Part shown: in pieces, positions 1 to 64,000 of the stretch
How the letters are laid out: every line of letters begins with the position of its first letter
How positions within the stretch are numbered: the first letter of the stretch is position 1
Position numbers and translations under genes: made by a program
Notes under the pieces: generated by a model
What the model was told of the DNA's origin: nothing
The model's database searches: none
What the model saw: the letters and a program-made list of their open reading frames with translations, nothing else
Assembly (NCBI GenBank): GCA_040752835.1
Contig: JBFMGG010000003.1
Location: 226,490-290,489 of the forward strand
From: Campylobacterota bacterium
GTDB lineage: Bacteria; Campylobacterota; Campylobacteria; Campylobacterales; Sulfurimonadaceae
Length of the DNA: 64,000 bases
Direction: 5' to 3'

Positions 1-1
1 T

Positions 2-1333
2 ATGTACACCATGAAAAATACCAAAATGATGGTTTTCGGTTTTGCCAGCGCCGTGGCGATCAGCATCGCCCTCTCCACCTCCTTGCTTGCCAAAAGCGAC
101 CCGGCCGCTCCGGCAGAGCCCTCCATCGAAGCCTCCCGTCTCCAGTCGTTGGCGAAATTCACCAAAGTTCTCAGCATCGTCGAGCAATACAATGTTGACA
201 ACCTGACCATCGATCAGCTGATCGACAAATCGCTGCAGGGGATGCTCTCCAACCTCGACGCCCACTCGACCTATCTGGACAAAAAAAGCTACGACAACCT
301 CAAAACGCAGACCGACGGCGAATTCGGCGGGCTTGGAATCACCGTCGGGATGCGCGACAATGCCCTCACCGTCATCTCCCCGATCGAAGGGACTCCCGCA
401 GACAAAGCGGGGATCAAGGCGGGCGACGTCATCCTCAAGATCAACGACAAAGCGACGCTGGACATGACGATCGACGATGCCGTCGCCCTGATGCGCGGTA
501 CCCCGAAAACACCCATCGACCTGACCATCGTTCGCAAAGGGTCGGCTGAACCGCTGAAGTTTCACATCATCCGAGACATCATCACCGTCGAATCGGTCTA
601 TACCCGCACGATCGGCAAAGAGGTCCTCTACATCCGCGTCACGAATTTCGATAAAAAAGTGGCGGCCGACGTCAAGACGGCCATCAAAAAACACGCCAAA
701 ACGTCCAAGGGGATCATCCTTGATCTGCGGAACAATCCCGGCGGACTCCTCGATCAGGCGGTCGAACTGACCGACCTCTTCGTCGACGAGGGAACGATCG
801 TTTCCCAAAAAGGGCGCAACAAAGCCGACGACGTCAGTTACAGCGCCACCAAAAGCAACACGATCACCCATCTGCCGCTGGTCGTTTTGGTCAACGAAGG
901 TTCGGCCAGCGCCTCGGAAATTGTCAGCGGGGCGATCCAGGATCTTAAACGTGGCGTCATCATCGGCGAAAAAACGTTCGGAAAAGGTTCGGTCCAGGTC
1001 GTGATGCCCATCACCGACTCCGAAGCGGTCAAACTGACGGTCGCGCGCTACTATCTCCCTAGCGGACGCACGATCCAGGCCGTCGGCGTAACGCCGGACA
1101 TCGAAGTCACCTCCGGCGAGATCAAAAGCCACGACAAGTCGTTCAATATTAAAGAAGCCGACCTCAAAAAGCACCTTCAAAACGAGCTCGAAAAAGAGGG
1201 CGGTATGGTCGACGTGACCGAAGCGGGTACCGGCAATAAAACGACCATCACCGCCGAGCAGATGAACAAAGACCTCCAGCTCAAAGAAGCGGTCGACATT
1301 ATCAAAGCATTAATCATAGTCAAAGGAAAATAA
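2..1333 (+). CDS. ctpA: Carboxy-terminal processing (S41, tail-specific) protease with PDZ domain
   Basis: 443-aa ORF. N-terminal signal-like segment [25 protein letters not shown]-like GLGITVG...[20 protein letters not shown]41 core [13 protein letters not shown] and [12 protein letters not shown]. The start could be the ATG at 2, 11 or 26, and the ORF touches the window edge. Confidence 0.85.
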
Positions 1334-1335
1334 TT

Positions 1336-2046
1336 ATGGAAAAACGCGAACTACTCTACGAAGGAAAAGCCAAACGTCTTTTCAGCACCGACGATGCGAA
1401 CCTCGTCATTGCCGAATTCAAAGACGATCTGACTGCTTTCAACGGAGCCAAAAAAGCCAGTGAAGCGGGTAAAGGGGCACTGAACAACCGCATTTCGACC
1501 GAGCTTTTCAAAATGCTCGCTTCCAAAGGCGTCGAGTCCCATTTCGTCGAGATGCTCGACGAAAACCACATGCTGTGCAAAAAAGTCGACATCATCCTCA
1601 TCGAAGTGATCGTCCGCAACATCGCGACGGGCAGTCTGAGCAAAAACCTCGGTATTCCCGACGGCAAAGTACTCCCCTTCACACTGGTGGAATTCGATTA
1701 CAAAAACGATGAGCTCGGCGATCCGAAGCTCAACGACCAGCACTGCCTCATCCTCGAACTGGTGAAAAACGAAGCCGAACTCGACCAGCTGCGCGCGATG
1801 GCACGTCAGGTCAACGACATCCTCCGCCCTTATTTCGCCGAAAAAGGGCTCAATCTCGTCGATTTCAAACTCGAGTTCGGCCGCGACAAGGATGGCAAAA
1901 TCATCCTGGCTGATGAGATCAGTCCCGACAACTGCCGTTTCTGGGATCTGGCGACGGGAGAAAAAATGGACAAAGACCGTTTCCGTCAGGGTCTCGGCGG
2001 CCTGAAAGTCGCGTACGAAGAAGTACTGAACCGTATTCTCGGATAA
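1336..2046 (+). CDS. purC: Phosphoribosylaminoimidazole-succinocarboxamide (SAICAR) synthase
   Basis: 236 aa. N-terminus [11 protein letters not shown] and [13 protein letters not shown] are typical PurC. Followed by purS and purQ. Confidence 0.95.
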
Positions 2047-2063
2047 ATTTTAGAAGGAACAGC

Positions 2064-2306
2064 ATGAAAGCAATCGTCAACGTATTTTTGAAAAACGGAG
2101 TCCTTGACTCTCAGGGCAAAGCGGTACAGCACGCCCTTGCCCATCACGGATTCGAAAGCGTGCGCGACGTCCGCGTCGGCAAACAGATCATTATCGAAAT
2201 GAACGAGAGCGATGCGGCTTCCGCCAAGGAAAAAGTCGCCCACATGTGCGAAGAACTGCTCGCCAACACCGTTATCGAAGATTACGAGATCGAGATCCAA
2301 GCATGA
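2064..2306 (+). CDS. purS: FGAM synthase subunit PurS
   Basis: 80-aa ORF of typical PurS size and sequence (VFLKNGVLDSQGKAV...). Located between purC and purQ. Its stop overlaps the purQ ATG (ATGA). Confidence 0.9.
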   Translation: MKAIVNVFLKNGVLDSQGKAVQHALAHHGFESVRDVRVGKQIIIEMNESDAASAKEKVAHMCEELLANTVIEDYEIEIQA

Positions 2307-2977
2307 AAGTAGGCATTATCCAGTTCCCGGGAACCAACTGCGAATACGATACGCAGTACGCCTTCAACGCGCTGGGATGCGAAACGCAGATTCTGTGGCA
2401 CAAAGACGAAGCGATCCCCGAGGGGACCGACCTTGTCGTTGTCGCGGGAGGCTTCAGCTACGGCGACTACCTCCGCAGCGGAGCGATCGCGAAAATGTCA
2501 CCGATCATGAAGGCGCTCAAACGGTATGCGGACAACGGCGGAAAAGTTCTGGGGATCTGTAACGGATTCCAGGTACTGACCGAAACGGGACTGCTGCCGG
2601 GCGCTCTCAAACGCAATGAAGGGCTCCATTTCATTTCCCGTCACCACCATCTCAAAGTCCTCAGCAACGCCAATACCTTCCTTCGTCGCTGCAATGTCGG
2701 GGATGTCGTGAACATCCCCATCGCCCACCACGACGGGAATTATTACATCGACGAAGCGGGTCTCAAAGAGCTTTACGCCAACGATCAGGTACTGCTTCAA
2801 TATACCGACGCACAAGGCAACATCGACAACCCCAACGGTTCGGTCGATTCGATCGCCGGTGTCTGCAACAAGGCCAAAAACGTATTCGGACTCATGCCGC
2901 ACCCCGAGCGGGCAATGGAAGCGCTGCTCGGATCCGGCGACGGCAAAGCGATGCTTGAAGGGTTTTTGAACGCTTGA
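2303..2977 (+). CDS. purQ: FGAM synthase glutamine amidotransferase subunit PurQ
   Basis: [16 protein letters not shown]..., catalytic GICNGFQ, and C-terminal HPER. The track ORF begins at 2246, but the ATG at 2303 gives the canonical N-terminus and a 4-nt overlap with purS. Confidence 0.92.
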
Positions 2978-4134
2978 AAACGCTAGCTTTCTTTCTCCTG
3001 ATTGCGGTTGCCCTACCGTTTGCGTTCGCCGAGCCCTCCGTGCTCAACGACCCTGCCGCCGCGCAGGAGAACGCTTCTTCCGAAGAGGCGGCGACGCCTT
3101 CGGAGACGGGAGGGGACATCAACGCCCTCTTCGACGGCGTGAACGCCGCACTGAATGTTCAGTTCACCGACCTTCCCAGCCGTGCGTACATCGGCGAGAT
3201 CGTCTCCGTAACGGTCAAGCTCACTCCCGTCGACGTCGCTTCGGGCAACATCGAGTATACGATCCAAAACGAAGAGGGGCTTCGCATCTTCAGCGATACC
3301 CCCCGCCGCAAAGTCAAGGAAGACGGGGTATACGACACGTTTTATTTCCTCGTCCAGTCCGCATCCGTGCGTCTTCCCGACATTACCGCCACGGTCACCT
3401 CGACGGGATCGGTCTCGCCGACGCTCAGCGGTTCGACCCTGAGCGCTTCCTCGCTCACTCCCCCATCGTCGTTCGCAAACGTCCTTGCCGAGCGGTTTGA
3501 AATCGTCAACTACAAAACGACGCCTTACAATAACGAAAGCAACGTCGTCATCTTCACCGCCAAAGCTCAGCGGTGCGATATCGGAAGTTTCCGCCTCCCC
3601 AATGCCATCAAACAGGGCTTCGAGTCAAAAATCTCGAACGTCGGCGAATCGCAGATGACGTTCTACGCCATCATTCCCAATACCGAAGAGACGCTGAATT
3701 TTTCGTATTTCAACCTCTCCAAACAACGTTACGAATCGCTCGTGATCCCCATCATCGTCGATGACGATACGGTCTCCACCCAAAGCGATCTCTCCCCGAC
3801 CGACGCCCGCCATACCGAGCTCAAAGTCACCGCTTCGGTCATCACCGTCGCCGTCTTGTTCGCGCTCTTTTACTGGAGACGCCAGAAATGGTATCTTTAC
3901 CTCTCTGCACTGCCCATGTTTTACGTCATTTACGTCCTTCTTCCCAATCCGGACGTCTGTGTCAAAAAAGGAGCCCCGATCTACCTGCTGCCGATCAAAC
4001 ACGGCACCATCTTCGAAATGACGATGCAGGAAGAGCATTTCGAAGCGGAAAAAACGGTCGGAGAATTCACCAAGGTACATCTGCCGAACGACCATATCGG
4101 ATGGGTTCATGAACGCGATCTTTGCTCGAATTAG
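2974..4134 (+). CDS. Hypothetical exported/membrane protein with C-terminal SH3-like segment
   Basis: 386 aa. Signal peptide [19 protein letters not shown]. Late TM segments ([31 protein letters not shown]), then a short beta-rich tail ([15 protein letters not shown]...[10 protein letters not shown]). TTG start overlaps the purQ stop (TTGA). No family recognised with confidence. Confidence 0.6.
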
Positions 4135-4810
4135 ATGGCTTTACGCCCTCATCGTCATCTTTACCGGGATGACGTTGATGATCGCCATTTTCCACTTCGT
4201 TCCCAACCCCTATGCCCAGAAGATCAGCGCATGGTTCATCCGGCTGCTCGTTTTTATCCCCGTACGGGTCAAGGGGACTCCCGATCCTGACGCACAGATG
4301 TTTTTGCTCAACCACCAAAGTGACATCGATATCGGGATCATGGAGACGATCACCCCAAAAGACCTCGCCTGGGTTGCCAAAAAAGAACTCTTCGACGTTC
4401 CGTTTTTCGGGCTCGTCGTCAAGCTTCCCAAGGACATCGCACTCGAACGCGAAAGCAAAACCGCACTGGTGAAACTGATCAAAGAGTGCAAAGACCGCCT
4501 CGATCGAGGCCGCGTCATTACGATTTTCCCCGAAGGAACGCGCACCGAGACGGGCAAAATGAAACCGTTCAAAGCGGGGGCGAAAATGGTCGCCGACAAA
4601 TACGCCCTGAAAGTCCAACCCGTCGTTTTGATCGCGACGGCCTGGCATTTCAGCAACAAGCGCAAAGATTTCCGCCCCGGCACCGTCACCGCGATCTACA
4701 TGGATTCCTTCGTAGCCGACAAGGAAGATCCGCAGTGGCTGAACCAGCTTCAGGAAAAGATGCAAAAGGTCTACGACGATGAGCTTTCAAACCATCCTCG
4801 CTATCGGTAG
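4109..4810 (+). CDS. plsC: 1-acyl-sn-glycerol-3-phosphate acyltransferase
   Basis: 233 aa. N-terminal TM. HX4D motif NHQSDIDIG and FPEGTR motif. Confidence 0.85.
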   Translation: MNAIFARIRWLYALIVIFTGMTLMIAIFHFVPNPYAQKISAWFIRLLVFIPVRVKGTPDPDAQMFLLNHQSDIDIGIMETITPKDLAWVAKKELFDVPFFGLVVKLPKDIALERESKTALVKLIKECKDRLDRGRVITIFPEGTRTETGKMKPFKAGAKMVADKYALKVQPVVLIATAWHFSNKRKDFRPGTVTAIYMDSFVADKEDPQWLNQLQEKMQKVYDDELSNHPRYR

Positions 4811-5165
4811 CGGTGCTTTCATCGGCGCGGTATTGCGCGCCTATCTGGGCGGCGTCGTCAACCACCACGTCCCCCATGCCCTCCCTTTCGGCACGCTCTC
4901 GGTCAATCTCATCGGCAGCTTCATCATAGGGGCCCTGTTCGCCTATTTCAGCTATACGACTTTTTTGAGCGTACAAATGAAATCGTTTCTCACGACCGGT
5001 TTTCTGGGGGGGCTGACCACCTATTCGACGTTTGCGATCGAAACCTTTTTTCTCCTCAGCGGCGGTCATTTGCTCCTTGCCGCCGCCAACATGGCGCTCA
5101 ATACGTTCGGAACCGTTCTCATGGCCGCGTCAGGCTATTATCTCTTCCGCCACTGGCTCTCCTAA
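4779..5165 (+). CDS. crcB: Fluoride ion channel CrcB/FluC
   Basis: 128 aa with 4 TM segments. AIGSGAFIGAVLRY-like N-terminus and GFLGGLTTYSTF motif. Confidence 0.85.
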   Translation: MSFQTILAIGSGAFIGAVLRAYLGGVVNHHVPHALPFGTLSVNLIGSFIIGALFAYFSYTTFLSVQMKSFLTTGFLGGLTTYSTFAIETFFLLSGGHLLLAAANMALNTFGTVLMAASGYYLFRHWLS

Positions 5166-5729
5166 TACCACAATCTCATCGGCGCACCACCGGGCGAGAT
5201 CGGCATCGTGGGTAATCAGCAGCACCCCGCGTTCACCCAGATTTTCCACGATCAGTTTCATGATATCGACCTGGTTGAGGTTGTCCAGCGCCGATGTGGG
5301 TTCATCCAGCAGCAGCACGCCGGGGTTCATCAGCAGCGAGCGCAGTATCGAGCAACGCTGGAGCTGCCCGCCCGAGAGGCGGTGCGGCAGAGAATCGAGA
5401 TGATGCGGACTCAATCCCATTTTTCCCATCAGCGTCTCTATCCCCTCCACCGACGCTACCTCGCGGATCTGCTCGCGTATCGTATAGGTAGGATGAAACG
5501 AGCTGTAGGGATCTTGAAAGACCTGCGACAGGGATGCCGAGCGAATGCTCCCCGAAAAGGGCTTCAATTCACCCAGAATCAAGGAAAACAGCGTCGATTT
5601 TCCGATGCCGCTGGGACCCACGATCGCTTTGATCTCGCCCGCACGGAGGGAAAGGGAGAAGTTTTCAAACAAAAGCGTATTTTTTGTATATCCAAAAGAT
5701 ATATTTTGGATATCTAATACGTTATTCAA
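5130..5729 (-). CDS. ABC transporter ATP-binding protein (Opp/Dpp/Nik F-type, short, no adjacent permease)
   Basis: Walker A GPSGIGKST, QDPYSSFHP (peptide/nickel-type), signature LSGGQLQR, Walker B LLLDEPTSALD, H-loop ITHD. Start overlaps the proA stop by 4 nt. Confidence 0.85.
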   Translation of the reverse strand: MNNVLDIQNISFGYTKNTLLFENFSLSLRAGEIKAIVGPSGIGKSTLFSLILGELKPFSGSIRSASLSQVFQDPYSSFHPTYTIREQIREVASVEGIETLMGKMGLSPHHLDSLPHRLSGGQLQRCSILRSLLMNPGVLLLDEPTSALDNLNQVDIMKLIVENLGERGVLLITHDADLARWCADEIVVLGEPVAEEIIA

Positions 5730-6958
5730 CGGGTTTGACCCTTGCCGTAGATTTTGTATTTGTACGTCGTCAGCCCCTCCACTCCCATCGGGCCTCTGGC
5801 GTGGAGTTTGTTTGTACTGATCCCCACTTCGGCACCGAAACCGAATGCTCCGCCGTCGGTAAAGCGGGTCGAGGCGTTCACGTACACCGCCGCCGCATCG
5901 ACCGCATCGAGGAAACGCTCGGACGTCGTGATGTTTTCGGTGATGATCGCTTCGGAATGGCCCGAACCGAACCGTACGATATGGCTGATCGCACCCTCTA
6001 CCCCGTCGACCACCCGAATGTTCAGGATGTTCGCAAGGTATTCAGTATCGAAGTCCTCTTCGCTCGCCTTTTCCACCTCGATCCATTCACGGGTCTGGTC
6101 GCATCCTTTGAGGCGGGTGTGGGCACGTTCGAACGCCTCTTTGAACAACGGCAAAACGTTTGGGGCGATGCTTCGGTCCACCAGCAGCGTCTCCATCGAA
6201 TTGCAGACGCCGGGGCGCTGCACTTTTGCATTCAAAGCAATCGCAAGCGCGTTTTCGATGTTTGCGTCGCGGTCGATGTAGGTATGGCACAGCCCCTTAT
6301 CGTGTTTGACGACGGGAACGGTCGCATTTTCGCTCACGTAGCGGATCAATCCTTCGCCGCCGCGCGGGACGATCAGATCGACGTATTTGTCCATACGGAT
6401 CAGCTTCGTTACCCCTTCGCGCGACGAATCGGGCAGCAACGCAACCAGCTCGGCGGGGAGAGTGTTACGCAGTAATACCCCCTGCAAAGCCTGTGCGATG
6501 GCGCGGTTGGACGCTTCGGCCTCCTTGCCCCCCTTGAGCACACAGCCGTTGGCGCTTTTGAAGCAGAGCGCCGCCGTATCGGAGGTGACGTTGGGGCGCG
6601 ATTCGTAGATGATACCGATCACCCCGATGGGGATCGAGACTTTCTCGATTTTCAGTCCCGCCTCGGTAACCCACCCTTCGATCACTTTGCCGACAGGGTC
6701 TTTGAGCGCGGCGATCTCTTCAATCGCAACGGCCATCGCCTCGATCCGTTTCTCATCGAGAAAGAGCCGTTCTTTCATTGAATCGGACAGTCCCGCCTCG
6801 TGGGAGTTGCGCATGTCGATCGCGTTGGCTTCAATGATGTTCATCGTGTTGGAGCGAAGGGATTCGGCCATTTCGCGCAGGATTCGGTTACGTTCGCTGC
6901 CGCTCATCGTCGCAAGGACGCGACTGGCATTTTTGGCTTTTTCTAAAAACTGTTCCAT
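5726..6958 (-). CDS. proA: Gamma-glutamyl phosphate reductase
   Basis: 410 aa. Aldehyde-dehydrogenase-type ProA sequence along the full length (IIYESRPNVT, VCNSMETLLV, GHSEAIIT, NASTRFTDG). Confidence 0.95.
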   Translation of the reverse strand: MEQFLEKAKNASRVLATMSGSERNRILREMAESLRSNTMNIIEANAIDMRNSHEAGLSDSMKERLFLDEKRIEAMAVAIEEIAALKDPVGKVIEGWVTEAGLKIEKVSIPIGVIGIIYESRPNVTSDTAALCFKSANGCVLKGGKEAEASNRAIAQALQGVLLRNTLPAELVALLPDSSREGVTKLIRMDKYVDLIVPRGGEGLIRYVSENATVPVVKHDKGLCHTYIDRDANIENALAIALNAKVQRPGVCNSMETLLVDRSIAPNVLPLFKEAFERAHTRLKGCDQTREWIEVEKASEEDFDTEYLANILNIRVVDGVEGAISHIVRFGSGHSEAIITENITTSERFLDAVDAAAVYVNASTRFTDGGAFGFGAEVGISTNKLHARGPMGVEGLTTYKYKIYGKGQTR

Positions 6959-7048
6959 TTGAATTTCCCAAATAATATGGGGTAATTATAACAAGGAAGG
7001 GGAAGAATGAGAAAGGATTTCCCGCCGAAGCGGGAGAGAAGAGAGAAA

Positions 7049-8926
<1,878 letters not shown>

Positions 8927-8957
8927 GGTGTTTTCCTTTTATCGTAAATTCGTAGGT

Positions 8958-9497
8958 TTAATTGGCAATAACGACCATCGCATCGCGCAATGTCCGTTCT
9001 TTGTAGCGATACCCTTTTTGGAAGGTATTCACAATCGCGCCGCTTTCGTGATCCGGGCTGTCCACGCGCTGAACCGCGTTGTGGACGTTCGGATCGAACG
9101 GCTCGGATTCATCCACCGGAGTGACGCCGTGTTTTTCAAGCACGCCCAGAAGCTGCTTCATCGTGAGTTCAACACCTTCTTTAAGTTTTTCGAGCAACAC
9201 CGCGGGTTCCGCTTCGATCTCTGCCGCACCGATCGCCATTCCCAGCGAATCGACCACCGGGATCAAATCTTTGGCAAATTTTTCGTTCGCGTATTCGAGC
9301 GCCTGATATTTCTCACGCTCGAGCCGTTTCTTAATATTATCAAAATCCGCATGAACTCTCGCATAGGTATCTTTCAATGCGGCGAATTCCGCCCGTAAAG
9401 TTTCCAGTTCGTTTGCCCCTTCAGCGACGTTTTCGGCACTCTCCGAGAGGGTGCTTTGTTCGTTGCTCAGGGTCTCTTCTTTCGTTTCGGTTGACAT
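8958..9497 (-). CDS. grpE: Nucleotide exchange factor GrpE
   Basis: 179 aa. Acidic N-terminus, coiled coil, and a GrpE C-terminal beta domain (FDPNVHNAV...GYRYKERTLRDAMVVI). Immediately upstream of dnaK. Confidence 0.93.
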   Translation of the reverse strand: MSTETKEETLSNEQSTLSESAENVAEGANELETLRAEFAALKDTYARVHADFDNIKKRLEREKYQALEYANEKFAKDLIPVVDSLGMAIGAAEIEAEPAVLLEKLKEGVELTMKQLLGVLEKHGVTPVDESEPFDPNVHNAVQRVDSPDHESGAIVNTFQKGYRYKERTLRDAMVVIAN

Positions 9498-9532
9498 GAT
9501 CTCAAAAGACTCCTTTGTTGAAATCCGGCGAT

Positions 9533-9562
9533 ATTATAATGCATTGAGTCAACCATTGTCAA
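9533..9562 (-). promoter_or_regulatory. Consensus sigma70-type promoter of grpE-dnaK (TTGACA-N18-TATAAT)
   Basis: The minus strand reads cTTGACAatggttgactcaatgcatTATAATatc. -35 at 9557-9562, -10 at 9533-9538. AAAGGAG RBS before the grpE ATG. Confidence 0.5.
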
Positions 9563-9630
9563 GAGCTGCATTATTTTTTTTATGCAACAAACTTTAGTCT
9601 TCTTCTATCAAGTATGTCATCCGGCGGGAC

Positions 9631-9640
9631 ATGGTATAAT
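9631..9640 (+). promoter_or_regulatory. Extended -10 promoter element (TGgTATAAT) for the anion transporter gene
   Basis: aTGGTATAAT at 9631-9640, 23 nt upstream of the ATG at 9663. Confidence 0.35.
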
Positions 9641-9662
9641 AACTTCAAAAAAGAGAGTCGCC

Positions 9663-11060
9663 ATGGCCGCCAACCGGTATCTGATGATCGCTGTCCTTGT
9701 AGGGATGGCGGGGATCGCGTACACCCTCACTCCTCCGCTGGGGATTTCCCAACAGACGTGGGGGCTTTTCGTCATCTTCATCACCGCCATCGGCGCCATC
9801 CTTTTCAATCTTCTCCCCATTCTGACCGCATCACTGATTGCCCTGGCGACGGCGGTACTGGGGGGAGTGATCGATCCTTCCCGAGCCTATGCGGGATTTT
9901 CGGAAAGTTTCATTCTCCTCATCGTCGCCGCCTTTCTCGTCTCCCACGCCGTCCATAAATCGGGGTTGGGAAAACGGCTCTCGCTCCACATCGTCCGCCG
10001 CTTCGGCCATTCCACCCTGGGGCTGGGGTACAGCGTCGTGGCGACCGATATCCTCATCGCCCCGGCATTTCCGAGCAATACCGCCCGTTCGGGGGTCTTG
10101 TACCCGATCGTCTACGGTCTGGCCCACGACTGCGGATCGCGTGTCGGCGACGGCACCCATAAAAGGGCCGGGAGCTACCTGATGATGACCTCGATGGCGG
10201 GACTGACGATCTCATCGGGACTGTGGCTCACCGCCATGGCCGTCAATCCGGTCGGCGTCGAAATCGCCGCCAAAATGGGAATCCATATCTCGTTTGTCCA
10301 GTGGCTTCTCTACGCCCTTCTTCCCACTGCCGTGGCGTTCGGACTGATTCCTTGGGTCCTGTACAAAATCTATCCCCCCGAACTCAAGGAGACTCCCGAA
10401 GCTCCGGCCAAGGCGCTTGATGCCCTGCATAAAATGGGCCCTCTGAGCCGGAATGAATGGATTACGGGAGCCGTTTTTACCTCGATGCTGCTGCTCTGGT
10501 CGCTTTCGGGAATGTTCCCCATCGACAAAGCCGCAGTGGCGTTCGGAGGGCTTGGGATCTTGATGGCGACCCGCGTTTTTGGGATTGAGGATTTCAAAAG
10601 CCAAGGAGAAGCGCTCGGGACGCTCATCTGGTTCGCGATCCTCTTTGGGCTCTCGACCGAGCTAGCCGAGCAGGGGTTTATGCGCGCGATCGCCGAATAC
10701 TTCACCGCCTACCTGGACGGAATGGGATGGTGGAACGTTTACGTCCTTTTGATTCTGGTGTACGTACTGATCCATTATCTTTTCGTCTCCCAAAGCGCCC
10801 ATCTGCTGGCCCTTTTCGGTATTTTCCTCTCGGTCGGCGTTGCGGCCGGAGTTCCGGGGGTACTGATGGCCATGATGCTCCTGTTCGCGACGAATTTCAA
10901 CGCGACGATCGCCCCGCAGGGTTCGTCATGCAACGCCATCTACCTCAGCAGCGGCTACGTCAATGCCCGTGACATCTACCTCTATGGAGGGAGTATCACT
11001 CTGCTTAATTTCGTCGTCTTCATCCTGATCGGTACCCCATGGATACTGGCCCTCTCATGA
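9663..11060 (+). CDS. DASS-family (SLC13-like) anion:sodium symporter
   Basis: Polytopic membrane protein (~465 aa) resembling 2-oxoglutarate/malate or di/tricarboxylate permeases (SNTARSGVLYPI and NATIAPQGSSCNAI hairpin-like motifs). The track ORF starts at 9582. The ATG at 9663 (MAANRYLMIAV) follows an AAGAGAG RBS and the promoter element. Confidence 0.8.
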   Translation: MAANRYLMIAVLVGMAGIAYTLTPPLGISQQTWGLFVIFITAIGAILFNLLPILTASLIALATAVLGGVIDPSRAYAGFSESFILLIVAAFLVSHAVHKSGLGKRLSLHIVRRFGHSTLGLGYSVVATDILIAPAFPSNTARSGVLYPIVYGLAHDCGSRVGDGTHKRAGSYLMMTSMAGLTISSGLWLTAMAVNPVGVEIAAKMGIHISFVQWLLYALLPTAVAFGLIPWVLYKIYPPELKETPEAPAKALDALHKMGPLSRNEWITGAVFTSMLLLWSLSGMFPIDKAAVAFGGLGILMATRVFGIEDFKSQGEALGTLIWFAILFGLSTELAEQGFMRAIAEYFTAYLDGMGWWNVYVLLILVYVLIHYLFVSQSAHLLALFGIFLSVGVAAGVPGVLMAMMLLFATNFNATIAPQGSSCNAIYLSSGYVNARDIYLYGGSITLLNFVVFILIGTPWILALS

Positions 11061-12304
11061 GACACCTCCGCGCATTCCGTTCGTCGAAAACTTTTCGTAT
11101 CCTGCTGATATTCCTTTCGTCGCTGGGATCGCTATACCTGCTGCTGTTCAGCTTTCCGGGGAACCGCCTCCTCTCCCCCCTTCTCGAAACGGCCCTCTCT
11201 TCGGGATTTTCGACCCCCATAACGCTGGAGAGGTTCTCCCTGACACACAACCGTTTCGATCTGCGCTTCCATGACCGTGCGGGAAACGTGCTCAGCGCGC
11301 AGGGCGGCTTTTCGCTGCTGACCCTGCGTCTCTACGCCCATTACCGGATCGCCGCCGCTGCCGCGGGGGGGATCAATCGGCTGGAAATGCCGTTCAAAAC
11401 CGAAGGTTCCCTCAGCGGAGGGATCGCTTCGTTCGACATCCGCGGCAATGCCCGGCTGCTGGGAGGAAACCTCCTCTATCGCCTGCAACTGCACCGATTC
11501 GCTCTCGCGTCGCTCTACGTCTCCGCCGAACGCATCGCGTATGCGGGACTCATGCACCGGATCGAATACCCTTCCGATACCGACACCCTCCTCTCCGGAA
11601 CCATCGACCTCAAAGGATTCGATATCCGGTTTGTCGAAGGCTCGGTCCGTCTGGCGACCCGGACGATGCGATTTGAGCCCACAGAGGTCGTTCCGGATGG
11701 GGACGAACCCTTCAGCCTCCGTTCGCTCCTCGCCGATGAAGAGGGGGGCGTCCGCCCCTTTGACGTGAACATTACGTTCGAAGCGTCGGTTCAGCATCTG
11801 GGAATCCTCGAACAGTTTACCCCGATGCGTCTTTACGGCCCCGTGACGCTCGTTTCGACTCTGCGGGGGGATGAAAAGCAGCTCCTCTTGAGCGGCCGGG
11901 GGAGCGTCGCGCGCGGCGATACGACTTTCAGTGCCCAGATTGACGCCCTCGAACCGCAAAAAATCGATCTACAGATGACGCACGCGGACGTCGCCGAACT
12001 CTTCGCATTGACCGGGGCGGAGGCTCCTCTCGCGGGCAGTGCCGACATCCGGGGAACCCTCACCCCCCGCCAGGGGTATTTCGACGTCCGCCTGAGCCGT
12101 GCGTCCACCGTCCCCGCCGTTTTGAAACGCGACTACAACCTCACCCAGCCCTTCATCCGTTTCGACGCATCCCTCACCGCGGAGCTGGGCAGCCAAGGGG
12201 TCCGATACCGCGGCACGGCCCGCTCTGATCTCGCCCGTCTGGAGTTCGCCGATTCGGTACCGCAGGACCGAATGCTTCGGGAACTATTAAAAACTTTGCG
12301 TTAG
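11039..12304 (+). CDS. Hypothetical membrane-anchored protein
   Basis: 421-aa ORF. Single N-terminal TM (FRILLIFLSSLGSLYLLLFSF), followed by a beta-rich soluble part. Followed by a hairpin terminator. No family recognised. Start uncertain (ATG 11039 or 11057). Confidence 0.55.
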   Translation: MDTGPLMRHLRAFRSSKTFRILLIFLSSLGSLYLLLFSFPGNRLLSPLLETALSSGFSTPITLERFSLTHNRFDLRFHDRAGNVLSAQGGFSLLTLRLYAHYRIAAAAAGGINRLEMPFKTEGSLSGGIASFDIRGNARLLGGNLLYRLQLHRFALASLYVSAERIAYAGLMHRIEYPSDTDTLLSGTIDLKGFDIRFVEGSVRLATRTMRFEPTEVVPDGDEPFSLRSLLADEEGGVRPFDVNITFEASVQHLGILEQFTPMRLYGPVTLVSTLRGDEKQLLLSGRGSVARGDTTFSAQIDALEPQKIDLQMTHADVAELFALTGAEAPLAGSADIRGTLTPRQGYFDVRLSRASTVPAVLKRDYNLTQPFIRFDASLTAELGSQGVRYRGTARSDLARLEFADSVPQDRMLRELLKTLR

Positions 12305-12326
12305 CCCTTTTCCAAAGGGGTGTTTT
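12305..12326 (+). terminator. Hairpin plus T-run terminator
   Basis: CCCTTTtccAAAGGG followed by gtgTTTT, directly after the stop at 12304. Confidence 0.4.
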
Positions 12327-12351
12327 ACCCCCTTTCGTCCACAATGGCTCC

Positions 12352-13842
12352 ATGAAAAATACTTCCGCCGCCTACGAATATCACGACCGTACCAAACACC
12401 GTCCCAGCCGTTATGCCCCCAGCCTGGGGTATATGGACTGGGCCATACAGCCCGATCCCTTCCGAACCTATCCGGGTACACCCCGGGTCCCCCTCGTCCA
12501 TGACAAAACGACCCCCCCTTTTCATCTGCTGTTTGCTCCGGATATCCTTCCGCGTGCACCGCTCTGCCGCGAATCACTCTCGCAGCTCCTGCGCTATTCG
12601 CTCGGACTCGCCGCGATCAAACGCCACGGCGGGTCGGAATGGGCCCTGCGGTGCAACGCCAGCAGCGGAAACCTCCACCCCAGCGAATGTTACGTCGTCT
12701 CGCCGCCGCTTGAGGGGATCAGCGGAGGGTGCACCCTGTCGCACTACGCTCCCCGCGAACATGCGCTCGAAATCTTGCATACCTACGACACCTCCGTCAT
12801 CGAGGGAGGATTCCTGATCCTACTTAGTTCCGCAATCTGGCGGGAGATGTGGAAATACGGCGAACGCTCGTGGCGTTACGCGCAGCTCGATGCGGGGCAC
12901 GCATACGCGTCGATCAAAACGGCCGCGTCAATGCTGGGATGGGAATGCGGCATTGTCCCTTCCGAGACCGCGGATCTTGCACACCGTTTCGGACTCGACC
13001 AGCCGGAGCGGTTTCACCCCGAAGAGCGCGAAAGCCCCGACCTGCTGATCCGCATCGCACAGCCGCGCTATTCGCTCCCTTCTCCTCCCCTTCTGGCCAA
13101 GGCCAGCCGTCTCAGCCCTTCCCACCATCGCTGGGATGCCGTCTGGGCGATCGACGAAGCCGCCTCCGGCCCGTATCCCCAATCCGATCCCCTGCATCAA
13201 ACACGCCGACTCCCTGCCCCCTCCAAAAACGCGGGGGAAGTGATCCTCAAACGCCGAAGCGCGCAGGCGATGGACGGCTCATCCCTTACCGAAACGCAGT
13301 TTCGGCAGATTCTCGACGCCTCTTTTTTCTGTACCGAAGCACCCGACGTCGATTTTATCGTCTTCGTCCACCGCGTCGAAGGGCTCGAGAGCGGTCTTTA
13401 TGCTTACGTCCGCAACCCCGAACGGCTGATCCGGCTCCGCGACGCGATGGATCCCGATTTCGACTGGCTGGAGACGGGAGAGGGGCTGTATCGGCTCAAC
13501 CGGGGGGATTACCGGGGTGCGGCGCAATATTTGTCGTGTAACCAGACGATCGCACGCGACGGCGCGTTCAGTTTCGGGATGCTCTGCCGCTTTGACGAAA
13601 TCCTCTCCGAATCGGGAGCCGCCGGATACAAAAACCTCTACCATCAGTGCGGCATGATCGGGCAGATGCTTTACCTCGAAGCCGCTTCGCTCAACCTGTC
13701 GGCCACCGGGATCGGATGCTTTCTCGATGACGAATTCCACACCCTACTGGGCCTTTCGGAAACCGCGTACCAGTCTCTTTACCATTTCACCGTAGGACGC
13801 GCGATCGTCGATACCCGCATCACCACACTACCGCCGTACTGA
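12352..13842 (+). CDS. SagB/ThcOx-type nitroreductase-family dehydrogenase (two nitroreductase-like halves)
   Basis: 496 aa. N-terminus YEYHDRTKHRPSRYAPS, which I recall as the hallmark YH.RTKH start of SagB-type proteins. Repeated nitroreductase-like segments end in ...GIGCFLDDEFHTLLGL. No YcaO or cyclodehydratase gene nearby. Confidence 0.8.
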   Translation: MKNTSAAYEYHDRTKHRPSRYAPSLGYMDWAIQPDPFRTYPGTPRVPLVHDKTTPPFHLLFAPDILPRAPLCRESLSQLLRYSLGLAAIKRHGGSEWALRCNASSGNLHPSECYVVSPPLEGISGGCTLSHYAPREHALEILHTYDTSVIEGGFLILLSSAIWREMWKYGERSWRYAQLDAGHAYASIKTAASMLGWECGIVPSETADLAHRFGLDQPERFHPEERESPDLLIRIAQPRYSLPSPPLLAKASRLSPSHHRWDAVWAIDEAASGPYPQSDPLHQTRRLPAPSKNAGEVILKRRSAQAMDGSSLTETQFRQILDASFFCTEAPDVDFIVFVHRVEGLESGLYAYVRNPERLIRLRDAMDPDFDWLETGEGLYRLNRGDYRGAAQYLSCNQTIARDGAFSFGMLCRFDEILSESGAAGYKNLYHQCGMIGQMLYLEAASLNLSATGIGCFLDDEFHTLLGLSETAYQSLYHFTVGRAIVDTRITTLPPY

Positions 13843-14418
13843 TCATTTGCGTTCGGCGTCGGCAAGTGTCAGGCACAATATCACTTTTTTTCCATGCGCA
13901 TGGAGCGTTTCGGCCGCTTCGGAGAGGGTGATGCCGGTCGTGACGATGTCGTCGACCAAAATCACCTCCTCCGCGTCGAAAGGCTCATAACGGAAAGCGC
14001 GCGGGTTCATAAGGCGTTCGGCAACGCTTTTCCCCGCGTATTTGTGGAGGTTTTGCGCCCGCAACCGGCCGTAAAGCGGAGTAATCAGCGACGAGCGCAG
14101 GGCGCGGTTCAAAACGGCCGTATGGCTGTATCCGTTTTTGGGGCGATCGTCGATCCCCACCGATACCACCGGCTGCGCATACTCCCATACCTTGGAAAAG
14201 GGCCTGAACGCCTGATCCGCAAGGATCGAATAGACATAGTGGCCAAGGTCCGTGTGTTTGGTGAGCAGGAGCGGTTCGATCTCGTCGTAGGGGAAAAAAG
14301 AGTAGACGGGAATGTGTCCGAGGATTTTACGCTGGTGGAGACGGGGGGAGAGAAGTGATTCGCGGCAACGGCCGCAGATGTGCGAAAGGGAAAACCGTTC
14401 GCACACCAGACAGCGCAT
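13843..14418 (-). CDS. comFC: ComF-family phosphoribosyltransferase-like protein
   Basis: 191 aa. N-terminal Cys pairs (CLVCERF...ICGRC) and PRTase motif ILVDDIVTTGITL. Immediately downstream of lepA. Confidence 0.8.
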   Translation of the reverse strand: MRCLVCERFSLSHICGRCRESLLSPRLHQRKILGHIPVYSFFPYDEIEPLLLTKHTDLGHYVYSILADQAFRPFSKVWEYAQPVVSVGIDDRPKNGYSHTAVLNRALRSSLITPLYGRLRAQNLHKYAGKSVAERLMNPRAFRYEPFDAEEVILVDDIVTTGITLSEAAETLHAHGKKVILCLTLADAERK

Positions 14419-14419
14419 G

Positions 14420-16210
14420 TCAGTCCATCTTGAGGACGGACATAAAGGCTTCCTGGGGAAGATTGACCTTCCCGATCGCCTTCATCCGCTTTTTCCCCTC
14501 TTTTTGCTTGTCGAGGAGTTTGCGTTTTCGGGAGATATCCCCCCCGTAACATTTAGCGGTAACGTTTTTGCCCATCGACTTCACCGTCTCCCGCGCAATG
14601 ATCCGATTGCCGATGGAGGCCTGGATCGCGACCTCGAAGAGCTGTCTTGGGACGATCTCTTTCATGTTCTTGACCAGTTCGCGGCCCCGGTACTCGGCGG
14701 CGGAACGGGGGACGATGACGCTCAGCGCATCGACGACGTCCCCGGCCACCCGGACGTCGAGCTTGACGAGATCCCCTTCGCGGTACCCGCTGGGCTCGTA
14801 GTCGAAACTCGCATACCCTTTGGAGAGCGATTTGAGTTTATCGTAGAAATCGACGACGATCTCGTTCATGGGAACCGAATATTCCAGCATGACCCGCGTT
14901 TCGTTGAGATAATCCATCTTCTCCTGCATTCCCCGTTTTTTGGTCAGCAGCGTGATGATGTTCCCCAGATAGTCGACCGGGGTGATGACGGTGGCCTTGA
15001 CGTAAGGCTCCTCGATCCGCTCGATGTTCTGGGGTTCGGGAAGTTCGCTGGGGTTTTGAACCTCGATCATCGTACCGTCGGTTTTGTAAACCTTGTAGAC
15101 GACCGAAGGGGCGGTTGCGATCAGATCGAGGTTGAATTCCCGCTCCAGCCGCTCCTTGATGACCTCCATGTGCAACATCCCCAAAAATCCGACGCGAAAT
15201 CCGAATCCAAGAGCGATCGACGTTTCGGGTTCGTAACTGAGGCTGCTGTCGTTGAGCTTGAGTTTGTCGAGGGCGTCGCGCAGGTCCTCGAACTGGTCGG
15301 TGTCGATCGGGTAGAGCCCCGCGAAAACAAACGCCTTGGCGGGGGCGTATTCACTGACGGGCTCAGGGGCCGGGTTTTTCGCATCGGTGATCGTATCGCC
15401 GACGCGGATGCTTCCGACATCCTTGAGTCCCAGGACGACGATCCCGATCTCCCCGGCCTTGATCGACTGCGTCTTCTGGCGGCGCAGCGGATGCGGGTAC
15501 ATCAGATCGAGCACCTCGTGGTTCTCGTTGTTGTGCATCAGCTTTACCTTCTGGTGCATCCGGATCTCCCCATCAAAGACCCGCACAAGGGCGAGAGCTC
15601 CCAGGTAGGAGTCGAACCACGAATCGTAGATGATCGCCTTGGTCGTCGCCTCCGGGTTCCCGACCGGGGCGGGGATCCGGTCGACGATGGCGTCGATCAG
15701 ATCGCGGATTCCGATCCCCATCTTGGCCGAAATGCGCACCGCGTCGGTCGCATCGATCCCGATCGTCGTCTCGATCTCCTCGGCGACCCGGTCGGGATCG
15801 GCGGCGGGAAGGTCGATCTTGTTGATGACGGGGATGAGGGTCAGATCGTTCTCCATCGCCATGTAAACGTTGGCAATGGTTTGCGCTTCTACCCCCTGTG
15901 CCGCATCGACGATCAGCAGCGCACCGTCGCTGGAAGCGAGCGACTTGCTCACCTCGTAGCTGAAATCGACGTGGCCCGGAGTGTCGATCAGGTTCAGAAT
16001 ATAGTGTTTACCGTCTTTGACGTAGTCCAGACGGACGCTTTGGGCTTTGATCGTAATACCGCGCTCTTGTTCGATGTCCATCGTATCCATCATCTGCGAC
16101 GTCATCTCCCGTTCGGATACGGCGCCGCATTCCTGGATGATACGGTCCGCCAGCGTGCTTTTACCGTGGTCGATATGGGCGATAATAGAGAAGTTGCGAA
16201 TATTGTCCAT
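14420..16210 (-). CDS. lepA: Elongation factor 4 (LepA)
   Basis: 596 aa. [28 protein letters not shown], and the LepA C-terminal domain. Confidence 0.97.
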
Positions 16211-16297
16211 CGTGATTGATTACTCGTATGTTTTAGTTGGGGGAATTATAGCGAAACGTTGCTTAGGGGGACGGGGGTTCCCCCGCAATGAGGGCAC

Positions 16298-17227
16298 TTA
16301 GCTGAAGAGCGAATTGACACTTTCGTTATGATAGACGCGACGGATCACTTCGGCAAACAACGGAGCGACGCTGAGCACCTTGATCTTGTCGCTCTGCCCG
16401 CGCAGCTCCAGGGTGTTGGAGACGACCAGCTCGTCGAGCTCGCCGTTGTTGATGTTGTCGTACGCCTTGCCGCTGAGTACGCCGTGCGTGGCGCACGCCA
16501 TCACCGACGTCGCCCCTTTTTTCTTGAGTGCGGCGGCGGCTTTGACCATCGTTCCGGCCGTATCGACCATATCGTCGATCATGATGACGTCTTTGCCGGC
16601 CACGTCGCCGATGATGTTCATCACTTCGCTTTCGTTCGCCTGCTCGCGGCGTTTATCGACGATAACCATATCCAAGCCCAGTTTTTCGGCGAAATAACGT
16701 GCACGGGCCACCCCGCCGATGTCGGGAGAAGCGATGATCGGGTTGGGGAGGTTTTTAGAGCGGATGTACTCCTGGAAAATGATCGAACCGTAGAGATTGT
16801 CGACGGGGATGTTGAAAAACCCCTGAATCTGCCCCGCGTGCAAATCGATCGTCACGACGCGGTCGATCCCGGCGGTGACGAACATGTCGGCAACGAGTTT
16901 GGCGGTAATGGGAACCCGGGGAGCCGCTTTGCGGTCCTGGCGCGCGTACCCGAAATAAGGGACGACGGCCGTAATCGAACTGGCTGAACTGCGACGGAGC
17001 GCATCGGTCATAATCAGCAGTTCCATCAGGTTGTCGTTGGAAGGGGCACCCGTGCTTTGGATGATAAACACGTCGCGTCCGCGGACGCTCTCACTGATCT
17101 GGACGTTGATCTCGCCGTCGCTGAAACGCTTGACCATAGCCTTGGAGAGGGGGACGTCGAGCGTCCGGCACACCTCGGCCGCAAATTCGGTACACGATGA
17201 ACCGCTGAAAATTTTATATCCGCGCAT
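16298..17227 (-). CDS. prs: Ribose-phosphate pyrophosphokinase
   Basis: MRGYKIFSGSS..., PYFGYARQDRK, DLHAGQIQGFF, and IIDDMVDTAGT. The track ORF extends to 17275. The ATG at 17227 gives the canonical N-terminus. Confidence 0.93.
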   Translation of the reverse strand: MRGYKIFSGSSCTEFAAEVCRTLDVPLSKAMVKRFSDGEINVQISESVRGRDVFIIQSTGAPSNDNLMELLIMTDALRRSSASSITAVVPYFGYARQDRKAAPRVPITAKLVADMFVTAGIDRVVTIDLHAGQIQGFFNIPVDNLYGSIIFQEYIRSKNLPNPIIASPDIGGVARARYFAEKLGLDMVIVDKRREQANESEVMNIIGDVAGKDVIMIDDMVDTAGTMVKAAAALKKKGATSVMACATHGVLSGKAYDNINNGELDELVVSNTLELRGQSDKIKVLSVAPLFAEVIRRVYHNESVNSLFS

Positions 17228-17291
17228 GGAGTTTCCTGTTGCCAATAAATTGTCGCGATTATAGCGTTCCATCACTTAGCCGTTGCTAATA

Positions 17292-18479
17292 CTACGTGCG
17301 ATAATCGGCGTTGATTTTGACGTATTCGTGCCCCAGATCGCATCCGTAGGCAGTAAACGTACCGTCTTGGAGGCCGATGTCACAGTGGATCGTAAACGCA
17401 CTCTTTTTCATTACCGCTGCGGCAAGGGGTTCGATCGTCTCGTCGAACAGCAGTTCCCCTTTACGGTAGACGCACACGTCGTCGAACCAGATGCTCAAAA
17501 ACGCTTCGTCGCACATGATCCCGCTCGCGCCGACCGTCGAAGCGATCCGTCCCCAGTTGGGGTCTTCGCCGAAAAGGGCGGTCTTGACCAACAGCGAATT
17601 GGATAGGGCTTTCGCCGCAATTTCGGCTTCGTGGTGATTGACCGCACCCGTCACCTTGTAGGTAACCAGCTTCGTCGCCCCTTCGCCGTCGCGCACCATC
17701 TCTTTCGCCAGAAACAGCATGATCGCTTCGAGCGCCTCTTTGAACGCGCCTGCATGAAACGCGCCGCTCAGGCCGTTGGCCATCAGCATTACCGTATCGT
17801 TGGTCGAGGTGTCTCCGTCCACGCTCGCGGCGTTGAACGTCGTATGGGTGCATTCATCGAGCAACGATTGCATCGTCTGCTTGTCGACGGCCGCGTCGGT
17901 CGTAATAAAACAGAGCATCGTGGCCATCGCGGGATTGATCATCCCCGCCCCCTTGGCCATCGCCCCGATCCGGAAAGACGCACCGTTTTCGAGCGTCACT
18001 TCAAAAGCGATCCGTTTGGCGAACGTGTCGGTCGTCATGATCGCCTCGGATGCGGCGATCCCGTCCCGACGGGATAGGTCGAAACGTTTGGCACCCTCGA
18101 TGATTTTGGCTTTGGGGAGGCGCACCCCGATCACCCCCGTCGAACTCATCACAGGGTTCTGTATCTGCGGATAGGCCTGCTGCAGCGCGCCGAGTACCTC
18201 ATCGATGTCGTCGATTCCCGCCCGTCCCGTCATCGCGTTGGCGTTTTTGGAGTTGATGAGGACGAAATTGGTCTCAAACTCCCCTTTGGAGCGGAAATGA
18301 CGGATAGGGGCCGCCGTCATCTTGTTCGTCGTAAAGACCGAAGCGATGGCGCACGGTTTTTCGGAATAGACGAACGCCAGGTCCTTCGCCCCTTCTTTTT
18401 TGAGGCCGATGTGGATCCCGTCGGCGTAAAATCCCTGTGCCGCGCAGACACCGCCGCTGAGTGATTCAAGTTTATACAT
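17292..18479 (-). CDS. argJ: Bifunctional ornithine acetyltransferase/N-acetylglutamate synthase
   Basis: 395 aa. Autoprocessing-site context PAMATMLCFITTDA, and DGDTSTNDT. Confidence 0.95.
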   Translation of the reverse strand: MYKLESLSGGVCAAQGFYADGIHIGLKKEGAKDLAFVYSEKPCAIASVFTTNKMTAAPIRHFRSKGEFETNFVLINSKNANAMTGRAGIDDIDEVLGALQQAYPQIQNPVMSSTGVIGVRLPKAKIIEGAKRFDLSRRDGIAASEAIMTTDTFAKRIAFEVTLENGASFRIGAMAKGAGMINPAMATMLCFITTDAAVDKQTMQSLLDECTHTTFNAASVDGDTSTNDTVMLMANGLSGAFHAGAFKEALEAIMLFLAKEMVRDGEGATKLVTYKVTGAVNHHEAEIAAKALSNSLLVKTALFGEDPNWGRIASTVGASGIMCDEAFLSIWFDDVCVYRKGELLFDETIEPLAAAVMKKSAFTIHCDIGLQDGTFTAYGCDLGHEYVKINADYRT

Positions 18480-19608
18480 ATTTGAGTTCCTCCGGTTTCT
18501 CCTGTTTTTTCACGAGCGATTTGGTAAACAAAATCCCTTTCTGGGTACCGATGACCAACAGCTTGCTTTCGCTCATTACCAAAACGTCCCCTTTGGGCAT
18601 CGGCATGAATTTCCCGTCTTTTTTCGTAATTCCGATGACGGATACGTTGGCGATGTCGCGCAAATGGGTCTCTTTGAGCTTTTTGAGGACCATCCAGCTC
18701 GTTTTGGGGACGTAAATCTCCTCCATATCCAGCGGAGTGTCGCTTTTGTAAAGAAACTGTTCCAAAAGGTTTTCCATATCGGGACGGGCCGCCATTGCGG
18801 TAATACGCTGAGCCGCGAGCTTGGTGGACGATACGACGGTGTCGGCACCCAGTTTTTTGAGTTTGTCGATCGCACCGGCGTCTTCGGTCCCGCTGATGAC
18901 GTAGTAGGGAGCGGGGATATGGTGTTCTTTTTCGAACAGCCGGACCGAGGTGATGAGGGCGATATTGTCGGCGATCGAGTTCGAAAGGGTGATGACCCCT
19001 TTGGCCGAGCTCAGATGCGCTTTGAGCATTGCGGTCTCGGTATGAGGCTCGGCCTTGATGTAATAGGGGTATTTGTATTGGCGCGCGATCTCCTCGAGGT
19101 CCTCCCGGGGGTCGATGACGACGAAAGGGATGTGGTTCTCCCGCAGTTGCTTGGATACCTGAATCGCGTATTCGTTGTGGTGACAGATGACAAAGTGCTT
19201 TTTCAGCCGGGCGATCCGGTACAGCATCTTCCGCTCCTTAAAGATTCGTTTGAGGTGCCCCTGGTTGATCACGTCGACGGAGACCAGGATGACAAAGGTG
19301 AACAGCGCCGATCCGAAAATGATGAGGGTGATGGTGAAGAGTTTCCCCACCGCGGAGAACTCCCCCTCTTTCAGGGCCCCGAATCCGACCGAGGTGATGG
19401 TGTAGCCGGTCTGGTACAATCCGTCAATCAGGGAATAATCTTCGATCACGATGTAACCGAGAGTACCGATGATCATACACAGTTGTAAAAGAATTAACGG
19501 GGTTCGGAACGGGAGAAACTGGGCGTAAAGTTCGTCGTTGAGAGTGATATGGGGCTTGGGAGAAGGCTCCCAATTCAAAAATTTCTGTATCTTTCGTAGA
19601 AGATTCAA
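18472..19608 (-). CDS. Potassium channel protein with RCK (TrkA-N/TrkA-C) domains
   Basis: 378 aa. Two TM segments flank a pore loop TITSVGFGA (TVGYG-like filter), followed by a Rossmann-like RCK region. Overlaps the argJ start by 8 nt. Confidence 0.8.
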   Translation of the reverse strand: MNLLRKIQKFLNWEPSPKPHITLNDELYAQFLPFRTPLILLQLCMIIGTLGYIVIEDYSLIDGLYQTGYTITSVGFGALKEGEFSAVGKLFTITLIIFGSALFTFVILVSVDVINQGHLKRIFKERKMLYRIARLKKHFVICHHNEYAIQVSKQLRENHIPFVVIDPREDLEEIARQYKYPYYIKAEPHTETAMLKAHLSSAKGVITLSNSIADNIALITSVRLFEKEHHIPAPYYVISGTEDAGAIDKLKKLGADTVVSSTKLAAQRITAMAARPDMENLLEQFLYKSDTPLDMEEIYVPKTSWMVLKKLKETHLRDIANVSVIGITKKDGKFMPMPKGDVLVMSESKLLVIGTQKGILFTKSLVKKQEKPEELKYV

Positions 19609-19629
19609 CGCAGACCCTTCAGGGGACGG

Positions 19630-19818
19630 TTACGAATCTTTTTTCAGAGTACGAAGCTCGGAAGCAGAAATTTTGAGTTTTTTGGTGGTACCGTCTTCAA
19701 GCGTTACACGAACAGTACGAAGGTTTGGTAAAAAACGGCGCTTGGTTCTGTTTTTCGCGTGAGAAACATTGTTCCCGCTCATTGGGCCTTTACCGCTAAT
19801 AGCACATCTTCTTGCCAT
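19630..19818 (-). CDS. rpmB: 50S ribosomal protein L28
   Basis: 62 aa. [33 protein letters not shown] is canonical L28. Confidence 0.95.
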
Positions 19819-20006
19819 TTTGAGGCTCCTTGCAAAATTTTAGTTGCGAATTATAGCAGAGCCAACCCAAAGCATTTCTTAAAAACTTTTCACATCGTGT
19901 TACCCTCTCGGACAGCGCGGGGTTTCTGTTTTTGCCCCCCGTATCATAAAGTTTTCTTTTAACGTATACACATTACAATTAGTCGATATTTAACAACAAT
20001 GGAGTC

Positions 20007-20822
20007 GTGCGGAACGTGATAACCCAAGAACAGATAACCCGTTATATCCAGAGCGTCCCTGCCGCTCCCTCAATCATCCGCCAGACGCTCGAACACGTCC
20101 GCAACGGTGATCTCCCCAAAGCCGCCAAATGCGCCGATGAAGATCCCGCACTCAAACTCTATCTCAAAACGCTGATCAACCGCCCCGTTTACGGTTTCCG
20201 CAACGAGGTCAGCAGCCTCCCCCAGATTTTCGGGATACTGGGGCTCTCCAGCGCACAGCAGATCCTCTATAACTACCTGATGTCGCTCCTTGTTCCCAAG
20301 GAATGGGGCCTTTTTTCCCTGTCGCACCAGGCATTTTACGATCTTCAGGCCTCCCTCGGCCGGAAATGGGAAACGATTCTCAAACACCTCGGGCTCCTCA
20401 ACCGCGACAACGAAAGCGCCATCTCACTCCTCCCCGCGAGCATCATCGTGTGCGACGCCCTGTTCAAAGAACACAAAGAGGAAGTGGCTCAGCTGCGCAG
20501 CGTCAAAGCACTCGATTACAACACGATCCTGCAGCGCCTCAGCGGCCGGAGCCTCTTCGACCTTTGCTCCGAAGTGGCCGAAAAGTGGGAGATGCCCGCC
20601 TCCATCGCCAAAACGGTCCACGCCGCATCGGGAAGCGACAAGGTGGAAGGGGAAACCGAAATCCTCGCCAAATGGATGCACCTTCTGCTCTTTTACGAGC
20701 TCTCCCAGTCCCCTTTCGTCGAAGCGGGGCTGAACGAACTCCTCGATTTCAACGTCGAATTCGTTCAGGACATTTACGAATCTTTTGCTCAGGTGGTAGG
20801 ATACAATGAGACCAACGGTTAA
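20007..20822 (+). CDS. HDOD-domain-like signalling protein
   Basis: 271 aa, GTG start. The N-terminal I..VPAAPSIIRQTLEHVRNGD pattern and an all-helical HD-related body resemble HDOD proteins. Call made by sequence recollection only. Confidence 0.6.
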   Translation: MRNVITQEQITRYIQSVPAAPSIIRQTLEHVRNGDLPKAAKCADEDPALKLYLKTLINRPVYGFRNEVSSLPQIFGILGLSSAQQILYNYLMSLLVPKEWGLFSLSHQAFYDLQASLGRKWETILKHLGLLNRDNESAISLLPASIIVCDALFKEHKEEVAQLRSVKALDYNTILQRLSGRSLFDLCSEVAEKWEMPASIAKTVHAASGSDKVEGETEILAKWMHLLLFYELSQSPFVEAGLNELLDFNVEFVQDIYESFAQVVGYNETNG

Positions 20823-22197
20823 AGGGAGAATCGCGATCTTCCAGCCCCAGGGATTTCTGGACGGCAACAACGCCCCCTCGTTTCTGACCATCGATGACAT
20901 CAAGGCCACCGAAGCGCTCAACGTCGACATGCTCCTCGTTTCTCTGAAAAAAGTGATTTTTTTCAATAAGAACGGCCTTGACGTTTTCGTCCGGCTGCTC
21001 ACCAACATCCGAAACAAAAACCATATCACGGTCGGATTGTGCGATTACGACCACGCCAAATTCCAGACGATCAACGCCTTTTACGGCGGCAGTCTCAATT
21101 TTTCCCTGTTTCGGAGCGAAAAAATCGCCGAGCTTTTCGCCCCGTCCAACAAAAGCGATTCGAAGACGGTTCTGATCTACAACGACGACCCCTCCCAGCG
21201 TTCGGCGATGGCGATCGAACTCTTCGATTACGGCCACAACCCGATCATCGCGCAGAGCAAAAAAGAGTTCGACGAAAAAAAGCAAAATCCGGATCTCTAT
21301 TATGCGATCATCGAAGACACCTACCTGGGGCTTTTCGGGCAGAAAATCGCGACGCGGGTGACGGGGAACGCGGTCATTTATACGATTTCCAATTTCCTTG
21401 ATGCCGAAGTCACCAACACCTTCAACATCGCCTACCATCTCAACTCGCTCAACGTCGGCTTCCGTCTCTTCATCTTCGACGCCTACAAAGTGGTCTCGAT
21501 GAACGTCCATGCCCTGAACTTTTTCACCAAACTCGCCTCTTCCGCCGCCGAATACAATGCGACGATCTGTTTTGTGGGGCTGACGTTTGAAAAAACTCCC
21601 GAATCGTTCAAACACGACATGGAAGACGTCGGCATCCTCTTTTTCGACCAGATGGACGACATCCTCAAAAACAAAAAATTGCTCCAGGACCTGGGGGGAA
21701 GCGCCTCCTCCTCCAAACAAACCCGCTCGATTAACAAACCCCTGATCAACGAGCTTCCCAATTTCATCGAAGCGACCGTTTCGACCATCTCGATGATGAC
21801 CAATGCGACCGCCGTCAAAAACTCGGTCAACATCCAGCATCTCGAAGTAACGATGGCGTACAACAAATATGCCAGTTCGATCGGCTTTTACGGGGACGTG
21901 GACGGGATCATCATCCTCATCTTCCCGAAAAAAATCGCCCAGAAAACGTGTGCGCTTCTCATCGGGGAATCGACCGAGGATGAAGAAGCGATCCTCGATT
22001 CCCTCGCCGAATTCGTCAACATCATCGGCGGACGGGCGAAAACGCTGCTCGCCGAGAAAAAAATCCGCGTCGACATCACCCTCCCCCGCACCTACCACAA
22101 CGTCGACCAGTTGATGGAAATGGCCCAGAACAAAAAAGGGGTTCAGGTCAACCTCGATTTCGAAGGAAGCCAGTTCACCTTTTTTCTGACGCGCTGA
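20806..22197 (+). CDS. Multidomain signalling protein: STAS-like / receiver-like / STAS-like / CheX-like
   Basis: 463 aa. Residues ~1-100 are STAS-like (IAIFQPQGFLDGNNAP...VIFFNKNGLDVFVRLL). ~120-175 are receiver-like (KTVLIYNDDPSQRS...PDLYYAIIED). ~190-270 form a second STAS-like unit. The C-terminus is CheX-like (GFYGDVDGIIILIFPKK...EFVNIIGGRAKT). Overlaps the HDOD gene by 17 nt. Confidence 0.6.
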   Translation: MRPTVKGRIAIFQPQGFLDGNNAPSFLTIDDIKATEALNVDMLLVSLKKVIFFNKNGLDVFVRLLTNIRNKNHITVGLCDYDHAKFQTINAFYGGSLNFSLFRSEKIAELFAPSNKSDSKTVLIYNDDPSQRSAMAIELFDYGHNPIIAQSKKEFDEKKQNPDLYYAIIEDTYLGLFGQKIATRVTGNAVIYTISNFLDAEVTNTFNIAYHLNSLNVGFRLFIFDAYKVVSMNVHALNFFTKLASSAAEYNATICFVGLTFEKTPESFKHDMEDVGILFFDQMDDILKNKKLLQDLGGSASSSKQTRSINKPLINELPNFIEATVSTISMMTNATAVKNSVNIQHLEVTMAYNKYASSIGFYGDVDGIIILIFPKKIAQKTCALLIGESTEDEEAILDSLAEFVNIIGGRAKTLLAEKKIRVDITLPRTYHNVDQLMEMAQNKKGVQVNLDFEGSQFTFFLTR

Positions 22198-22307
22198 ACG
22201 GGTCTCCATTCCGCCTCTTTGAGGGTGAGCCGCATGCTACCCGCCCGACCAAAGCTCTCTCCAAATCTTTTTTGCTAAAATAGCGGAAAAAAAGTAAGGT
22301 GTTGCCC

Positions 22308-22949
22308 ATGCTCGTCGCCCCGAGTGTCCTCTCCGCCGATTTCGGCAATCTTGAACGCGATGTCCGCGCCATCTGCGACGCGGGGTGCGATCTGGTCCAC
22401 GTCGACGTCATGGACGGCCATTTCGTCCCGAATCTCACCATCGGACCGGTCGTGGTCAGCGCGATCGCCGCAGCCGCCACAAAACCCCTCGACATTCACC
22501 TCATGGTGCAGAACAATACTTTTTTCGTCGATCTTTTCGCCCCGCTCAAGCCCGAATACATCACCTTCCACATCGAAGAAGAAAAGCATCCCCACCGCCT
22601 CGTCCACTACATCCGTTCGCTGGGAATCAAACCGGGAATCGTCCTCAATCCCCACACCCCGGCTGAGACGGTCGAATACCTCCTCGCTGACATCGACATG
22701 GTTCTGGTGATGAGCGTCAATCCCGGTTTCGGGGGACAAAAATTCATTCCCGGCGTCATCGAGAAAATCAAACGCCTCAAAACGCTTCGCGATCGCATCA
22801 ACCCCTCCTGCCTCATCGAAATCGACGGCGGCGTCGGGAACAAAAACATCGCGGAGCTCAAAGAAGCGGGCGTAGACGTATGCGTCGCCGGCAGCTACGT
22901 ATTCGGCCAAAGCGACTACAAGGCCGCCATCGAAAGCTTGAAAATCTGA
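22308..22949 (+). CDS. rpe: Ribulose-phosphate 3-epimerase
   Basis: MLVAPSVLSADFGNL..., HVDVMDGHFVPN, and MSVNPGFGGQKF. The ATG at 22308 is preceded by AAGTAAGG (the track starts at GTG 22299). Confidence 0.93.
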   Translation: MLVAPSVLSADFGNLERDVRAICDAGCDLVHVDVMDGHFVPNLTIGPVVVSAIAAAATKPLDIHLMVQNNTFFVDLFAPLKPEYITFHIEEEKHPHRLVHYIRSLGIKPGIVLNPHTPAETVEYLLADIDMVLVMSVNPGFGGQKFIPGVIEKIKRLKTLRDRINPSCLIEIDGGVGNKNIAELKEAGVDVCVAGSYVFGQSDYKAAIESLKI

Positions 22950-22951
22950 CC

Positions 22952-23539
22952 ATGCGCGTCAAGATCTGCGGCATTACGAACCTCGAAGACGCCCTGTACG
23001 CGATTGAAGCCGGGGCCGATGCTCTGGGCTTTGTTTTCTACCCCGAATCGCCCCGTTACGTCTCGGTCGAAACAGCCGCCGCGATCATTTCGAAGCTCCC
23101 CCCCTTTGTCGAGAAAGTCGCCCTGTTCGTCAATGAATCCCCCGAACGGATCCGTGCCGCCTGCCTCCAAAGCGGATGCACCCTTGCACAGATTCATTTC
23201 GACGTCGAAGACGATTTTTTCGCTTCCGTCGCGTATCCTGCACTGCGGGTCGTCCGCGCCCGCAAGCCCGAAGACATCACCGCCCATTCCGACGAATACC
23301 GCCTCATCGACGCCTTTTGCGAGGCGTACGGGGGGAGCGGCAAACGGCTCAACATCGAATGGTTTGAGAACGTCGACTGCTCCAAAATCATTCTCGCCGG
23401 GGGGCTGGATCCCGACAACGTCGCTTCCCTCAAACCATACGGGTTCTACGGCGTCGACGTCAGCAGCGGGGTCGAAGCTTCCTACGGTAAAAAAGACCCC
23501 CAAAAGGTTCGCCGTTTCATCGCAGAGGCGCGTGCGTGA
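22952..23539 (+). CDS. trpF: Phosphoribosylanthranilate isomerase
   Basis: MRVKICGITNLEDA... and GADALGFVFYPESPRYV. The ATG at 22952 is 3 nt after the rpe stop. The track's 22880 start is an out-of-context extension. Confidence 0.9.
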   Translation: MRVKICGITNLEDALYAIEAGADALGFVFYPESPRYVSVETAAAIISKLPPFVEKVALFVNESPERIRAACLQSGCTLAQIHFDVEDDFFASVAYPALRVVRARKPEDITAHSDEYRLIDAFCEAYGGSGKRLNIEWFENVDCSKIILAGGLDPDNVASLKPYGFYGVDVSSGVEASYGKKDPQKVRRFIAEARA

Positions 23540-24327
23540 ATTCGCTCGATCCCAAGCTTCTTGCACGTCTGACCAGATACGGCATCCCTGCGGCGGAATT
23601 CGAATTGCTCGTCGGAAGCGCGGAGGAGATCGAATTGCTCAAAGCCCAGGGGCTTAATCTCCTGCTCGATAAAGACTCTTACCGCCTCCGCAGCGCGATC
23701 GATTCGGTCGATGACACCCTGTTTTGCGTCGTCGACATCGAAACGAACGGTTCCAAACCTTCCCGTGACCAGATCATCGAAATCGGCGCGGTGAAACTTC
23801 AAAACGGCCGTATTCTCGACACCTATGAGAGTCTTGTCTACTGCACCGAGATTTCCGAACAGATCAGCGAGATCACCGGTATCCGTGTCGAGCATACCCT
23901 TCAAGCCCCCCCGATGGCCAAAGTGATGCGTGAATTTCGTCTTTTTCTGGGCGATGCGGTGTTCGTCGGACACGATGCCAAATTCGACTACAACTTCGTT
24001 TCGGCGATGATGGAACGCTCTGGCCTTTCCAGACTGCTCAACCGATCCCTCTGCACGATCGATCTGGCCGAGAGGACGATCGAATCGGAGCGTTACGGCC
24101 TCGCCTATCTCAACGACCAGCTCTCACTCTACAAAGAGGCGACACATCACCGCGCCCTGTCGGATGCGATGACGACGACCAAGCTCCTTAAACGGACTCT
24201 GGCCCTCATTCCCCCCTCCATCGCCAGCGGCGAAGAGCTGATCGCCTTTTCCAAAGAGGCCAGACGGCTCAAGCGTCCGAAACCCAAACCCGAAACCGGC
24301 GATAGCGAAGAGAAAATATCCGTATAA
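23536..24327 (+). CDS. dnaQ: DnaQ-like DEDDh 3'-5' exonuclease (probable DNA polymerase III epsilon subunit)
   Basis: 263 aa. ExoI FCVVDIETNG, ExoII VGHDAKFDYNF, ExoIII HHRALSDA. GTG start overlaps the trpF stop (GTGA). Confidence 0.8.
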   Translation: MNSLDPKLLARLTRYGIPAAEFELLVGSAEEIELLKAQGLNLLLDKDSYRLRSAIDSVDDTLFCVVDIETNGSKPSRDQIIEIGAVKLQNGRILDTYESLVYCTEISEQISEITGIRVEHTLQAPPMAKVMREFRLFLGDAVFVGHDAKFDYNFVSAMMERSGLSRLLNRSLCTIDLAERTIESERYGLAYLNDQLSLYKEATHHRALSDAMTTTKLLKRTLALIPPSIASGEELIAFSKEARRLKRPKPKPETGDSEEKISV

Positions 24328-24384
24328 ACCCCGCATGAGGGTAAAGGAAGAAAACGAAGGTTCCGCCGGAGCGGAAAAGAGAGG

Positions 24385-25320
24385 TTATTCCGAAAAACGG
24401 CCCATACCGACGAGGCGGCGGTAACGTTTTTCCAGGCGCTCCGCGTCGTCCAGCGCGCGCAGGGTCTCCACCTGTTCGAGGAAATAGGTTTTCAGGGCAT
24501 CGGCGGCCCCTTCTTTGTCACGGTGGGCACCGATCAGCGGTTCGTCAATGACGTCGTCGATCAGATCGAGTTCTTTGAGGTCGGCGCTGGTGATTTTAAG
24601 CGCTTTGGTCGCCGCTTCGACCTTCGCCGGATCGTTCCACAAAATCGCCGAACACCCTTCGGGAGAGATAACGCTGAAGACCGAATAACGCATCATCGCC
24701 AGCCGATCCGCAACGCCGATCGCGAGCGCCCCGCCGCTTCCCCCTTCGCCGATAACGACGGAGACGGTGATCGTATTGAGGTTCGAGAGTTCCATCAGGT
24801 TGCGGGCGATCGCTTCGCTCTGGTTACGTTCTTCCGCCCCAAGACCCGGGTATGCGCCCGGAGTGTCGATAAGCATCAGGACGGGGATGTTGAATTTCTC
24901 GGCCATTTTCGCCGCGCGGAGCGCCTTACGGTACCCTTCGGGGTGCGGCATACCGAAATTGCGCTTGAGCTTGTTCTTGGTCCCACGCCCTTTTTGTTCG
25001 CCGATCACCATGACCCGCTGGTCGCCCATGGTTCCGATATAGCAGACGATGGAGAGGTCATCGCGAAAGTGGCGGTCACCGTGAATTTCGTACTTTTTGT
25101 CGAGTATGAGGTTGATGTAGTCGAGCGCGTAAGGACGGTCCTGATGGCGCGCGAGCTGAAGTTCCTGATAGGGAGAGAGGTTCGAATAGGTTTTTTCGAC
25201 TTCTCTGGCCAGATCCTGCTTTAGAATCTCGACGGCATGATGGTCGCAGCGGACCTCCGCGCTGATGATCTCTTCTTGGATCTGGCGGATGTTTTGTTCA
25301 AAATCTAGATAGGTCGCCAA
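24385..25320 (-). CDS. accA: Acetyl-CoA carboxylase carboxyltransferase alpha subunit
   Basis: 311 aa. [23 protein letters not shown], and [12 protein letters not shown]. Confidence 0.95.
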
Positions 25321-25332
25321 CGGCTTGCCCTC

Positions 25333-26550
25333 TTATATTTTTTTGAAAATGACGACCCCGTTGGTACCGCCAAATCCGAATGAGTTGCTCATGACAATAT
25401 TGAGATCCGCTTTGCGCGCGGCATTGGGAACGATGTCCAGATCACAATTTTCGTCAGGATTGACGTAGTTGATCGTCGGAGGGATGATCCCATCACGTAT
25501 CGCCATGATGCTGATAACTGCTTCGATACCGCCTGCCGCACCCAGGCAGTGGCCCGTTTGCCCTTTGGTCGAACTGACCGGCGGGCAGTTCTCTTTGCCG
25601 CCGAAAGCGATTTTCAATGCCGCCGTTTCGTTTTTATCGTTGGTCGGCGTACTGGTACCGTGGGCATTGACGTAATCGACTTTCGGATTTCCGGCCATGT
25701 TCAGCGCCGCTTTCATCGCACGCAGCGGCCCTTCAAGGCTTGGTGTAGTGATGTGGTTGGCATCGCCGCTTTCACCGAAACCGATCACTTCGGCGTAAAT
25801 TCGGGCACCGCGGGCTACCGCGCTTTCGTACTCTTCCAGGACGAGGGCTGCCGCCCCTTCACCCATGACGAATCCGTCGCGCTCCGCATCGAAAGGACGT
25901 GATGCGTGTTTGGGGTCGTCGTTGCGGGTGCTGAGGGCTTTCATAGAGGCAAATCCGCCGATACCGACGCCGGTAATCGCCGATTCGGCCGCAACGACCA
26001 GCATTTGGTCCGCTCCGCCGATCATGATGGTTTTTGTCGCTTCGCTGATCGCGTGCGTTCCCGCCGCACATGCCGTGACGGCTGAGAGGTTCGGTCCTTG
26101 CAGGCCATGCTCGATCGTAACGAAGCCGCCGAGCATGTTCACCAGTGCGCCGGGGATGAAGAACGGAGAAATACGTCTTGGACCTTTTGTCTCGAGGATG
26201 ATGGAGTTACGCTCGATGGAAGGAAGCCCTCCGATTCCCGATGCGGCGTCAATACCGAAACGTTCTTTGTTGAAACCTTCGGGGAAATTGGCATCGGCCA
26301 TCGCTTCCTGGGCCGCTTTGATCCCGAGCTGGATGAAACGGTCCGCTTTTTTGACCTCTTTGGGGTCCATCACGGTTTCGGGGTCGAAGCCTTTGACTTC
26401 ACCGGCAATCTGGGCGCCTTGATTCGAAGCGTCAAAAAGGGTGATCATATCGATGCCGCACTCACCTTCGCAAATCGCTTTAAAGGAGCTCTCTTTGTCA
26501 TGACCAAGCGCATTGATCATTCCCAATCCGGTTACTACTACTCTTCTCAC
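25333..26550 (-). CDS. fabF: 3-oxoacyl-ACP synthase II
   Basis: 405 aa. Active-site context AVTACAAG, NAHGTSTP, and GHCLGAAG. Confidence 0.95.
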   Translation of the reverse strand: MRRVVVTGLGMINALGHDKESSFKAICEGECGIDMITLFDASNQGAQIAGEVKGFDPETVMDPKEVKKADRFIQLGIKAAQEAMADANFPEGFNKERFGIDAASGIGGLPSIERNSIILETKGPRRISPFFIPGALVNMLGGFVTIEHGLQGPNLSAVTACAAGTHAISEATKTIMIGGADQMLVVAAESAITGVGIGGFASMKALSTRNDDPKHASRPFDAERDGFVMGEGAAALVLEEYESAVARGARIYAEVIGFGESGDANHITTPSLEGPLRAMKAALNMAGNPKVDYVNAHGTSTPTNDKNETAALKIAFGGKENCPPVSSTKGQTGHCLGAAGGIEAVISIMAIRDGIIPPTINYVNPDENCDLDIVPNAARKADLNIVMSNSFGFGGTNGVVIFKKI

Positions 26551-26658
26551 ATTCTCTCCTGATGGTGGATGGTCTGAAACTTTAGCTCCATTGAGCCAAT
26601 CTCTTAGACCATGAATTTATGGTGGGTGCTTATCAAGGCGTACGCCTCGATAAAGTTT

Positions 26659-26889
26659 TTAGTTTTTGCTTTCGATGTAGTTGATTACATCTTGAACAGT
26701 TTGGATTTTTTCCGCTTCGTCGTCAGGAATTTCGATATCGAATTTCTCTTCAAGAGCCATTACCAATTCTACAACGTCGAGGCTGTCCGCGCCGAGGTCT
26801 TCAACGAATTTAGAATCCTCTTTTACTTCGTCCGGGTTAACGCTCAGTTGCTCAACCACTACTTCTTTAATATCGTCCAAAAGTGCCAT
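26659..26889 (-). CDS. acpP: Acyl carrier protein
   Basis: 76 aa. Phosphopantetheine site LGADSLD. Confidence 0.97.
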
Positions 26890-26959
26890 AATAGCTCCTG
26901 TTCTAATGAATAAAATCGCATAATTATAGCATATTTAACTTAAGAGGGGAAATCCCCCC

Positions 26960-27703
26960 TTACATCAGCATCCCGCCGTTGACCTTGAGGGTTTCGCCGG
27001 TGATGTAGCTCGCGTGATCGCTGAGCAAAAATGCCGTCGCTTCGGCCACCTCTTTGGCTTCGCCGAAACGGCCCATCGGGATTTTGGAGGTGAACGACGC
27101 CTTGATCTCCTCGCTGAGAACGTCCGTCATATCGGTCGCGATGAAACCCGGGGTGACGGTGTTGTAACGGATACCGCTCGAAGCGGCTTCCTGTGCGAAA
27201 CTTTTCGTCATCGCGATGACTCCCCCTTTGGAAGCCGCATAGTTGGTCTGCCCCGCATTGCCCGTCTCCCCGACGATCGAAGCGATGTTGACGACGGCGC
27301 CGAATTTTTTCTTCCGCATCGCTTTGAACGATTCGCGGCAGCCGACGAAAGCTGAAAGGAGATTGGCGTTGATGACCGCCATGAAATCGTCGCTTTTCAT
27401 CCGAAGCGCCAGTCCGTCTTTCGTAATCCCGGCGTTGTTGACCAGATACGAGAGCTCCCCGTCGGCATCGATGATCGTCTGGATCGCGTCGACGAATGCC
27501 GCTTCGTCGGCAACGTCGAATCCGATCACCGCCGCCGTTCCGCCCGCCGCTTCGATCTGTGCTTTCACTTCGTCCGCCGCCGCCGCGCCGCTGCGGTAAT
27601 TGATCCATACTTTAAGACCGTATCCCGCCAGCACTTTTGCCACTTCCGCGCCGATTCCGCGGCTTGAACCCGTTACCAATACATTTTTACCCGTAAATTT
27701 CAT
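26960..27703 (-). CDS. fabG: 3-oxoacyl-ACP reductase
   Basis: 247 aa SDR. TGSSRGIG, NNAGI, and YAASKGG. Lies in the fabG-acpP-fabF-accA array. Confidence 0.93.
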   Translation of the reverse strand: MKFTGKNVLVTGSSRGIGAEVAKVLAGYGLKVWINYRSGAAAADEVKAQIEAAGGTAAVIGFDVADEAAFVDAIQTIIDADGELSYLVNNAGITKDGLALRMKSDDFMAVINANLLSAFVGCRESFKAMRKKKFGAVVNIASIVGETGNAGQTNYAASKGGVIAMTKSFAQEAASSGIRYNTVTPGFIATDMTDVLSEEIKASFTSKIPMGRFGEAKEVAEATAFLLSDHASYITGETLKVNGGMLM

Positions 27704-27793
27704 GTGATTCCTTATTTTGTAATATTCTTTTCTCCCGCATCCGAAAGATGCGGACAGCCTCAGGAGATTGCAAAGGACTTGCGTTCGATGCGT

Positions 27794-29290
27794 TTATATC
27801 AATGCCCCGTCCATCTCTGCGGGGATCTGCAGCCCCATCAGCTTCAGTACCGTCGGTGCGACGTTGTTGAGCGCGCCCGGATGGACCTGCTCGACCCCCT
27901 CGGCCATCACGAAACACCACACTTTCCCCACCGTATGGTTGGTCAGCATGTTCCCCGCGTCGTCGCGCATCTCTTCGCAGTTGCCGTGATCGGAGGTGAG
28001 GACCATCGCATAATCGTTGCGCTTGGCGGCCTCTACGATCCGGCCGAGCTGTTCGTCGACCGCTTCGACCCCTTTGATCGCCGCTTCGAAATTCCCCGTA
28101 TGGCCGACCATGTCGCCGTTGGCAAAATTGACGACGACGAAATCGATCCCTTCGTCCATCGCCCTGACCACTACGTCGCCCACTTCGGAAGCCGACATTT
28201 CAGGCTTCATATCGTAGGTTTTAACCTGCGGACTGGGGATCAGCACCCGCGTTTCGTTCTCAAAAGGTTCCTCGACCCCGCCGTTAAAGAAAAACGTGAC
28301 GTGGGCGTATTTTTCGGTTTCGGCAGTGTGCAGCTGACGTAGCCCGGCTTTGGAAATCACCTCGGAAAGGACGTTTGCGGGGACTTCTTTGGGGAAAAGG
28401 ACGGGATAGGGAAAGTTTTTGTCGTACTGCGTCATCGTCGCCATGTGCGTCGGTACGAACTCGCGCGCAAAGCCGCCGAACGCCGGATCGCCGATCGCGG
28501 CGGTGAGTTCGCGCATCCGGTCGCTGCGGAAATTGAGCATCAGCACCGCATCCCCGTTTTTGAAGCCGTCGTAGCCGTCGAACGCAGTGGGTGTGATGAA
28601 TTCGTCGGTCTCGCCCGCGGCGTAGGCGTTTTCGATGTAGTCAAAAGCGCTCTGTTCGCTCAGGGGATGGGCCCTCACGATCGCATCGTACCCTTTTTGG
28701 ACCCGTTCCCAGCGGTTGTCGCGGTCCATGGCGAAAAATCGCCCCCCCAGCGAAGCGATGCGGATATTGCTGTACGCGTGCGCCGTGACGTGGTGCAAAA
28801 AGAGTTTCGCCGACGTCGGAGCGACGTCGCGGCCGTCGGTGATCAGGTGCAGCCATACCTCTTTGCCCGCTTCGGCGGCGATTTCGGCGACTCCCATGAT
28901 GTGGTCGATGTGCGAATGGACTCCGCCGTCGCTCATCAGGCCGATCAGGTGCAACCGCTTGCTCGTTTTGAGCAGTCCCGAAAAAACGGGGTTTTTGGCG
29001 AAGCTCTCTTCCTGAAGCGCCAGCGAAATTTTGACGAGATCCTGGTACAGTACCCGTCCGCTTCCGATGCTCATGTGCCCCACTTCGGAATTGCCCATCT
29101 GACCTTCGGGAAGGCCGACGCTGAGACCGAACGTGTCGATCAGCGAATGGGGAACGTCCGCAAACAGCCGCTCATACGTCGGTTTGCGGGCCGCGTGGAA
29201 CGCATTGTAATCGCGTTTGGGCGAATAACCGATCCCGTCGGTGATGACCAAAACGGTTTTTTTGCTCAAGTTGGCTCCTTGATTAATCAA
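27794..29290 (-). CDS. gpmI: 2,3-bisphosphoglycerate-independent phosphoglycerate mutase
   Basis: 498 aa. VITDGIGYS, GNSEVGHMSIGSGR, LMSDGGVHSH, and TSDHGN. Confidence 0.95.
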   Translation of the reverse strand: MINQGANLSKKTVLVITDGIGYSPKRDYNAFHAARKPTYERLFADVPHSLIDTFGLSVGLPEGQMGNSEVGHMSIGSGRVLYQDLVKISLALQEESFAKNPVFSGLLKTSKRLHLIGLMSDGGVHSHIDHIMGVAEIAAEAGKEVWLHLITDGRDVAPTSAKLFLHHVTAHAYSNIRIASLGGRFFAMDRDNRWERVQKGYDAIVRAHPLSEQSAFDYIENAYAAGETDEFITPTAFDGYDGFKNGDAVLMLNFRSDRMRELTAAIGDPAFGGFAREFVPTHMATMTQYDKNFPYPVLFPKEVPANVLSEVISKAGLRQLHTAETEKYAHVTFFFNGGVEEPFENETRVLIPSPQVKTYDMKPEMSASEVGDVVVRAMDEGIDFVVVNFANGDMVGHTGNFEAAIKGVEAVDEQLGRIVEAAKRNDYAMVLTSDHGNCEEMRDDAGNMLTNHTVGKVWCFVMAEGVEQVHPGALNNVAPTVLKLMGLQIPAEMDGALI

Positions 29291-29366
29291 ACTTTGTGCG
29301 GATTATATTAAAATGTCACTTTTGCATTGCTTTTGAAATCTTATCAGAAAGAAAAGAGTTAATTTA

Positions 29367-30425
29367 ATGTTATATTGGTTTCATCAGATTCTCGGCATCA
29401 ACCTCTTCCAGTACATCACCGTCCGCGCGGGTGTGGCGTTTTTCATCGGCCTGTTTCTCACCCTTTTTCTCATGCCCCGTTTCATCGCCTGGGCACAACG
29501 TTCCAGCCGCGTTCAGCCCATCAACGAATACGTCAGCGCCCACCAGGGGAAAGCAAAAACCCCGACCATGGGGGGAATCGTATTCGTCGCTTCCACGATC
29601 ATCGCTTCGCTGCTGACGGTCAACCTTCTCAACCCGTTCGCCGTGGGTGCGATTCTGACCCTGATTTTCTATGCCTACATCGGTTTTACCGACGATTGGG
29701 GCAAAATTCGCGGCGGCCATAATCTGGCCGGACTCACCGCTCGCGCCAAAATGGCCCTACAGCTCATCTTCGGTGTAGCCATCGGGGCTTTTTTGATCTA
29801 TTACGCGAAACTCGATACCGGATTCTACCTCCCGTTCATCAAATCCAGCCTTTTCGACATGGGGTGGTTCAGCATTGCGTTCTGGGTCCTCGTCATCATC
29901 GCCACTTCCAATGCCGTCAACCTGACCGACGGCCTTGACGGTCTGGCGACGGTCCCTTCGATTTTCGCCCTCCTTTCACTGAGCGTGATTGTCTACATCG
30001 TCGGTAACGCCGCACTCGCCCACTACCTCCTGATGCCCAAAATCCCTGCAGGGGAAGTGGTCATCATCTCGGCGGCGCTGATGGGTTCGCTGCTGGGCTT
30101 TTTGTGGTTTAACTGCCATCCGGCACAGGTCTTTATGGGGGACAGCGGTTCCCTTACGCTGGGGGCTTTCATCGCTTACATGGCCATCATCGGGAAAAGC
30201 GAAGTGCTCCTGATCCTCATCGGCCTTATCTTCGTTATCGAAACCGTTTCGGTCATCTTGCAGGTGGGAAGCTATAAACTCCGCAAAAAACGGGTTTTCC
30301 TGATGGCCCCCATCCATCACCATTTCGAGATGAAGCAATGGGCGGAGAACAAAATCATTGTCCGTTTCTGGATCATTTCGCTCCTCTCGAACATTCTCGC
30401 CCTCATCACCCTCAAAATCCGCTAA
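29367..30425 (+). CDS. mraY: Phospho-N-acetylmuramoyl-pentapeptide transferase
   Basis: 352 aa, 10-TM type. [13 protein letters not shown] and PIHHHFE. Confidence 0.95.
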
Positions 30426-30435
30426 AAGAATTGCC

Positions 30436-31644
30436 ATGAACCATCAGAATATCGCCTGCTTCGGGTACGGGAAAACAACCCGTGCCATCGCCAAACGCCT
30501 CGGCCCCTGCACTTTTTTCGACGACAAGGCGACCGAATCGTACACCGACGAGGACGGGAATCTCGTCCGCCCGGTCAGTGAGTTCGATACGACCCTCTTT
30601 ACTCATGAGATCACCTCTCCGGGTATCCCCCCCTACCATCCCCTGATCCGTCAGGCATCGCATCTTATCAGCGAATACGATTTTTTCGCCCCGCAAACCC
30701 CTTTTAGCATCTGGATCAGCGGTACCAACGGAAAAACCACGACGACGCAGATGGTCGAGCACCTCCTCGCCGACCGCGGCGCGATCAGCGGCGGCAACAT
30801 CGGCACCCCGCTCGCCGACATGTCCCCCGAAGCCCCCATCTGGATCCTGGAAACAAGCTCCTTTACGATGCACTACACCAACACGGCGCGCCCGAACGTC
30901 TATGCCCTCCTCCCCATCACGCCGGACCACGTCAGCTGGCACGGGAGCATGGAGGAGTACATTGCGGCGAAGCTCAAACCCCTCTCGATGATGAAAGAAG
31001 GCGAAGCGGTGATCCTCCCCAAAGCATACGCCGATACCCCGACAAACGCGTTTAAAATCCCCTACGAGACCGAGCATGACCTCGCGGAGTATTTCGGGAT
31101 CGACACCTCCAAGATCAAGTTCAAGGGGGCTTTCCTGATGGACGCCCTGATCGCGATGGGGATCGACAAAATCCTCTTCGACCGTATCGACTACGACAAG
31201 ATCAACGCCTTCGTCCTCGATCCGCACCGGCAGGAAGAGTTTCGTGACGTGAAGAGCCGCCTGTGGATCAACGATTCCAAGGCTACGAACATCGATGCGA
31301 CCCTCGCGGCATTGCGCACCTACCACGATGAGAAAATCCACCTCATCCTCGGGGGCGACGACAAGGGGGTCGAGCTCGAAGAGCTCTTCGCCCCCCTCAA
31401 AACCTACGACGTCGCTGTCTACGCGATCGGTTCCAACGCGGAACGGCTTGAAGCGCTCTGCGCCAAGTATACGATCCCCTGCACCCTCTGCCGTACCCTC
31501 GACGTCGCGGTCGCCGAAATCGATCGGGTTCTCGACGACAAGAGCATCGCAATGCTCTCCCCCGCCGCCGCGAGCCTCGATCAGTTCACCTCGTACGCCG
31601 AACGCGGGAACCTCTTTAAAGCGCACGTCAACGCACTCGCATAA
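30436..31644 (+). CDS. murD: UDP-N-acetylmuramoylalanine--D-glutamate ligase
   Basis: MNHQNIACFGYGKTTRAIA..., ISGTNGKTTT, and NDSKATN. The ATG at 30436 follows mraY. The track's 30358 start lies inside mraY. Confidence 0.92.
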   Translation: MNHQNIACFGYGKTTRAIAKRLGPCTFFDDKATESYTDEDGNLVRPVSEFDTTLFTHEITSPGIPPYHPLIRQASHLISEYDFFAPQTPFSIWISGTNGKTTTTQMVEHLLADRGAISGGNIGTPLADMSPEAPIWILETSSFTMHYTNTARPNVYALLPITPDHVSWHGSMEEYIAAKLKPLSMMKEGEAVILPKAYADTPTNAFKIPYETEHDLAEYFGIDTSKIKFKGAFLMDALIAMGIDKILFDRIDYDKINAFVLDPHRQEEFRDVKSRLWINDSKATNIDATLAALRTYHDEKIHLILGGDDKGVELEELFAPLKTYDVAVYAIGSNAERLEALCAKYTIPCTLCRTLDVAVAEIDRVLDDKSIAMLSPAAASLDQFTSYAERGNLFKAHVNALA

Positions 31645-31707
31645 GCCGATTTACCCTTTAAGCTTGTTTTTAAGCTAACGGGGGTATAATTTCGGCCTCA
31701 CAAACGT

Positions 31708-31783
31708 GGCCAATTAGCTCAGTTGGTAGAGCAAATGACTGAAAATCATTGTGTCCTTGGTTCGATTCCGAGATTGGCCACCA
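31708..31783 (+). tRNA. tRNA-Phe (anticodon GAA)
   Basis: 76-nt cloverleaf read by eye. Acceptor GGCCAAT/ATTGGCC, D-arm GCTCAGTTGGTAGAGC, anticodon loop CTGAAAA, T-arm CTTGGTTCGATTCCGAG, encoded CCA. TATAAT at 31685-31690 upstream. Confidence 0.95.
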
Positions 31784-31964
31784 CCCTTTAAAACAATTTC
31801 CCCTGATACTTCCTAAGCACTCTTTGAAATCCTAATTTTCGGTTCTTATCGCCCATTAATTTTTTCCGTGTTACATTGTTCCGCTACAGAAGCACGTTTC
31901 GCATCCATACCCTCGTAGATCATCAAGAAGCACGCTTCTGTAAATTCTCGATAAGGGGTTATCC

Positions 31965-32393
31965 ATGTTGCTCACACGTTTCGACCCGTTTAAAGAGTTG
32001 CGTTCGCTCGAAGAACGCTTCCATACCGCTCTCTCAACCGATCCGAAAAAAGATTTTTTCGCCTCGTTCACCCCCTCGGTCAATACTCGGGAGGGGAAAT
32101 ACGCCTACCACATCGACGTCGATCTCCCCGGCGTGAAAAAAGAGGACATCAGCGTCAAGGTGGAGAACAACGTCCTCACCCTCAAAGGGGAACGCAAGAC
32201 CAAAGAAGAGGTGAAAAAAGAGGATTATTACAAGATGGAGAGCAGTTTCGGAAGTTTTACCCGCAGTTTCACCGTCCCTGAAAACGTCGATGCCGAAAAC
32301 ATCCACGCGGAAAACAAAGACGGCGTTCTCGAGATCACCCTCCCCAAGAAAGAAGGAAAAAACAAATCGGCCAAAGAGATCAAAATCAAATAA
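31965..32393 (+). CDS. Hsp20/alpha-crystallin family small heat-shock protein
   Basis: 142 aa. P.V.....G.Y.I.VDLPGVKKEDISVKVENNVLTLKGER... and GVLEITLPK are the alpha-crystallin domain. Confidence 0.9.
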   Translation: MLLTRFDPFKELRSLEERFHTALSTDPKKDFFASFTPSVNTREGKYAYHIDVDLPGVKKEDISVKVENNVLTLKGERKTKEEVKKEDYYKMESSFGSFTRSFTVPENVDAENIHAENKDGVLEITLPKKEGKNKSAKEIKIK

Positions 32394-32409
32394 CGCCGTT
32401 TTGACCCTT

Positions 32410-32628
32410 CTAAAGGAGGCCGTCGCGCTGCATCCGCTCCTGCAAGGCGATCAGGATGTAAGCGCTGACCGTCCCGCCGTGGTAGTCGCGTATTTTCTTC
32501 TCCCATTCGATCGGGATCGTAATGAGTTTTTTCTTTTTCCCTTTCTCCGGCGTGGCCTCTTCGCGCTCGCTCATGGCGGCGGAACTTTTCACTTTTTCAA
32601 TATTCTGTAGAAAACTCTTCTTTGCCAT
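32410..32628 (-). CDS. Small putative ribbon-helix-helix (ParG/CopG-like) partner of the ParA-like ATPase
   Basis: 72 aa. Lys/Glu-rich flexible N-half. The C-half LITIPIEWEKKIRDYHGGTVSAYILIALQERM fits a strand-helix-helix pattern. 44 nt downstream of the ParA-like gene on the same strand. Confidence 0.5.
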   Translation of the reverse strand: MAKKSFLQNIEKVKSSAAMSEREEATPEKGKKKKLITIPIEWEKKIRDYHGGTVSAYILIALQERMQRDGLL

Positions 32629-32641
32629 TTTATATCCTTTA

Positions 32642-32658
32642 TATATGTTTTATATACT
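32642..32658. repeat. 17-nt AT-rich repeat, copy 1 (TATATGTTTTATATACT)
   Basis: Lies between the parA-like stop (32672) and the small ORF start (32628). Matches 33348-33364 at 16/17 positions in the same orientation. Confidence 0.55.
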
Positions 32659-32671
32659 GTTTAAATACTTA

Positions 32672-33313
32672 TTAAATATTCAACAACCCTTTAATCTCTT
32701 CGAACAGTTCGTCCATCTCCTGATCGGCGCGACTGAAAATCCGGTATTCCTTGATGCACTTGCCCTCTCCCACCGAATGGGCAAAATCGACCCGTTGGCG
32801 CAGTACCGATACGAGCAGTTCGAAATGCTCGGACGTGCAGATAAAATCGATCAGTTCCCCGAACCGTTTCATCGAGGGGTTGATATTGTTGAAGACAACG
32901 CGCGTTTTGATCGTCTCCCCCTGAATGTCCGAAAGGCTTTTGAGGATCTCTTCGTATTTTTGCAATCCCATCAGATCAAACGGTTTGTCGCTCACGGGGG
33001 TCAAAAGCAGATCCGAAGCGATGATCGCCACGCGGTTGAACGCGCTGTCAAATCCTCCCGAATCGATGATCGTGACGACATCGTCCGTATCCGCCGCCGC
33101 ATATTCGGCGAGTTCTTCGGCATTCCCGAAATGGAGCATCTCGATCGGTTCCATCCCCTGTTCGCGCCGCAACGCATTGGTCACGGTCAAGGAACGCTGG
33201 GTATCGAGGTCGACAATCCGCGTCGGCATGATTTTCGAAAAATTGACGGCGAGGTTCCAGGCGACGGTCGATTTGCCGACTCCCCCTTTTTGATGCGACA
33301 GGGTAATAATCAT
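32672..33313 (-). CDS. Small ParA/MinD-superfamily partition-type ATPase (type Ib-like)
   Basis: Deviant Walker A SHQKGGVGKST, and Walker B-like VVTIIDSGG. ~213 aa counted from the ATG at 33313 (GGAAGG RBS 8 nt upstream). The track start at 33328 adds 5 residues. Confidence 0.85.
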   Translation of the reverse strand: MIITLSHQKGGVGKSTVAWNLAVNFSKIMPTRIVDLDTQRSLTVTNALRREQGMEPIEMLHFGNAEELAEYAAADTDDVVTIIDSGGFDSAFNRVAIIASDLLLTPVSDKPFDLMGLQKYEEILKSLSDIQGETIKTRVVFNNINPSMKRFGELIDFICTSEHFELLVSVLRQRVDFAHSVGEGKCIKEYRIFSRADQEMDELFEEIKGLLNI

Positions 33314-33347
33314 AAATATACCTTCCATATCTTCTAAATATTAAAAG

Positions 33348-33364
33348 TATATGTTTTAGATACT
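33348..33364. repeat. 17-nt AT-rich repeat, copy 2 (TATATGTTTTAGATACT)
   Basis: 20-35 nt upstream of the parA-like start. Followed by a tandem GACTCAA-N2-GACTCAA (33372-33387). Confidence 0.55.
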
Positions 33365-33413
33365 TAAAGGAGACTCAAGTGACTCAAAAAACCAAAAGCC
33401 TTATTGTGATATA

Positions 33414-33427
33414 ATGATAATTATCAT
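33414..33427. promoter_or_regulatory. Perfect 14-bp palindrome ATGATAATTATCAT (Fur-family-like half sites) overlapping a TGtGATATAAT promoter
   Basis: TATAAT at 33410-33415 with an upstream TG. The palindrome spans 33414-33427, 16 nt before the ATG at 33443. Confidence 0.4.
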
Positions 33428-33442
33428 TAAAAAGGGGAATAA

Positions 33443-34216
33443 ATGGATGCAGCGTCTCTCTCGGCACGCGTGACCGGGCTGATCTCACAAAACCCCGGAA
33501 GCCGCACCTTCAGTTTTGTCGAAGGGGGAGAAAAATACTGGGTCAAACGCCCTGAAGAAGGGGAAGCAAACGGCTGGCACCAAGTCATGTACATCCTCTC
33601 TCGAGTGCTGAACAACAATTTTTTCCGCCCGACCGTCGTTACCGACCCAACGGCGTCATTAGCGTACGAAGCCGGGCGTCTGCGGCAACTTCGCGAGGGG
33701 GGCATCCGTGTCCCCGCAATCGTTCTGCAAACTCCGAACTACCTTGTGCTCGAAGACGCGGGGACTCCGCTGAGCGTCCTGCTGGGAAGCTCGGCAATGA
33801 AACCCGAAGAAAAAAAGCTGCTTGTCTCCCAGCTCTCGAACGCGCTGGCCCAGCTGCACAACCGAGGCTTTTTCCACTCCCGTCCCGCACTCCGCGACAT
33901 TGCCTACAAAGAGGGGGAAATCTATTTCATGGATTTCGAGGAAAACCTCGAAAAAGCGCTGAGTACCGAAGAAGCGATCGTCCGCGACGGATTTTTGTAC
34001 GCGCACACCCTTTACCGCAAACTTCGTTCCCCTGAACTCGCCGAAACGGGGCTCGACGCCTACCATCGTGCGCTACGCCCCGACCTGTGGGATAATCTGA
34101 CTGAAGAGGCCCGCCGCTATCGCATGACGTATCACCTTTTGCGCCCACTGTACCGGTTCCTGGGAAAAGACGGCAAAGCGATCTGCGATACCCTTGCCTA
34201 CTTCAGACGATTTTAA
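33443..34216 (+). CDS. Protein-kinase-like fold protein (Kdo/WaaP/RIO-like family, possibly degenerate)
   Basis: 257 aa. YWVKRPEE, LAQLHNRGFFHSRPALRDIAY and IYFMDFEE resemble the lysine, catalytic-loop and DFG-equivalent regions of small bacterial kinase-like proteins. Assignment is tentative. Confidence 0.45.
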   Translation: MDAASLSARVTGLISQNPGSRTFSFVEGGEKYWVKRPEEGEANGWHQVMYILSRVLNNNFFRPTVVTDPTASLAYEAGRLRQLREGGIRVPAIVLQTPNYLVLEDAGTPLSVLLGSSAMKPEEKKLLVSQLSNALAQLHNRGFFHSRPALRDIAYKEGEIYFMDFEENLEKALSTEEAIVRDGFLYAHTLYRKLRSPELAETGLDAYHRALRPDLWDNLTEEARRYRMTYHLLRPLYRFLGKDGKAICDTLAYFRRF

Positions 34217-35039
34217 AGAGTAAAAGGCTGGACGACATGACCGCCATCCCTGCGACGATTCCCCCCATCGTCGTGTGGGAATTGCCGTAAATCCGCGCGG
34301 AGGGGAGAAGTTCATCCAGACAGATGTATATCATGATCCCCGCCACGAGCCCGAACGTAATCCCCAGCGTCAGTTCCCCCATCAGCGGCATCAAGACGAA
34401 AAAGCCCAATGCCGCCCCCAACGGCTCGGCAAGTCCTGAAAGCAGCGCATAGCCGAACGCTTTTTTCCGCTCCCCCGTCGCGTGATAGATGGGGAGCGAC
34501 ACGGCCATCCCCTCGGGTATGTTGTGAATCGCGACCGCAAGTGCGATACCGATCCCCAACGTCAAAGAATCGAGCGCCGACACAAACGCCGCGAATCCTT
34601 CCGGGAAATTGTGAATCGCGATCGCCACGGCGGTAAAAATACCCGTTCGGCGGAGGGCATGGCGCCGCTTGTCGTCGCGGTGACCCGGTTTGAGCCCGGA
34701 GAGTTCGGCATCGGTTTTGAGTTCGTGGGGGTTGATGTCGTCGGGAATGAGGCGATCGATCGCAAACGCGACGGCAAAGCCCACAAAAAAGCACGCCAAC
34801 ATCGACGCTTCGGCACCCACCTCGCCAAATCGCGGTACAAAGGCGGATTTTGACTTGACGAGGATTTCGGCAAAGGAGATGTAGATCATCACACCGGCCG
34901 AAAATCCCATCCCGACCGAAAGGAGCGCGGTGTTGTCACGGCGGGAAAAAAAAGCCAGCGCCGCCCCTATCCCCGTGGAGAGTCCGGCGAACAGGGTCAG
35001 AGCAAACGCGACCGCCAGTTCCGAAATCGTCAGTTCCAT
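34203..35039 (-). CDS. zupT: ZIP-family zinc transporter ZupT
   Basis: 278 aa, ~8 TM. HNFPEGFA and HNIPEGMAV motifs. Confidence 0.9.
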   Translation of the reverse strand: MELTISELAVAFALTLFAGLSTGIGAALAFFSRRDNTALLSVGMGFSAGVMIYISFAEILVKSKSAFVPRFGEVGAEASMLACFFVGFAVAFAIDRLIPDDINPHELKTDAELSGLKPGHRDDKRRHALRRTGIFTAVAIAIHNFPEGFAAFVSALDSLTLGIGIALAVAIHNIPEGMAVSLPIYHATGERKKAFGYALLSGLAEPLGAALGFFVLMPLMGELTLGITFGLVAGIMIYICLDELLPSARIYGNSHTTMGGIVAGMAVMSSSLLLFKIV

Positions 35040-35131
35040 GCCGAGCCTTTCATCTCATCGATACTGCGATAGTAGCAAATTTTTTCAAAAGCGCGCTATA
35101 ATAAACTGACTAAGCGCTGTAAAGGATCGCA

Positions 35132-35551
35132 ATGAACGAACATGAACTGTTAACCGTTTTCGCCGGGGTTATCGCGGTATGCATGGTCTTTATCACCGCC
35201 GTGATCGTGGTAATCGGGATTATGGCGTTCAAAACGTTCCGGCGCCTCAACGAATTTATCGGCCATGTCCAGAACGAACTGAGTTTTATTTCGACCAAAG
35301 CTGCGGTGACCCTTCACGACGTCAGCGAACTGCTCGCCCATCTCAAAGACGAAACGCGCTCCATCAGCGAAAAATCGCTTCTCGCCCTCCACGAGGTGCG
35401 CGACCTTATCAGCTATATCCATTCCGAAACGCAGTCGCTCGCCCTGAAAGCCTCCAACGGCATCGCCAAAGTGACGATCGGAACACTCGCCATCGGTGCC
35501 ATGTCGCAGATATTCAAGAAAAAATCGAACGAAGGATCTTCGCATGAATGA
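35132..35551 (+). CDS. DUF948-like membrane-anchored helical protein
   Basis: 139 aa. One N-terminal TM (VFAGVIAVCMVFITAVIVVIGIMAF), then a helical region. TATAAT at 35096-35101 upstream. Confidence 0.55.
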   Translation: MNEHELLTVFAGVIAVCMVFITAVIVVIGIMAFKTFRRLNEFIGHVQNELSFISTKAAVTLHDVSELLAHLKDETRSISEKSLLALHEVRDLISYIHSETQSLALKASNGIAKVTIGTLAIGAMSQIFKKKSNEGSSHE

Positions 35552-35861
35552 CGACCACAATCTGTTGAGTTTCATCCTCGGGGCGGCGATCGGGGGAGCG
35601 GCAGCCTATTATCTGCTCAAACACCAGGACGAAATTGCCGAAAAAATCCGCGAAATCGAAGAGGGGATGAACCTGGAGGAAAACGCGCTGATCGAGCAGG
35701 CCAGAAACAAATTCGATGCCCTGGGCGAAGCGATCCGCACCACCTTCCAATCCTCTTCGGCCGATGAAGCCAAACCCTCCCCCGATGAGCTGGCCTCCAT
35801 CATGGAAGAACTTGCGCGGCTGCGCGAGGAGGTTCGCGCCCTTACCCCCAAAGAGGCTTAA
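35544..35861 (+). CDS. YtxH-like protein
   Basis: 105 aa from the ATG at 35544 (overlaps the previous stop, ATGAATGA). N-terminal LSFILGAAIGGAAAYYL, followed by an amphipathic helical tail. Confidence 0.55.
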   Translation: MNDDHNLLSFILGAAIGGAAAYYLLKHQDEIAEKIREIEEGMNLEENALIEQARNKFDALGEAIRTTFQSSSADEAKPSPDELASIMEELARLREEVRALTPKEA

Positions 35862-36941
35862 TCAGCGGCAACGTCCGCTGCCTCTTTTGCGAACAATCCG
35901 AAGAGTCGTAATCGCAAACGCGACGATGGCCGGCCCGAAGACGAATCCCCAGAAACCGAACGTGGCCAATCCTCCGACAATGGCGAAGAAAATGACGAAT
36001 TCGTTCATTTTCCGTTTCCCGTCGCTCATCGCGCGGTTGACGAAGTTCAAAATCACCAGCTTGACGATGTTGTCGATGAAAAACGCCATCACCGCCCACG
36101 AGTAGACGGCAATGACGAGTGCATTGACGATATTTCCCTCAAAATATTCGTTCAACGCGACGGGTACCCACACAAGAGCCGTTCCGACCACCGGTATGAT
36201 CGCCGAAACGGCGGTCATGAATCCCAGCAAAAACGGGTTATAGCCGTCAAAAAATGCAATCAGTCCCCCGAATGCGACCCCCTGCGCGAGCATTACCCCG
36301 CCGAACGTGTAAAACACGACCGCCGTCGTCGTCACCATGTCCGAGAGAAACTCTCTCTTCGCGTCGCGCGCCAGAGGGATGATCGGCAGGAAAAACAAGG
36401 CGATGCTGCGGCCGTACCATGTCAGAAAAAAGAAAAAGACCACGATCATCGCCATTTCGCCGAGCATCGCAATAAAGGTCGTCAGTCCGCTCCCCAGCCA
36501 TGAGGCCAGTGCCGTCACGATCTCGTCTTTATGCACTTTTCCCAGCGCGATGACCGAATACAAAGGCTCCTGAAGCCACGCCAGATACGGCGGGAGCATC
36601 CAGGGCAACGCGTCGATACGGTCGCCCAGGGCCCGCAAGGAGGCGATTGAACTCTCGGGGCGATCGAACAGTTCGTAAACGAACAGGGCGATGGGGACAA
36701 ACATGATCAGCGACAGTCCCAGCGTAACGACGGCGGCGGCAATCGGAGACGCGACCGGTTCGAGTCCGGAAAAACGGCGCAACCGCAGTTCGACAAGACG
36801 GTGCAGCGGATAGACGACCATCGCCAGCAGCAAGGCGAAAAAAAAGCTTTTAAGAAAAGGGAAGAAAAGCCACAGGCAAAGCCCGATGGCACTGAACAAT
36901 ATGAAACGGACGAACAGACGGTTTTCCATGATTTTCCTCAT
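35862..36941 (-). CDS. AI-2E family transporter (PerM/UPF0118)
   Basis: 359 aa, ~8 TM, with a typical PerM-like C-terminal half (IPVVGTALVWVPVAL...). Confidence 0.85.
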   Translation of the reverse strand: MRKIMENRLFVRFILFSAIGLCLWLFFPFLKSFFFALLLAMVVYPLHRLVELRLRRFSGLEPVASPIAAAVVTLGLSLIMFVPIALFVYELFDRPESSIASLRALGDRIDALPWMLPPYLAWLQEPLYSVIALGKVHKDEIVTALASWLGSGLTTFIAMLGEMAMIVVFFFFLTWYGRSIALFFLPIIPLARDAKREFLSDMVTTTAVVFYTFGGVMLAQGVAFGGLIAFFDGYNPFLLGFMTAVSAIIPVVGTALVWVPVALNEYFEGNIVNALVIAVYSWAVMAFFIDNIVKLVILNFVNRAMSDGKRKMNEFVIFFAIVGGLATFGFWGFVFGPAIVAFAITTLRIVRKRGSGRCR

Positions 36942-38701
36942 CCTTGCTGGGAATCGACAAAGCGTTTGAAACGGCCGTCGAGATTTTCAAGCTCTTCCCG
37001 GCTCCCCTCTTCGAGAACGGCACCGTTTTCGAGGACGTAGATGTAATCGGCCTGCGTAATGGTACTCAGGCGATGGGCGATGATAATCACCGTCCGTCCG
37101 CTCAAAAATTCTTCCAACGCTTCGAACAGGGCACTTTCGGTATGGACGTCCAAAGCCGAGGTCGATTCGTCGAAAATGACGGCCCCCGGATCGGAGAGAA
37201 CCATCCGTGCGATCGAAAGGCGCTGCCGCTGCCCCCCCGAGAGCCGGATTCCCAATTTTCCGACCTGCGTTTCCAACCCCTGGGGAAGGGTCCGCACAAA
37301 CGGCTCGAGCTGGGCGATCCGCAGCGCATTCCAGATCACCGCATCGTCGACCGCGTCTCCCATCGTCAGGTTAAAACGGAGCGTGTCGTTAAACATCAGC
37401 GGTTGCTGCAAGACGACGAATACGTTCGCACGCACCCGTTCAAACCCGATTTCACGGACACTCAGCCCATTATACACTATGTCCCCGGCGGTGGGGGGAT
37501 AAAATCCCACCAGTAATTGTGCGAGGGTGCTTTTTCCGCTGCCGCTTGACCCGATCACGGCAATCCGTCCTCCGCGCGGAACGTCGAGCGTTACCCCCCT
37601 TAATACAGGGCGGTCGGGATCGTAACCGAATACGAGTTTGTCCGTGCGGATCGCTATCCCTTTTCCTCCGAAAGGGTCCTGAACGTTTCGGTAGCGGGGT
37701 TCGGAAGGGAGCGCAAGGAGTTCGTTCACCCGTGACAGGGCATTTTTGGCATTGGCATAGCTGTATTGCAGGGACAACAGCTCCTGAACCGGCGTCATCA
37801 TAAACCACAGGTAACCGAACACCCCGAACATCATCCCGATCGAGAGATCCGAATGCAACACCATGACGAGTCCCAGTGCCCGGAACACCTCGAAGCCGCT
37901 CAGAAACAGCGTGTAGGAATAACGCTCACCCGCAAGGGCACGGATACCGTAGAGGGTAGCACTCTCTTTGAGGATGCGCGCCTGCTCGGTCGCACGCGCG
38001 ATGAAACGCTCTTCTTTGTTGCTGGAACGGATCTGGCCGAAAAGATCGCACATCTGGGCGAGGGTATCCGACAGCTCTCCGATGGTCCGGTTCTGCTCTT
38101 TTTTGAGTTTTCCGACGCGGCCCGATATTTTACGGGTCAGCATCATGATCAATGGCTGGAAAATAAGGATAAGGATTCCAAAGAGCGGGTTGATCCAGAT
38201 CAATACGACCGCTACCCCTACCAGCGTCGCGACCGAGACGATCAGCCTGGAAAGCGCTCCCCCCATAAACTGCTCGATTGTTTCGATGTCGGTGACGAGG
38301 TTGGTGACGACCGTTCCGCTTCCGAGGCGTTCGTACGCGCTCATCGAAACGTGTTTGAGATGTTCGAGCGCACGGCGGCGAATGTCGAAACTGATCTCCT
38401 GGGAAAGGGTCACGAAAAATTTCTGGGAAACGACGCTGAGAATGAAAAACACAAACCGCAGGGCGATCGTCACCCCAAGGACGGTCCCGATATACACAAG
38501 CGGTTCGGCAGGGAACCCCGCACGCTCGATCGACGCGGTGATCCATCCCCCTTTTTCCAACAGTACCTCATCCACCAGCAGCGGGATCAACAGCGGGATC
38601 GGGATCGATACGACGGTTGCCGCCAGTGCGATCAGGTTCCCCCACAGCAGGGGAGCCTTGTAACGGCTCATTAAAGAAAGGAGGGTTCTGAAAGTAATCA
38701 T
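36938..38701 (-). CDS. ABC exporter, fused permease/ATPase (MsbA/multidrug-like)
   Basis: 587 aa. 6-TM N-terminal half. Walker A GSSGSGKST, signature LSGGQRQR, Walker B VIFDESTSALD. 4-nt overlap with the downstream AI-2E gene. Confidence 0.9.
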   Translation of the reverse strand: MITFRTLLSLMSRYKAPLLWGNLIALAATVVSIPIPLLIPLLVDEVLLEKGGWITASIERAGFPAEPLVYIGTVLGVTIALRFVFFILSVVSQKFFVTLSQEISFDIRRRALEHLKHVSMSAYERLGSGTVVTNLVTDIETIEQFMGGALSRLIVSVATLVGVAVVLIWINPLFGILILIFQPLIMMLTRKISGRVGKLKKEQNRTIGELSDTLAQMCDLFGQIRSSNKEERFIARATEQARILKESATLYGIRALAGERYSYTLFLSGFEVFRALGLVMVLHSDLSIGMMFGVFGYLWFMMTPVQELLSLQYSYANAKNALSRVNELLALPSEPRYRNVQDPFGGKGIAIRTDKLVFGYDPDRPVLRGVTLDVPRGGRIAVIGSSGSGKSTLAQLLVGFYPPTAGDIVYNGLSVREIGFERVRANVFVVLQQPLMFNDTLRFNLTMGDAVDDAVIWNALRIAQLEPFVRTLPQGLETQVGKLGIRLSGGQRQRLSIARMVLSDPGAVIFDESTSALDVHTESALFEALEEFLSGRTVIIIAHRLSTITQADYIYVLENGAVLEEGSREELENLDGRFKRFVDSQQG

Positions 38702-38739
38702 GACGTCATTATATCCATACTATGGTGTATAATTCCGTC

Positions 38740-38976
38740 ATCAATTCCGAACGAGGGACTATGGCAAAAGGGTTCGGCGGGAAATATTTCTCGCTTCAGG
38801 CAATCACCGCAACGGTCAACGCAACGACGCTGCACAACCATTTCGTGCGGACCCGGAACTGCCATAACCGCCGTTATGCCGCCTTGGATGAGAGCATCGG
38901 CGATCCCCCTCCCGACGATGCCGATCTCCTCCTCGAAACGATCGAACCCTTCACCCCGAAGGTCTCCCGCTGCCAG
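38740..38976 (+). promoter_or_regulatory. Candidate cobalamin (B12) riboswitch in the metE leader
   Basis: A TGTATAAT promoter lies at 38726-38733. Downstream, in the expected order: GAGGGA; CACCGCAACGGTCAA (compare CCCGCAACTGTAA); GCGGACCCGGAACTGCCAT (compare E. coli btuB GCGGACACTGCCAT); and CCCGAAGGTCTCCCGCTGCC (compare the B12-box CCCGAAGACCTGCC). Eye alignment only. Confidence 0.45.
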
Positions 38977-39219
38977 TGCCACTGTAACCGTTTTTTCGGC
39001 CGCCGCACGCGGTGCGTACTTTTCGTCTCGTCATTCGTCCCCAGACTCCGTTTTTTATTCCGACACTTTCATACCGATACCTCTCCGCCCCTCGAAACAC
39101 CCCCTTTTTCGTTTTAATCCGCACCATTGTCCGTCATGTCATGACACCCGTTTGATGCAATAACGGAGATTTGTCCTAAAACATGACCTTACCGTTTGAT
39201 ATCTGTAAGGAAACGCATT

Positions 39220-41442
39220 ATGAAAAACACCCTATCCCTCCTCGGATTTCCCCGCATCGGAGAAAACCGGGAACTCAAATTCGCCCTCGAAAATTACTGG
39301 AAAGGCTCCATCAGCCTCTATGAACTGAGTACCCTCGCCGCCGATCTGCGCCGGCGCCACTGGCTGTTGCAGCGCGATGCCGGGATCGACACCGTCGCGA
39401 TCAACGATTTCAGCCTCTACGACAACATGCTCGATCTGATGGTCATCCTCGGTGCCGAACCGGAGCGCTTCGGCGATCTTTCCGATCCTCTGGAGCGCTA
39501 TTTTGCGATGGCACGCGGTGATGCGACCCACACCGCCCTGGAGATGACCAAATGGTTCAACACCAACTACCACTACCTCGTCCCCGAGCTGCACGAGCGT
39601 TTTGCATTCGGCGTCGTGAACGCCGACAAAATCATCGGCGAATGTCATGAAGCCAAAGCGCTCGGACTGAATGGGACCATTCAGCTCATCGGGCCGATGA
39701 CCTTTCTGGCCCTCTCCAAATGCCCCGAAGCAGTCCGCCGGGCGCTGTTCGACAAACTCCTCGCCCAGTACGCGACGCTGCTCGAAACGCTCGGAGCATT
39801 GGGGGCGACGATCGTCTTCCATGAACCCGCCCTCGTCTGCGATCCGACCCCCGAGGATCTCTCCCTCCTGAAAATCGCCTACGACCGGCTGGGAGTACTG
39901 GGAGAGATCCGCGTCGCGACCTATTTCGAACACTCCAACGAGGCGACGGCAGTACTCGTCCACACGCCGATTCGGGGTCTTGTCCTCGATTTCGTCCACG
40001 GAACCGACAACCTCGAATCGCTCCGGCGGATCGGAGAGAGCGGCAAAGAGCTCACGGTCGGGATCATCGACGGGCGTAATGTCTGGAAAAACGATCTCGC
40101 CGCCTCACTTGCGACGCTCCACACCATCGCAACGCATATCCCCAAAGAGCGGTTGAGTCTGAGTCCCTCGTGCTCGCTTCTGCACGTCCCCTACACTTTG
40201 CGTCACGAAAACGCCCTCGCTAATGAGGTCAGCTCGCTCCTGTCGTTTGCCGAAGAGAAACTCGCCGAACTCGCGGCCATTTCGTCAGCGTTTTTTGAAG
40301 GAAAACCCCTCCGGGCCGCAACAACAGGGATCAACCGTACCGACGAAGCGGTCCAGAAACGGCTAAATGCCCTCACGATTGCCCACTACAAACGCCCCTA
40401 CCCCTTTGAGCTGCGCCGGGAAGCCGCGCACGACCTGTTCGATCTACCGATCCTGCCGACGACGACCATCGGTTCGTTTCCTCAAACGGCCGACATCCGC
40501 AGAATCCGTCAGGAATTCAAAAAAGGGGTTATCTCTCACGAAGTTTATGAAGACGCCATGAAAGAGGCGATCCGGGAGTGCGTCGCATTTCAGGAGTCGA
40601 TCGGCCTCGACGTCCTCGTCCACGGCGAATTTGAACGCAACGACATGGTGGAGTATTTCGGCGAGAGGCTGAACGGTTTTGCGTTCAGCGCCAACGGCTG
40701 GGTCCAAAGCTACGGGAGCCGATGCGTCAAACCGCCGCTGCTCTACGCCGACGTCAGCCGCCCCGAGCCGATGACGCTGAAATGGAGCACGTTCGCGCAG
40801 AGTCTGACAAAGCGGCCGATGAAGGGGATGCTCACCGGTCCCGTGACGATTCTCAACTGGAGTTTCGTCCGTGACGACCAGCCCCGTTCGCTGAGCGCCA
40901 CCCAAATCGCCCTGGCGATCCGCGACGAAGTGGACGATCTGCAGCGCGACGGGATCACAATGATCCAGGTGGACGAGGCGGCGTTCAAAGAGGGGTATCC
41001 CCTTCGCCGCTCCAAACGGGCCGCATACGAGCAATGGGCACTGGAGAGTTTTCTTCTCTCGACCGCCGTCGCCGAACGCGATACCCAGATCCACACCCAC
41101 ATGTGCTACAGCGAATTCACCGACATCATCAAAACGATCGAATCGATGGATGCCGACGTCATCTCGATCGAAACGTCACGCAGCGGGAATCGTCTGCTGA
41201 AAATCTTCGCGGAGGTCGGCTACGCGCAGGAGGTGGGACCGGGGATCTACGACATCCACTCGCCTCGCGTACCGAGCGTTGAAGAGATGGAAAAACAGAT
41301 TTACGCATTGCTTGAGGTATTACCCGCCGACCAGCTCTGGATCAATCCCGACTGCGGGCTAAAAACCCGCGGATGGCCGGAGACAAAAGCGGCATTGGAA
41401 AATATGGTCGAAGCCGTTCATCGGGTACGCGCGACCCTCTAA
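39220..41442 (+). CDS. metE: Cobalamin-independent methionine synthase
   Basis: MKNTLSLLGFPRIGENRELKFALE... and the C-terminal Zn-site region HMCYSEF ... DCGLKTR. The ATG at 39220 follows TAAGGA. The track's TTG at 39196 adds 8 residues. Confidence 0.96.
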   Translation: MKNTLSLLGFPRIGENRELKFALENYWKGSISLYELSTLAADLRRRHWLLQRDAGIDTVAINDFSLYDNMLDLMVILGAEPERFGDLSDPLERYFAMARGDATHTALEMTKWFNTNYHYLVPELHERFAFGVVNADKIIGECHEAKALGLNGTIQLIGPMTFLALSKCPEAVRRALFDKLLAQYATLLETLGALGATIVFHEPALVCDPTPEDLSLLKIAYDRLGVLGEIRVATYFEHSNEATAVLVHTPIRGLVLDFVHGTDNLESLRRIGESGKELTVGIIDGRNVWKNDLAASLATLHTIATHIPKERLSLSPSCSLLHVPYTLRHENALANEVSSLLSFAEEKLAELAAISSAFFEGKPLRAATTGINRTDEAVQKRLNALTIAHYKRPYPFELRREAAHDLFDLPILPTTTIGSFPQTADIRRIRQEFKKGVISHEVYEDAMKEAIRECVAFQESIGLDVLVHGEFERNDMVEYFGERLNGFAFSANGWVQSYGSRCVKPPLLYADVSRPEPMTLKWSTFAQSLTKRPMKGMLTGPVTILNWSFVRDDQPRSLSATQIALAIRDEVDDLQRDGITMIQVDEAAFKEGYPLRRSKRAAYEQWALESFLLSTAVAERDTQIHTHMCYSEFTDIIKTIESMDADVISIETSRSGNRLLKIFAEVGYAQEVGPGIYDIHSPRVPSVEEMEKQIYALLEVLPADQLWINPDCGLKTRGWPETKAALENMVEAVHRVRATL

Positions 41443-41591
41443 CCGGGCTCCCTTGCGGGGGAGACTGCAACTTTTATTCCAAATAATAAAAATTTTCCTT
41501 TAGATCAGTGAGTTACTTTTACATGGTTTAGTTGCATTAAAGTTCCTGTGTTACAATTTCTGCACGTTAAAAAAAATCCAAAGGAAATCTC

Positions 41592-42188
41592 ATGCTCGTT
41601 ACCAAAAAAGCTCCCGATTTTACCGCAACAACCGTTCTGGGGAACAATCAGATCGTCGACAATTTCAACCTGTACGAAAATCTCGGACCCAAAGGGGCCG
41701 TACTGTTTTTCTACCCGCTCGACTTTACGTTCGTATGTCCTTCTGAAATCATCGCGTTCGACCACCGTCTTGACGAGTTCACCGCCCGCGGCATCAACGT
41801 TATCGGCGTATCGGTCGACTCTCAGTTCAGCCACTTCGCGTGGAAAAACACTCCCGTAAACCAGGGCGGTATCGGACAGGTCCGTTACCCTCTCGTCGCC
41901 GACCTGAACAAACAGATTTCACGCGATTACGACGTATTGTTCGGCGATTCAGTAGCACTTCGCGGTTCATTCCTGATCGACAAAGACGGAACGATCCGTC
42001 ACGCCGTTATCAACGACCTTCCACTCGGTCGTAACATCGACGAGATGCTCCGCATGATCGATGCGATGCTCTTCACCAACGAGCACGGCGAAGTGTGCCC
42101 TGCGGGATGGAACAAAGGCGACACCGGTATGAAAGCCAGCACCGAGGGTGTTGCGGAATACCTCGCTTCGCACGCGGATAGCCTTTAA
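41592..42188 (+). CDS. ahpC: 2-Cys peroxiredoxin (AhpC/TsaA)
   Basis: 198 aa. FFYPLDFTFVCPSEI (peroxidatic Cys) and C-terminal EVCPAGW (resolving Cys). Confidence 0.95.
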   Translation: MLVTKKAPDFTATTVLGNNQIVDNFNLYENLGPKGAVLFFYPLDFTFVCPSEIIAFDHRLDEFTARGINVIGVSVDSQFSHFAWKNTPVNQGGIGQVRYPLVADLNKQISRDYDVLFGDSVALRGSFLIDKDGTIRHAVINDLPLGRNIDEMLRMIDAMLFTNEHGEVCPAGWNKGDTGMKASTEGVAEYLASHADSL

Positions 42189-42190
42189 TC

Positions 42191-42222
42191 CTTCTTTCCC
42201 CTTGCGGGGAGAAGTCTCTTTT
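42191..42222 (+). terminator. Rho-independent terminator after ahpC
   Basis: CTTCttTCCCCttgcGGGGAGAAG followed by tctcTTTTaa. The core CCCTTGCGGGG recurs after metE at 41450-41461. Confidence 0.5.
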
Positions 42223-42248
42223 AATCCAAAACTCTCTATCCTTTCTTT

Positions 42249-42992
42249 ATGCAATACTCTTTTTTAGCCTCATATTTACTTATCATCTTTGCCCTCTGGT
42301 ATTCGCGCCGTGAAAACTTCGGTTTGGAAAAAACGATCCTGACCAACTCGATTCTTGCGATGGTGCAGCTGGGTCTGCTGGGGTACGGGCTCGTCTACCT
42401 CTTTAAAATCGAGCATCCGTCTGTGCTGTTTTTTGTCCTGCTCGGAATGGTCACCTTCGGCGCCTTCACGGCGAAAAAACGTTCGCCTCTGGGAGAGGAG
42501 AGTTTTAAAATCGCTTTTTTCACCCTCGGCGCCTCTTCGGGGATCGTATTTCTCTCGATGACGGCGTTCGGGGTGATCCACATGGTACCGCACGAGATGA
42601 TCCCCATCGGCGGGATGATCATCGGCAACGCCCTCAACGTCTACACCCAAAGTACCGAGCGGTTTCGCGCCGAGGTAAAAAACACGATCGAGACGATCGA
42701 GGGGATGGTGGCACTGGGTGCCCCACTCAAAGAGGCGCTCTCTTTTGCTTCCAAAGCATCGGTCAAAGCATCGATGATACCGACGATCAACATGCTTCAA
42801 ACGGTCGGAATCATCCATATCCCCGGGATTACGACGGGGATGCTCCTCGCCGGGGCCGATCCGCTTGAAGCGGTCTCGTATCAGCTTGCCGTCATGTACA
42901 TGATGGTCGCCGTGGCGCTCCTCTCGGCGTTGTTCGCTACGCTGTTTTCGTACCGCGCCATTATCGGAGCGGCGTTTACAGCCCCTCGCTGA
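42249..42992 (+). CDS. fetB: FetB/YbbM (UPF0014) family ABC-type iron-export permease
   Basis: 247 aa polytopic protein with a UPF0014-like sequence (ILAMVQLGLLGYGLVYLF..., IPGITTGMLLAG). No fetA-like ATPase is adjacent. Confidence 0.75.
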   Translation: MQYSFLASYLLIIFALWYSRRENFGLEKTILTNSILAMVQLGLLGYGLVYLFKIEHPSVLFFVLLGMVTFGAFTAKKRSPLGEESFKIAFFTLGASSGIVFLSMTAFGVIHMVPHEMIPIGGMIIGNALNVYTQSTERFRAEVKNTIETIEGMVALGAPLKEALSFASKASVKASMIPTINMLQTVGIIHIPGITTGMLLAGADPLEAVSYQLAVMYMMVAVALLSALFATLFSYRAIIGAAFTAPR

Positions 42993-44214
42993 ATCTTTGC
43001 GCCTTCGGATGGACAAAACAGAGTTTTTCCCACCCCCGATTCGGACGGATCAATGTCACCCGGTGCGCTGATACGGAACGCGAAAGGGCGACGTAAAACT
43101 GCGAAGGGGCGAAGATCTCGTTGGTCTCGATGACGTAATCGGCCAAACTCATCCCCTGCGATTTATGGATCGTGATCGCAAACGCCAACGTAAGAGGGAA
43201 CTGGCTGAGGGTGATGAGTTTCTCTTCGCTCGCCGTACTCCCTTTTTCCACCCAACGGGTTTTAGTGGTATCGACCCGCTCCACTTTCACACTGATCCCA
43301 TCGGCTTTTTTAACCCAAATCACCTCATCATCCATCGAGGTGATCCGTCCCCGCTCGCCGTTATAGTAGTTCCACGCATTGCGGGTAAAGAGGATCGGGG
43401 CACCCACTTTGAACGCCAAAATCGGCTCGATCCGGCTCTCGATCATAAAGCGCTCGACATCCCGATCCTGCATCTTTTTGTCGTGGATCGTGACATAGGT
43501 CTCCACCTCGATAATCTCGCCGTGCAGGTGATCCAACTGGGAACGGTTATGGTTTTGGGCGCTGATGTTTTTCCCAAACAGCAACGTCATCGTCGACATA
43601 TCACTGTTTAACGGTTTAACCAACGCTTCGAGGGCATGATGTGCCTCTTCATCGAGACGGGCATGACGCACTTTCTCCAGCAGGCCAAGAAACTCCGCCT
43701 CGTGGGTACGATAAGACCCCTCCAAATGGAGCGTCACCAATCCGAGCCGCTCCCATGAGGGAGATTCAAAGGCAAAATAGATCGGATCATTTCCCCGCGT
43801 CACGGGGGGAAGCTGCAAAAAGTCCCCCACTACGATGACCCGACCGTTAAACTCCGCCTGCAATAACCGCAAACGGATCATATCCAGCAGCGGCGCACCC
43901 ACCATCGAAATCTCATCAATCACGATGAGTTGCATGGATCGGATCAGTTTAAGGATTTTTTTCGAAGGTTCGATTTTCCCGTTCCGTTCGAGTTCCTCCA
44001 GCGAATTTGCGATCCCGAGATCGAAAAAACTGTGCAGCGTCTGCCCACCGATCAACGTCGCCGCCATCCCCGTTGAAGCAAGACGGGCAACGCTTTTGCC
44101 CTCTCTTTGGTACGCATCGATCACCGCCAGCGTCAGGGTAGTTTTCCCCGATCCCGCCCCACCGGTAATAAAGAGGTTGGAGCGTTCCAGAATGTTCAAG
44201 GCCGATTCAATCAT
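42976..44214 (-). CDS. Pif1/RecD-like SF1B DNA helicase
   Basis: 412 aa. Walker A ITGGAGSGKTT, Walker B LIVIDEISMV, VVGDFLQLPPV, TIHKSQG and YVALSR motifs. Start overlaps the upstream vWA gene stop by 8 nt. Confidence 0.85.
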   Translation of the reverse strand: MIESALNILERSNLFITGGAGSGKTTLTLAVIDAYQREGKSVARLASTGMAATLIGGQTLHSFFDLGIANSLEELERNGKIEPSKKILKLIRSMQLIVIDEISMVGAPLLDMIRLRLLQAEFNGRVIVVGDFLQLPPVTRGNDPIYFAFESPSWERLGLVTLHLEGSYRTHEAEFLGLLEKVRHARLDEEAHHALEALVKPLNSDMSTMTLLFGKNISAQNHNRSQLDHLHGEIIEVETYVTIHDKKMQDRDVERFMIESRIEPILAFKVGAPILFTRNAWNYYNGERGRITSMDDEVIWVKKADGISVKVERVDTTKTRWVEKGSTASEEKLITLSQFPLTLAFAITIHKSQGMSLADYVIETNEIFAPSQFYVALSRSVSAHRVTLIRPNRGWEKLCFVHPKAQRFSEGL

Positions 44215-45283
44215 AAGATCCTTTCAACACGATCACCCGCCCGAAAGGAACATCCGCTTCCGCAGGGGCGATCCACAACGTCTCATAGGGAGGTTCATAC
44301 GCCGGAAACGACCCGTCCAGATCGGTAAAATAGAGCAGCGTTCGGGGCTGAGCGTGCCACGTTTCGATCCGCTCGAACACGGGCCGAAAATCGGTCCCCC
44401 CTCCCCCGGTCAAAACGTAACCGATGTTTTCGCCGTTTTCAAACCGCGCGTGGGAGCGGATGCGATCGTCGCATACGAGCAAATCGACGCTGTAAGAACC
44501 GAAAAGTTCGAGGATCGATTCGATCTCGGCGATGAACTGAGCCAGTAAATCCTCATCGACCGATCCGGAGCTGTCGATCGCGATTGCAATATCCAGGTGG
44601 CGGGAATGGGCACCCGGAAGATAGATCCCTTCGTAAAGGAGTTTCTTGCTGGGAGGCAGGATCGTAAAATCGCTGATGTAATGTCCGCCCACCGCATCGC
44701 GCAGTTCGCTGCGCCAGTCGATCAAACACCCGCGCTCTTTTCCTAATAGCCGCATCACGGCATTATTGAGCGGATCGTTTTTGGCGAACGCCTCGCGGAC
44801 CCGCCGTTCTCTTTGGGCGCGGGACAGCTTCTCATCGGCATTCTCCCCCTCCCTCCCCTCGTCCGCGTCGCGGTCGCTGGGCTCCTGATCGAGAAATTCC
44901 AAAGCGAGTTCCGCATAGATCTCTTCGGCACTCAGCGTTCCGAAACGCTTATCGTACATCACCGCCGGCGGAACTTCGAACCCGTTGTCGACAAGGAGTG
45001 CATTGATCGCGTAATCGCAGGCCATATTCCACAGCCACGGGCTGCGGTTTCCCCGTCGAAAGGTATGGGAAAGCGCTTCATGGAGCGCCGCGTTGCTCAG
45101 TGCGAACAGTTTCTGGGCATCGTTCAATCCTTCGATGTAGCCGGCACGGTATTCAAACCGCCCCTCGCGAAAAGCGAAACTTTCAAGATTGTCATTCACG
45201 ACGCTCTCCATGCCCGCGGCGATCGTCCCGAAAAATGGGTGTTCGAGAAGCAGCCGCGCTTTGAGGGGAGAAAAATCGATCAT
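44207..45283 (-). CDS. Metallopeptidase-like N-domain plus vWA domain protein (DUF2201-type)
   Basis: ~358 aa from the ATG at 45283 (ATGA overlap with the AAA+ gene stop). The N-half has LHEALSHTF (zincin-like, variant spacing). The C-half has the MIDAS elements AIDSSGSV, GGGGTD and FTDLDG. Confidence 0.8.
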   Translation of the reverse strand: MIDFSPLKARLLLEHPFFGTIAAGMESVVNDNLESFAFREGRFEYRAGYIEGLNDAQKLFALSNAALHEALSHTFRRGNRSPWLWNMACDYAINALLVDNGFEVPPAVMYDKRFGTLSAEEIYAELALEFLDQEPSDRDADEGREGENADEKLSRAQRERRVREAFAKNDPLNNAVMRLLGKERGCLIDWRSELRDAVGGHYISDFTILPPSKKLLYEGIYLPGAHSRHLDIAIAIDSSGSVDEDLLAQFIAEIESILELFGSYSVDLLVCDDRIRSHARFENGENIGYVLTGGGGTDFRPVFERIETWHAQPRTLLYFTDLDGSFPAYEPPYETLWIAPAEADVPFGRVIVLKGSYD

Positions 45284-46281
45284 AACAGATACGCGTACGC
45301 TTCGACCCATTCCCCGAAAGCGTCCAGATGTTCCATCGCGACGCCGTGGCGCTGAAGGTCCTGAACGATGAGAACGGCAAATTCATTTTTGAGTTTCAGC
45401 GTATAGCGCAGCACGTGCGACACGGTTTTGTCCGAAGGAGATGCGAGGACCCGTCCCACCAGCGCCGAGGAGAGGGCATACAACGCCGAAAGCTCCTGCG
45501 GGGCCTCCGCATCTTCGCCCTCGACGATCGCGTCGATGTCGGGCAGGGCATCCATCACCTGCACAAATCCCAGAAAATCGACGGCGGCATCGTGTCCCAC
45601 CGCGCCGCCGATCGCATCGAGCCAAAGCGGACGGGGCAGATTTGCCGATAAGATCCGATGCACCGCCTCCCAGCTTCGGGGTGTAGGGAAACTCCGTTCG
45701 TTGCGCAAGGGATCGAATCCGAACAGCGCCTCGTTTTTAAAAGCGATATAGGCCGTCACCCGCGCGTCGATCCCCTCTCCCAACGCCCAGTCGCGCCAGT
45801 CGGCCGCATTGACTTCCATTTCGACGTGAACGAAACGGTTCGCCAGTGGGCTGGGGAGGCGGTATACGACGCCGCGATCCCCTTCGCGGTTTCCCGCAGC
45901 GACTATGGCCCATCCTTCGGGAAGCGTGTATTCCCCGACTTTGCGATCGAGGATCAGCTGGTAGGCCGAAGCCTGTACCGCCGGGGCGGCCGAGTTGAGT
46001 TCATCCAGGAACAAAATTCCCTCCCCGCCCCTGGGGAGAAACGACGGCGGCGCCCACATCGCACTGTGGGAATCACGTTCGTAAAACGGAATCCCTTTGA
46101 GATCGGTCGGATCGAGCAGGGAAAGACGCAAATCGATGCATTCCACCCCTCTCTCACGGGCAATCTGTTTGATGATCGACGATTTGCCGATTCCCGGTGC
46201 TCCCCATAAAAATGCGGGAATTTTCGCCCCGATCAAAGAACGCATGGTCGTCAAAGCGTCAAGGGTTCGCATCAGTGCCAT
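45280..46281 (-). CDS. MoxR-type (AAA_5-like) AAA+ ATPase
   Basis: 333 aa. Walker A LWGAPGIGKSS, Walker B ILFLDELNSA, sensor AAGN, and LANRF. The start (46281 or 46272) overlaps the upstream gene stop. Confidence 0.85.
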   Translation of the reverse strand: MALMRTLDALTTMRSLIGAKIPAFLWGAPGIGKSSIIKQIARERGVECIDLRLSLLDPTDLKGIPFYERDSHSAMWAPPSFLPRGGEGILFLDELNSAAPAVQASAYQLILDRKVGEYTLPEGWAIVAAGNREGDRGVVYRLPSPLANRFVHVEMEVNAADWRDWALGEGIDARVTAYIAFKNEALFGFDPLRNERSFPTPRSWEAVHRILSANLPRPLWLDAIGGAVGHDAAVDFLGFVQVMDALPDIDAIVEGEDAEAPQELSALYALSSALVGRVLASPSDKTVSHVLRYTLKLKNEFAVLIVQDLQRHGVAMEHLDAFGEWVEAYAYLL

Positions 46282-47531
46282 CCTATGTTGTGGGTTTGTA
46301 TGTGCCTGCCGAAGGCGGGATTGGTTTTGACCGCCCTCTCGAAGCGGCGGTCGAGGGAAAGTTGATACAGAAGTTCGATCGGCGTTGCGGGGTTGGCGGC
46401 AAGATGGCCGTGAACCTTCGGATCGTCCGAGCCGTAAAGTCTTTCGAGAAATCCTCCCGGCAACGAAGGATTCGACGCCAAAAATTCATCGTATCTTCCC
46501 GCATCCATCAGTGCCGCAGCGTGCCGCAGCACGAGCGAAGGATTCGCGGCCAGTGATTGCAAAACCGCCGTATCGTCCGTGTCCATGAGGGTATCTTGCA
46601 TCGCGTCGTCCAGCGAAGGGTTTGCCGCAAGCTCGGTGGCAAACGCGCCGCGAAGTTTTTCGAACAGCTCCCCCGACAGCAGGGCGTTGCGCGCGATACA
46701 ATCGGGAAAACGTTCCATCAGTACCGCCCTCCCCTCCGCCGAAAGGGTCGGGTTCCGGGCAAGCAGCTCATCAACGTCCCCCCTTCCCATCAGCTCCGTT
46801 TCCAGCAGCAGCGGTTCGCGTCTGGCGAGCAAGGCGGCACGCGAAAGGAGGAGTTTTCGCAACACGTCCAAAGGGGTGCGGGGGTGAAGCGCCATCGCGT
46901 CGAGAATGCCCGCAACCGAGCGGTCAACGGGGAAGTCGAGCTCTTTGGCGATCGGCGAAAGTGCGGCAACCGCGCCGATGAGTTCGTGCGTGCCGTAACG
47001 CTCGATCAGATGGGCAAGCCCGCTCATGGCATACTGGACGTTATGATTTTTCTCCGGATCGGCGTAAAAACGTCCGATGATCGCAGCGGTCACGTCCCGA
47101 TTACGGTCGTTGTCGAAAAGCCCTTCGTTTTGCCAGTCGTAGAGCCCGAGCAGCTTGAAAAAAAGCTCGTCGGTGATGTAGGGATTTGCCAAAAAATCGA
47201 CCAGCCGTTCCTGATCTTTTGAGAGTTTAAGGCTCATCAGGAGGCGGTTGGGTTCGATTGAGCGGCACAGCCACGCTTCGAGGGGCTCGAGTGCTTCGAC
47301 CGCTATGTTCCCCTCCGCATAGAGCCGTGCCGATTCCGCCTGCTCGTAGGGGTTCATCATCCTCCCCTCAAGCGCCAGCGCCACCTCGAAAGCCGGCATG
47401 CGTACCCACTCGATCCCGTGAAGCCTGAGAAGCCGCGTGAACTCCTCTTCACTCAGCGAACGGGTTTTTCCCAACAATAAAACCGATTTTCCGGAGAGCT
47501 CGGTGTAATCCATACGGGCATTATAATCCAT
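46272..47531 (-). CDS. Hypothetical protein: BRCT-like N-terminus plus LRV/HEAT-like ANPxL repeats
   Basis: 419 aa. LSGKSVLLLGKTRSLSEEEFTRLLRLHGIEWV resembles a BRCT core. The C-half carries repeated LARNPTLS, LAANPSLD, LAANPSLV, LASNPSLP and LAANPATP units at ~25-35 aa spacing. Domain calls are tentative. Confidence 0.6.
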   Translation of the reverse strand: MDYNARMDYTELSGKSVLLLGKTRSLSEEEFTRLLRLHGIEWVRMPAFEVALALEGRMMNPYEQAESARLYAEGNIAVEALEPLEAWLCRSIEPNRLLMSLKLSKDQERLVDFLANPYITDELFFKLLGLYDWQNEGLFDNDRNRDVTAAIIGRFYADPEKNHNVQYAMSGLAHLIERYGTHELIGAVAALSPIAKELDFPVDRSVAGILDAMALHPRTPLDVLRKLLLSRAALLARREPLLLETELMGRGDVDELLARNPTLSAEGRAVLMERFPDCIARNALLSGELFEKLRGAFATELAANPSLDDAMQDTLMDTDDTAVLQSLAANPSLVLRHAAALMDAGRYDEFLASNPSLPGGFLERLYGSDDPKVHGHLAANPATPIELLYQLSLDRRFERAVKTNPAFGRHIQTHNIGWH

Positions 47532-47587
47532 CAGCCTAAAAATAGGCCCGGCCGCTATAATAACGGCAACTTTTTAAAGGATTGACG

Positions 47588-47848
47588 ATGGAACGACTGA
47601 TTGAGGGGATCAACGCCTACAACGCCGGAGAATTTTCCCGTGCATACGAAATCCTATACCCGCTGGCCCAATACGAGCGCGACGACGAAGCGCAACTGTA
47701 CGTCGGAATGATGTATTTTTACGGGGAAGGACTCGAGCAAAGCGAAGAAAAAGCGATGGAATGGTGGAAAAAAGCGATGCGTTCGGGAAATCAGGATGCC
47801 GCGTATCGCCTCAGCGAGCTTAAAACCTCGACCAAAACGACGTTTTAG
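47588..47848 (+). CDS. Sel1-like repeat (SLR/TPR-type) small protein
   Basis: 86 aa from the ATG at 47588. AQLYVGMMYFYGEGLEQSEEKAMEWWKKAMRSGNQDAAYRL matches a Sel1 repeat. No signal peptide. Confidence 0.6.
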   Translation: MERLIEGINAYNAGEFSRAYEILYPLAQYERDDEAQLYVGMMYFYGEGLEQSEEKAMEWWKKAMRSGNQDAAYRLSELKTSTKTTF

Positions 47849-48594
47849 GCATTCCCCAAAACGACGTTGATGCTGTAGCGCATGTCTTCGTCGAGGCTTT
47901 CCATATTCCCCAGCATCCAGGAGAGATAGCCGCGGTCGCTTTCAACGATTTCGCTAAGGGTTTTCCCTTTGTATTTTCCGAATTTGAGCGGACGGGAATA
48001 AAAAACGGGGGTCTGGGTCAACTCGACGAGTTTGTCGATCGGATTGACTTCGCCGAAGCGTTCGGAAAGCCGCTTGCGCAGCTCGCTCAAAAACAGTTTC
48101 AATACCAGCACGTCCCCGATCGCATCGTGAGCCTTCACCTCGATCCCCAGCGCCTGCGCTTCGGCCTGCTCGATTTTGTACAGCCCGAGCCGATAACGGA
48201 AATATTGCAAACGGTGCGCTTCTTCATCATCAAACAGATGCTTAGCGCAGCGCAGCGTATCGATCAGCCGCATCCGCGACGTAAAATTTTCTTTTGCCAG
48301 CATCCCCAGATCAAACGGGGCATTGTGGATAATCAGGACGTTTTCGGGTTCATTGAGACCTTCGAGGACACGAAATGCCCCCGTCTGCGTACACGTCGGA
48401 AGCCCTTCGATCATCTCGGGCGTGATGCCGTGCGTTTCCATGGCCGGTATCGCGATGGGGACTTCGCTCGAACACAGGTCGTTGTAAACTTCTACGTTTT
48501 TCCCCTCAAGGACCATGAATCCCAGTTGTATGATCCGGTCGTTTTCGCCCGCTCCCGTCGTTTCGGTGTCGAGTAAGACGTATTTCGCCATCAA
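47845..48594 (-). CDS. DEDDh 3'-5' exonuclease with C-terminal DUF3820-like module
   Basis: 249 aa. ExoI VLLDTETTG, ExoII IHNAPFDLGML, ExoIII AHDAIGDV. C-terminal FGKYKGKTLSEIVESDRGYLSWML. Confidence 0.8.
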   Translation of the reverse strand: MMAKYVLLDTETTGAGENDRIIQLGFMVLEGKNVEVYNDLCSSEVPIAIPAMETHGITPEMIEGLPTCTQTGAFRVLEGLNEPENVLIIHNAPFDLGMLAKENFTSRMRLIDTLRCAKHLFDDEEAHRLQYFRYRLGLYKIEQAEAQALGIEVKAHDAIGDVLVLKLFLSELRKRLSERFGEVNPIDKLVELTQTPVFYSRPLKFGKYKGKTLSEIVESDRGYLSWMLGNMESLDEDMRYSINVVLGNA

Positions 48595-48947
48595 TACTGG
48601 TCGTCGTCTTCGTCGCGGTCGAATTCGTCGTAATCGTCCTCGTCCTCGTCGTCGAAATCGTCCTCATCGTAGTACAAGTCGTCTTCGTCTTCGTCCCCTT
48701 CGCGCATTGAGGTCAGCTCGGTATAGAGCTGCTCGGCTTCCTCTTCGTCAAGCTGCCCGCTGTTGATCTCGCCGAGCAGCTCCTTATACTCGTCGCGGAG
48801 CGCCTGAAGGTCTTCGAGCTGGGCCCGTTCCTGAGGCGACGCGTCTTTTTGCGATGCGATCGATTCGAAGATATCGTCAATGTGTTCTTCCACGTCGGGG
48901 ATCAACTCGTTTTGAATCAAATGTTTTAGTTGTGTCAAGTATGCCAT
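48591..48947 (-). CDS. Hypothetical hyper-acidic protein
   Basis: 118 aa. Helical N-part, then a ~45-aa tail that is almost entirely D/E with interspersed Y/F (EGDEDEDDLYYDEDDFDDEDEDDYDEFDRDEDDDQY). Stop overlaps the exonuclease ATG (ATGA). Confidence 0.6.
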   Translation of the reverse strand: MAYLTQLKHLIQNELIPDVEEHIDDIFESIASQKDASPQERAQLEDLQALRDEYKELLGEINSGQLDEEEAEQLYTELTSMREGDEDEDDLYYDEDDFDDEDEDDYDEFDRDEDDDQY

Positions 48948-49124
48948 CTTCTATTCCTTGCGGTTTGAATAATCTCATTATAGTCTAAAAACAAGAACGA
49001 GTACAGAAACGAAAGGAAAAAAAATGACGTTTTTGCAGGGCTTTTGCACAGGGAAAAAGATTGTAGAAATGATAAATCGGATCGAAAAACCGGGGATTTA
49101 AAAGGGAGTTTTTAATAAAAAGAA

Positions 49125-49209
49125 TGGTGCGATCGGCGAGATTTGAACTCGCACACCTGTTGGCACTACCCCCTCAAGATAGCGTGTCTACCAATTCCAC
49201 CACGATCGC
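49125..49209 (-). tRNA. tRNA-Leu (anticodon GAG)
   Basis: 85-nt class II tRNA read on the minus strand. Acceptor GCGATCG/CGATCGC, anticodon stem-loop CTATC-TTGAGGG-GGTAG, long variable arm, T-arm GCGAGTTCAAATCTCGC, encoded ACCA. Confidence 0.93.
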
Positions 49210-49260
49210 AGTTAAAAAGAAAAAAGATCAGCCGAAGCTGACCGAGGGTCATACCCGGAA

Positions 49261-49575
49261 TTACCCGAGGTATGGGTTCGCGTAAAGAGCGATAAGAGCG
49301 ATGACCAGGGTATAGATAACCTGAGCTTCGATCATCGCAAGAGCGATGAACATAGTTGTCATCAGTTTGCCGCCGAGGCCAGGGTTACGAGCTGTACCGG
49401 CGATTGTTGCGGCAGCAGTGCTACCCATACCGATGGCACCACCGAGTGCAGCCAGACCAAGGCCGACACCCGCAGCGATCATCGAGTATGCTTTAAGCGT
49501 TTCGTTCACTACTGCTTCTTCAGCACCGAATGCTGCAGCGGCAAGAGCGATCATAAGAAAAAGAACTTTTTTCAT
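49261..49575 (-). CDS. atpE: F0F1 ATP synthase subunit c
   Basis: 104 aa from the ATG at 49575 (GGAGA RBS). Hairpin with GTARNPG loop and ALAMIEAQVIY (carboxylate Glu). Confidence 0.9.
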   Translation of the reverse strand: MKKVLFLMIALAAAAFGAEEAVVNETLKAYSMIAAGVGLGLAALGGAIGMGSTAAATIAGTARNPGLGGKLMTTMFIALAMIEAQVIYTLVIALIALYANPYLG

Positions 49576-49669
49576 GAGTGATCTCCGTAAATTATTCAAA
49601 GCCCGTTCGGATTACGTATCCCTACTTATCGCTTCGTGGATGGAATTATAATCCGGTGCAGCTAAAAAA

Positions 49670-51847
49670 TTACTTAGCCCGCCCAAGCCCGATTTTGTTT
49701 CCTTTGAATTCGACGATTTCGACCGTGATCTCGTCCCCCTCTTTGACCACGTCGCTCACCCGCGATACGTGGCCGTCGGAGAGGCGGGAAATGTGGATCA
49801 GCCCGTCGACACCGCCGGGTAATTCGACAAACGCCCCGAAATCGACGATTTTTTTCACTTTTCCGGTGACGACGTCACCGAGTTTATATTCCACCTTTTC
49901 GGGTTGTACCGCGCCGCTGGCGATCCCTTCGATGTGATCGCGCGCTCCTCGCAGCCCTTCGCGGTTTTTCCCGGTCAGCTTCACCGCACCTTTTTTCTTG
50001 TCGATATCGATCGTGACGTCGAAGCGCTCGATGATCTCGCGGATCGTTTTGCCTGCCTGACCGATGATATCGGCGATCGAACCCGGATCGACATGGAACA
50101 AGTCGGTACTCGGGAGCGTCCCTTCATTCAGCTCGATTTTCGCTTCGGAAGCCAACATGATGTCGATGATATGACTACGGGCCTCTTTAGCCTGAAAGAG
50201 CGCCTCGCGCAGGACGTCCAGACGTATCCCTCCGAGTTTGATGTCCATCTGCATCGCCGTGATTCCCTCTTTGGAACCCGCCACTTTGAAATCAAGGTCG
50301 CCGTCATGGTCTTCAAGGCCCATAATGTCGGTGAGAATCGCATATTTCTCCCCTTCAGAAACCATTCCCATCGCGACCCCCGCGATCGGATCGGCCATCT
50401 CCAGATCTCCCGCACGAAGTGCCATGTAGCCGCCGCACACCGTCGCCATCGATGACGAACCGTTTGACTCAAGGATTTCGGATACGAGGCGCACCGTCTG
50501 GCCGTTTTGGACACAGGAGCCCTCGAGTGCCCGTTTGGCGAGATTTCCGTGCCCGAGTTCCCGGCGGCGAGGGGCTCCGATCGGCGAAGGTTCTCCGACG
50601 CTGAATCCGGGGAAGTTGTAGTGGACCATGAACGTTTCGTTCTGCGTCCCTTTATCGGTGAGGTTTTCAAACATCTGCGCGTCTTTGGCGCCGCCGAGCG
50701 TCAAGACGACGAGCGCCTGGGTCTGTCCTCTGGTAAAGAGTGCCGAAGCGTGGGCTCCGGGGAGAACATTCGTTTCGATGCTGATGGGGCGAACTTCGGC
50801 AAGCCCGCGTCCGTCAGCGCGGACGCGTTCATCCAGAATCTGTGCGCGTACCATTGAGCGTTTGACCGACTCGATCGCCTTTTTCAGTTCGTGTTCGTCC
50901 CACTCGGGCTTCTCTTTCATGATATTTTTACGGATCGTGCGCAGCGCGGTGCTCCGCTCCGTTTTGGCCATCTGGTTGATCCCTTTTTTCAGGTCATCGG
51001 TATGGGTGGCGCGGACGTACTCTGCCATTTCGGCGTTGATTTCGCTGATGACGCACTGCAACTCGAACGGTTCGGCCGCAAAAGGCTTGAACGCCGATTC
51101 ATACGACGTGTTCGCTTTTTTCAGTTCCTCTTGGGCACGCTCCAAAACGGTGATGAGTTCATCTTCGCTCATCGCATTCGAACGGCGCACCGGCATCGTC
51201 TGCGCCATTCCCGCCGAATCGATGATCGGATCGATCATCAGTGCGTCGAGAACCTCAACTTCATCGCTTCCGATGCTTTGCATCTCGATCATCAGCATAT
51301 CATCCCGGCTTCCGGCGAGGTAGAGATCCAGGGTGCTGTTCTCCATCTCTTCACGCGTCGGATTGAACACGATCTCGCCGTCGATTTTGGCGGCCCGCAC
51401 CGCGGTCACCGACGTAAAGATGTCGATGTCCGATACGTAGAGTGCCGCAGACGCCGCATTCAGCGCAAGCACCTGCAAATCGGCATCGTTGTCGGCACTA
51501 AGAACCATCACCGTGATCTGGATCGGGTTGGCGAATCCTTTGGGAAAAAGCGGACGGAGCGAACGGTCGACGATCCGCGACGTCAGCGTCTCAAAATCGC
51601 TGGGTTTGGTTTCTCGTTTGATGAATCCGCCGGGAAATTTCCCGGCCGCGTAACTCTTTTCGATGTACTGCACCGTCAGCGGCAAAAAGTCCTCGTCCAC
51701 GAAATCGGTTTCGTCCACGACGACGGTCGCTAGGATCACCGTGTTCCCGCATTTGAGCCACGCGGCCCCGTTTGCCTGCTTGGCTACCTGTCCGAATGCG
51801 TATGATTCGGTTTTGTTCGTCAGTTCCAGTTCTACGTTATAGTTCAT
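49670..51847 (-). CDS. pnp: Polyribonucleotide nucleotidyltransferase (PNPase)
   Basis: 725 aa. Two RNase PH domains, a KH domain, and a C-terminal S1 domain (GDVVTGKVKKIVDFGAFVEL). Confidence 0.97.
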   Translation of the reverse strand: MNYNVELELTNKTESYAFGQVAKQANGAAWLKCGNTVILATVVVDETDFVDEDFLPLTVQYIEKSYAAGKFPGGFIKRETKPSDFETLTSRIVDRSLRPLFPKGFANPIQITVMVLSADNDADLQVLALNAASAALYVSDIDIFTSVTAVRAAKIDGEIVFNPTREEMENSTLDLYLAGSRDDMLMIEMQSIGSDEVEVLDALMIDPIIDSAGMAQTMPVRRSNAMSEDELITVLERAQEELKKANTSYESAFKPFAAEPFELQCVISEINAEMAEYVRATHTDDLKKGINQMAKTERSTALRTIRKNIMKEKPEWDEHELKKAIESVKRSMVRAQILDERVRADGRGLAEVRPISIETNVLPGAHASALFTRGQTQALVVLTLGGAKDAQMFENLTDKGTQNETFMVHYNFPGFSVGEPSPIGAPRRRELGHGNLAKRALEGSCVQNGQTVRLVSEILESNGSSSMATVCGGYMALRAGDLEMADPIAGVAMGMVSEGEKYAILTDIMGLEDHDGDLDFKVAGSKEGITAMQMDIKLGGIRLDVLREALFQAKEARSHIIDIMLASEAKIELNEGTLPSTDLFHVDPGSIADIIGQAGKTIREIIERFDVTIDIDKKKGAVKLTGKNREGLRGARDHIEGIASGAVQPEKVEYKLGDVVTGKVKKIVDFGAFVELPGGVDGLIHISRLSDGHVSRVSDVVKEGDEITVEIVEFKGNKIGLGRAK

Positions 51848-52493
51848 CTCTTTTCTCCAAAATTGTCTCTATCGTCTCTTCCTCGACGGGGTCGAATTCC
51901 TGATAATAGCATTGCGTATCGACGTAATCGTCAATCTCATGGACGCAGAAAACGGCGTCCACGATCGGGTCGAGCGCTTCGACCACCTCCGAGGGGATCA
52001 CCGGTGCGGCGACATATACCGCCTTGGCCTTTTGCGAAAACGCGGTTTTGATCGCGCACATCAGTTTGAGTCCCGTTTCGCTCCCCTCGTCGATGAGCAG
52101 GACCGTTTTTCCTTTCATCGACTCGAAATGTTCCCCTTTACGGTATCGGTAGATCGCACTGAGGATTTTCTCTTCGTGTTTGCGCGTCGCTTCGCCGTAG
52201 ATATAATCCACCTGGATATCAAACGCTTCGATCAGGGGCTGCAGGATTACGATCTCTTCGGTTTCGCTCACCCGCGCGAGTTCGCATTCGCCGTTTTGGG
52301 GAGCGGTGATCGATGCCGAGAGAAGATAGTCGATGGGAAGTTTCAGGCGGGTATTGAGGGCGTCGGCAATGACAAGCCCCCCCGCAGAGACCGCGACAAG
52401 ACTCCATCCTTCGTTTTTCATCCGATCAAGCGGCAGCACCTCTTTGAGCTGGACCGCCGCGTCGGAGCGGTTTTTAAACTTGATCTGCTGCAT
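51837..52493 (-). CDS. Phosphoribosyltransferase-family protein
   Basis: 218 aa from the ATG at 52493 (MQQIKFKNRSDA...). PRTase motif VLLIDEGSETG. The track's longer start would overlap the upstream MCE gene. Confidence 0.75.
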   Translation of the reverse strand: MQQIKFKNRSDAAVQLKEVLPLDRMKNEGWSLVAVSAGGLVIADALNTRLKLPIDYLLSASITAPQNGECELARVSETEEIVILQPLIEAFDIQVDYIYGEATRKHEEKILSAIYRYRKGEHFESMKGKTVLLIDEGSETGLKLMCAIKTAFSQKAKAVYVAAPVIPSEVVEALDPIVDAVFCVHEIDDYVDTQCYYQEFDPVEEETIETILEKRDEL

Positions 52494-52501
52494 AACCGGG
52501 T

Positions 52502-53902
52502 TTACCGTGCCATCGATGCGGCACCGAACGTATATTTGATGTCGTTGTCGATAAAGCGCAATCCAAGCCCCAGGAAGAGGTTCTGCGATTGCGGGTTGAG
52601 GAAATTGTCCCATCCGCCGTAGAGTTCAAGATGCTTGAGCATCTGGTAGCGCAATTGCGCTTTGAGATGCGCCCGCTCGGAGCGGACGTCGTTGACGGCA
52701 TTGAAATCGAACGCTTCGGCCGAAAACTTCAGGCGGTCGTGGTTCATAAAATAGTCAAACCCGATCCCCCCGGTCGATTCGATCGCCCCGAAACGGAGCA
52801 GGAGATTGTCGAAACGTTTCCCGTACTGGAGCGAATAATAGAGTTCGCTCTCTTTGTGTTTGCCCGGGGGGTTTGTCGTGTATTGCGAGTAATCGTCGGT
52901 GCTGATCAGGTCAAACATGTAGTACGTTTCGGGATTGGGAAGGTAGTTTACCCCCAGATAAACCTTGCCGTACTGATCGCGCATCATGTAATCGGTATGC
53001 ATCGCCACCTGCAGCTCGCTGGTCGTAAAGTTCGAGAGCATCGAATCGACTTTCGCGAACGCCTGCTCCCCGCTTTTGAAGAAGTCCCCCGCGGAGGTGA
53101 GAGCCGTTTTGAGCGACGAGCGGTTTTCGCTCAGGATGTCGCTGACGTTGTCTTCGATTTTGACGAATTTATCGACCGCTTCGGGGAGTTTGTGCTCGAG
53201 CGCGCCGCTGATGTTGTCCATCCGCGTCGTCAGCGAATTGATCCGGGCCATGATTTCGGGCAGGTCTTTGTTTACCGTATCGGCGCTTTGGGCGAATCCG
53301 GCGCTCATCGCCCTGAAATTGGCGATCGCGGCGTGCAGGTCTTCGCGGTTTTCGACGATGACGCCATCTAGGTTGACCCCGACGTTTCGAAAAGCGATGA
53401 TCGCTTCCTGGATCGCTTTGCGGTGTTCATCATCCAGCGTTTGGCGAAAATCACGCATCAGCAGTTCGAGCTCGCGGGCGGCGGCGTTGACCGAGTCGCT
53501 GGTCTGATCGAACGAGGCATAACGTTTTGCCTGCGGCAGAGTGCCCCCGCTTGCAAGCATCTGCGGTGAATCACCGACGACGATATTGAGCACTTTCGTC
53601 CCCAGCAACGACTCCTGTGCGACGATGACTGAGGAGTCGAGCGGAATTTTGACCCCTTCGTCGATGGCCAGTTCGAGACGGACCCGCTTTCCTTCGATCG
53701 CTATGTCGCTGATTTCGCCGATTTTGACCCCGTTCATCAGAACGTGCGTATGTTCCTCGATTCCCGATGCGTCGTCGACGTAGGCGTTGGCGGGATAGGT
53801 TTCACCGCCCCAGGTACCAAACGACGTCACCTGCGTCGAAAGGAACAACAAGGCCCCCAACGCCATCAGAACGAAAAGACCGATTTTAGCTTCCAGTTTC
53901 AT
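52502..53902 (-). CDS. MCE/MlaD-domain protein with long helical and beta-rich C-terminal extension
   Basis: 466 aa. N-terminal TM. The MCE domain is AYVDDASGIEEHTHVLMNGVKIGEISDI...SLLGTKVLNIV. It is followed by ~170 aa of helical sequence and a ~170-aa Tyr/Gly/Asp-rich beta-type C-terminus. Confidence 0.75.
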   Translation of the reverse strand: MKLEAKIGLFVLMALGALLFLSTQVTSFGTWGGETYPANAYVDDASGIEEHTHVLMNGVKIGEISDIAIEGKRVRLELAIDEGVKIPLDSSVIVAQESLLGTKVLNIVVGDSPQMLASGGTLPQAKRYASFDQTSDSVNAAARELELLMRDFRQTLDDEHRKAIQEAIIAFRNVGVNLDGVIVENREDLHAAIANFRAMSAGFAQSADTVNKDLPEIMARINSLTTRMDNISGALEHKLPEAVDKFVKIEDNVSDILSENRSSLKTALTSAGDFFKSGEQAFAKVDSMLSNFTTSELQVAMHTDYMMRDQYGKVYLGVNYLPNPETYYMFDLISTDDYSQYTTNPPGKHKESELYYSLQYGKRFDNLLLRFGAIESTGGIGFDYFMNHDRLKFSAEAFDFNAVNDVRSERAHLKAQLRYQMLKHLELYGGWDNFLNPQSQNLFLGLGLRFIDNDIKYTFGAASMAR

Positions 53903-53918
53903 ACGCTGCCTCTTTGTA

Positions 53919-56054
53919 TTAGTTGCCGCTGAGTTTATAGTTGAACTCAGACCCCCCGACCGGTTTGAGGACGATCGTGATAAAGATATACGAATCGTTC
54001 ACCGAATCGTTTGCACTCGCGTTGGTGAGAATCGGCCGACGGTTCTGAACCAGCCGCAGACCGAAATCCAGACAACGCCGCGAATAGAGGAATCCGATTT
54101 CGCTTGTTTTCATCAAATCCTCACGGTAATCGTAGGCGACCGATCCGAATATCCGGTAATTACGGTTGTACTGGTATGCCGCATCGGCCGTCCAGTAACT
54201 CGAATAGACCGTCTGGTTGTTCAGGAGCTGGTCGGTGTAGTAGTGGTTGATTCCCGCACTTACAACCCCGTTATTATAGCGCAGTGAATTTTGCTCTTTG
54301 GTGATGCGGTTGCGGTCGTGGTGGTAAGAGGTCTGGTTGTAAAACGAAACCGCCTCGGTGATCTGCCACTCCAGCTCGTTTTGCAGCTCCCCGTAATAGC
54401 TGCCCGCTTCGTCGAAACGGAAATTCTGCGACAGCCGGTCGGCGAGAATCTGTTTGCCGTCTTCGAAAAGGTAGTTGTTCAGTCCCAGGGAGAGGGTATC
54501 GCTGGGCTCGTTGAGGGTATAGTATTCGCACGCGGCATTCGTATTCCCCGGAATACATTGCTGGCTGGAATGAAACGTTTCGTAATAACCGCTGTATCGG
54601 CGGCTTCCGGCGGCGGTATAGCTCACGCTCGGGGTAATCGCGTGAACGTACGATTCGTACGGGCGCACCAGCGTCGAGGAGAGGGCGAAAGTGTGGTCCA
54701 GCTGCGCGTAGAGCCCCTGTTCGTAACGGTTGGTATCGTCACTGTAAGGGTTGCCGTAAAAACTGATGACCCGCGATGAGGCGTTCATCGTGTAGCTGGC
54801 GTCGAGGTATTCATCGAACAGCGCCGTTTGCAATACGACCGGGACGCTGAAATCGCCCTGTATCGCCCGTTTGCCGTCGGGACGGTAATAGTGCGTTGCG
54901 GTCGCCTCCCCGTTGATGAGGAGGTGGTCTTCCATAAACGTCTGGAGATAACGGTGATAGTGCAATGTCGGAATCGTCTGGATTGTGCGGTCGTTGTTGG
55001 CCAGGTCCAGGTACTGGTAATGTTTGAAATAGGCACCGAGATAATGATCTTCGCCGTTGTAGTAGGCATTGATACGCGACATCACCTGATTCGAGGTGAC
55101 GTTTTGCGTCTGATCCGATTTTTGGAGGTTCAGGTAATCGACGTCGTTCATCCACGCGCCGTCGACGTACAATCCCGATTCTCCCGGAAGCGATAAGCCG
55201 AGCCATTCGCGTAGCGGAGCTTTGTGGATGTAATCGACTTCATATCCGTAGTGTTTCTGGTTCGCAAGGTCCTGTTTCTCGGCGTAAGCGGCCTGTTCTT
55301 TGAAATATCCGACGCGAATGGAGCCCTGGGAAGAGAGGGTGTCGACGAAACGGAAATCGGCGTACATCCCCTCCCCGCGCGAAGTACGGATCTGGGGGCG
55401 AAGCTCCAGGTCCCACCAGTTGTGGGGGGCGAGGTAGATCGGCTGCTGATAATAAAACCCCTCGGAATTGGACCATCCGAAACTGGGGATCAGCAGACCG
55501 CTGCGCCGGGTCCGGTCGGTCGGATACCCGAAATAGGGGAGATAAAAAACGGGGACGTCGTTGATGACGAGGCGGGCGTTAAAGAGGTTCAGCCACATCG
55601 CTTCGGTGTCGTAATTCGCACTGCTAAAGCGGATTTTCCAGAGCGGATCGGTCGATTCACATCCCGATACCGCTCCGCTGGAGAGATCAATTTCGTTTTC
55701 GCACGCTTCGGCCTCTTCGGTACTCAGCCAGTTGCCGCTCGCCTGATCGAGCATGTAATAGGGCTTTGAATAGCGCTTGTCGGTCGTAAGATTATACCGG
55801 GCGTAGTCGCTGATGATGTGGTACTGATTCGCCTTGAAAACGTTCACCGACCCCTTGGCTTCAACGACGGTGGTATTTTTGTCGTAAAACATCTCTTCGG
55901 CGCTCATGATCTGGTCTTGATAGAGCATCACAGGGTTTCCCCCCGCATACGCGGTCGAACCATTCATGTCGGCATGGGTTCCGACCAGCTCGACCCGGTC
56001 GGAACCCAAAAGTATCGTCGATGCGACCAAACTGATCCAGCCGAACTTACGCAT
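53919..56054 (-). CDS. lptD: LPS-assembly outer-membrane protein LptD (OstA/Imp)
   Basis: 711 aa. Signal peptide, an OstA-like N-domain, and a large aromatic-rich beta-barrel region. Confidence 0.85.
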   Translation of the reverse strand: MRKFGWISLVASTILLGSDRVELVGTHADMNGSTAYAGGNPVMLYQDQIMSAEEMFYDKNTTVVEAKGSVNVFKANQYHIISDYARYNLTTDKRYSKPYYMLDQASGNWLSTEEAEACENEIDLSSGAVSGCESTDPLWKIRFSSANYDTEAMWLNLFNARLVINDVPVFYLPYFGYPTDRTRRSGLLIPSFGWSNSEGFYYQQPIYLAPHNWWDLELRPQIRTSRGEGMYADFRFVDTLSSQGSIRVGYFKEQAAYAEKQDLANQKHYGYEVDYIHKAPLREWLGLSLPGESGLYVDGAWMNDVDYLNLQKSDQTQNVTSNQVMSRINAYYNGEDHYLGAYFKHYQYLDLANNDRTIQTIPTLHYHRYLQTFMEDHLLINGEATATHYYRPDGKRAIQGDFSVPVVLQTALFDEYLDASYTMNASSRVISFYGNPYSDDTNRYEQGLYAQLDHTFALSSTLVRPYESYVHAITPSVSYTAAGSRRYSGYYETFHSSQQCIPGNTNAACEYYTLNEPSDTLSLGLNNYLFEDGKQILADRLSQNFRFDEAGSYYGELQNELEWQITEAVSFYNQTSYHHDRNRITKEQNSLRYNNGVVSAGINHYYTDQLLNNQTVYSSYWTADAAYQYNRNYRIFGSVAYDYREDLMKTSEIGFLYSRRCLDFGLRLVQNRRPILTNASANDSVNDSYIFITIVLKPVGGSEFNYKLSGN

Positions 56055-56496
56055 CGATCACCAATGTACGCGCGGTGCGGTCATGCCAGCTACGGCGGTA
56101 GGGATCGAGCATCGCCCACAAAAATCCCAGATAGAAAAGCACTTCGCTCACTACGCGGAAAACGCTCCGGTTGAACGCGCTCAAAAATCCCGGGTTCGAC
56201 AGGGTAGCCAGTTCGATCACACGGATTTTCATGATGATTTTCCCCAGGCTCGCGCCGTATTGCATCGTAAAAAACGTGTGGTAGACGATTTTGATCGCCA
56301 TAAACTCGAGGAGAAAACTGTTGGTGAGGGCAATCATCTGTTCGACCGTTTTGGCCGCGGAAATGGCATCCCACAAAATGACGAACATCAATACCGACAA
56401 AAGTATCTCATCGATCCCGAACGCCGCAGCCCGCTTGCGCAGGGAGGCGGGTTCGAGCCGTTCGCGCTCCAGCAGCGTTTCGAGTTGTTCGTCCAT
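56047..56496 (-). CDS. RDD-family membrane protein
   Basis: 149 aa from the ATG at 56496 (TGATG overlap with the purD stop). RKRAAAFGIDEIL..., three TM segments, and a C-terminal SWHDRTARTLVI typical of RDD proteins. Confidence 0.75.
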   Translation of the reverse strand: MDEQLETLLERERLEPASLRKRAAAFGIDEILLSVLMFVILWDAISAAKTVEQMIALTNSFLLEFMAIKIVYHTFFTMQYGASLGKIIMKIRVIELATLSNPGFLSAFNRSVFRVVSEVLFYLGFLWAMLDPYRRSWHDRTARTLVIDA

Positions 56497-57764
56497 CAGC
56501 GCAACGCTTGGTAGGCGATATCGGTGCGGAGTTTTTTCCCCGCGTAATGGACCTGCCCGCACAGCATGTAGGCGCGGTCCCGGGCCTGTTTAATGCTCTC
56601 ACCGACACCGACGCACACCAGCACCCGCCCTCCGGTTGCGTAGAGTTTCCCGTCCTCGGCACTGACTCCGGCATACGCGATATGGGTATTTTGGGCAATC
56701 TCCTCGTGATGAATCTCATCCACGATGATTTCGGCCGGTTCGGAATTGGTATAGGGATAATCGCGGCTGGCCATGACGACGCCGACGGCATATCGGTCGT
56801 GGAATTCGACTTTCAGGGTATCGAGCTGCTTGGTCGCCGCTTTGTAAAAGAGTTCGCTCGCCGGTGTTTTGAGCAGCGGCATCAGAATTTCACACTCGGG
56901 ATCGCCGAAGCGAACGTTGAATTCCAGCGTCAGCGGCTCGCCGTTGACGATCATCAGCCCGATAAACAAAACGCCTTCGAAAGGGGCCCCCTCTTCCTGC
57001 ATCCCTTTGAGGGTCGGACGGATGATCCGTTCTTTCACCTTCTCGTAAATCACTTCGTCCACAAGCGGCGTCGGGGCGTACGCTCCCATCCCTCCGGTAT
57101 TGGGCCCTTCGTCGTTGTCCAAAAGGCGTTTGTGATCCTGCGCCGCGGGGAGAAGGATAAAATCCTTTCCGTCGCACAGCGCGAACATCGACAATTCGTA
57201 ACCGTCCAGGAATTCTTCGACGACGACCCGCTTGCCCGCATCCCCGAACGCTTTACCGCTGAGCATCTCCGACACGGCGACTTTCGCTTCCTCATGGCTC
57301 ATCGCGATGATGACCCCTTTTCCGGCGCACAGCCCGTCGGCTTTGACGACGATCGGCGCGCTCAGCGATTCGATGAATTTGAAAGCATCCCCGATGTGAT
57401 CGGTTTCGATGTAGCGTGCGGTCGGGATGTTGTTCTTGGCCAAAAAGTTTTTCATGTAGACTTTGGAGCCTTCCAGCTGCGCCGCGGCTTTCGAGGGGCC
57501 GAAAATAACCAGCCCCTTCGATTTGAATACATCCACCACGCCCTCGCTCAGCGGCCCTTCGGGGCCGACGATGGTTAGATCGATGCCGTTATCCAGGGCA
57601 AACCGCGCCAGTTCGTCATAGTCTTTGATCGATACGTTTTCGCCGAGCATCGGCGTCGCGCCGTTACCCGGGGCAAAATAGAGTTTCGTAACCGCAGGAT
57701 CCTGTTTCAGGACTCTGCCGATGGCAAACTCCCGTCCGCCGCTACCGATGACCATTACGCGCAT
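56496..57764 (-). CDS. purD: Phosphoribosylamine--glycine ligase
   Basis: 422 aa. [15 protein letters not shown]..., ATP-grasp motifs, and [12 protein letters not shown]. Confidence 0.96.
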
Positions 57765-57914
57765 ACTACACCTTGAAAAAAAATTTTGCTGGTTTTACCT
57801 GAAATTCGCACCGGATTCTCAGATCAAACAAGCAAGAGATTATAACCTCTTAATCCCAATGTGCGGTTTAAATTTATGGCGGAAAAACGGTGAAGGGGAG
57901 AAAAACGTCGAAGA

Positions 57915-58112
57915 AGAAAACGGAAAGCCCGGGCGGGCGTTTCGCAGTAGCTTTGGTTCTCAAAGCCGAAATAAAGCGGACCGAGCGTCTATCCGGCGGC
58001 AATCTCTCGCCCGTAGGCTCAAACGAGACCGCCGACACACCAAGACGTCTACCGGTTCCACTGTATAGAAATGTAGAACCCTCAAATGCGATTGATCGCT
58101 GCGCCCAGAATA
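57915..58112 (-). ncRNA. ssrS: Candidate 6S RNA
   Basis: A TATAAT sits at 58117-58122 on the minus strand. The ~190-nt transcript folds by eye into one long imperfect hairpin. Outer pairs: GGGCG (58102-58106)/CGCCC (57935-57939) and GGTTCT (58075-58080)/AGAACC (57955-57960). A 15 x 17-nt central bubble follows (58060-58074 vs 57961-57977). Inner pairs are GGAaCCG/CGGTCC, CGTCT/AGACG, CGGCGG/CCGCCG and TCTCG/CGAGA. It ends in a GC hairpin plus T-run (57917-57943). The position upstream of purD matches my recollection of epsilonproteobacterial 6S loci. Confidence 0.55.
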
Positions 58113-58145
58113 AAAGATTATAACGTATACGCTTTTAAAAAACGA

Positions 58146-58796
58146 TTATTTTTTGCCCGAACCGGCAATTTCACAGGCCATCTTAACGGCGGAGGCAACG
58201 CTGGTCTCCTCGCTCAAGCAGACATCGACCCCCTGCGGCAGCGCTTTTTCGGTCGTCATTCCGATCGCAACAACGCTGTGGGTATCCAAAAGCGCATACC
58301 GCTCCAGATAACACCGAATCGACGAGGGAGAGGTGAAAACCAATACCGCATTTTCGGGTATCTCGATTCCGTCGCTTTCGGGATTGCAGATCGTTTCGTA
58401 CACGATTGCTTCATCCACCGAAATCCCTTTTTCATTTCTCGCACGCTCAGCCCAGTCAGATGCCACCGTTTCAGGACGCAGGTAAAGCCAGCGCTTCCCT
58501 GCTCCGAAACGGCTCAGCAGATCGGGAAGGCTTTCACCGTAACCGTTTCCCGAAAAAACGTTGGCCGCACCTGCATTCCGGGCATGCTCGGCCGTCGGTT
58601 CGGAGACACAGACGCACAACAGCTCTTTCCAGTCAGCCTCATAGCGTTTCAGTGCTTCTATCCCCTGCTTGGAGGTAAATACGATTCCGTCGTATCGGGA
58701 AAAATCGATGAGAGGGGTTAAAAAACGGATGGCAAGGACGGGGACATGGACGACCCCCGGATAAGGGGTCTTGGAAACAAGATATACGGGGCGCAC
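58146..58796 (-). CDS. hemD: Uroporphyrinogen-III synthase
   Basis: 216 aa. HemD-like duplicated flavodoxin-type halves (YDGIVFTSKQGIEAL, VLVFTSPSSI). Directly downstream of guaA. Confidence 0.75.
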   Translation of the reverse strand: MRPVYLVSKTPYPGVVHVPVLAIRFLTPLIDFSRYDGIVFTSKQGIEALKRYEADWKELLCVCVSEPTAEHARNAGAANVFSGNGYGESLPDLLSRFGAGKRWLYLRPETVASDWAERARNEKGISVDEAIVYETICNPESDGIEIPENAVLVFTSPSSIRCYLERYALLDTHSVVAIGMTTEKALPQGVDVCLSEETSVASAVKMACEIAGSGKK

Positions 58797-58802
58797 GGCG
58801 CC

Positions 58803-60347
58803 TTATTCCCACTCGATCGTTGCGGGCGGTTTGGAGCTGATGTCGTAGACGACGCGGTTGATCCCTTCGACTTCGTTGATGATACGGCGACTGATCCGCT
58901 CGAGCAGGTCGTGCGGCAGGTGCGCGAACGTCGCGGTCATGCCGTCAACCGCTTCGACGACCCGGACACAGACCGTATTGTCGTAGGTACGGTTATCCCC
59001 CATCACCCCGACGCTTTTCACGTTGAGCAGCACGGCAAAAGCCTGCCACGTGCGGGTATAGTAACCGCTGGCTTTGAGCTCGTCGAGCAAAATAACGTCG
59101 GCTTCGCGGAGAATATCCAGATCGGCTTTGTTCACCTCTCCCATGATGCGGATCGCCAGACCCGGCCCCGGGAACGGATGGCGGTAGACAAGCGATTCGG
59201 GAAGTCCCAGTTCGAGTCCCAGTTTACGCACTTCGTCTTTGAACAGGTCGCGCAACGGCTCGATCAGTTCGAAATCCATCCAGTCGGGAAGCCCCCCGAC
59301 GTTGTGGTGGCTTTTGATCGTGACCGACGCGCCGTTGGGAGAAATCGATTCGATGACGTCGGGATAAAGGGTCCCCTGCGCGAGGAATTTGATTCCCTGG
59401 TGTTTTTTCGCTTCCGCTTCGAACACTTCAATAAACGTATGTCCGATAATTTTACGCTTGGTCTCGGGGTCGGTGACGCCGGCGAGCTTGGAGAGGAAAG
59501 TCTCCGACGCATCGGCAACGACGAGAGGGACTTTGAGGTGGACTTTGAAAATATTTTCGACCGACTCTTTTTCCCCCTTGCGAAGGACGCCGTTGTCGAC
59601 GAATACCGGGATCAGCTGATCGCCGATCGCTTCGTACAGCAGTGCCGCGACAACCGAAGAATCGACCCCGCCGCTCAGGGCACACAGAACTTTCCCGTCT
59701 CCCACCCGTTCACGGATTTTGACGATCTGTTCTTTAAGGAAATGTCCCATATCCCATTTTTCGGTGATGCCGCAGATTTTGCGGGCGAAATTGCGCAGCA
59801 TCAGGTACCCTTCTTCGGAATGGTTCACTTCCGGATGATACTGCATCGCGTAGATACGGCGCGATTCATCGGCGATTGCCGCAAACGGCGAGTTGGCAGA
59901 GTGGGCGATGGGCGTAAACCCTTCGGGGAGGACGTCGACTTTGTCCGAATGGCTCATCCATACGATCCGCTCGTTCTCACAGTTGTCGAACAAGGGGGAT
60001 TTTTTCTCCGTGTCGATAAACAATTCCGCTTTGCCGTATTCATGGTGATCGCTGCGGACAACCGAACCGCCGAAGTCGACGGCGATACGCTGCATCCCGT
60101 AACAGATCCCCAGAACGGGAACTCCCAGTTTGTAGACCTCCCGGTCCACTTCGTAAGCGTCTTTGTTATAGACCGACGAAGGGCCGCCGCTGAGGATGAT
60201 CCCTTTGGGATTTTTTGCTTTGATCGCTTCTGCGCTTGTCCGGTAAGGGAGAACTTCGCAGTAGATTTTGTCTTCACGCAGACGGCGGGCAATCAGTTGC
60301 GTATACTGTGATCCGAAATCAAGAACGATGATACTAACGTCTTTCAC
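58803..60347 (-). CDS. guaA: GMP synthase (glutamine-hydrolysing)
   Basis: 514 aa. GATase ICYGMQ, PP-loop [10 protein letters not shown], and C-terminal PPATIEWE. Confidence 0.97.
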
Positions 60348-60440
60348 GGGAAAGCCTTTAAGATTGAAATGTGGGGAAGGGGGAGGTACCCTAATGCTAA
60401 ATGCAAGGGTACCCTAATGTAGTTTAATTTTGAATATGGC

Positions 60441-61769
60441 TTAATAAATACCCAGCACGACAAACTGGTAATACCACACCGCCAGCGAGACGAAATATCC
60501 GATCAAGACCGTCCATGCAAGCCGGATATGGGCGGCAAAAGTGTAAATTCCCTGCATTTTCCCCATAACGCCCACACCCGCAGCGCTTCCGAAACTGATC
60601 AGCGATCCGCCGATTCCGGCGGTCATCGTCACCAGCATCCACTGCGCATGGTCGATCGCCGGATTCGCTTTGAGCACCGCCGACATCACGGGAACGTTAT
60701 CGACGATCGCCGAAAGGAATCCTACGCCGATGTTGACGAGCGTCGGGTCGAAAACTTCATAAAGTTTCGCTGCATACGCCAAAACTCCGATAAAGTGGAG
60801 TGCTCCCACTGCCGCCAAAATACCGAAAAAGAAAAGGAGCGTATTGTTTTCGATTTTGCTCATTGCCTGAAAAATACTGACGTCGACATGGTGTTTCTTT
60901 TTGAGAAAATACATGTACAGCTGCAAAATCGCCAAACCGAACAGCATCCCCCACATAGGGGGAAGGTGCAACAGCTGTTTGCCCGCCACCGCGAGCGCAA
61001 TCGTCAGGGCGCCGAACGCAATGATCACTTTACCCCCTTTGAGAATTTCGATTTTCGCCGCTTCTTCGGGATTTCCGTCCCCCAGCGGATCGATATCGGG
61101 GACATAGCGGCTCAAAAGATACGCCGTGACGAACCAACCCAGAAACGATGCGGGGAAAAGATAGAGGAAATCGACGAATGCCCCTTTTTCCGCCGCCCAC
61201 ACCATCAGGGTCGTAATGTCTCCAAACGGGCTCCACGCACCGCCGGCATTCGCCGCGACGACCACGTTAATCGCCCCGGGGACAAGAAACTCTTTGGTCT
61301 TGTTGTCGATGGTGAGCAGCACCGTGGAAAGGATCAGTGCCGTCGTGAGGTTATCGGCGACGGGAGAGATGAAAAAGGCCAGCAACCCCGTAATCCAGAA
61401 AAGTTCGCGGTAGCTGTACCCTTTCGCGATAAGCTTGGCGCGCAACGCACTGAAAACGCCCCGTTCGATCAGCGCCTCGATGTAGGTCATCGCGACGAAC
61501 AGGAAGAAAAAGATTTCGGCGATCTCAAGGATCAGATGGTCAATTTCGTGTTCAAACGGGGTAAAATCGGCCCCGACCGCAGCGTAATAAATACCGATGA
61601 GCACAAACATCAGCGTTCCGGTAAAAAGGGCGGGTTTGGCTTTGTCGATATGGTATTTCTCTTCCGCGGCGATAAAATAATATCCCACCACGAAAATAGC
61701 CAGTAGCAGCCATCCGAACGGATGGCCGACGAAATTGAGCGCGGTGTGTTCCGCAGCCGCAGTTGTCAT
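60441..61769 (-). CDS. NhaD/ArsB-superfamily sodium:proton antiporter-like permease
   Basis: 442 aa, ~12 TM. NhaD-like segments (FFISPVADNLTTALI, LSAIVDNVPV). 4-nt overlap with the nadB stop. Confidence 0.75.
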   Translation of the reverse strand: MTTAAAEHTALNFVGHPFGWLLLAIFVVGYYFIAAEEKYHIDKAKPALFTGTLMFVLIGIYYAAVGADFTPFEHEIDHLILEIAEIFFFLFVAMTYIEALIERGVFSALRAKLIAKGYSYRELFWITGLLAFFISPVADNLTTALILSTVLLTIDNKTKEFLVPGAINVVVAANAGGAWSPFGDITTLMVWAAEKGAFVDFLYLFPASFLGWFVTAYLLSRYVPDIDPLGDGNPEEAAKIEILKGGKVIIAFGALTIALAVAGKQLLHLPPMWGMLFGLAILQLYMYFLKKKHHVDVSIFQAMSKIENNTLLFFFGILAAVGALHFIGVLAYAAKLYEVFDPTLVNIGVGFLSAIVDNVPVMSAVLKANPAIDHAQWMLVTMTAGIGGSLISFGSAAGVGVMGKMQGIYTFAAHIRLAWTVLIGYFVSLAVWYYQFVVLGIY

Positions 61770-63217
61770 TCTTTGTCTCCTTGTGTAATAAAATGGACTC
61801 CGATCGATTCGGTCCGGTTCTGTGCCGATTGGACGATGCAGCGCGCCGTCAGAAGACGCAGCCGCAACAATCTTCCCACGCCGCTTCGCAACATCTCTTC
61901 AATCGCTTCCAACGCGTTCTGAAGCCCTTTTGGGGTACGGACGATCGAGACATGGTCCCACATCACGCGGCGCAGTGCGTCTTTTTTCTCCTTGTCCCCG
62001 GGTAGTTCCAGCGGTTCGGTTCCCGTTTCGAACGCCCCCCCGCACCCTTGGGATTTTGTTGTGAGGATCGTCTTTGCCGCCTCTTTGGCAAACACAAGCC
62101 CTTCCAGCAACGAATTGCTCGCCAGACGGTTCGCGCCGTGGACTCCCGTAGAGGCCGCCTCGCCTACCGCATACAGCCCTTCTATGCCCGGAACGGAGCC
62201 GTGTAGGTCGGTTTTGATCCCCCCTACGGCATAATGGAACGCCGGAGAGATCGGGACCCTCTCTTTGGGGAGATGAAATCCAAGGTCGTTGAGCGATTTG
62301 TAAATATTGGGGAAGCGCTCTTTGAAATATTCACTCTCGAAATGCTCGCACGAAAGATAGGCCTGTTTCCCGGTACGCTGGCGGTAATCGAAAATCGCCC
62401 GGCTGACGATGTCCCGGGGTGCCAGTTCCCCTCTTGCGTCGTATTCGAACAAAAAACGGTAGCCGTTTTCGTCCACGACGTGGGCCCCTTCACCGCGCAG
62501 CGCTTCGGTCAGCAGCAGCTTTCTGGCCCAGTTGTTCGCCACAAAAACGGTCGGATGGAACTGCGTCATCTCCATCGATTCCAGAGCGATCCCTTTTTCC
62601 AGACAGATCCCCTGTAAATCGCCGCTGATCGTGGAAGCGTTGGTGTGAAATTCGTACAAAGACCCCACCCCGCCGCTGGCGATCACGACGTTGTCGGCAC
62701 GGATAAGGCGCCGTTTTCCTTCACTGACCACTTCGACGCCGCAACAGCGGCCGTTTTCGATCAACAAATCGACGACGGTCGCATCGCTGAGCATCGGATG
62801 GGGATTTTGCTGCAACAGGAAAAAATGGAGGTATCGGCCCGTCGCGTCCCCTCCCGCATGAAGAATACGGCTGCGCGAGTGGGCCGCCTCTTTGGTGTAG
62901 AGCAGATGCCCTTCCTCATCCCGGTCAAACAAAAAACCGCGCTCGATCAGATCGCGGATCACCTCTTGCGAATGTCCGCTCATGAGCCGTACCGCTTCGA
63001 CGTTGCACATTCCGGCCCCCGCATCGAGGGTATCGGCGACATGAGAGGGGATATCCTCATCATCGTAGGCGGTCGTCACCCCCCCCTGGGCGTAATAGGT
63101 ATTGCACTCCCAAGGGTACGATTTGTTGATAACGAGGACTCTGAGCGTTTCGGGCAATCCGATGGCCGTATAGAGCCCGGCAACCCCCGATCCGATAATC
63201 ACGACATCATAGCGCAA
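61766..63217 (-). CDS. nadB: L-aspartate oxidase
   Basis: FAD motif YDVVIIGSGVAGL, AQGG, HSRSRILHAGGDATG, and GGIKTD. I place the start at TTG 63217 (MRYDVVIIGSG, AAGAGG 10 nt upstream). The track's 32-residue Arg/Trp-rich extension to 63313 looks non-coding in that frame. Confidence 0.88.
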   Translation of the reverse strand: MRYDVVIIGSGVAGLYTAIGLPETLRVLVINKSYPWECNTYYAQGGVTTAYDDEDIPSHVADTLDAGAGMCNVEAVRLMSGHSQEVIRDLIERGFLFDRDEEGHLLYTKEAAHSRSRILHAGGDATGRYLHFFLLQQNPHPMLSDATVVDLLIENGRCCGVEVVSEGKRRLIRADNVVIASGGVGSLYEFHTNASTISGDLQGICLEKGIALESMEMTQFHPTVFVANNWARKLLLTEALRGEGAHVVDENGYRFLFEYDARGELAPRDIVSRAIFDYRQRTGKQAYLSCEHFESEYFKERFPNIYKSLNDLGFHLPKERVPISPAFHYAVGGIKTDLHGSVPGIEGLYAVGEAASTGVHGANRLASNSLLEGLVFAKEAAKTILTTKSQGCGGAFETGTEPLELPGDKEKKDALRRVMWDHVSIVRTPKGLQNALEAIEEMLRSGVGRLLRLRLLTARCIVQSAQNRTESIGVHFITQGDKE

Positions 63218-63335
63218 CGGAAGGACCCTCTTTCGGGGACGGTTTCTCGTAGTACGGCGGGGCTTTATAACCGCATCCGCCCAATATCGCCGCGAATACG
63301 GCCAACGCCGCAAGCGCCATCAATCTTTTTGACAT
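63207..63335 (-). CDS. Small lipoprotein (42 aa), possibly LptM/YifL-like
   Basis: Not in the ORF track (<60 aa). The minus strand reads AAGGGGAtgtATG, then MSKRLMALAALAVFAAILGGCGYKAPPYYEKPSPKEGPSVAL*. This has a classic lipobox (ILGG|C) followed by CG.K.P.Y. Its stop overlaps the proposed nadB TTG start. Confidence 0.5.
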   Translation of the reverse strand: MSKRLMALAALAVFAAILGGCGYKAPPYYEKPSPKEGPSVAL

Positions 63336-63460
63336 ACATCCCCTTTTCGTGATTCGGGGCGACCCTCGCCGGATCCCCTTACGGATGCCGATTCGGGCAG
63401 CATCTTTTCTTTCGACGATGGTATAATAGCTTCTATAAATAACTGATTAAGAGATAGCCG

Positions 63461-64000
63461 ATGATCGATCAAATCCGCTCCCTTCCTTCACAGGCGGGAA
63501 TCTATCAATACCTCGACGCTTCGGGGCGCATTCTCTACATCGGCAAAGCCAAAAACCTCGCCAAACGGGTCAAAAGCTATTTTAACCTGACCCCGGCACT
63601 GTCACCGAAATCCACACTCTCGCTGCGCATTCAGAAGATGCTCTCTGAAACGGCGGGGCTCCATTACATCGTCGTCGAAAACGAACACGACGCTCTGATT
63701 CTCGAAAATTCCCTCATTAAACAGCTCAAGCCCAAATACAACATCCTCCTGCGCGACGATAAAACCTATCCTTATCTTTACGTCGACCTGGACGATCCCT
63801 ACCCCCGTTTCGAACTGACCCGGAAAATCATCAAAGGGAAATCGATCCGCTATTTCGGCCCTTTTTCGACGGGGGGGCGCGACATTCTCGATTCGCTCTA
63901 CGAACTCCTCAAACTGGTCCAGAAAAAAAGCTGCGTCAAAGGGAAAAAAGCGTGCCTGTTCTACCAGATGGGCCAATGCCTGGGCCCCTGCGAATACCCG
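63461..64000 (+). CDS. uvrC: Excinuclease ABC subunit C (5' part; continues beyond the window)
   Basis: Open frame from the ATG at 63461 to the window end. [41 protein letters not shown] is the GIY-YIG domain. ...[13 protein letters not shown] is the Cys-rich UvrC region. TGgTATAAT at 63419-63427 upstream. Confidence 0.93.

Follow-up and report, generated by a model that had tools for sequence, protein, structure and literature searches.

A vertically inherited MoxR-vWA module with a BRCT-solenoid component, possibly directed at DNA, in Sulfuricurvum and its relatives

We analysed a window of 64,000 nt (contig JBFMGG010000003.1, positions 226,490 to 290,489) and find that its minus strand carries a conserved unit of three genes, not four: A-B-C, shared by Sulfurimonadaceae and Sulfurovum. 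Our preferred reading, to which we give a probability of roughly 40%, is that A-B-C is a chromosomal, vertically inherited, DNA-targeted MoxR remodelling module of sulfur-oxidising Campylobacterota. The architecture and ancestry described below are very probably right, while the DNA-linked function in particular is a tentative proposal. In Sulfuricurvum, the module has become translationally coupled to the cell's own Pif1 gene (gene D).

Results

Four minus-strand ORFs, A to D, overlap at each junction in the window, with junction sequences as an earlier note on this DNA had described them. Gene A (46272-47531) has two possible ATG starts, at 47531 (giving 419 aa) and at 47513 (giving 413 aa); the latter is the start used by most orthologues, whose lengths range from 413 to 421 aa. 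Gene B (45280-46281, 333 aa) is a MoxR-type AAA+ ATPase, gene C (44207-45283, 358 aa) joins a degenerate zincin-like DUF2201_N domain to a DUF2201 vWA/MIDAS domain, and gene D (42976-44214, 412 aa) is a minimal Pif1-family SF1B helicase. The longest ORF for gene C begins at 45310, and its ATGA start is at 45283. At the A/B junction (46272-46281; ...TGGCACTGATG...), a 10-nt overlap (ATGGCACTGA) and TGATG are alternatives, both used by gene callers on orthologous contigs. B and C share an ATGA overlap (45280-45283; TTATGATC), and C and D overlap by 8 nt (ATGATTGA) at 44207-44214 (junction sequence TATGATTGAATC), a junction called identically in L002. These overlaps recur in independent gene calls on orthologous contigs. 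The earlier claim of translational coupling holds. The MoxR, vWA, Pif1, BRCT and LRV assignments that accompanied it likewise passed profile or fold tests. All features below are on the minus strand.

Gene B is a MoxR-class ATPase with intact Walker A (G27-S34; 46180-46203), Walker B (I89-N96; 45994-46017) and sensor-1 (AAGN, residues 128-131; 45889-45900) motifs. It exceeds the Pfam cut-offs for AAA_3 (29.8 bits, cut-off 27), AAA_5 (23.5, cut-off 22) and AAA, and its closest solved relatives are the AAA modules of midasin (E 8.8e-11). Over its full length it matches phrog_1297 'ATPase' (E 4e-98) and is 28% identical to the N4 gp24-like protein of phage EcP1; identity to the AAA+ protein of Thermus phage phiFa is 38%.

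Gene C is the vWA cofactor of gene B and retains an intact MIDAS metal site. Pfam DUF2201 (95.7 bits, 2.9e-27) and DUF2201_N (71.4 bits, 1.3e-19, covering profile positions 10-159 of 271) both match, as does phrog_1314 over the full length (2.5e-63), and a sequence search found no relative of solved structure. The vWA domain spans residues 232-353 (44225-44590), and alignment places the MIDAS residues at D237-S-S-G-S241 (44561-44575), T297 (44393-44395) and D321 (44321-44323). The positions D237xSxS241, T297 and D321 are invariant even in comparison with phage homologues; of 82 tblastn segments, 65 have DSSGS itself and the rest carry conservative variants.

The N-terminal peptidase domain of gene C is predicted to be dead. 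The string LHEALSH, previously taken for a zincin-like motif, was rejected as such: it reads H-E-x-x-x-H, not HExxH. Alignment with phage homologues instead puts residues 64-73 (N-A-A-L-H-E-A-L-S-H; 45065-45094) on the family HExxHxxxxH motif, so that the HExxH column reads N64-A-A-L-H68, with Asn in place of the first His and Ala in place of the catalytic Glu. Phage homologues keep HExxH at this column (HELLH in phiFa, HECWH in EcP1), and HE[VIAT]xH is found in all of the best 80 IMG/VR viral homologues (80/80). Among 80 Sulfurimonadaceae orthologues of gene C, 79 have N-[AGSV]-[AS]-[LM]-H and one has NASMQ.

The third component, gene A, is specific to this lineage and combines three parts: a BRCT domain, a helical domain under strong conservation and an ARM/LRV solenoid (AlphaFold2 model: pLDDT 89.8, pTM 0.80). 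Homologue searches restrict its family to the Campylobacterota genera Sulfuricurvum, Sulfurimonas and Sulfurovum, and there is no homologue among 50,697 phage records. Residues 1-85 (47259-47513) form the single BRCT domain, with a beta-alpha-beta-beta-alpha-beta-alpha topology in both predicted models. When the model of residues 1-196 was submitted to Foldseek, the matches were nearly all BRCT domains (RFC1, REV1, PARP1, XRCC1, LigA, LigIV), including 2ebu (rmsd 2.6 Å over 73 columns) and 9a6z_B of LigA (2.3 Å over 77 columns). The best PDB match of a profile of the N-terminus was the BRCT domain of E. coli LigA, at a marginal E of 0.014. In homologue P0394, named 'BRCT domain-containing protein' by NCBI, Pfam BRCT scores 26.7 bits (cut-off 21.3). 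The BRCT domains of RFC1, LigA, PARP1 and REV1 belong to a DNA- or DNA-end-binding class, and BRCT domains may also serve purely as protein-protein modules.

The helical domain (residues 86-195; 46929-47258; ...LLMSLKLS...NHNVQYAMSGLAHLIERYG...) belongs to no recognisable family and drew no match in a Pfam search. It is the most conserved part of gene A, with dense invariant columns in a 30-sequence alignment; model confidence for residues 152-196 is low when the solenoid is left out. The LRV/ARM-like alpha-solenoid (residues 196-413; 46275-46928) contains five to six A-x-N-P-[ST/A] repeats, scores 29 bits for Pfam LRV_2 (cut-off 27) and 18.4 bits, under the cut-off, for LRV. Full-length gene A finds designed armadillo proteins and importin-alpha by Foldseek. 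The C-terminal tail, ending ...HIQTHNIGW(H), is conserved among orthologues.

Gene D has the Walker A motif GGAGSGKTT (44137-44163), motif II VIDEISMV (43900-43923), the signature-motif end GDFLQLPPV (43801-43827), TIHKSQG and YVALSR. Besides Pfam PIF1 (98 bits, 8.2e-28) and phrog_325 'Dda-like helicase' (9e-59), it aligns at full length to solved Pif1 structures: yeast Pif1 (5o6b, E 1.1e-45), Bacteroides Pif1 (5fhd, E 1.3e-44, residues 10-380 covered) and human PIF1 (6hph, E 1.2e-41). Clearing of nucleoprotein blocks has been proposed as a role of prokaryotic Pif1 (PMC3113762).

Synteny was surveyed in 80 species-level genomes. A and B are adjacent in 61/61 genomes and B and C in 57 of 76 informative ones; C and D adjoin in only 33 of 69 informative ones. 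The four genes are therefore no conserved unit, and A-B-C alone is. Pif1 directly adjoins the cluster in Sulfuricurvum-type genomes only. Sulfurimonas genomes have unrelated genes between C and D (for example, a hydrogenase-like complex, a P-type ATPase and GGDEF proteins), and in some of them C lies apart from A and B (neither within 10 kb), surrounded by his, ftsH and pss genes. Sulfurovum links A to B(-C) and has no Pif1 in the vicinity; in the divergent lineage L173, Pif1 is found 1.4 kb downstream of A-B-C.

The order PNPase, AtpE, tRNA-Leu, ExoX, A, B, C, D, FetB, AhpC, followed by MetE, recurs across Sulfuricurvum, and the position of the locus is invariant across about 45 species. The region had been called an accessory-looking block; however, GC is flat across it, its composition is native, and no further phage genes, integrase or repeats flank the cluster. 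The invariant core-genome position and flat GC favour a housekeeping role over a conflict system; an invariant core location is the outcome that the earlier note had itself named as speaking against such a system. Identity of B and D falls with host phylogeny, from Sulfuricurvum-type to Sulfurimonas-type genomes: 74% to 62% for B (47-88% over the loci examined) and a median of 81% to 54% for D. Outside the overlapping set lies a gene for an ExoX-like DnaQ-family 3'-5' exonuclease (47845-48594; RNase_T and ExoX-like_C by Pfam labels on orthologues), which matches phrog_192 (1e-43). Of the 61 genomes that carry A, 30 have this gene on the same strand no more than 1.5 kb upstream of A; in four Sulfurimonadaceae genomes the distance is at most 200 nt.

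Judged from sequence, the B-C core is homologous to the uncharacterised gp24/gp25 pair of phage N4, and homologues of gene C are present in 446 phage records and 123 plasmids. The N4-like phages EcP1 and Presley have the order AAA, vWA, SF1B helicase, DNA polymerase. Thermus phage phiFa has RNase H between the AAA and vWA genes, and in viral contig L119 genes for helicase, primase, initiator and DnaB come after the pair. Asteriusvirus jumbo phages carry the pair among structural genes, and Iyer et al. proposed a virion assembly role for it there (PMC7824862). An SF1B helicase flanks none of the best 80 IMG/VR viral homologue loci (0/80), so the helicase link is not general.

Discussion

If A-B-C is a DNA-targeted remodelling module, gene B would form a hexameric ring on which gene C docks, its MIDAS gripping a carboxylate of a client protein, and ATP hydrolysis would pull or remodel that client without cutting it. 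In NorQD, the vWA domain acts as a plug in the MoxR ring's pore, and the authors of that study suggest that this way of binding is general (PMC9976466). Gene A would target the machine, its BRCT domain reaching DNA or a replication/repair factor and its solenoid holding the client, which may be a DNA-bound protein, for instance a replication, repair or transcription complex that has stalled or become trapped. In Sulfuricurvum the machine would act beside Pif1, a 5'-3' helicase stripping nucleoprotein, and in some relatives beside the ExoX-like 3'-5' exonuclease encoded directly upstream.

The DNA link is suggested by the resemblance of the BRCT fold to those of RFC1, LigA, PARP1 and REV1, by the 8-nt overlap of the Pif1 gene with C, by the same-strand ExoX-like gene upstream in 30/61 genomes and by the phage B-C homologues that lie within replication modules. 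Because C-D adjacency is lineage-specific and AhpC is as syntenic with the A-C cluster as Pif1 is, the proximity of Pif1 may be regional synteny only. Of the DNA-directed machine envisaged in the earlier note, the remodelling role stands as the best-supported interpretation, whereas the anti-phage or anti-plasmid form is disfavoured by the core position.

The same MoxR-vWA mechanics could serve a client unrelated to DNA. A-B-C would then be a maturation chaperone, comparable to NorQ/NorD, CbbQ/CbbO, CoxD/CoxE and RavA/ViaA, for cofactor insertion into or activation of a chemolithoautotroph enzyme complex; gene A would be a client-specific adaptor with its BRCT as a protein-protein module, and the nearby Pif1 and ExoX genes would be a coincidence of gene order. 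All experimentally characterised cellular MoxR/vWA pairs are such chaperones (PMC9976466), and a core-genomic, vertically inherited module whose operon is looser in Sulfurimonas, as is often seen with housekeeping genes, would fit it, as would the equal synteny of AhpC and the helicase-free flanks of the best 80 viral loci. However, none of the lineages examined has a conserved neighbouring gene that would be a candidate for the client enzyme; the only recurrent functional neighbours are DNA enzymes. Gene B is also not of the CbbQ/NorQ type (no such Pfam match), its nearest relatives being phage gp24-like ATPases, and the BRCT domain is structurally like those of RFC1, LigA and PARP1. We regard this alternative as unlikely, though a serious contender.

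Defence genes do occur at the locus in relatives. Six Sulfuricurvum genomes have a cassette of Type III-like R-M genes (Mod, AAA_15, DUF4276, Res) inserted precisely at the B|C or the C|D junction, and in L083 C is separated from D by a UPF0175 and DUF3368 gene pair, which we interpret as a toxin-antitoxin module. Together with the abundance of B-C homologues on phages and plasmids, a Sphaerotilus plasmid on which the pair adjoins Sir2 and DUF262 genes, a helicase core that gene D has in common with PADLOC RecD-like models and the existence of MoxR-vWA conflict systems (PMC7159879), this could point to an anti-phage or anti-plasmid system in which the MoxR-vWA pair senses invasion and the Pif1/RecD-like helicase acts on invader DNA. 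We consider such a system improbable. PADLOC finds no defence system at the locus, and A, B and C are without a match in PADLOC or NCBIfam, in keeping with the earlier statement that no named defence system applies; gene B scores 13 bits against bpMoxR (cut-off 27). VMAP, effector, nuclease and toxin domains are absent from the module, and its sole candidate effector, the peptidase, appears inactivated. The locus also keeps its invariant, compositionally unremarkable place in about 45 Sulfuricurvum species, and in Sulfurimonas the genes scatter instead of moving as a cassette. The defence genes have been inserted as cargo and do not belong to the locus itself, and neither R-M nor other inserted defence genes are present in the window.

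That the cluster is a relic of a phage replication module, an N4-like order (AAA, vWA, SF1B helicase, with a DnaQ-like exonuclease close by) fixed long ago and now functionless or serving only a resident mobile element, is very improbable: B, C, D and ExoX do match PHROG families more strongly than any NCBIfam family, but conservation of the proteins extends over at least two families, their ATPase, MIDAS and helicase motifs are intact, the flanks and composition are those of the host, gene A is without a phage homologue, and the N4-type helicase (E 4e-12) is a more distant relative of gene D than cellular and eukaryotic Pif1 are (E about 1e-45).

The combination of MoxR ATPase, peptidase-vWA protein and SF1B helicase is not without precedent. 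It comes before the DNA polymerase gene in N4-like phages, where the order gp24, gp25, helicase, DNA polymerase resembles that of B, C and D here. For the proposed mechanism, the MoxR/vWA precedents are NorQ/NorD, RavA/ViaA and midasin.

Four overlapping genes on the minus strand

Four ORFs follow one another on the minus strand, exactly where the earlier note had placed them: A (46272-47531), which encodes a protein with a BRCT-like region, a helical middle part and an LRV/ARM solenoid; B (45280-46281), a MoxR AAA+ ATPase; C (44207-45283), a protein with DUF2201_N and vWA/MIDAS (DUF2201) domains; and D (42976-44214), a Pif1 helicase. The window belongs to a Sulfuricurvum species (Campylobacterota, Sulfurimonadaceae): its encoded proteins find their best matches in Sulfuricurvum MAGs, with 90-100% identity. 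The proposed junctions can all be read in the sequence, with a 10-nt overlap or TGATG between A and B, ATGA between B and C, and ATGATTGA between C and D. Gene callers produce the same overlaps on orthologous contigs. Judged from these reading frames, genes A to D are shown to be translationally coupled in the window genome. A scan of the minus strand of the operon gave no convincing internal promoter or terminator signal and was uninformative.

In most orthologues, A starts at the second ATG (47513), giving a protein of 413 aa. The six-codon N-terminal extension in the window, MDYNAR (47513-47531), is optional and is kept in many orthologues. Its DNA, ATGGATTATAATGC, holds a perfect TATAAT, so the conservation of this stretch could reflect a -10 promoter element instead of coding sequence, with a short-leader transcript starting from about 47513. 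At the opposite end, the 3' end of D overlaps that of a convergent, plus-strand gene for a FetB-like permease (42249-42992) by 17 nt (42976-42992), leaving no space for an intrinsic terminator between them. Elsewhere in the window, the minus strand carries a full-length purD RNA motif at 57927-58052, a short way upstream of the ORF 56496-57764 on that strand. The motif (Rfam RF01069) scores 76 bits, where the gathering score is 41.

Protein A joins a BRCT-like domain to an alpha-solenoid

The only Pfam match to full-length A is LRV_2, which is marginal at 29 bits (cut-off 27). An AlphaFold2 model built from 30 orthologues is confident (pLDDT 89.8), and its C-terminal two-thirds form an ARM/LRV-type solenoid that matches ARM/importin-type solenoids in Foldseek. 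The LRV repeats first read from the sequence are therefore borne out by both the profile and the predicted fold. On the N-terminus, the Foldseek search with the full-length model was uninformative, being swamped by armadillo and importin solenoids.

Residues 1-196, modelled separately, match almost exclusively BRCT domains, including those of RFC1, REV1, PARP1, XRCC1, LigA and LigIV. Foldseek probabilities reach 1.00, with rmsd values of 2.3-3.7 Å over 73-83 columns and modest E-values of 1e-3 to 1e-1. The model thus supports, at these modest E-values, a beta-alpha-beta-beta-alpha-beta-alpha BRCT fold for the N-terminus that had been called BRCT-like. When a profile of this region was searched against the PDB, the top match was the BRCT domain of LigA, at a marginal E-value of 0.014. 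The Pfam BRCT profile does not match A of the window itself. It scores 26.7 bits against a homologue that NCBI names a BRCT protein (P0394) and 18.1 bits against another (P0278), with a cut-off of 21.3. The orthologue alignment contains an invariant L-G-K at residues 14-16. Between BRCT domain and solenoid, residues 86-195 are the best-conserved part of A and match no known family by Pfam or structure model; in the 1-196 model this middle domain is poor, with pLDDT below 50 from residue 152.

In homologue searches, the A family is restricted to Campylobacterota, and we found no homologues among phages. One weak match, P0495, was rejected as a family member, being a protein with LRV repeats that is unrelated to A and encoded in another context.

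The C-terminus of A (46275-46290) ends in an invariant N-I-G-W, in some cases followed by one further residue. Many distant homologues have similar hydrophobic-Gly-hydrophobic ends (NLGL, NLGI, EMGMR, KIGM), and the Sulfurovum clade lacks the motif. We take this tail to resemble the IGF-type docking tripeptides of AAA+ partner proteins, an analogy that makes it a candidate contact site with B.

An intact ATPase and a degenerate peptidase

B scores above the Pfam cut-offs for AAA_3 (29.8 bits against 27), AAA_5 (23.5 against 22) and AAA (30.4 against 21.2), with small margins. In the translation, Walker A (GAPGIGKS), Walker B (ILFLDELN) and sensor-1 (AAGN) are intact, in agreement with its proposed identity as a MoxR ATPase. 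No named NCBIfam subfamily scored, and the closest solved relatives in a PDB sequence search are the AAA modules of midasin. Its partner gene C is directly adjacent, through the ATGA overlap.

The vWA assignment of C is supported too: DUF2201 (vWA-like) scores 95.7 bits, and the MIDAS residues D237, S239, S241, T297 and D321 are invariant even in comparison with phage homologues. DSSGS or a conservative variant is found in all C orthologues among the best 80 of 239 matches. The N-terminal domain matches DUF2201_N at 71.4 bits, over profile positions 10-159 of 271 only. We found nothing when C was searched against PDB sequences, even at E-values up to 1, and nothing relevant in the literature on DUF2201 or on COG3864.

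The peptidase motif that had been read in C, a zincin-like LHEALSH, was misread. It has the form H-E-x-x-x-H instead of HExxH, it is offset by four residues from the true column, and its Glu is not conserved, being T, A, G, S, K or other residues in orthologues. When C is aligned with its homologues from Thermus phage phiFa (HELLH) and the N4-like phage EcP1 (HECWH), the true HExxH column reads N-A-A-L-H. In the 80 Sulfurimonadaceae orthologues, which come from the best 80 of 239 matches, this column is N-[AGSV]-[AS]-[LM]-H in 79 and NASMQ in one, whereas all of the best 80 viral homologues in IMG/VR have HExxH. The alignment indicates that the first zinc ligand and the catalytic Glu are absent throughout the lineage, and C is best seen as a vWA/MIDAS cofactor whose protease domain is predicted to be dead.

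Phage homologues of C (H5, H7-H9, H11, H14, H17 and H21 among our phage records) are widely annotated as HNH or homing endonucleases, as is the phage protein family phrog_1314. Pfam detects no HNH domain in C or in a plasmid homologue, so for these DUF2201_N + vWA proteins the label looks like a propagated mis-annotation.

D is a minimal Pif1 helicase

The helicase assignment of D can be made more precise, as a genuine minimal Pif1. PF05970 (PIF1) scores 98 bits, and full-length matches include yeast Pif1 (5o6b, 1.1e-45), Bacteroides Pif1 (5fhd, 1.3e-44) and human Pif1 (6hph, 1.2e-41). Residues 130-138, GDFLQLPPV, correspond to the end of the Pif1 signature motif, which spans 21-23 residues in full. 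In PMC3113762, prokaryotic Pif1 is still without a known physiological role, and a Sulfurovum strain is already listed as an epsilonproteobacterium with one Pif1 gene.

A-B-C is the conserved unit

To follow the cluster across genomes, we scanned one genome per species and counted adjacency by tblastn in the best 80 of 239 loci, which come from Sulfuricurvum, Sulfurimonas and unclassified Sulfurimonadaceae. A is always encoded with B, the two being adjacent in 61/61 cases. For B and C, 76 genomes are informative: 57 have the two genes adjacent, nine have a gap below 1 kb, six a gap of at least 1 kb, and four have no B within at least 5 kb upstream. Four further loci are uninformative because of a contig end. 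C and D are adjacent in 33 loci, are separated by less than 1 kb in nine and by at least 1 kb in 21, and D is missing within at least 5 kb downstream in six (11 contig ends, uninformative). Every directly adjacent C-D pair in this set is from a Sulfuricurvum-type genome.

Unrelated genes lie between C and D in Sulfurimonas, such as those for a hydrogenase-like complex or a P-type ATPase; in some genomes of this genus, C stands by itself, surrounded by his, ftsH and pss genes. A GGDEF regulator separates C from D in a divergent lineage (L173). Synteny with the cluster is as strong for AhpC as for D. In Sulfurovum, which belongs to a different family, A is linked to B with or without C, and no Pif1 gene is nearby. 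From these counts and layouts, we conclude that the conserved functional unit is A-B-C and that its join with the Pif1 gene is specific to Sulfuricurvum; the four-gene unit proposed earlier does not hold beyond Sulfuricurvum-type genomes. In one Sulfurovum lithotrophicum locus (CP011308; L087:12496-14645), the MoxR gene is followed, after a gap of about 1 kb, by an IS3-type transposase pair (HTH_Tnp_1 + rve). Across the 21 kb of this locus, tblastn detected no vWA gene; C may therefore be missing through loss or through displacement by the IS element.

The cluster had also been described as part of an accessory-looking block beside a tRNA-Leu. Its GC content is flat (0.53-0.59, against 0.48-0.62 for the entire window), and its flanks are conserved in Sulfuricurvum, where the recurrent order is PNPase, AtpE, tRNA-Leu, acidic protein, ExoX (a DnaQ-family 3'-5' exonuclease), Sel1, A, B, C, D, FetB, AhpC and MetE. 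The tRNA-Leu lies 1.6 kb from the cluster, with three conserved genes between them. We rejected a genomic or defence island at the tRNA-Leu, given this native composition and conserved synteny. Median identities in Sulfuricurvum-type and Sulfurimonas-type genomes are 58% and 39% for A, 74% and 62% for B, 62% and 43% for C, and 81% and 54% for D, dropping with host distance. A to D are vertically inherited at a fixed chromosomal position.

In several Sulfuricurvum genomes (L003, L006, L031 and L046), AtpE and the acidic-protein gene are kept apart by about 3 kb of additional DNA. The interval measures about 0.3 kb elsewhere and contains the tRNA-Leu in the window. This interval may be a real variable spot at the tRNA-Leu, upstream of and separate from A-D.

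An ExoX-like gene lies upstream of A on the same strand in 30 of the 61 genomes with A in the best 80 of 239 loci. The distance to A is no more than 200 nt in four genomes (for example L055, L070 and L072), and about 110 nt in L047.

Relatives on phages and plasmids

The MoxR/vWA subfamily of B and C is widespread on phages and plasmids. B matches phrog_1297 over its full length (4e-98; 28-38% identity to phage proteins), as C does phrog_1314 (2.5e-63; 27-31%), and homologues of C occur in 446 phage records and on 123 plasmids. The pair corresponds to gp24 (AAA) and gp25 (vWFA, pfam13203) of phage N4, which are conserved among N4-like phages and whose function is listed as unknown (PMC2784036, PMC6992544). 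Iyer et al. described the pair of jumbo phages as a MoxR-vWA chaperone-cochaperone carrying a metallopeptidase at the N-terminus, and proposed that it acts in virion assembly (PMC7824862).

In 74 of the best 80 viral loci in IMG/VR, the ATPase gene lies 5' of the vWA gene on the same strand. N4-like phages have the order AAA, vWA, SF1B helicase and DNA polymerase, and in phage Presley no other gene separates the vWA gene from the helicase gene. An RNase H gene sits between the AAA and vWA genes of phiFa, the pair heads a module of helicase, primase, initiator and DnaB on one IMG/VR contig (L119), and in Asteriusvirus it lies among structural genes. Using D and two N4-type helicases as tblastn queries, we found no SF1B helicase near the pair in any of the best 80 IMG/VR loci. 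The helicase link is thus not general in viruses and, among those examined, is confined to N4-like phages.

MoxR + peptidase-vWA pairs also occur on a Burkholderia ubonensis plasmid (L176:4916-10124) and a Sphaerotilus plasmid (L175:907-10623); one is next to type IV secretion genes and the other between Sir2 and DUF262 genes. A different protein, unrelated to A, is encoded upstream of or between each pair. The gene upstream of MoxR on the Sphaerotilus plasmid was rejected as an A homologue (BLASTP E-value 0.14, no Pfam domain).

A possible machine for clients on DNA

As a MoxR/vWA module, the locus belongs to the phage gp24/gp25 subfamily. Its place in the core genome is fixed and its peptidase inactivated; what is new is the BRCT-solenoid adaptor. 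The observations of the earlier note stand apart from the misread LHEALSH, and its domain assignments and its statement that no named system matches are retained. Its interpretation is supported in part: the four-gene unit, the accessory block and the metallopeptidase are not borne out, and the conflict system is disfavoured.

Characterised MoxR/vWA couples carry out ATP-driven remodelling of a client gripped via the MIDAS (PMC9976466). By analogy with them, B would form a hexamer, C would plug the B ring and grip a client carboxylate through its MIDAS, and ATP hydrolysis by B would remodel the client. No cleavage of the client is expected, because the peptidase of C is predicted to be dead. 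The genomic context suggests that this client would be located on DNA: the modelled BRCT domain of A resembles those of RFC1, LigA, PARP1 and REV1, the Pif1 gene overlaps C, the ExoX-like gene recurs upstream of A, and phage homologues of B and C recur in replication modules. We give a DNA-linked function of A-B-C a probability of roughly 0.4.

In the main rival reading, A-B-C would be an ordinary maturation chaperone for a specific client, and its DNA neighbours would be there by coincidence. MoxR/vWA pairs are chaperones for enzymes and large complexes, and we know of none tied to DNA transactions. Unlike the characterised couples, A-B-C has no enzyme client gene nearby, and we consider this rival somewhat unlikely. 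Should the DNA link not be real, the locus would be an ordinary lineage-specific MoxR chaperone operon.

A DNA-linked function could take a more specific form, which is speculative and which we consider improbable as it stands. A-B-C would be the first MoxR/vWA machine for DNA-bound clients, a bacterial extraction system whose BRCT adaptor would bring a MIDAS-vWA/AAA+ puller to proteins trapped on DNA. Working together with Pif1 and the ExoX-like exonuclease, it would play a role analogous to the eukaryotic AAA+-driven removal of trapped proteins from chromatin, and N4 gp24/gp25 would be its protease-active viral counterpart, acting at the replisome of the phage. Were this so, both the conserved gene pair of N4-like phages and bacterial Pif1 would gain a function.

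One locus thus unites an uncharacterised MoxR/vWA subfamily widespread on phages and plasmids, a BRCT adaptor and a bacterial Pif1. In its cellular form the peptidase is uniformly inactivated, which sets remodelling apart from proteolysis and makes the protease-active phage form a natural counterpart for comparison. A real DNA link would supply testable hypotheses on what three orphans do: N4 gp24/gp25, the DUF2201 proteins and Pif1 of prokaryotes.

Defence genes as inserted cargo

As the earlier note had stated, the operon matches no named defence system. In PADLOC-DB v2, A and C match no families, B matches only DolB and IetA (E-value about 0.06) and D matches only generic RecD-like helicase cores; A, B and C are not named in NCBIfam. 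What real support the defence reading has is the defence cargo inserted at the locus in some genomes.

Six Sulfuricurvum genomes carry an inserted type III-like restriction-modification cassette, made up of Mod, an AAA_15/AAA_21 ATPase, DUF4276 and Res. It lies exactly at the B|C junction in L026 (3805-10001), L033 (3850-9995), L034 (4373-9995), L039/L083 (L083:3867-9995) and L041 (8-2456), and at the C|D junction in L038 (11143-17396). The cassette has the orientation of the operon and abuts the next gene, the L026 Res gene ending at the first base of C, and its middle genes are swapped in some copies. Res proteins from the two junctions are 67% identical, which suggests that the cassettes were inserted independently. 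One of these genomes also has a UPF0175 + DUF3368 gene pair between C and D (L083:11120-11901), presumably a toxin-antitoxin module with a PIN-like DUF3368. The window has neither the cassette nor this pair.

The junctions of the A-D operon are an insertion hotspot for defence genes, which does not make A-D a defence system. With the invariant core location, an outcome named beforehand as favouring housekeeping, we regard a defence role for A-D as very improbable.

Comparison with known systems

The MoxR-vWA ternary conflict systems (Kaur, Burroughs, Iyer and Aravind 2020, PMC7159879) share with the locus a MoxR + vWA core and a third, variable component. They are of the bpMoxR type, for which B scores 13 bits against a cut-off of 27, and they include a VMAP, beta-propeller, effector or peptide-processing partner, none of which is present here; Pfam and PADLOC detect no effector domain in A, C or D. 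Such systems are described as occurring preponderantly in multicellular prokaryotes. Their distribution is patchy, in contrast to the core-genomic locus described here.

Among bacterial Pif1 helicases, the Bacteroides enzyme (5FHD, 5FTB) aligns with residues 10-380 of D at an E-value of 1.3e-44, and D shares with this group all SF1B motifs and the GDFLQLPPV signature end. It differs by its operonic link to a MoxR-vWA module, for which we found no precedent with a bacterial Pif1 gene in the literature searched.

N4 gp24 and gp25 (Schitoviridae) are both homologous to B and C, in the same gene order. The phage proteins of this family keep HExxH in 80 of 80 viral loci, whereas C orthologues have N-x-x-x-H, or N-x-x-x-Q in one case. 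N4-like phages lack the BRCT/LRV protein A, and the N4 helicase is only a distant relative of D (E-value 4e-12). Unlike the phage pair, the B-C copy in the window is chromosomal and vertically inherited.

Like NorQ/NorD, CbbQ/CbbO, RavA/ViaA and midasin (Rea1), B and C combine a MoxR/AAA_5-class AAA+ protein with a MIDAS vWA protein, and their partner genes are likewise adjacent; the AAA modules of midasin are the best solved sequence relatives of B. The locus departs from these characterised couples in the extra, degenerate zincin-like domain of C, in a third, BRCT-bearing component, and in having DNA enzymes as its neighbours.
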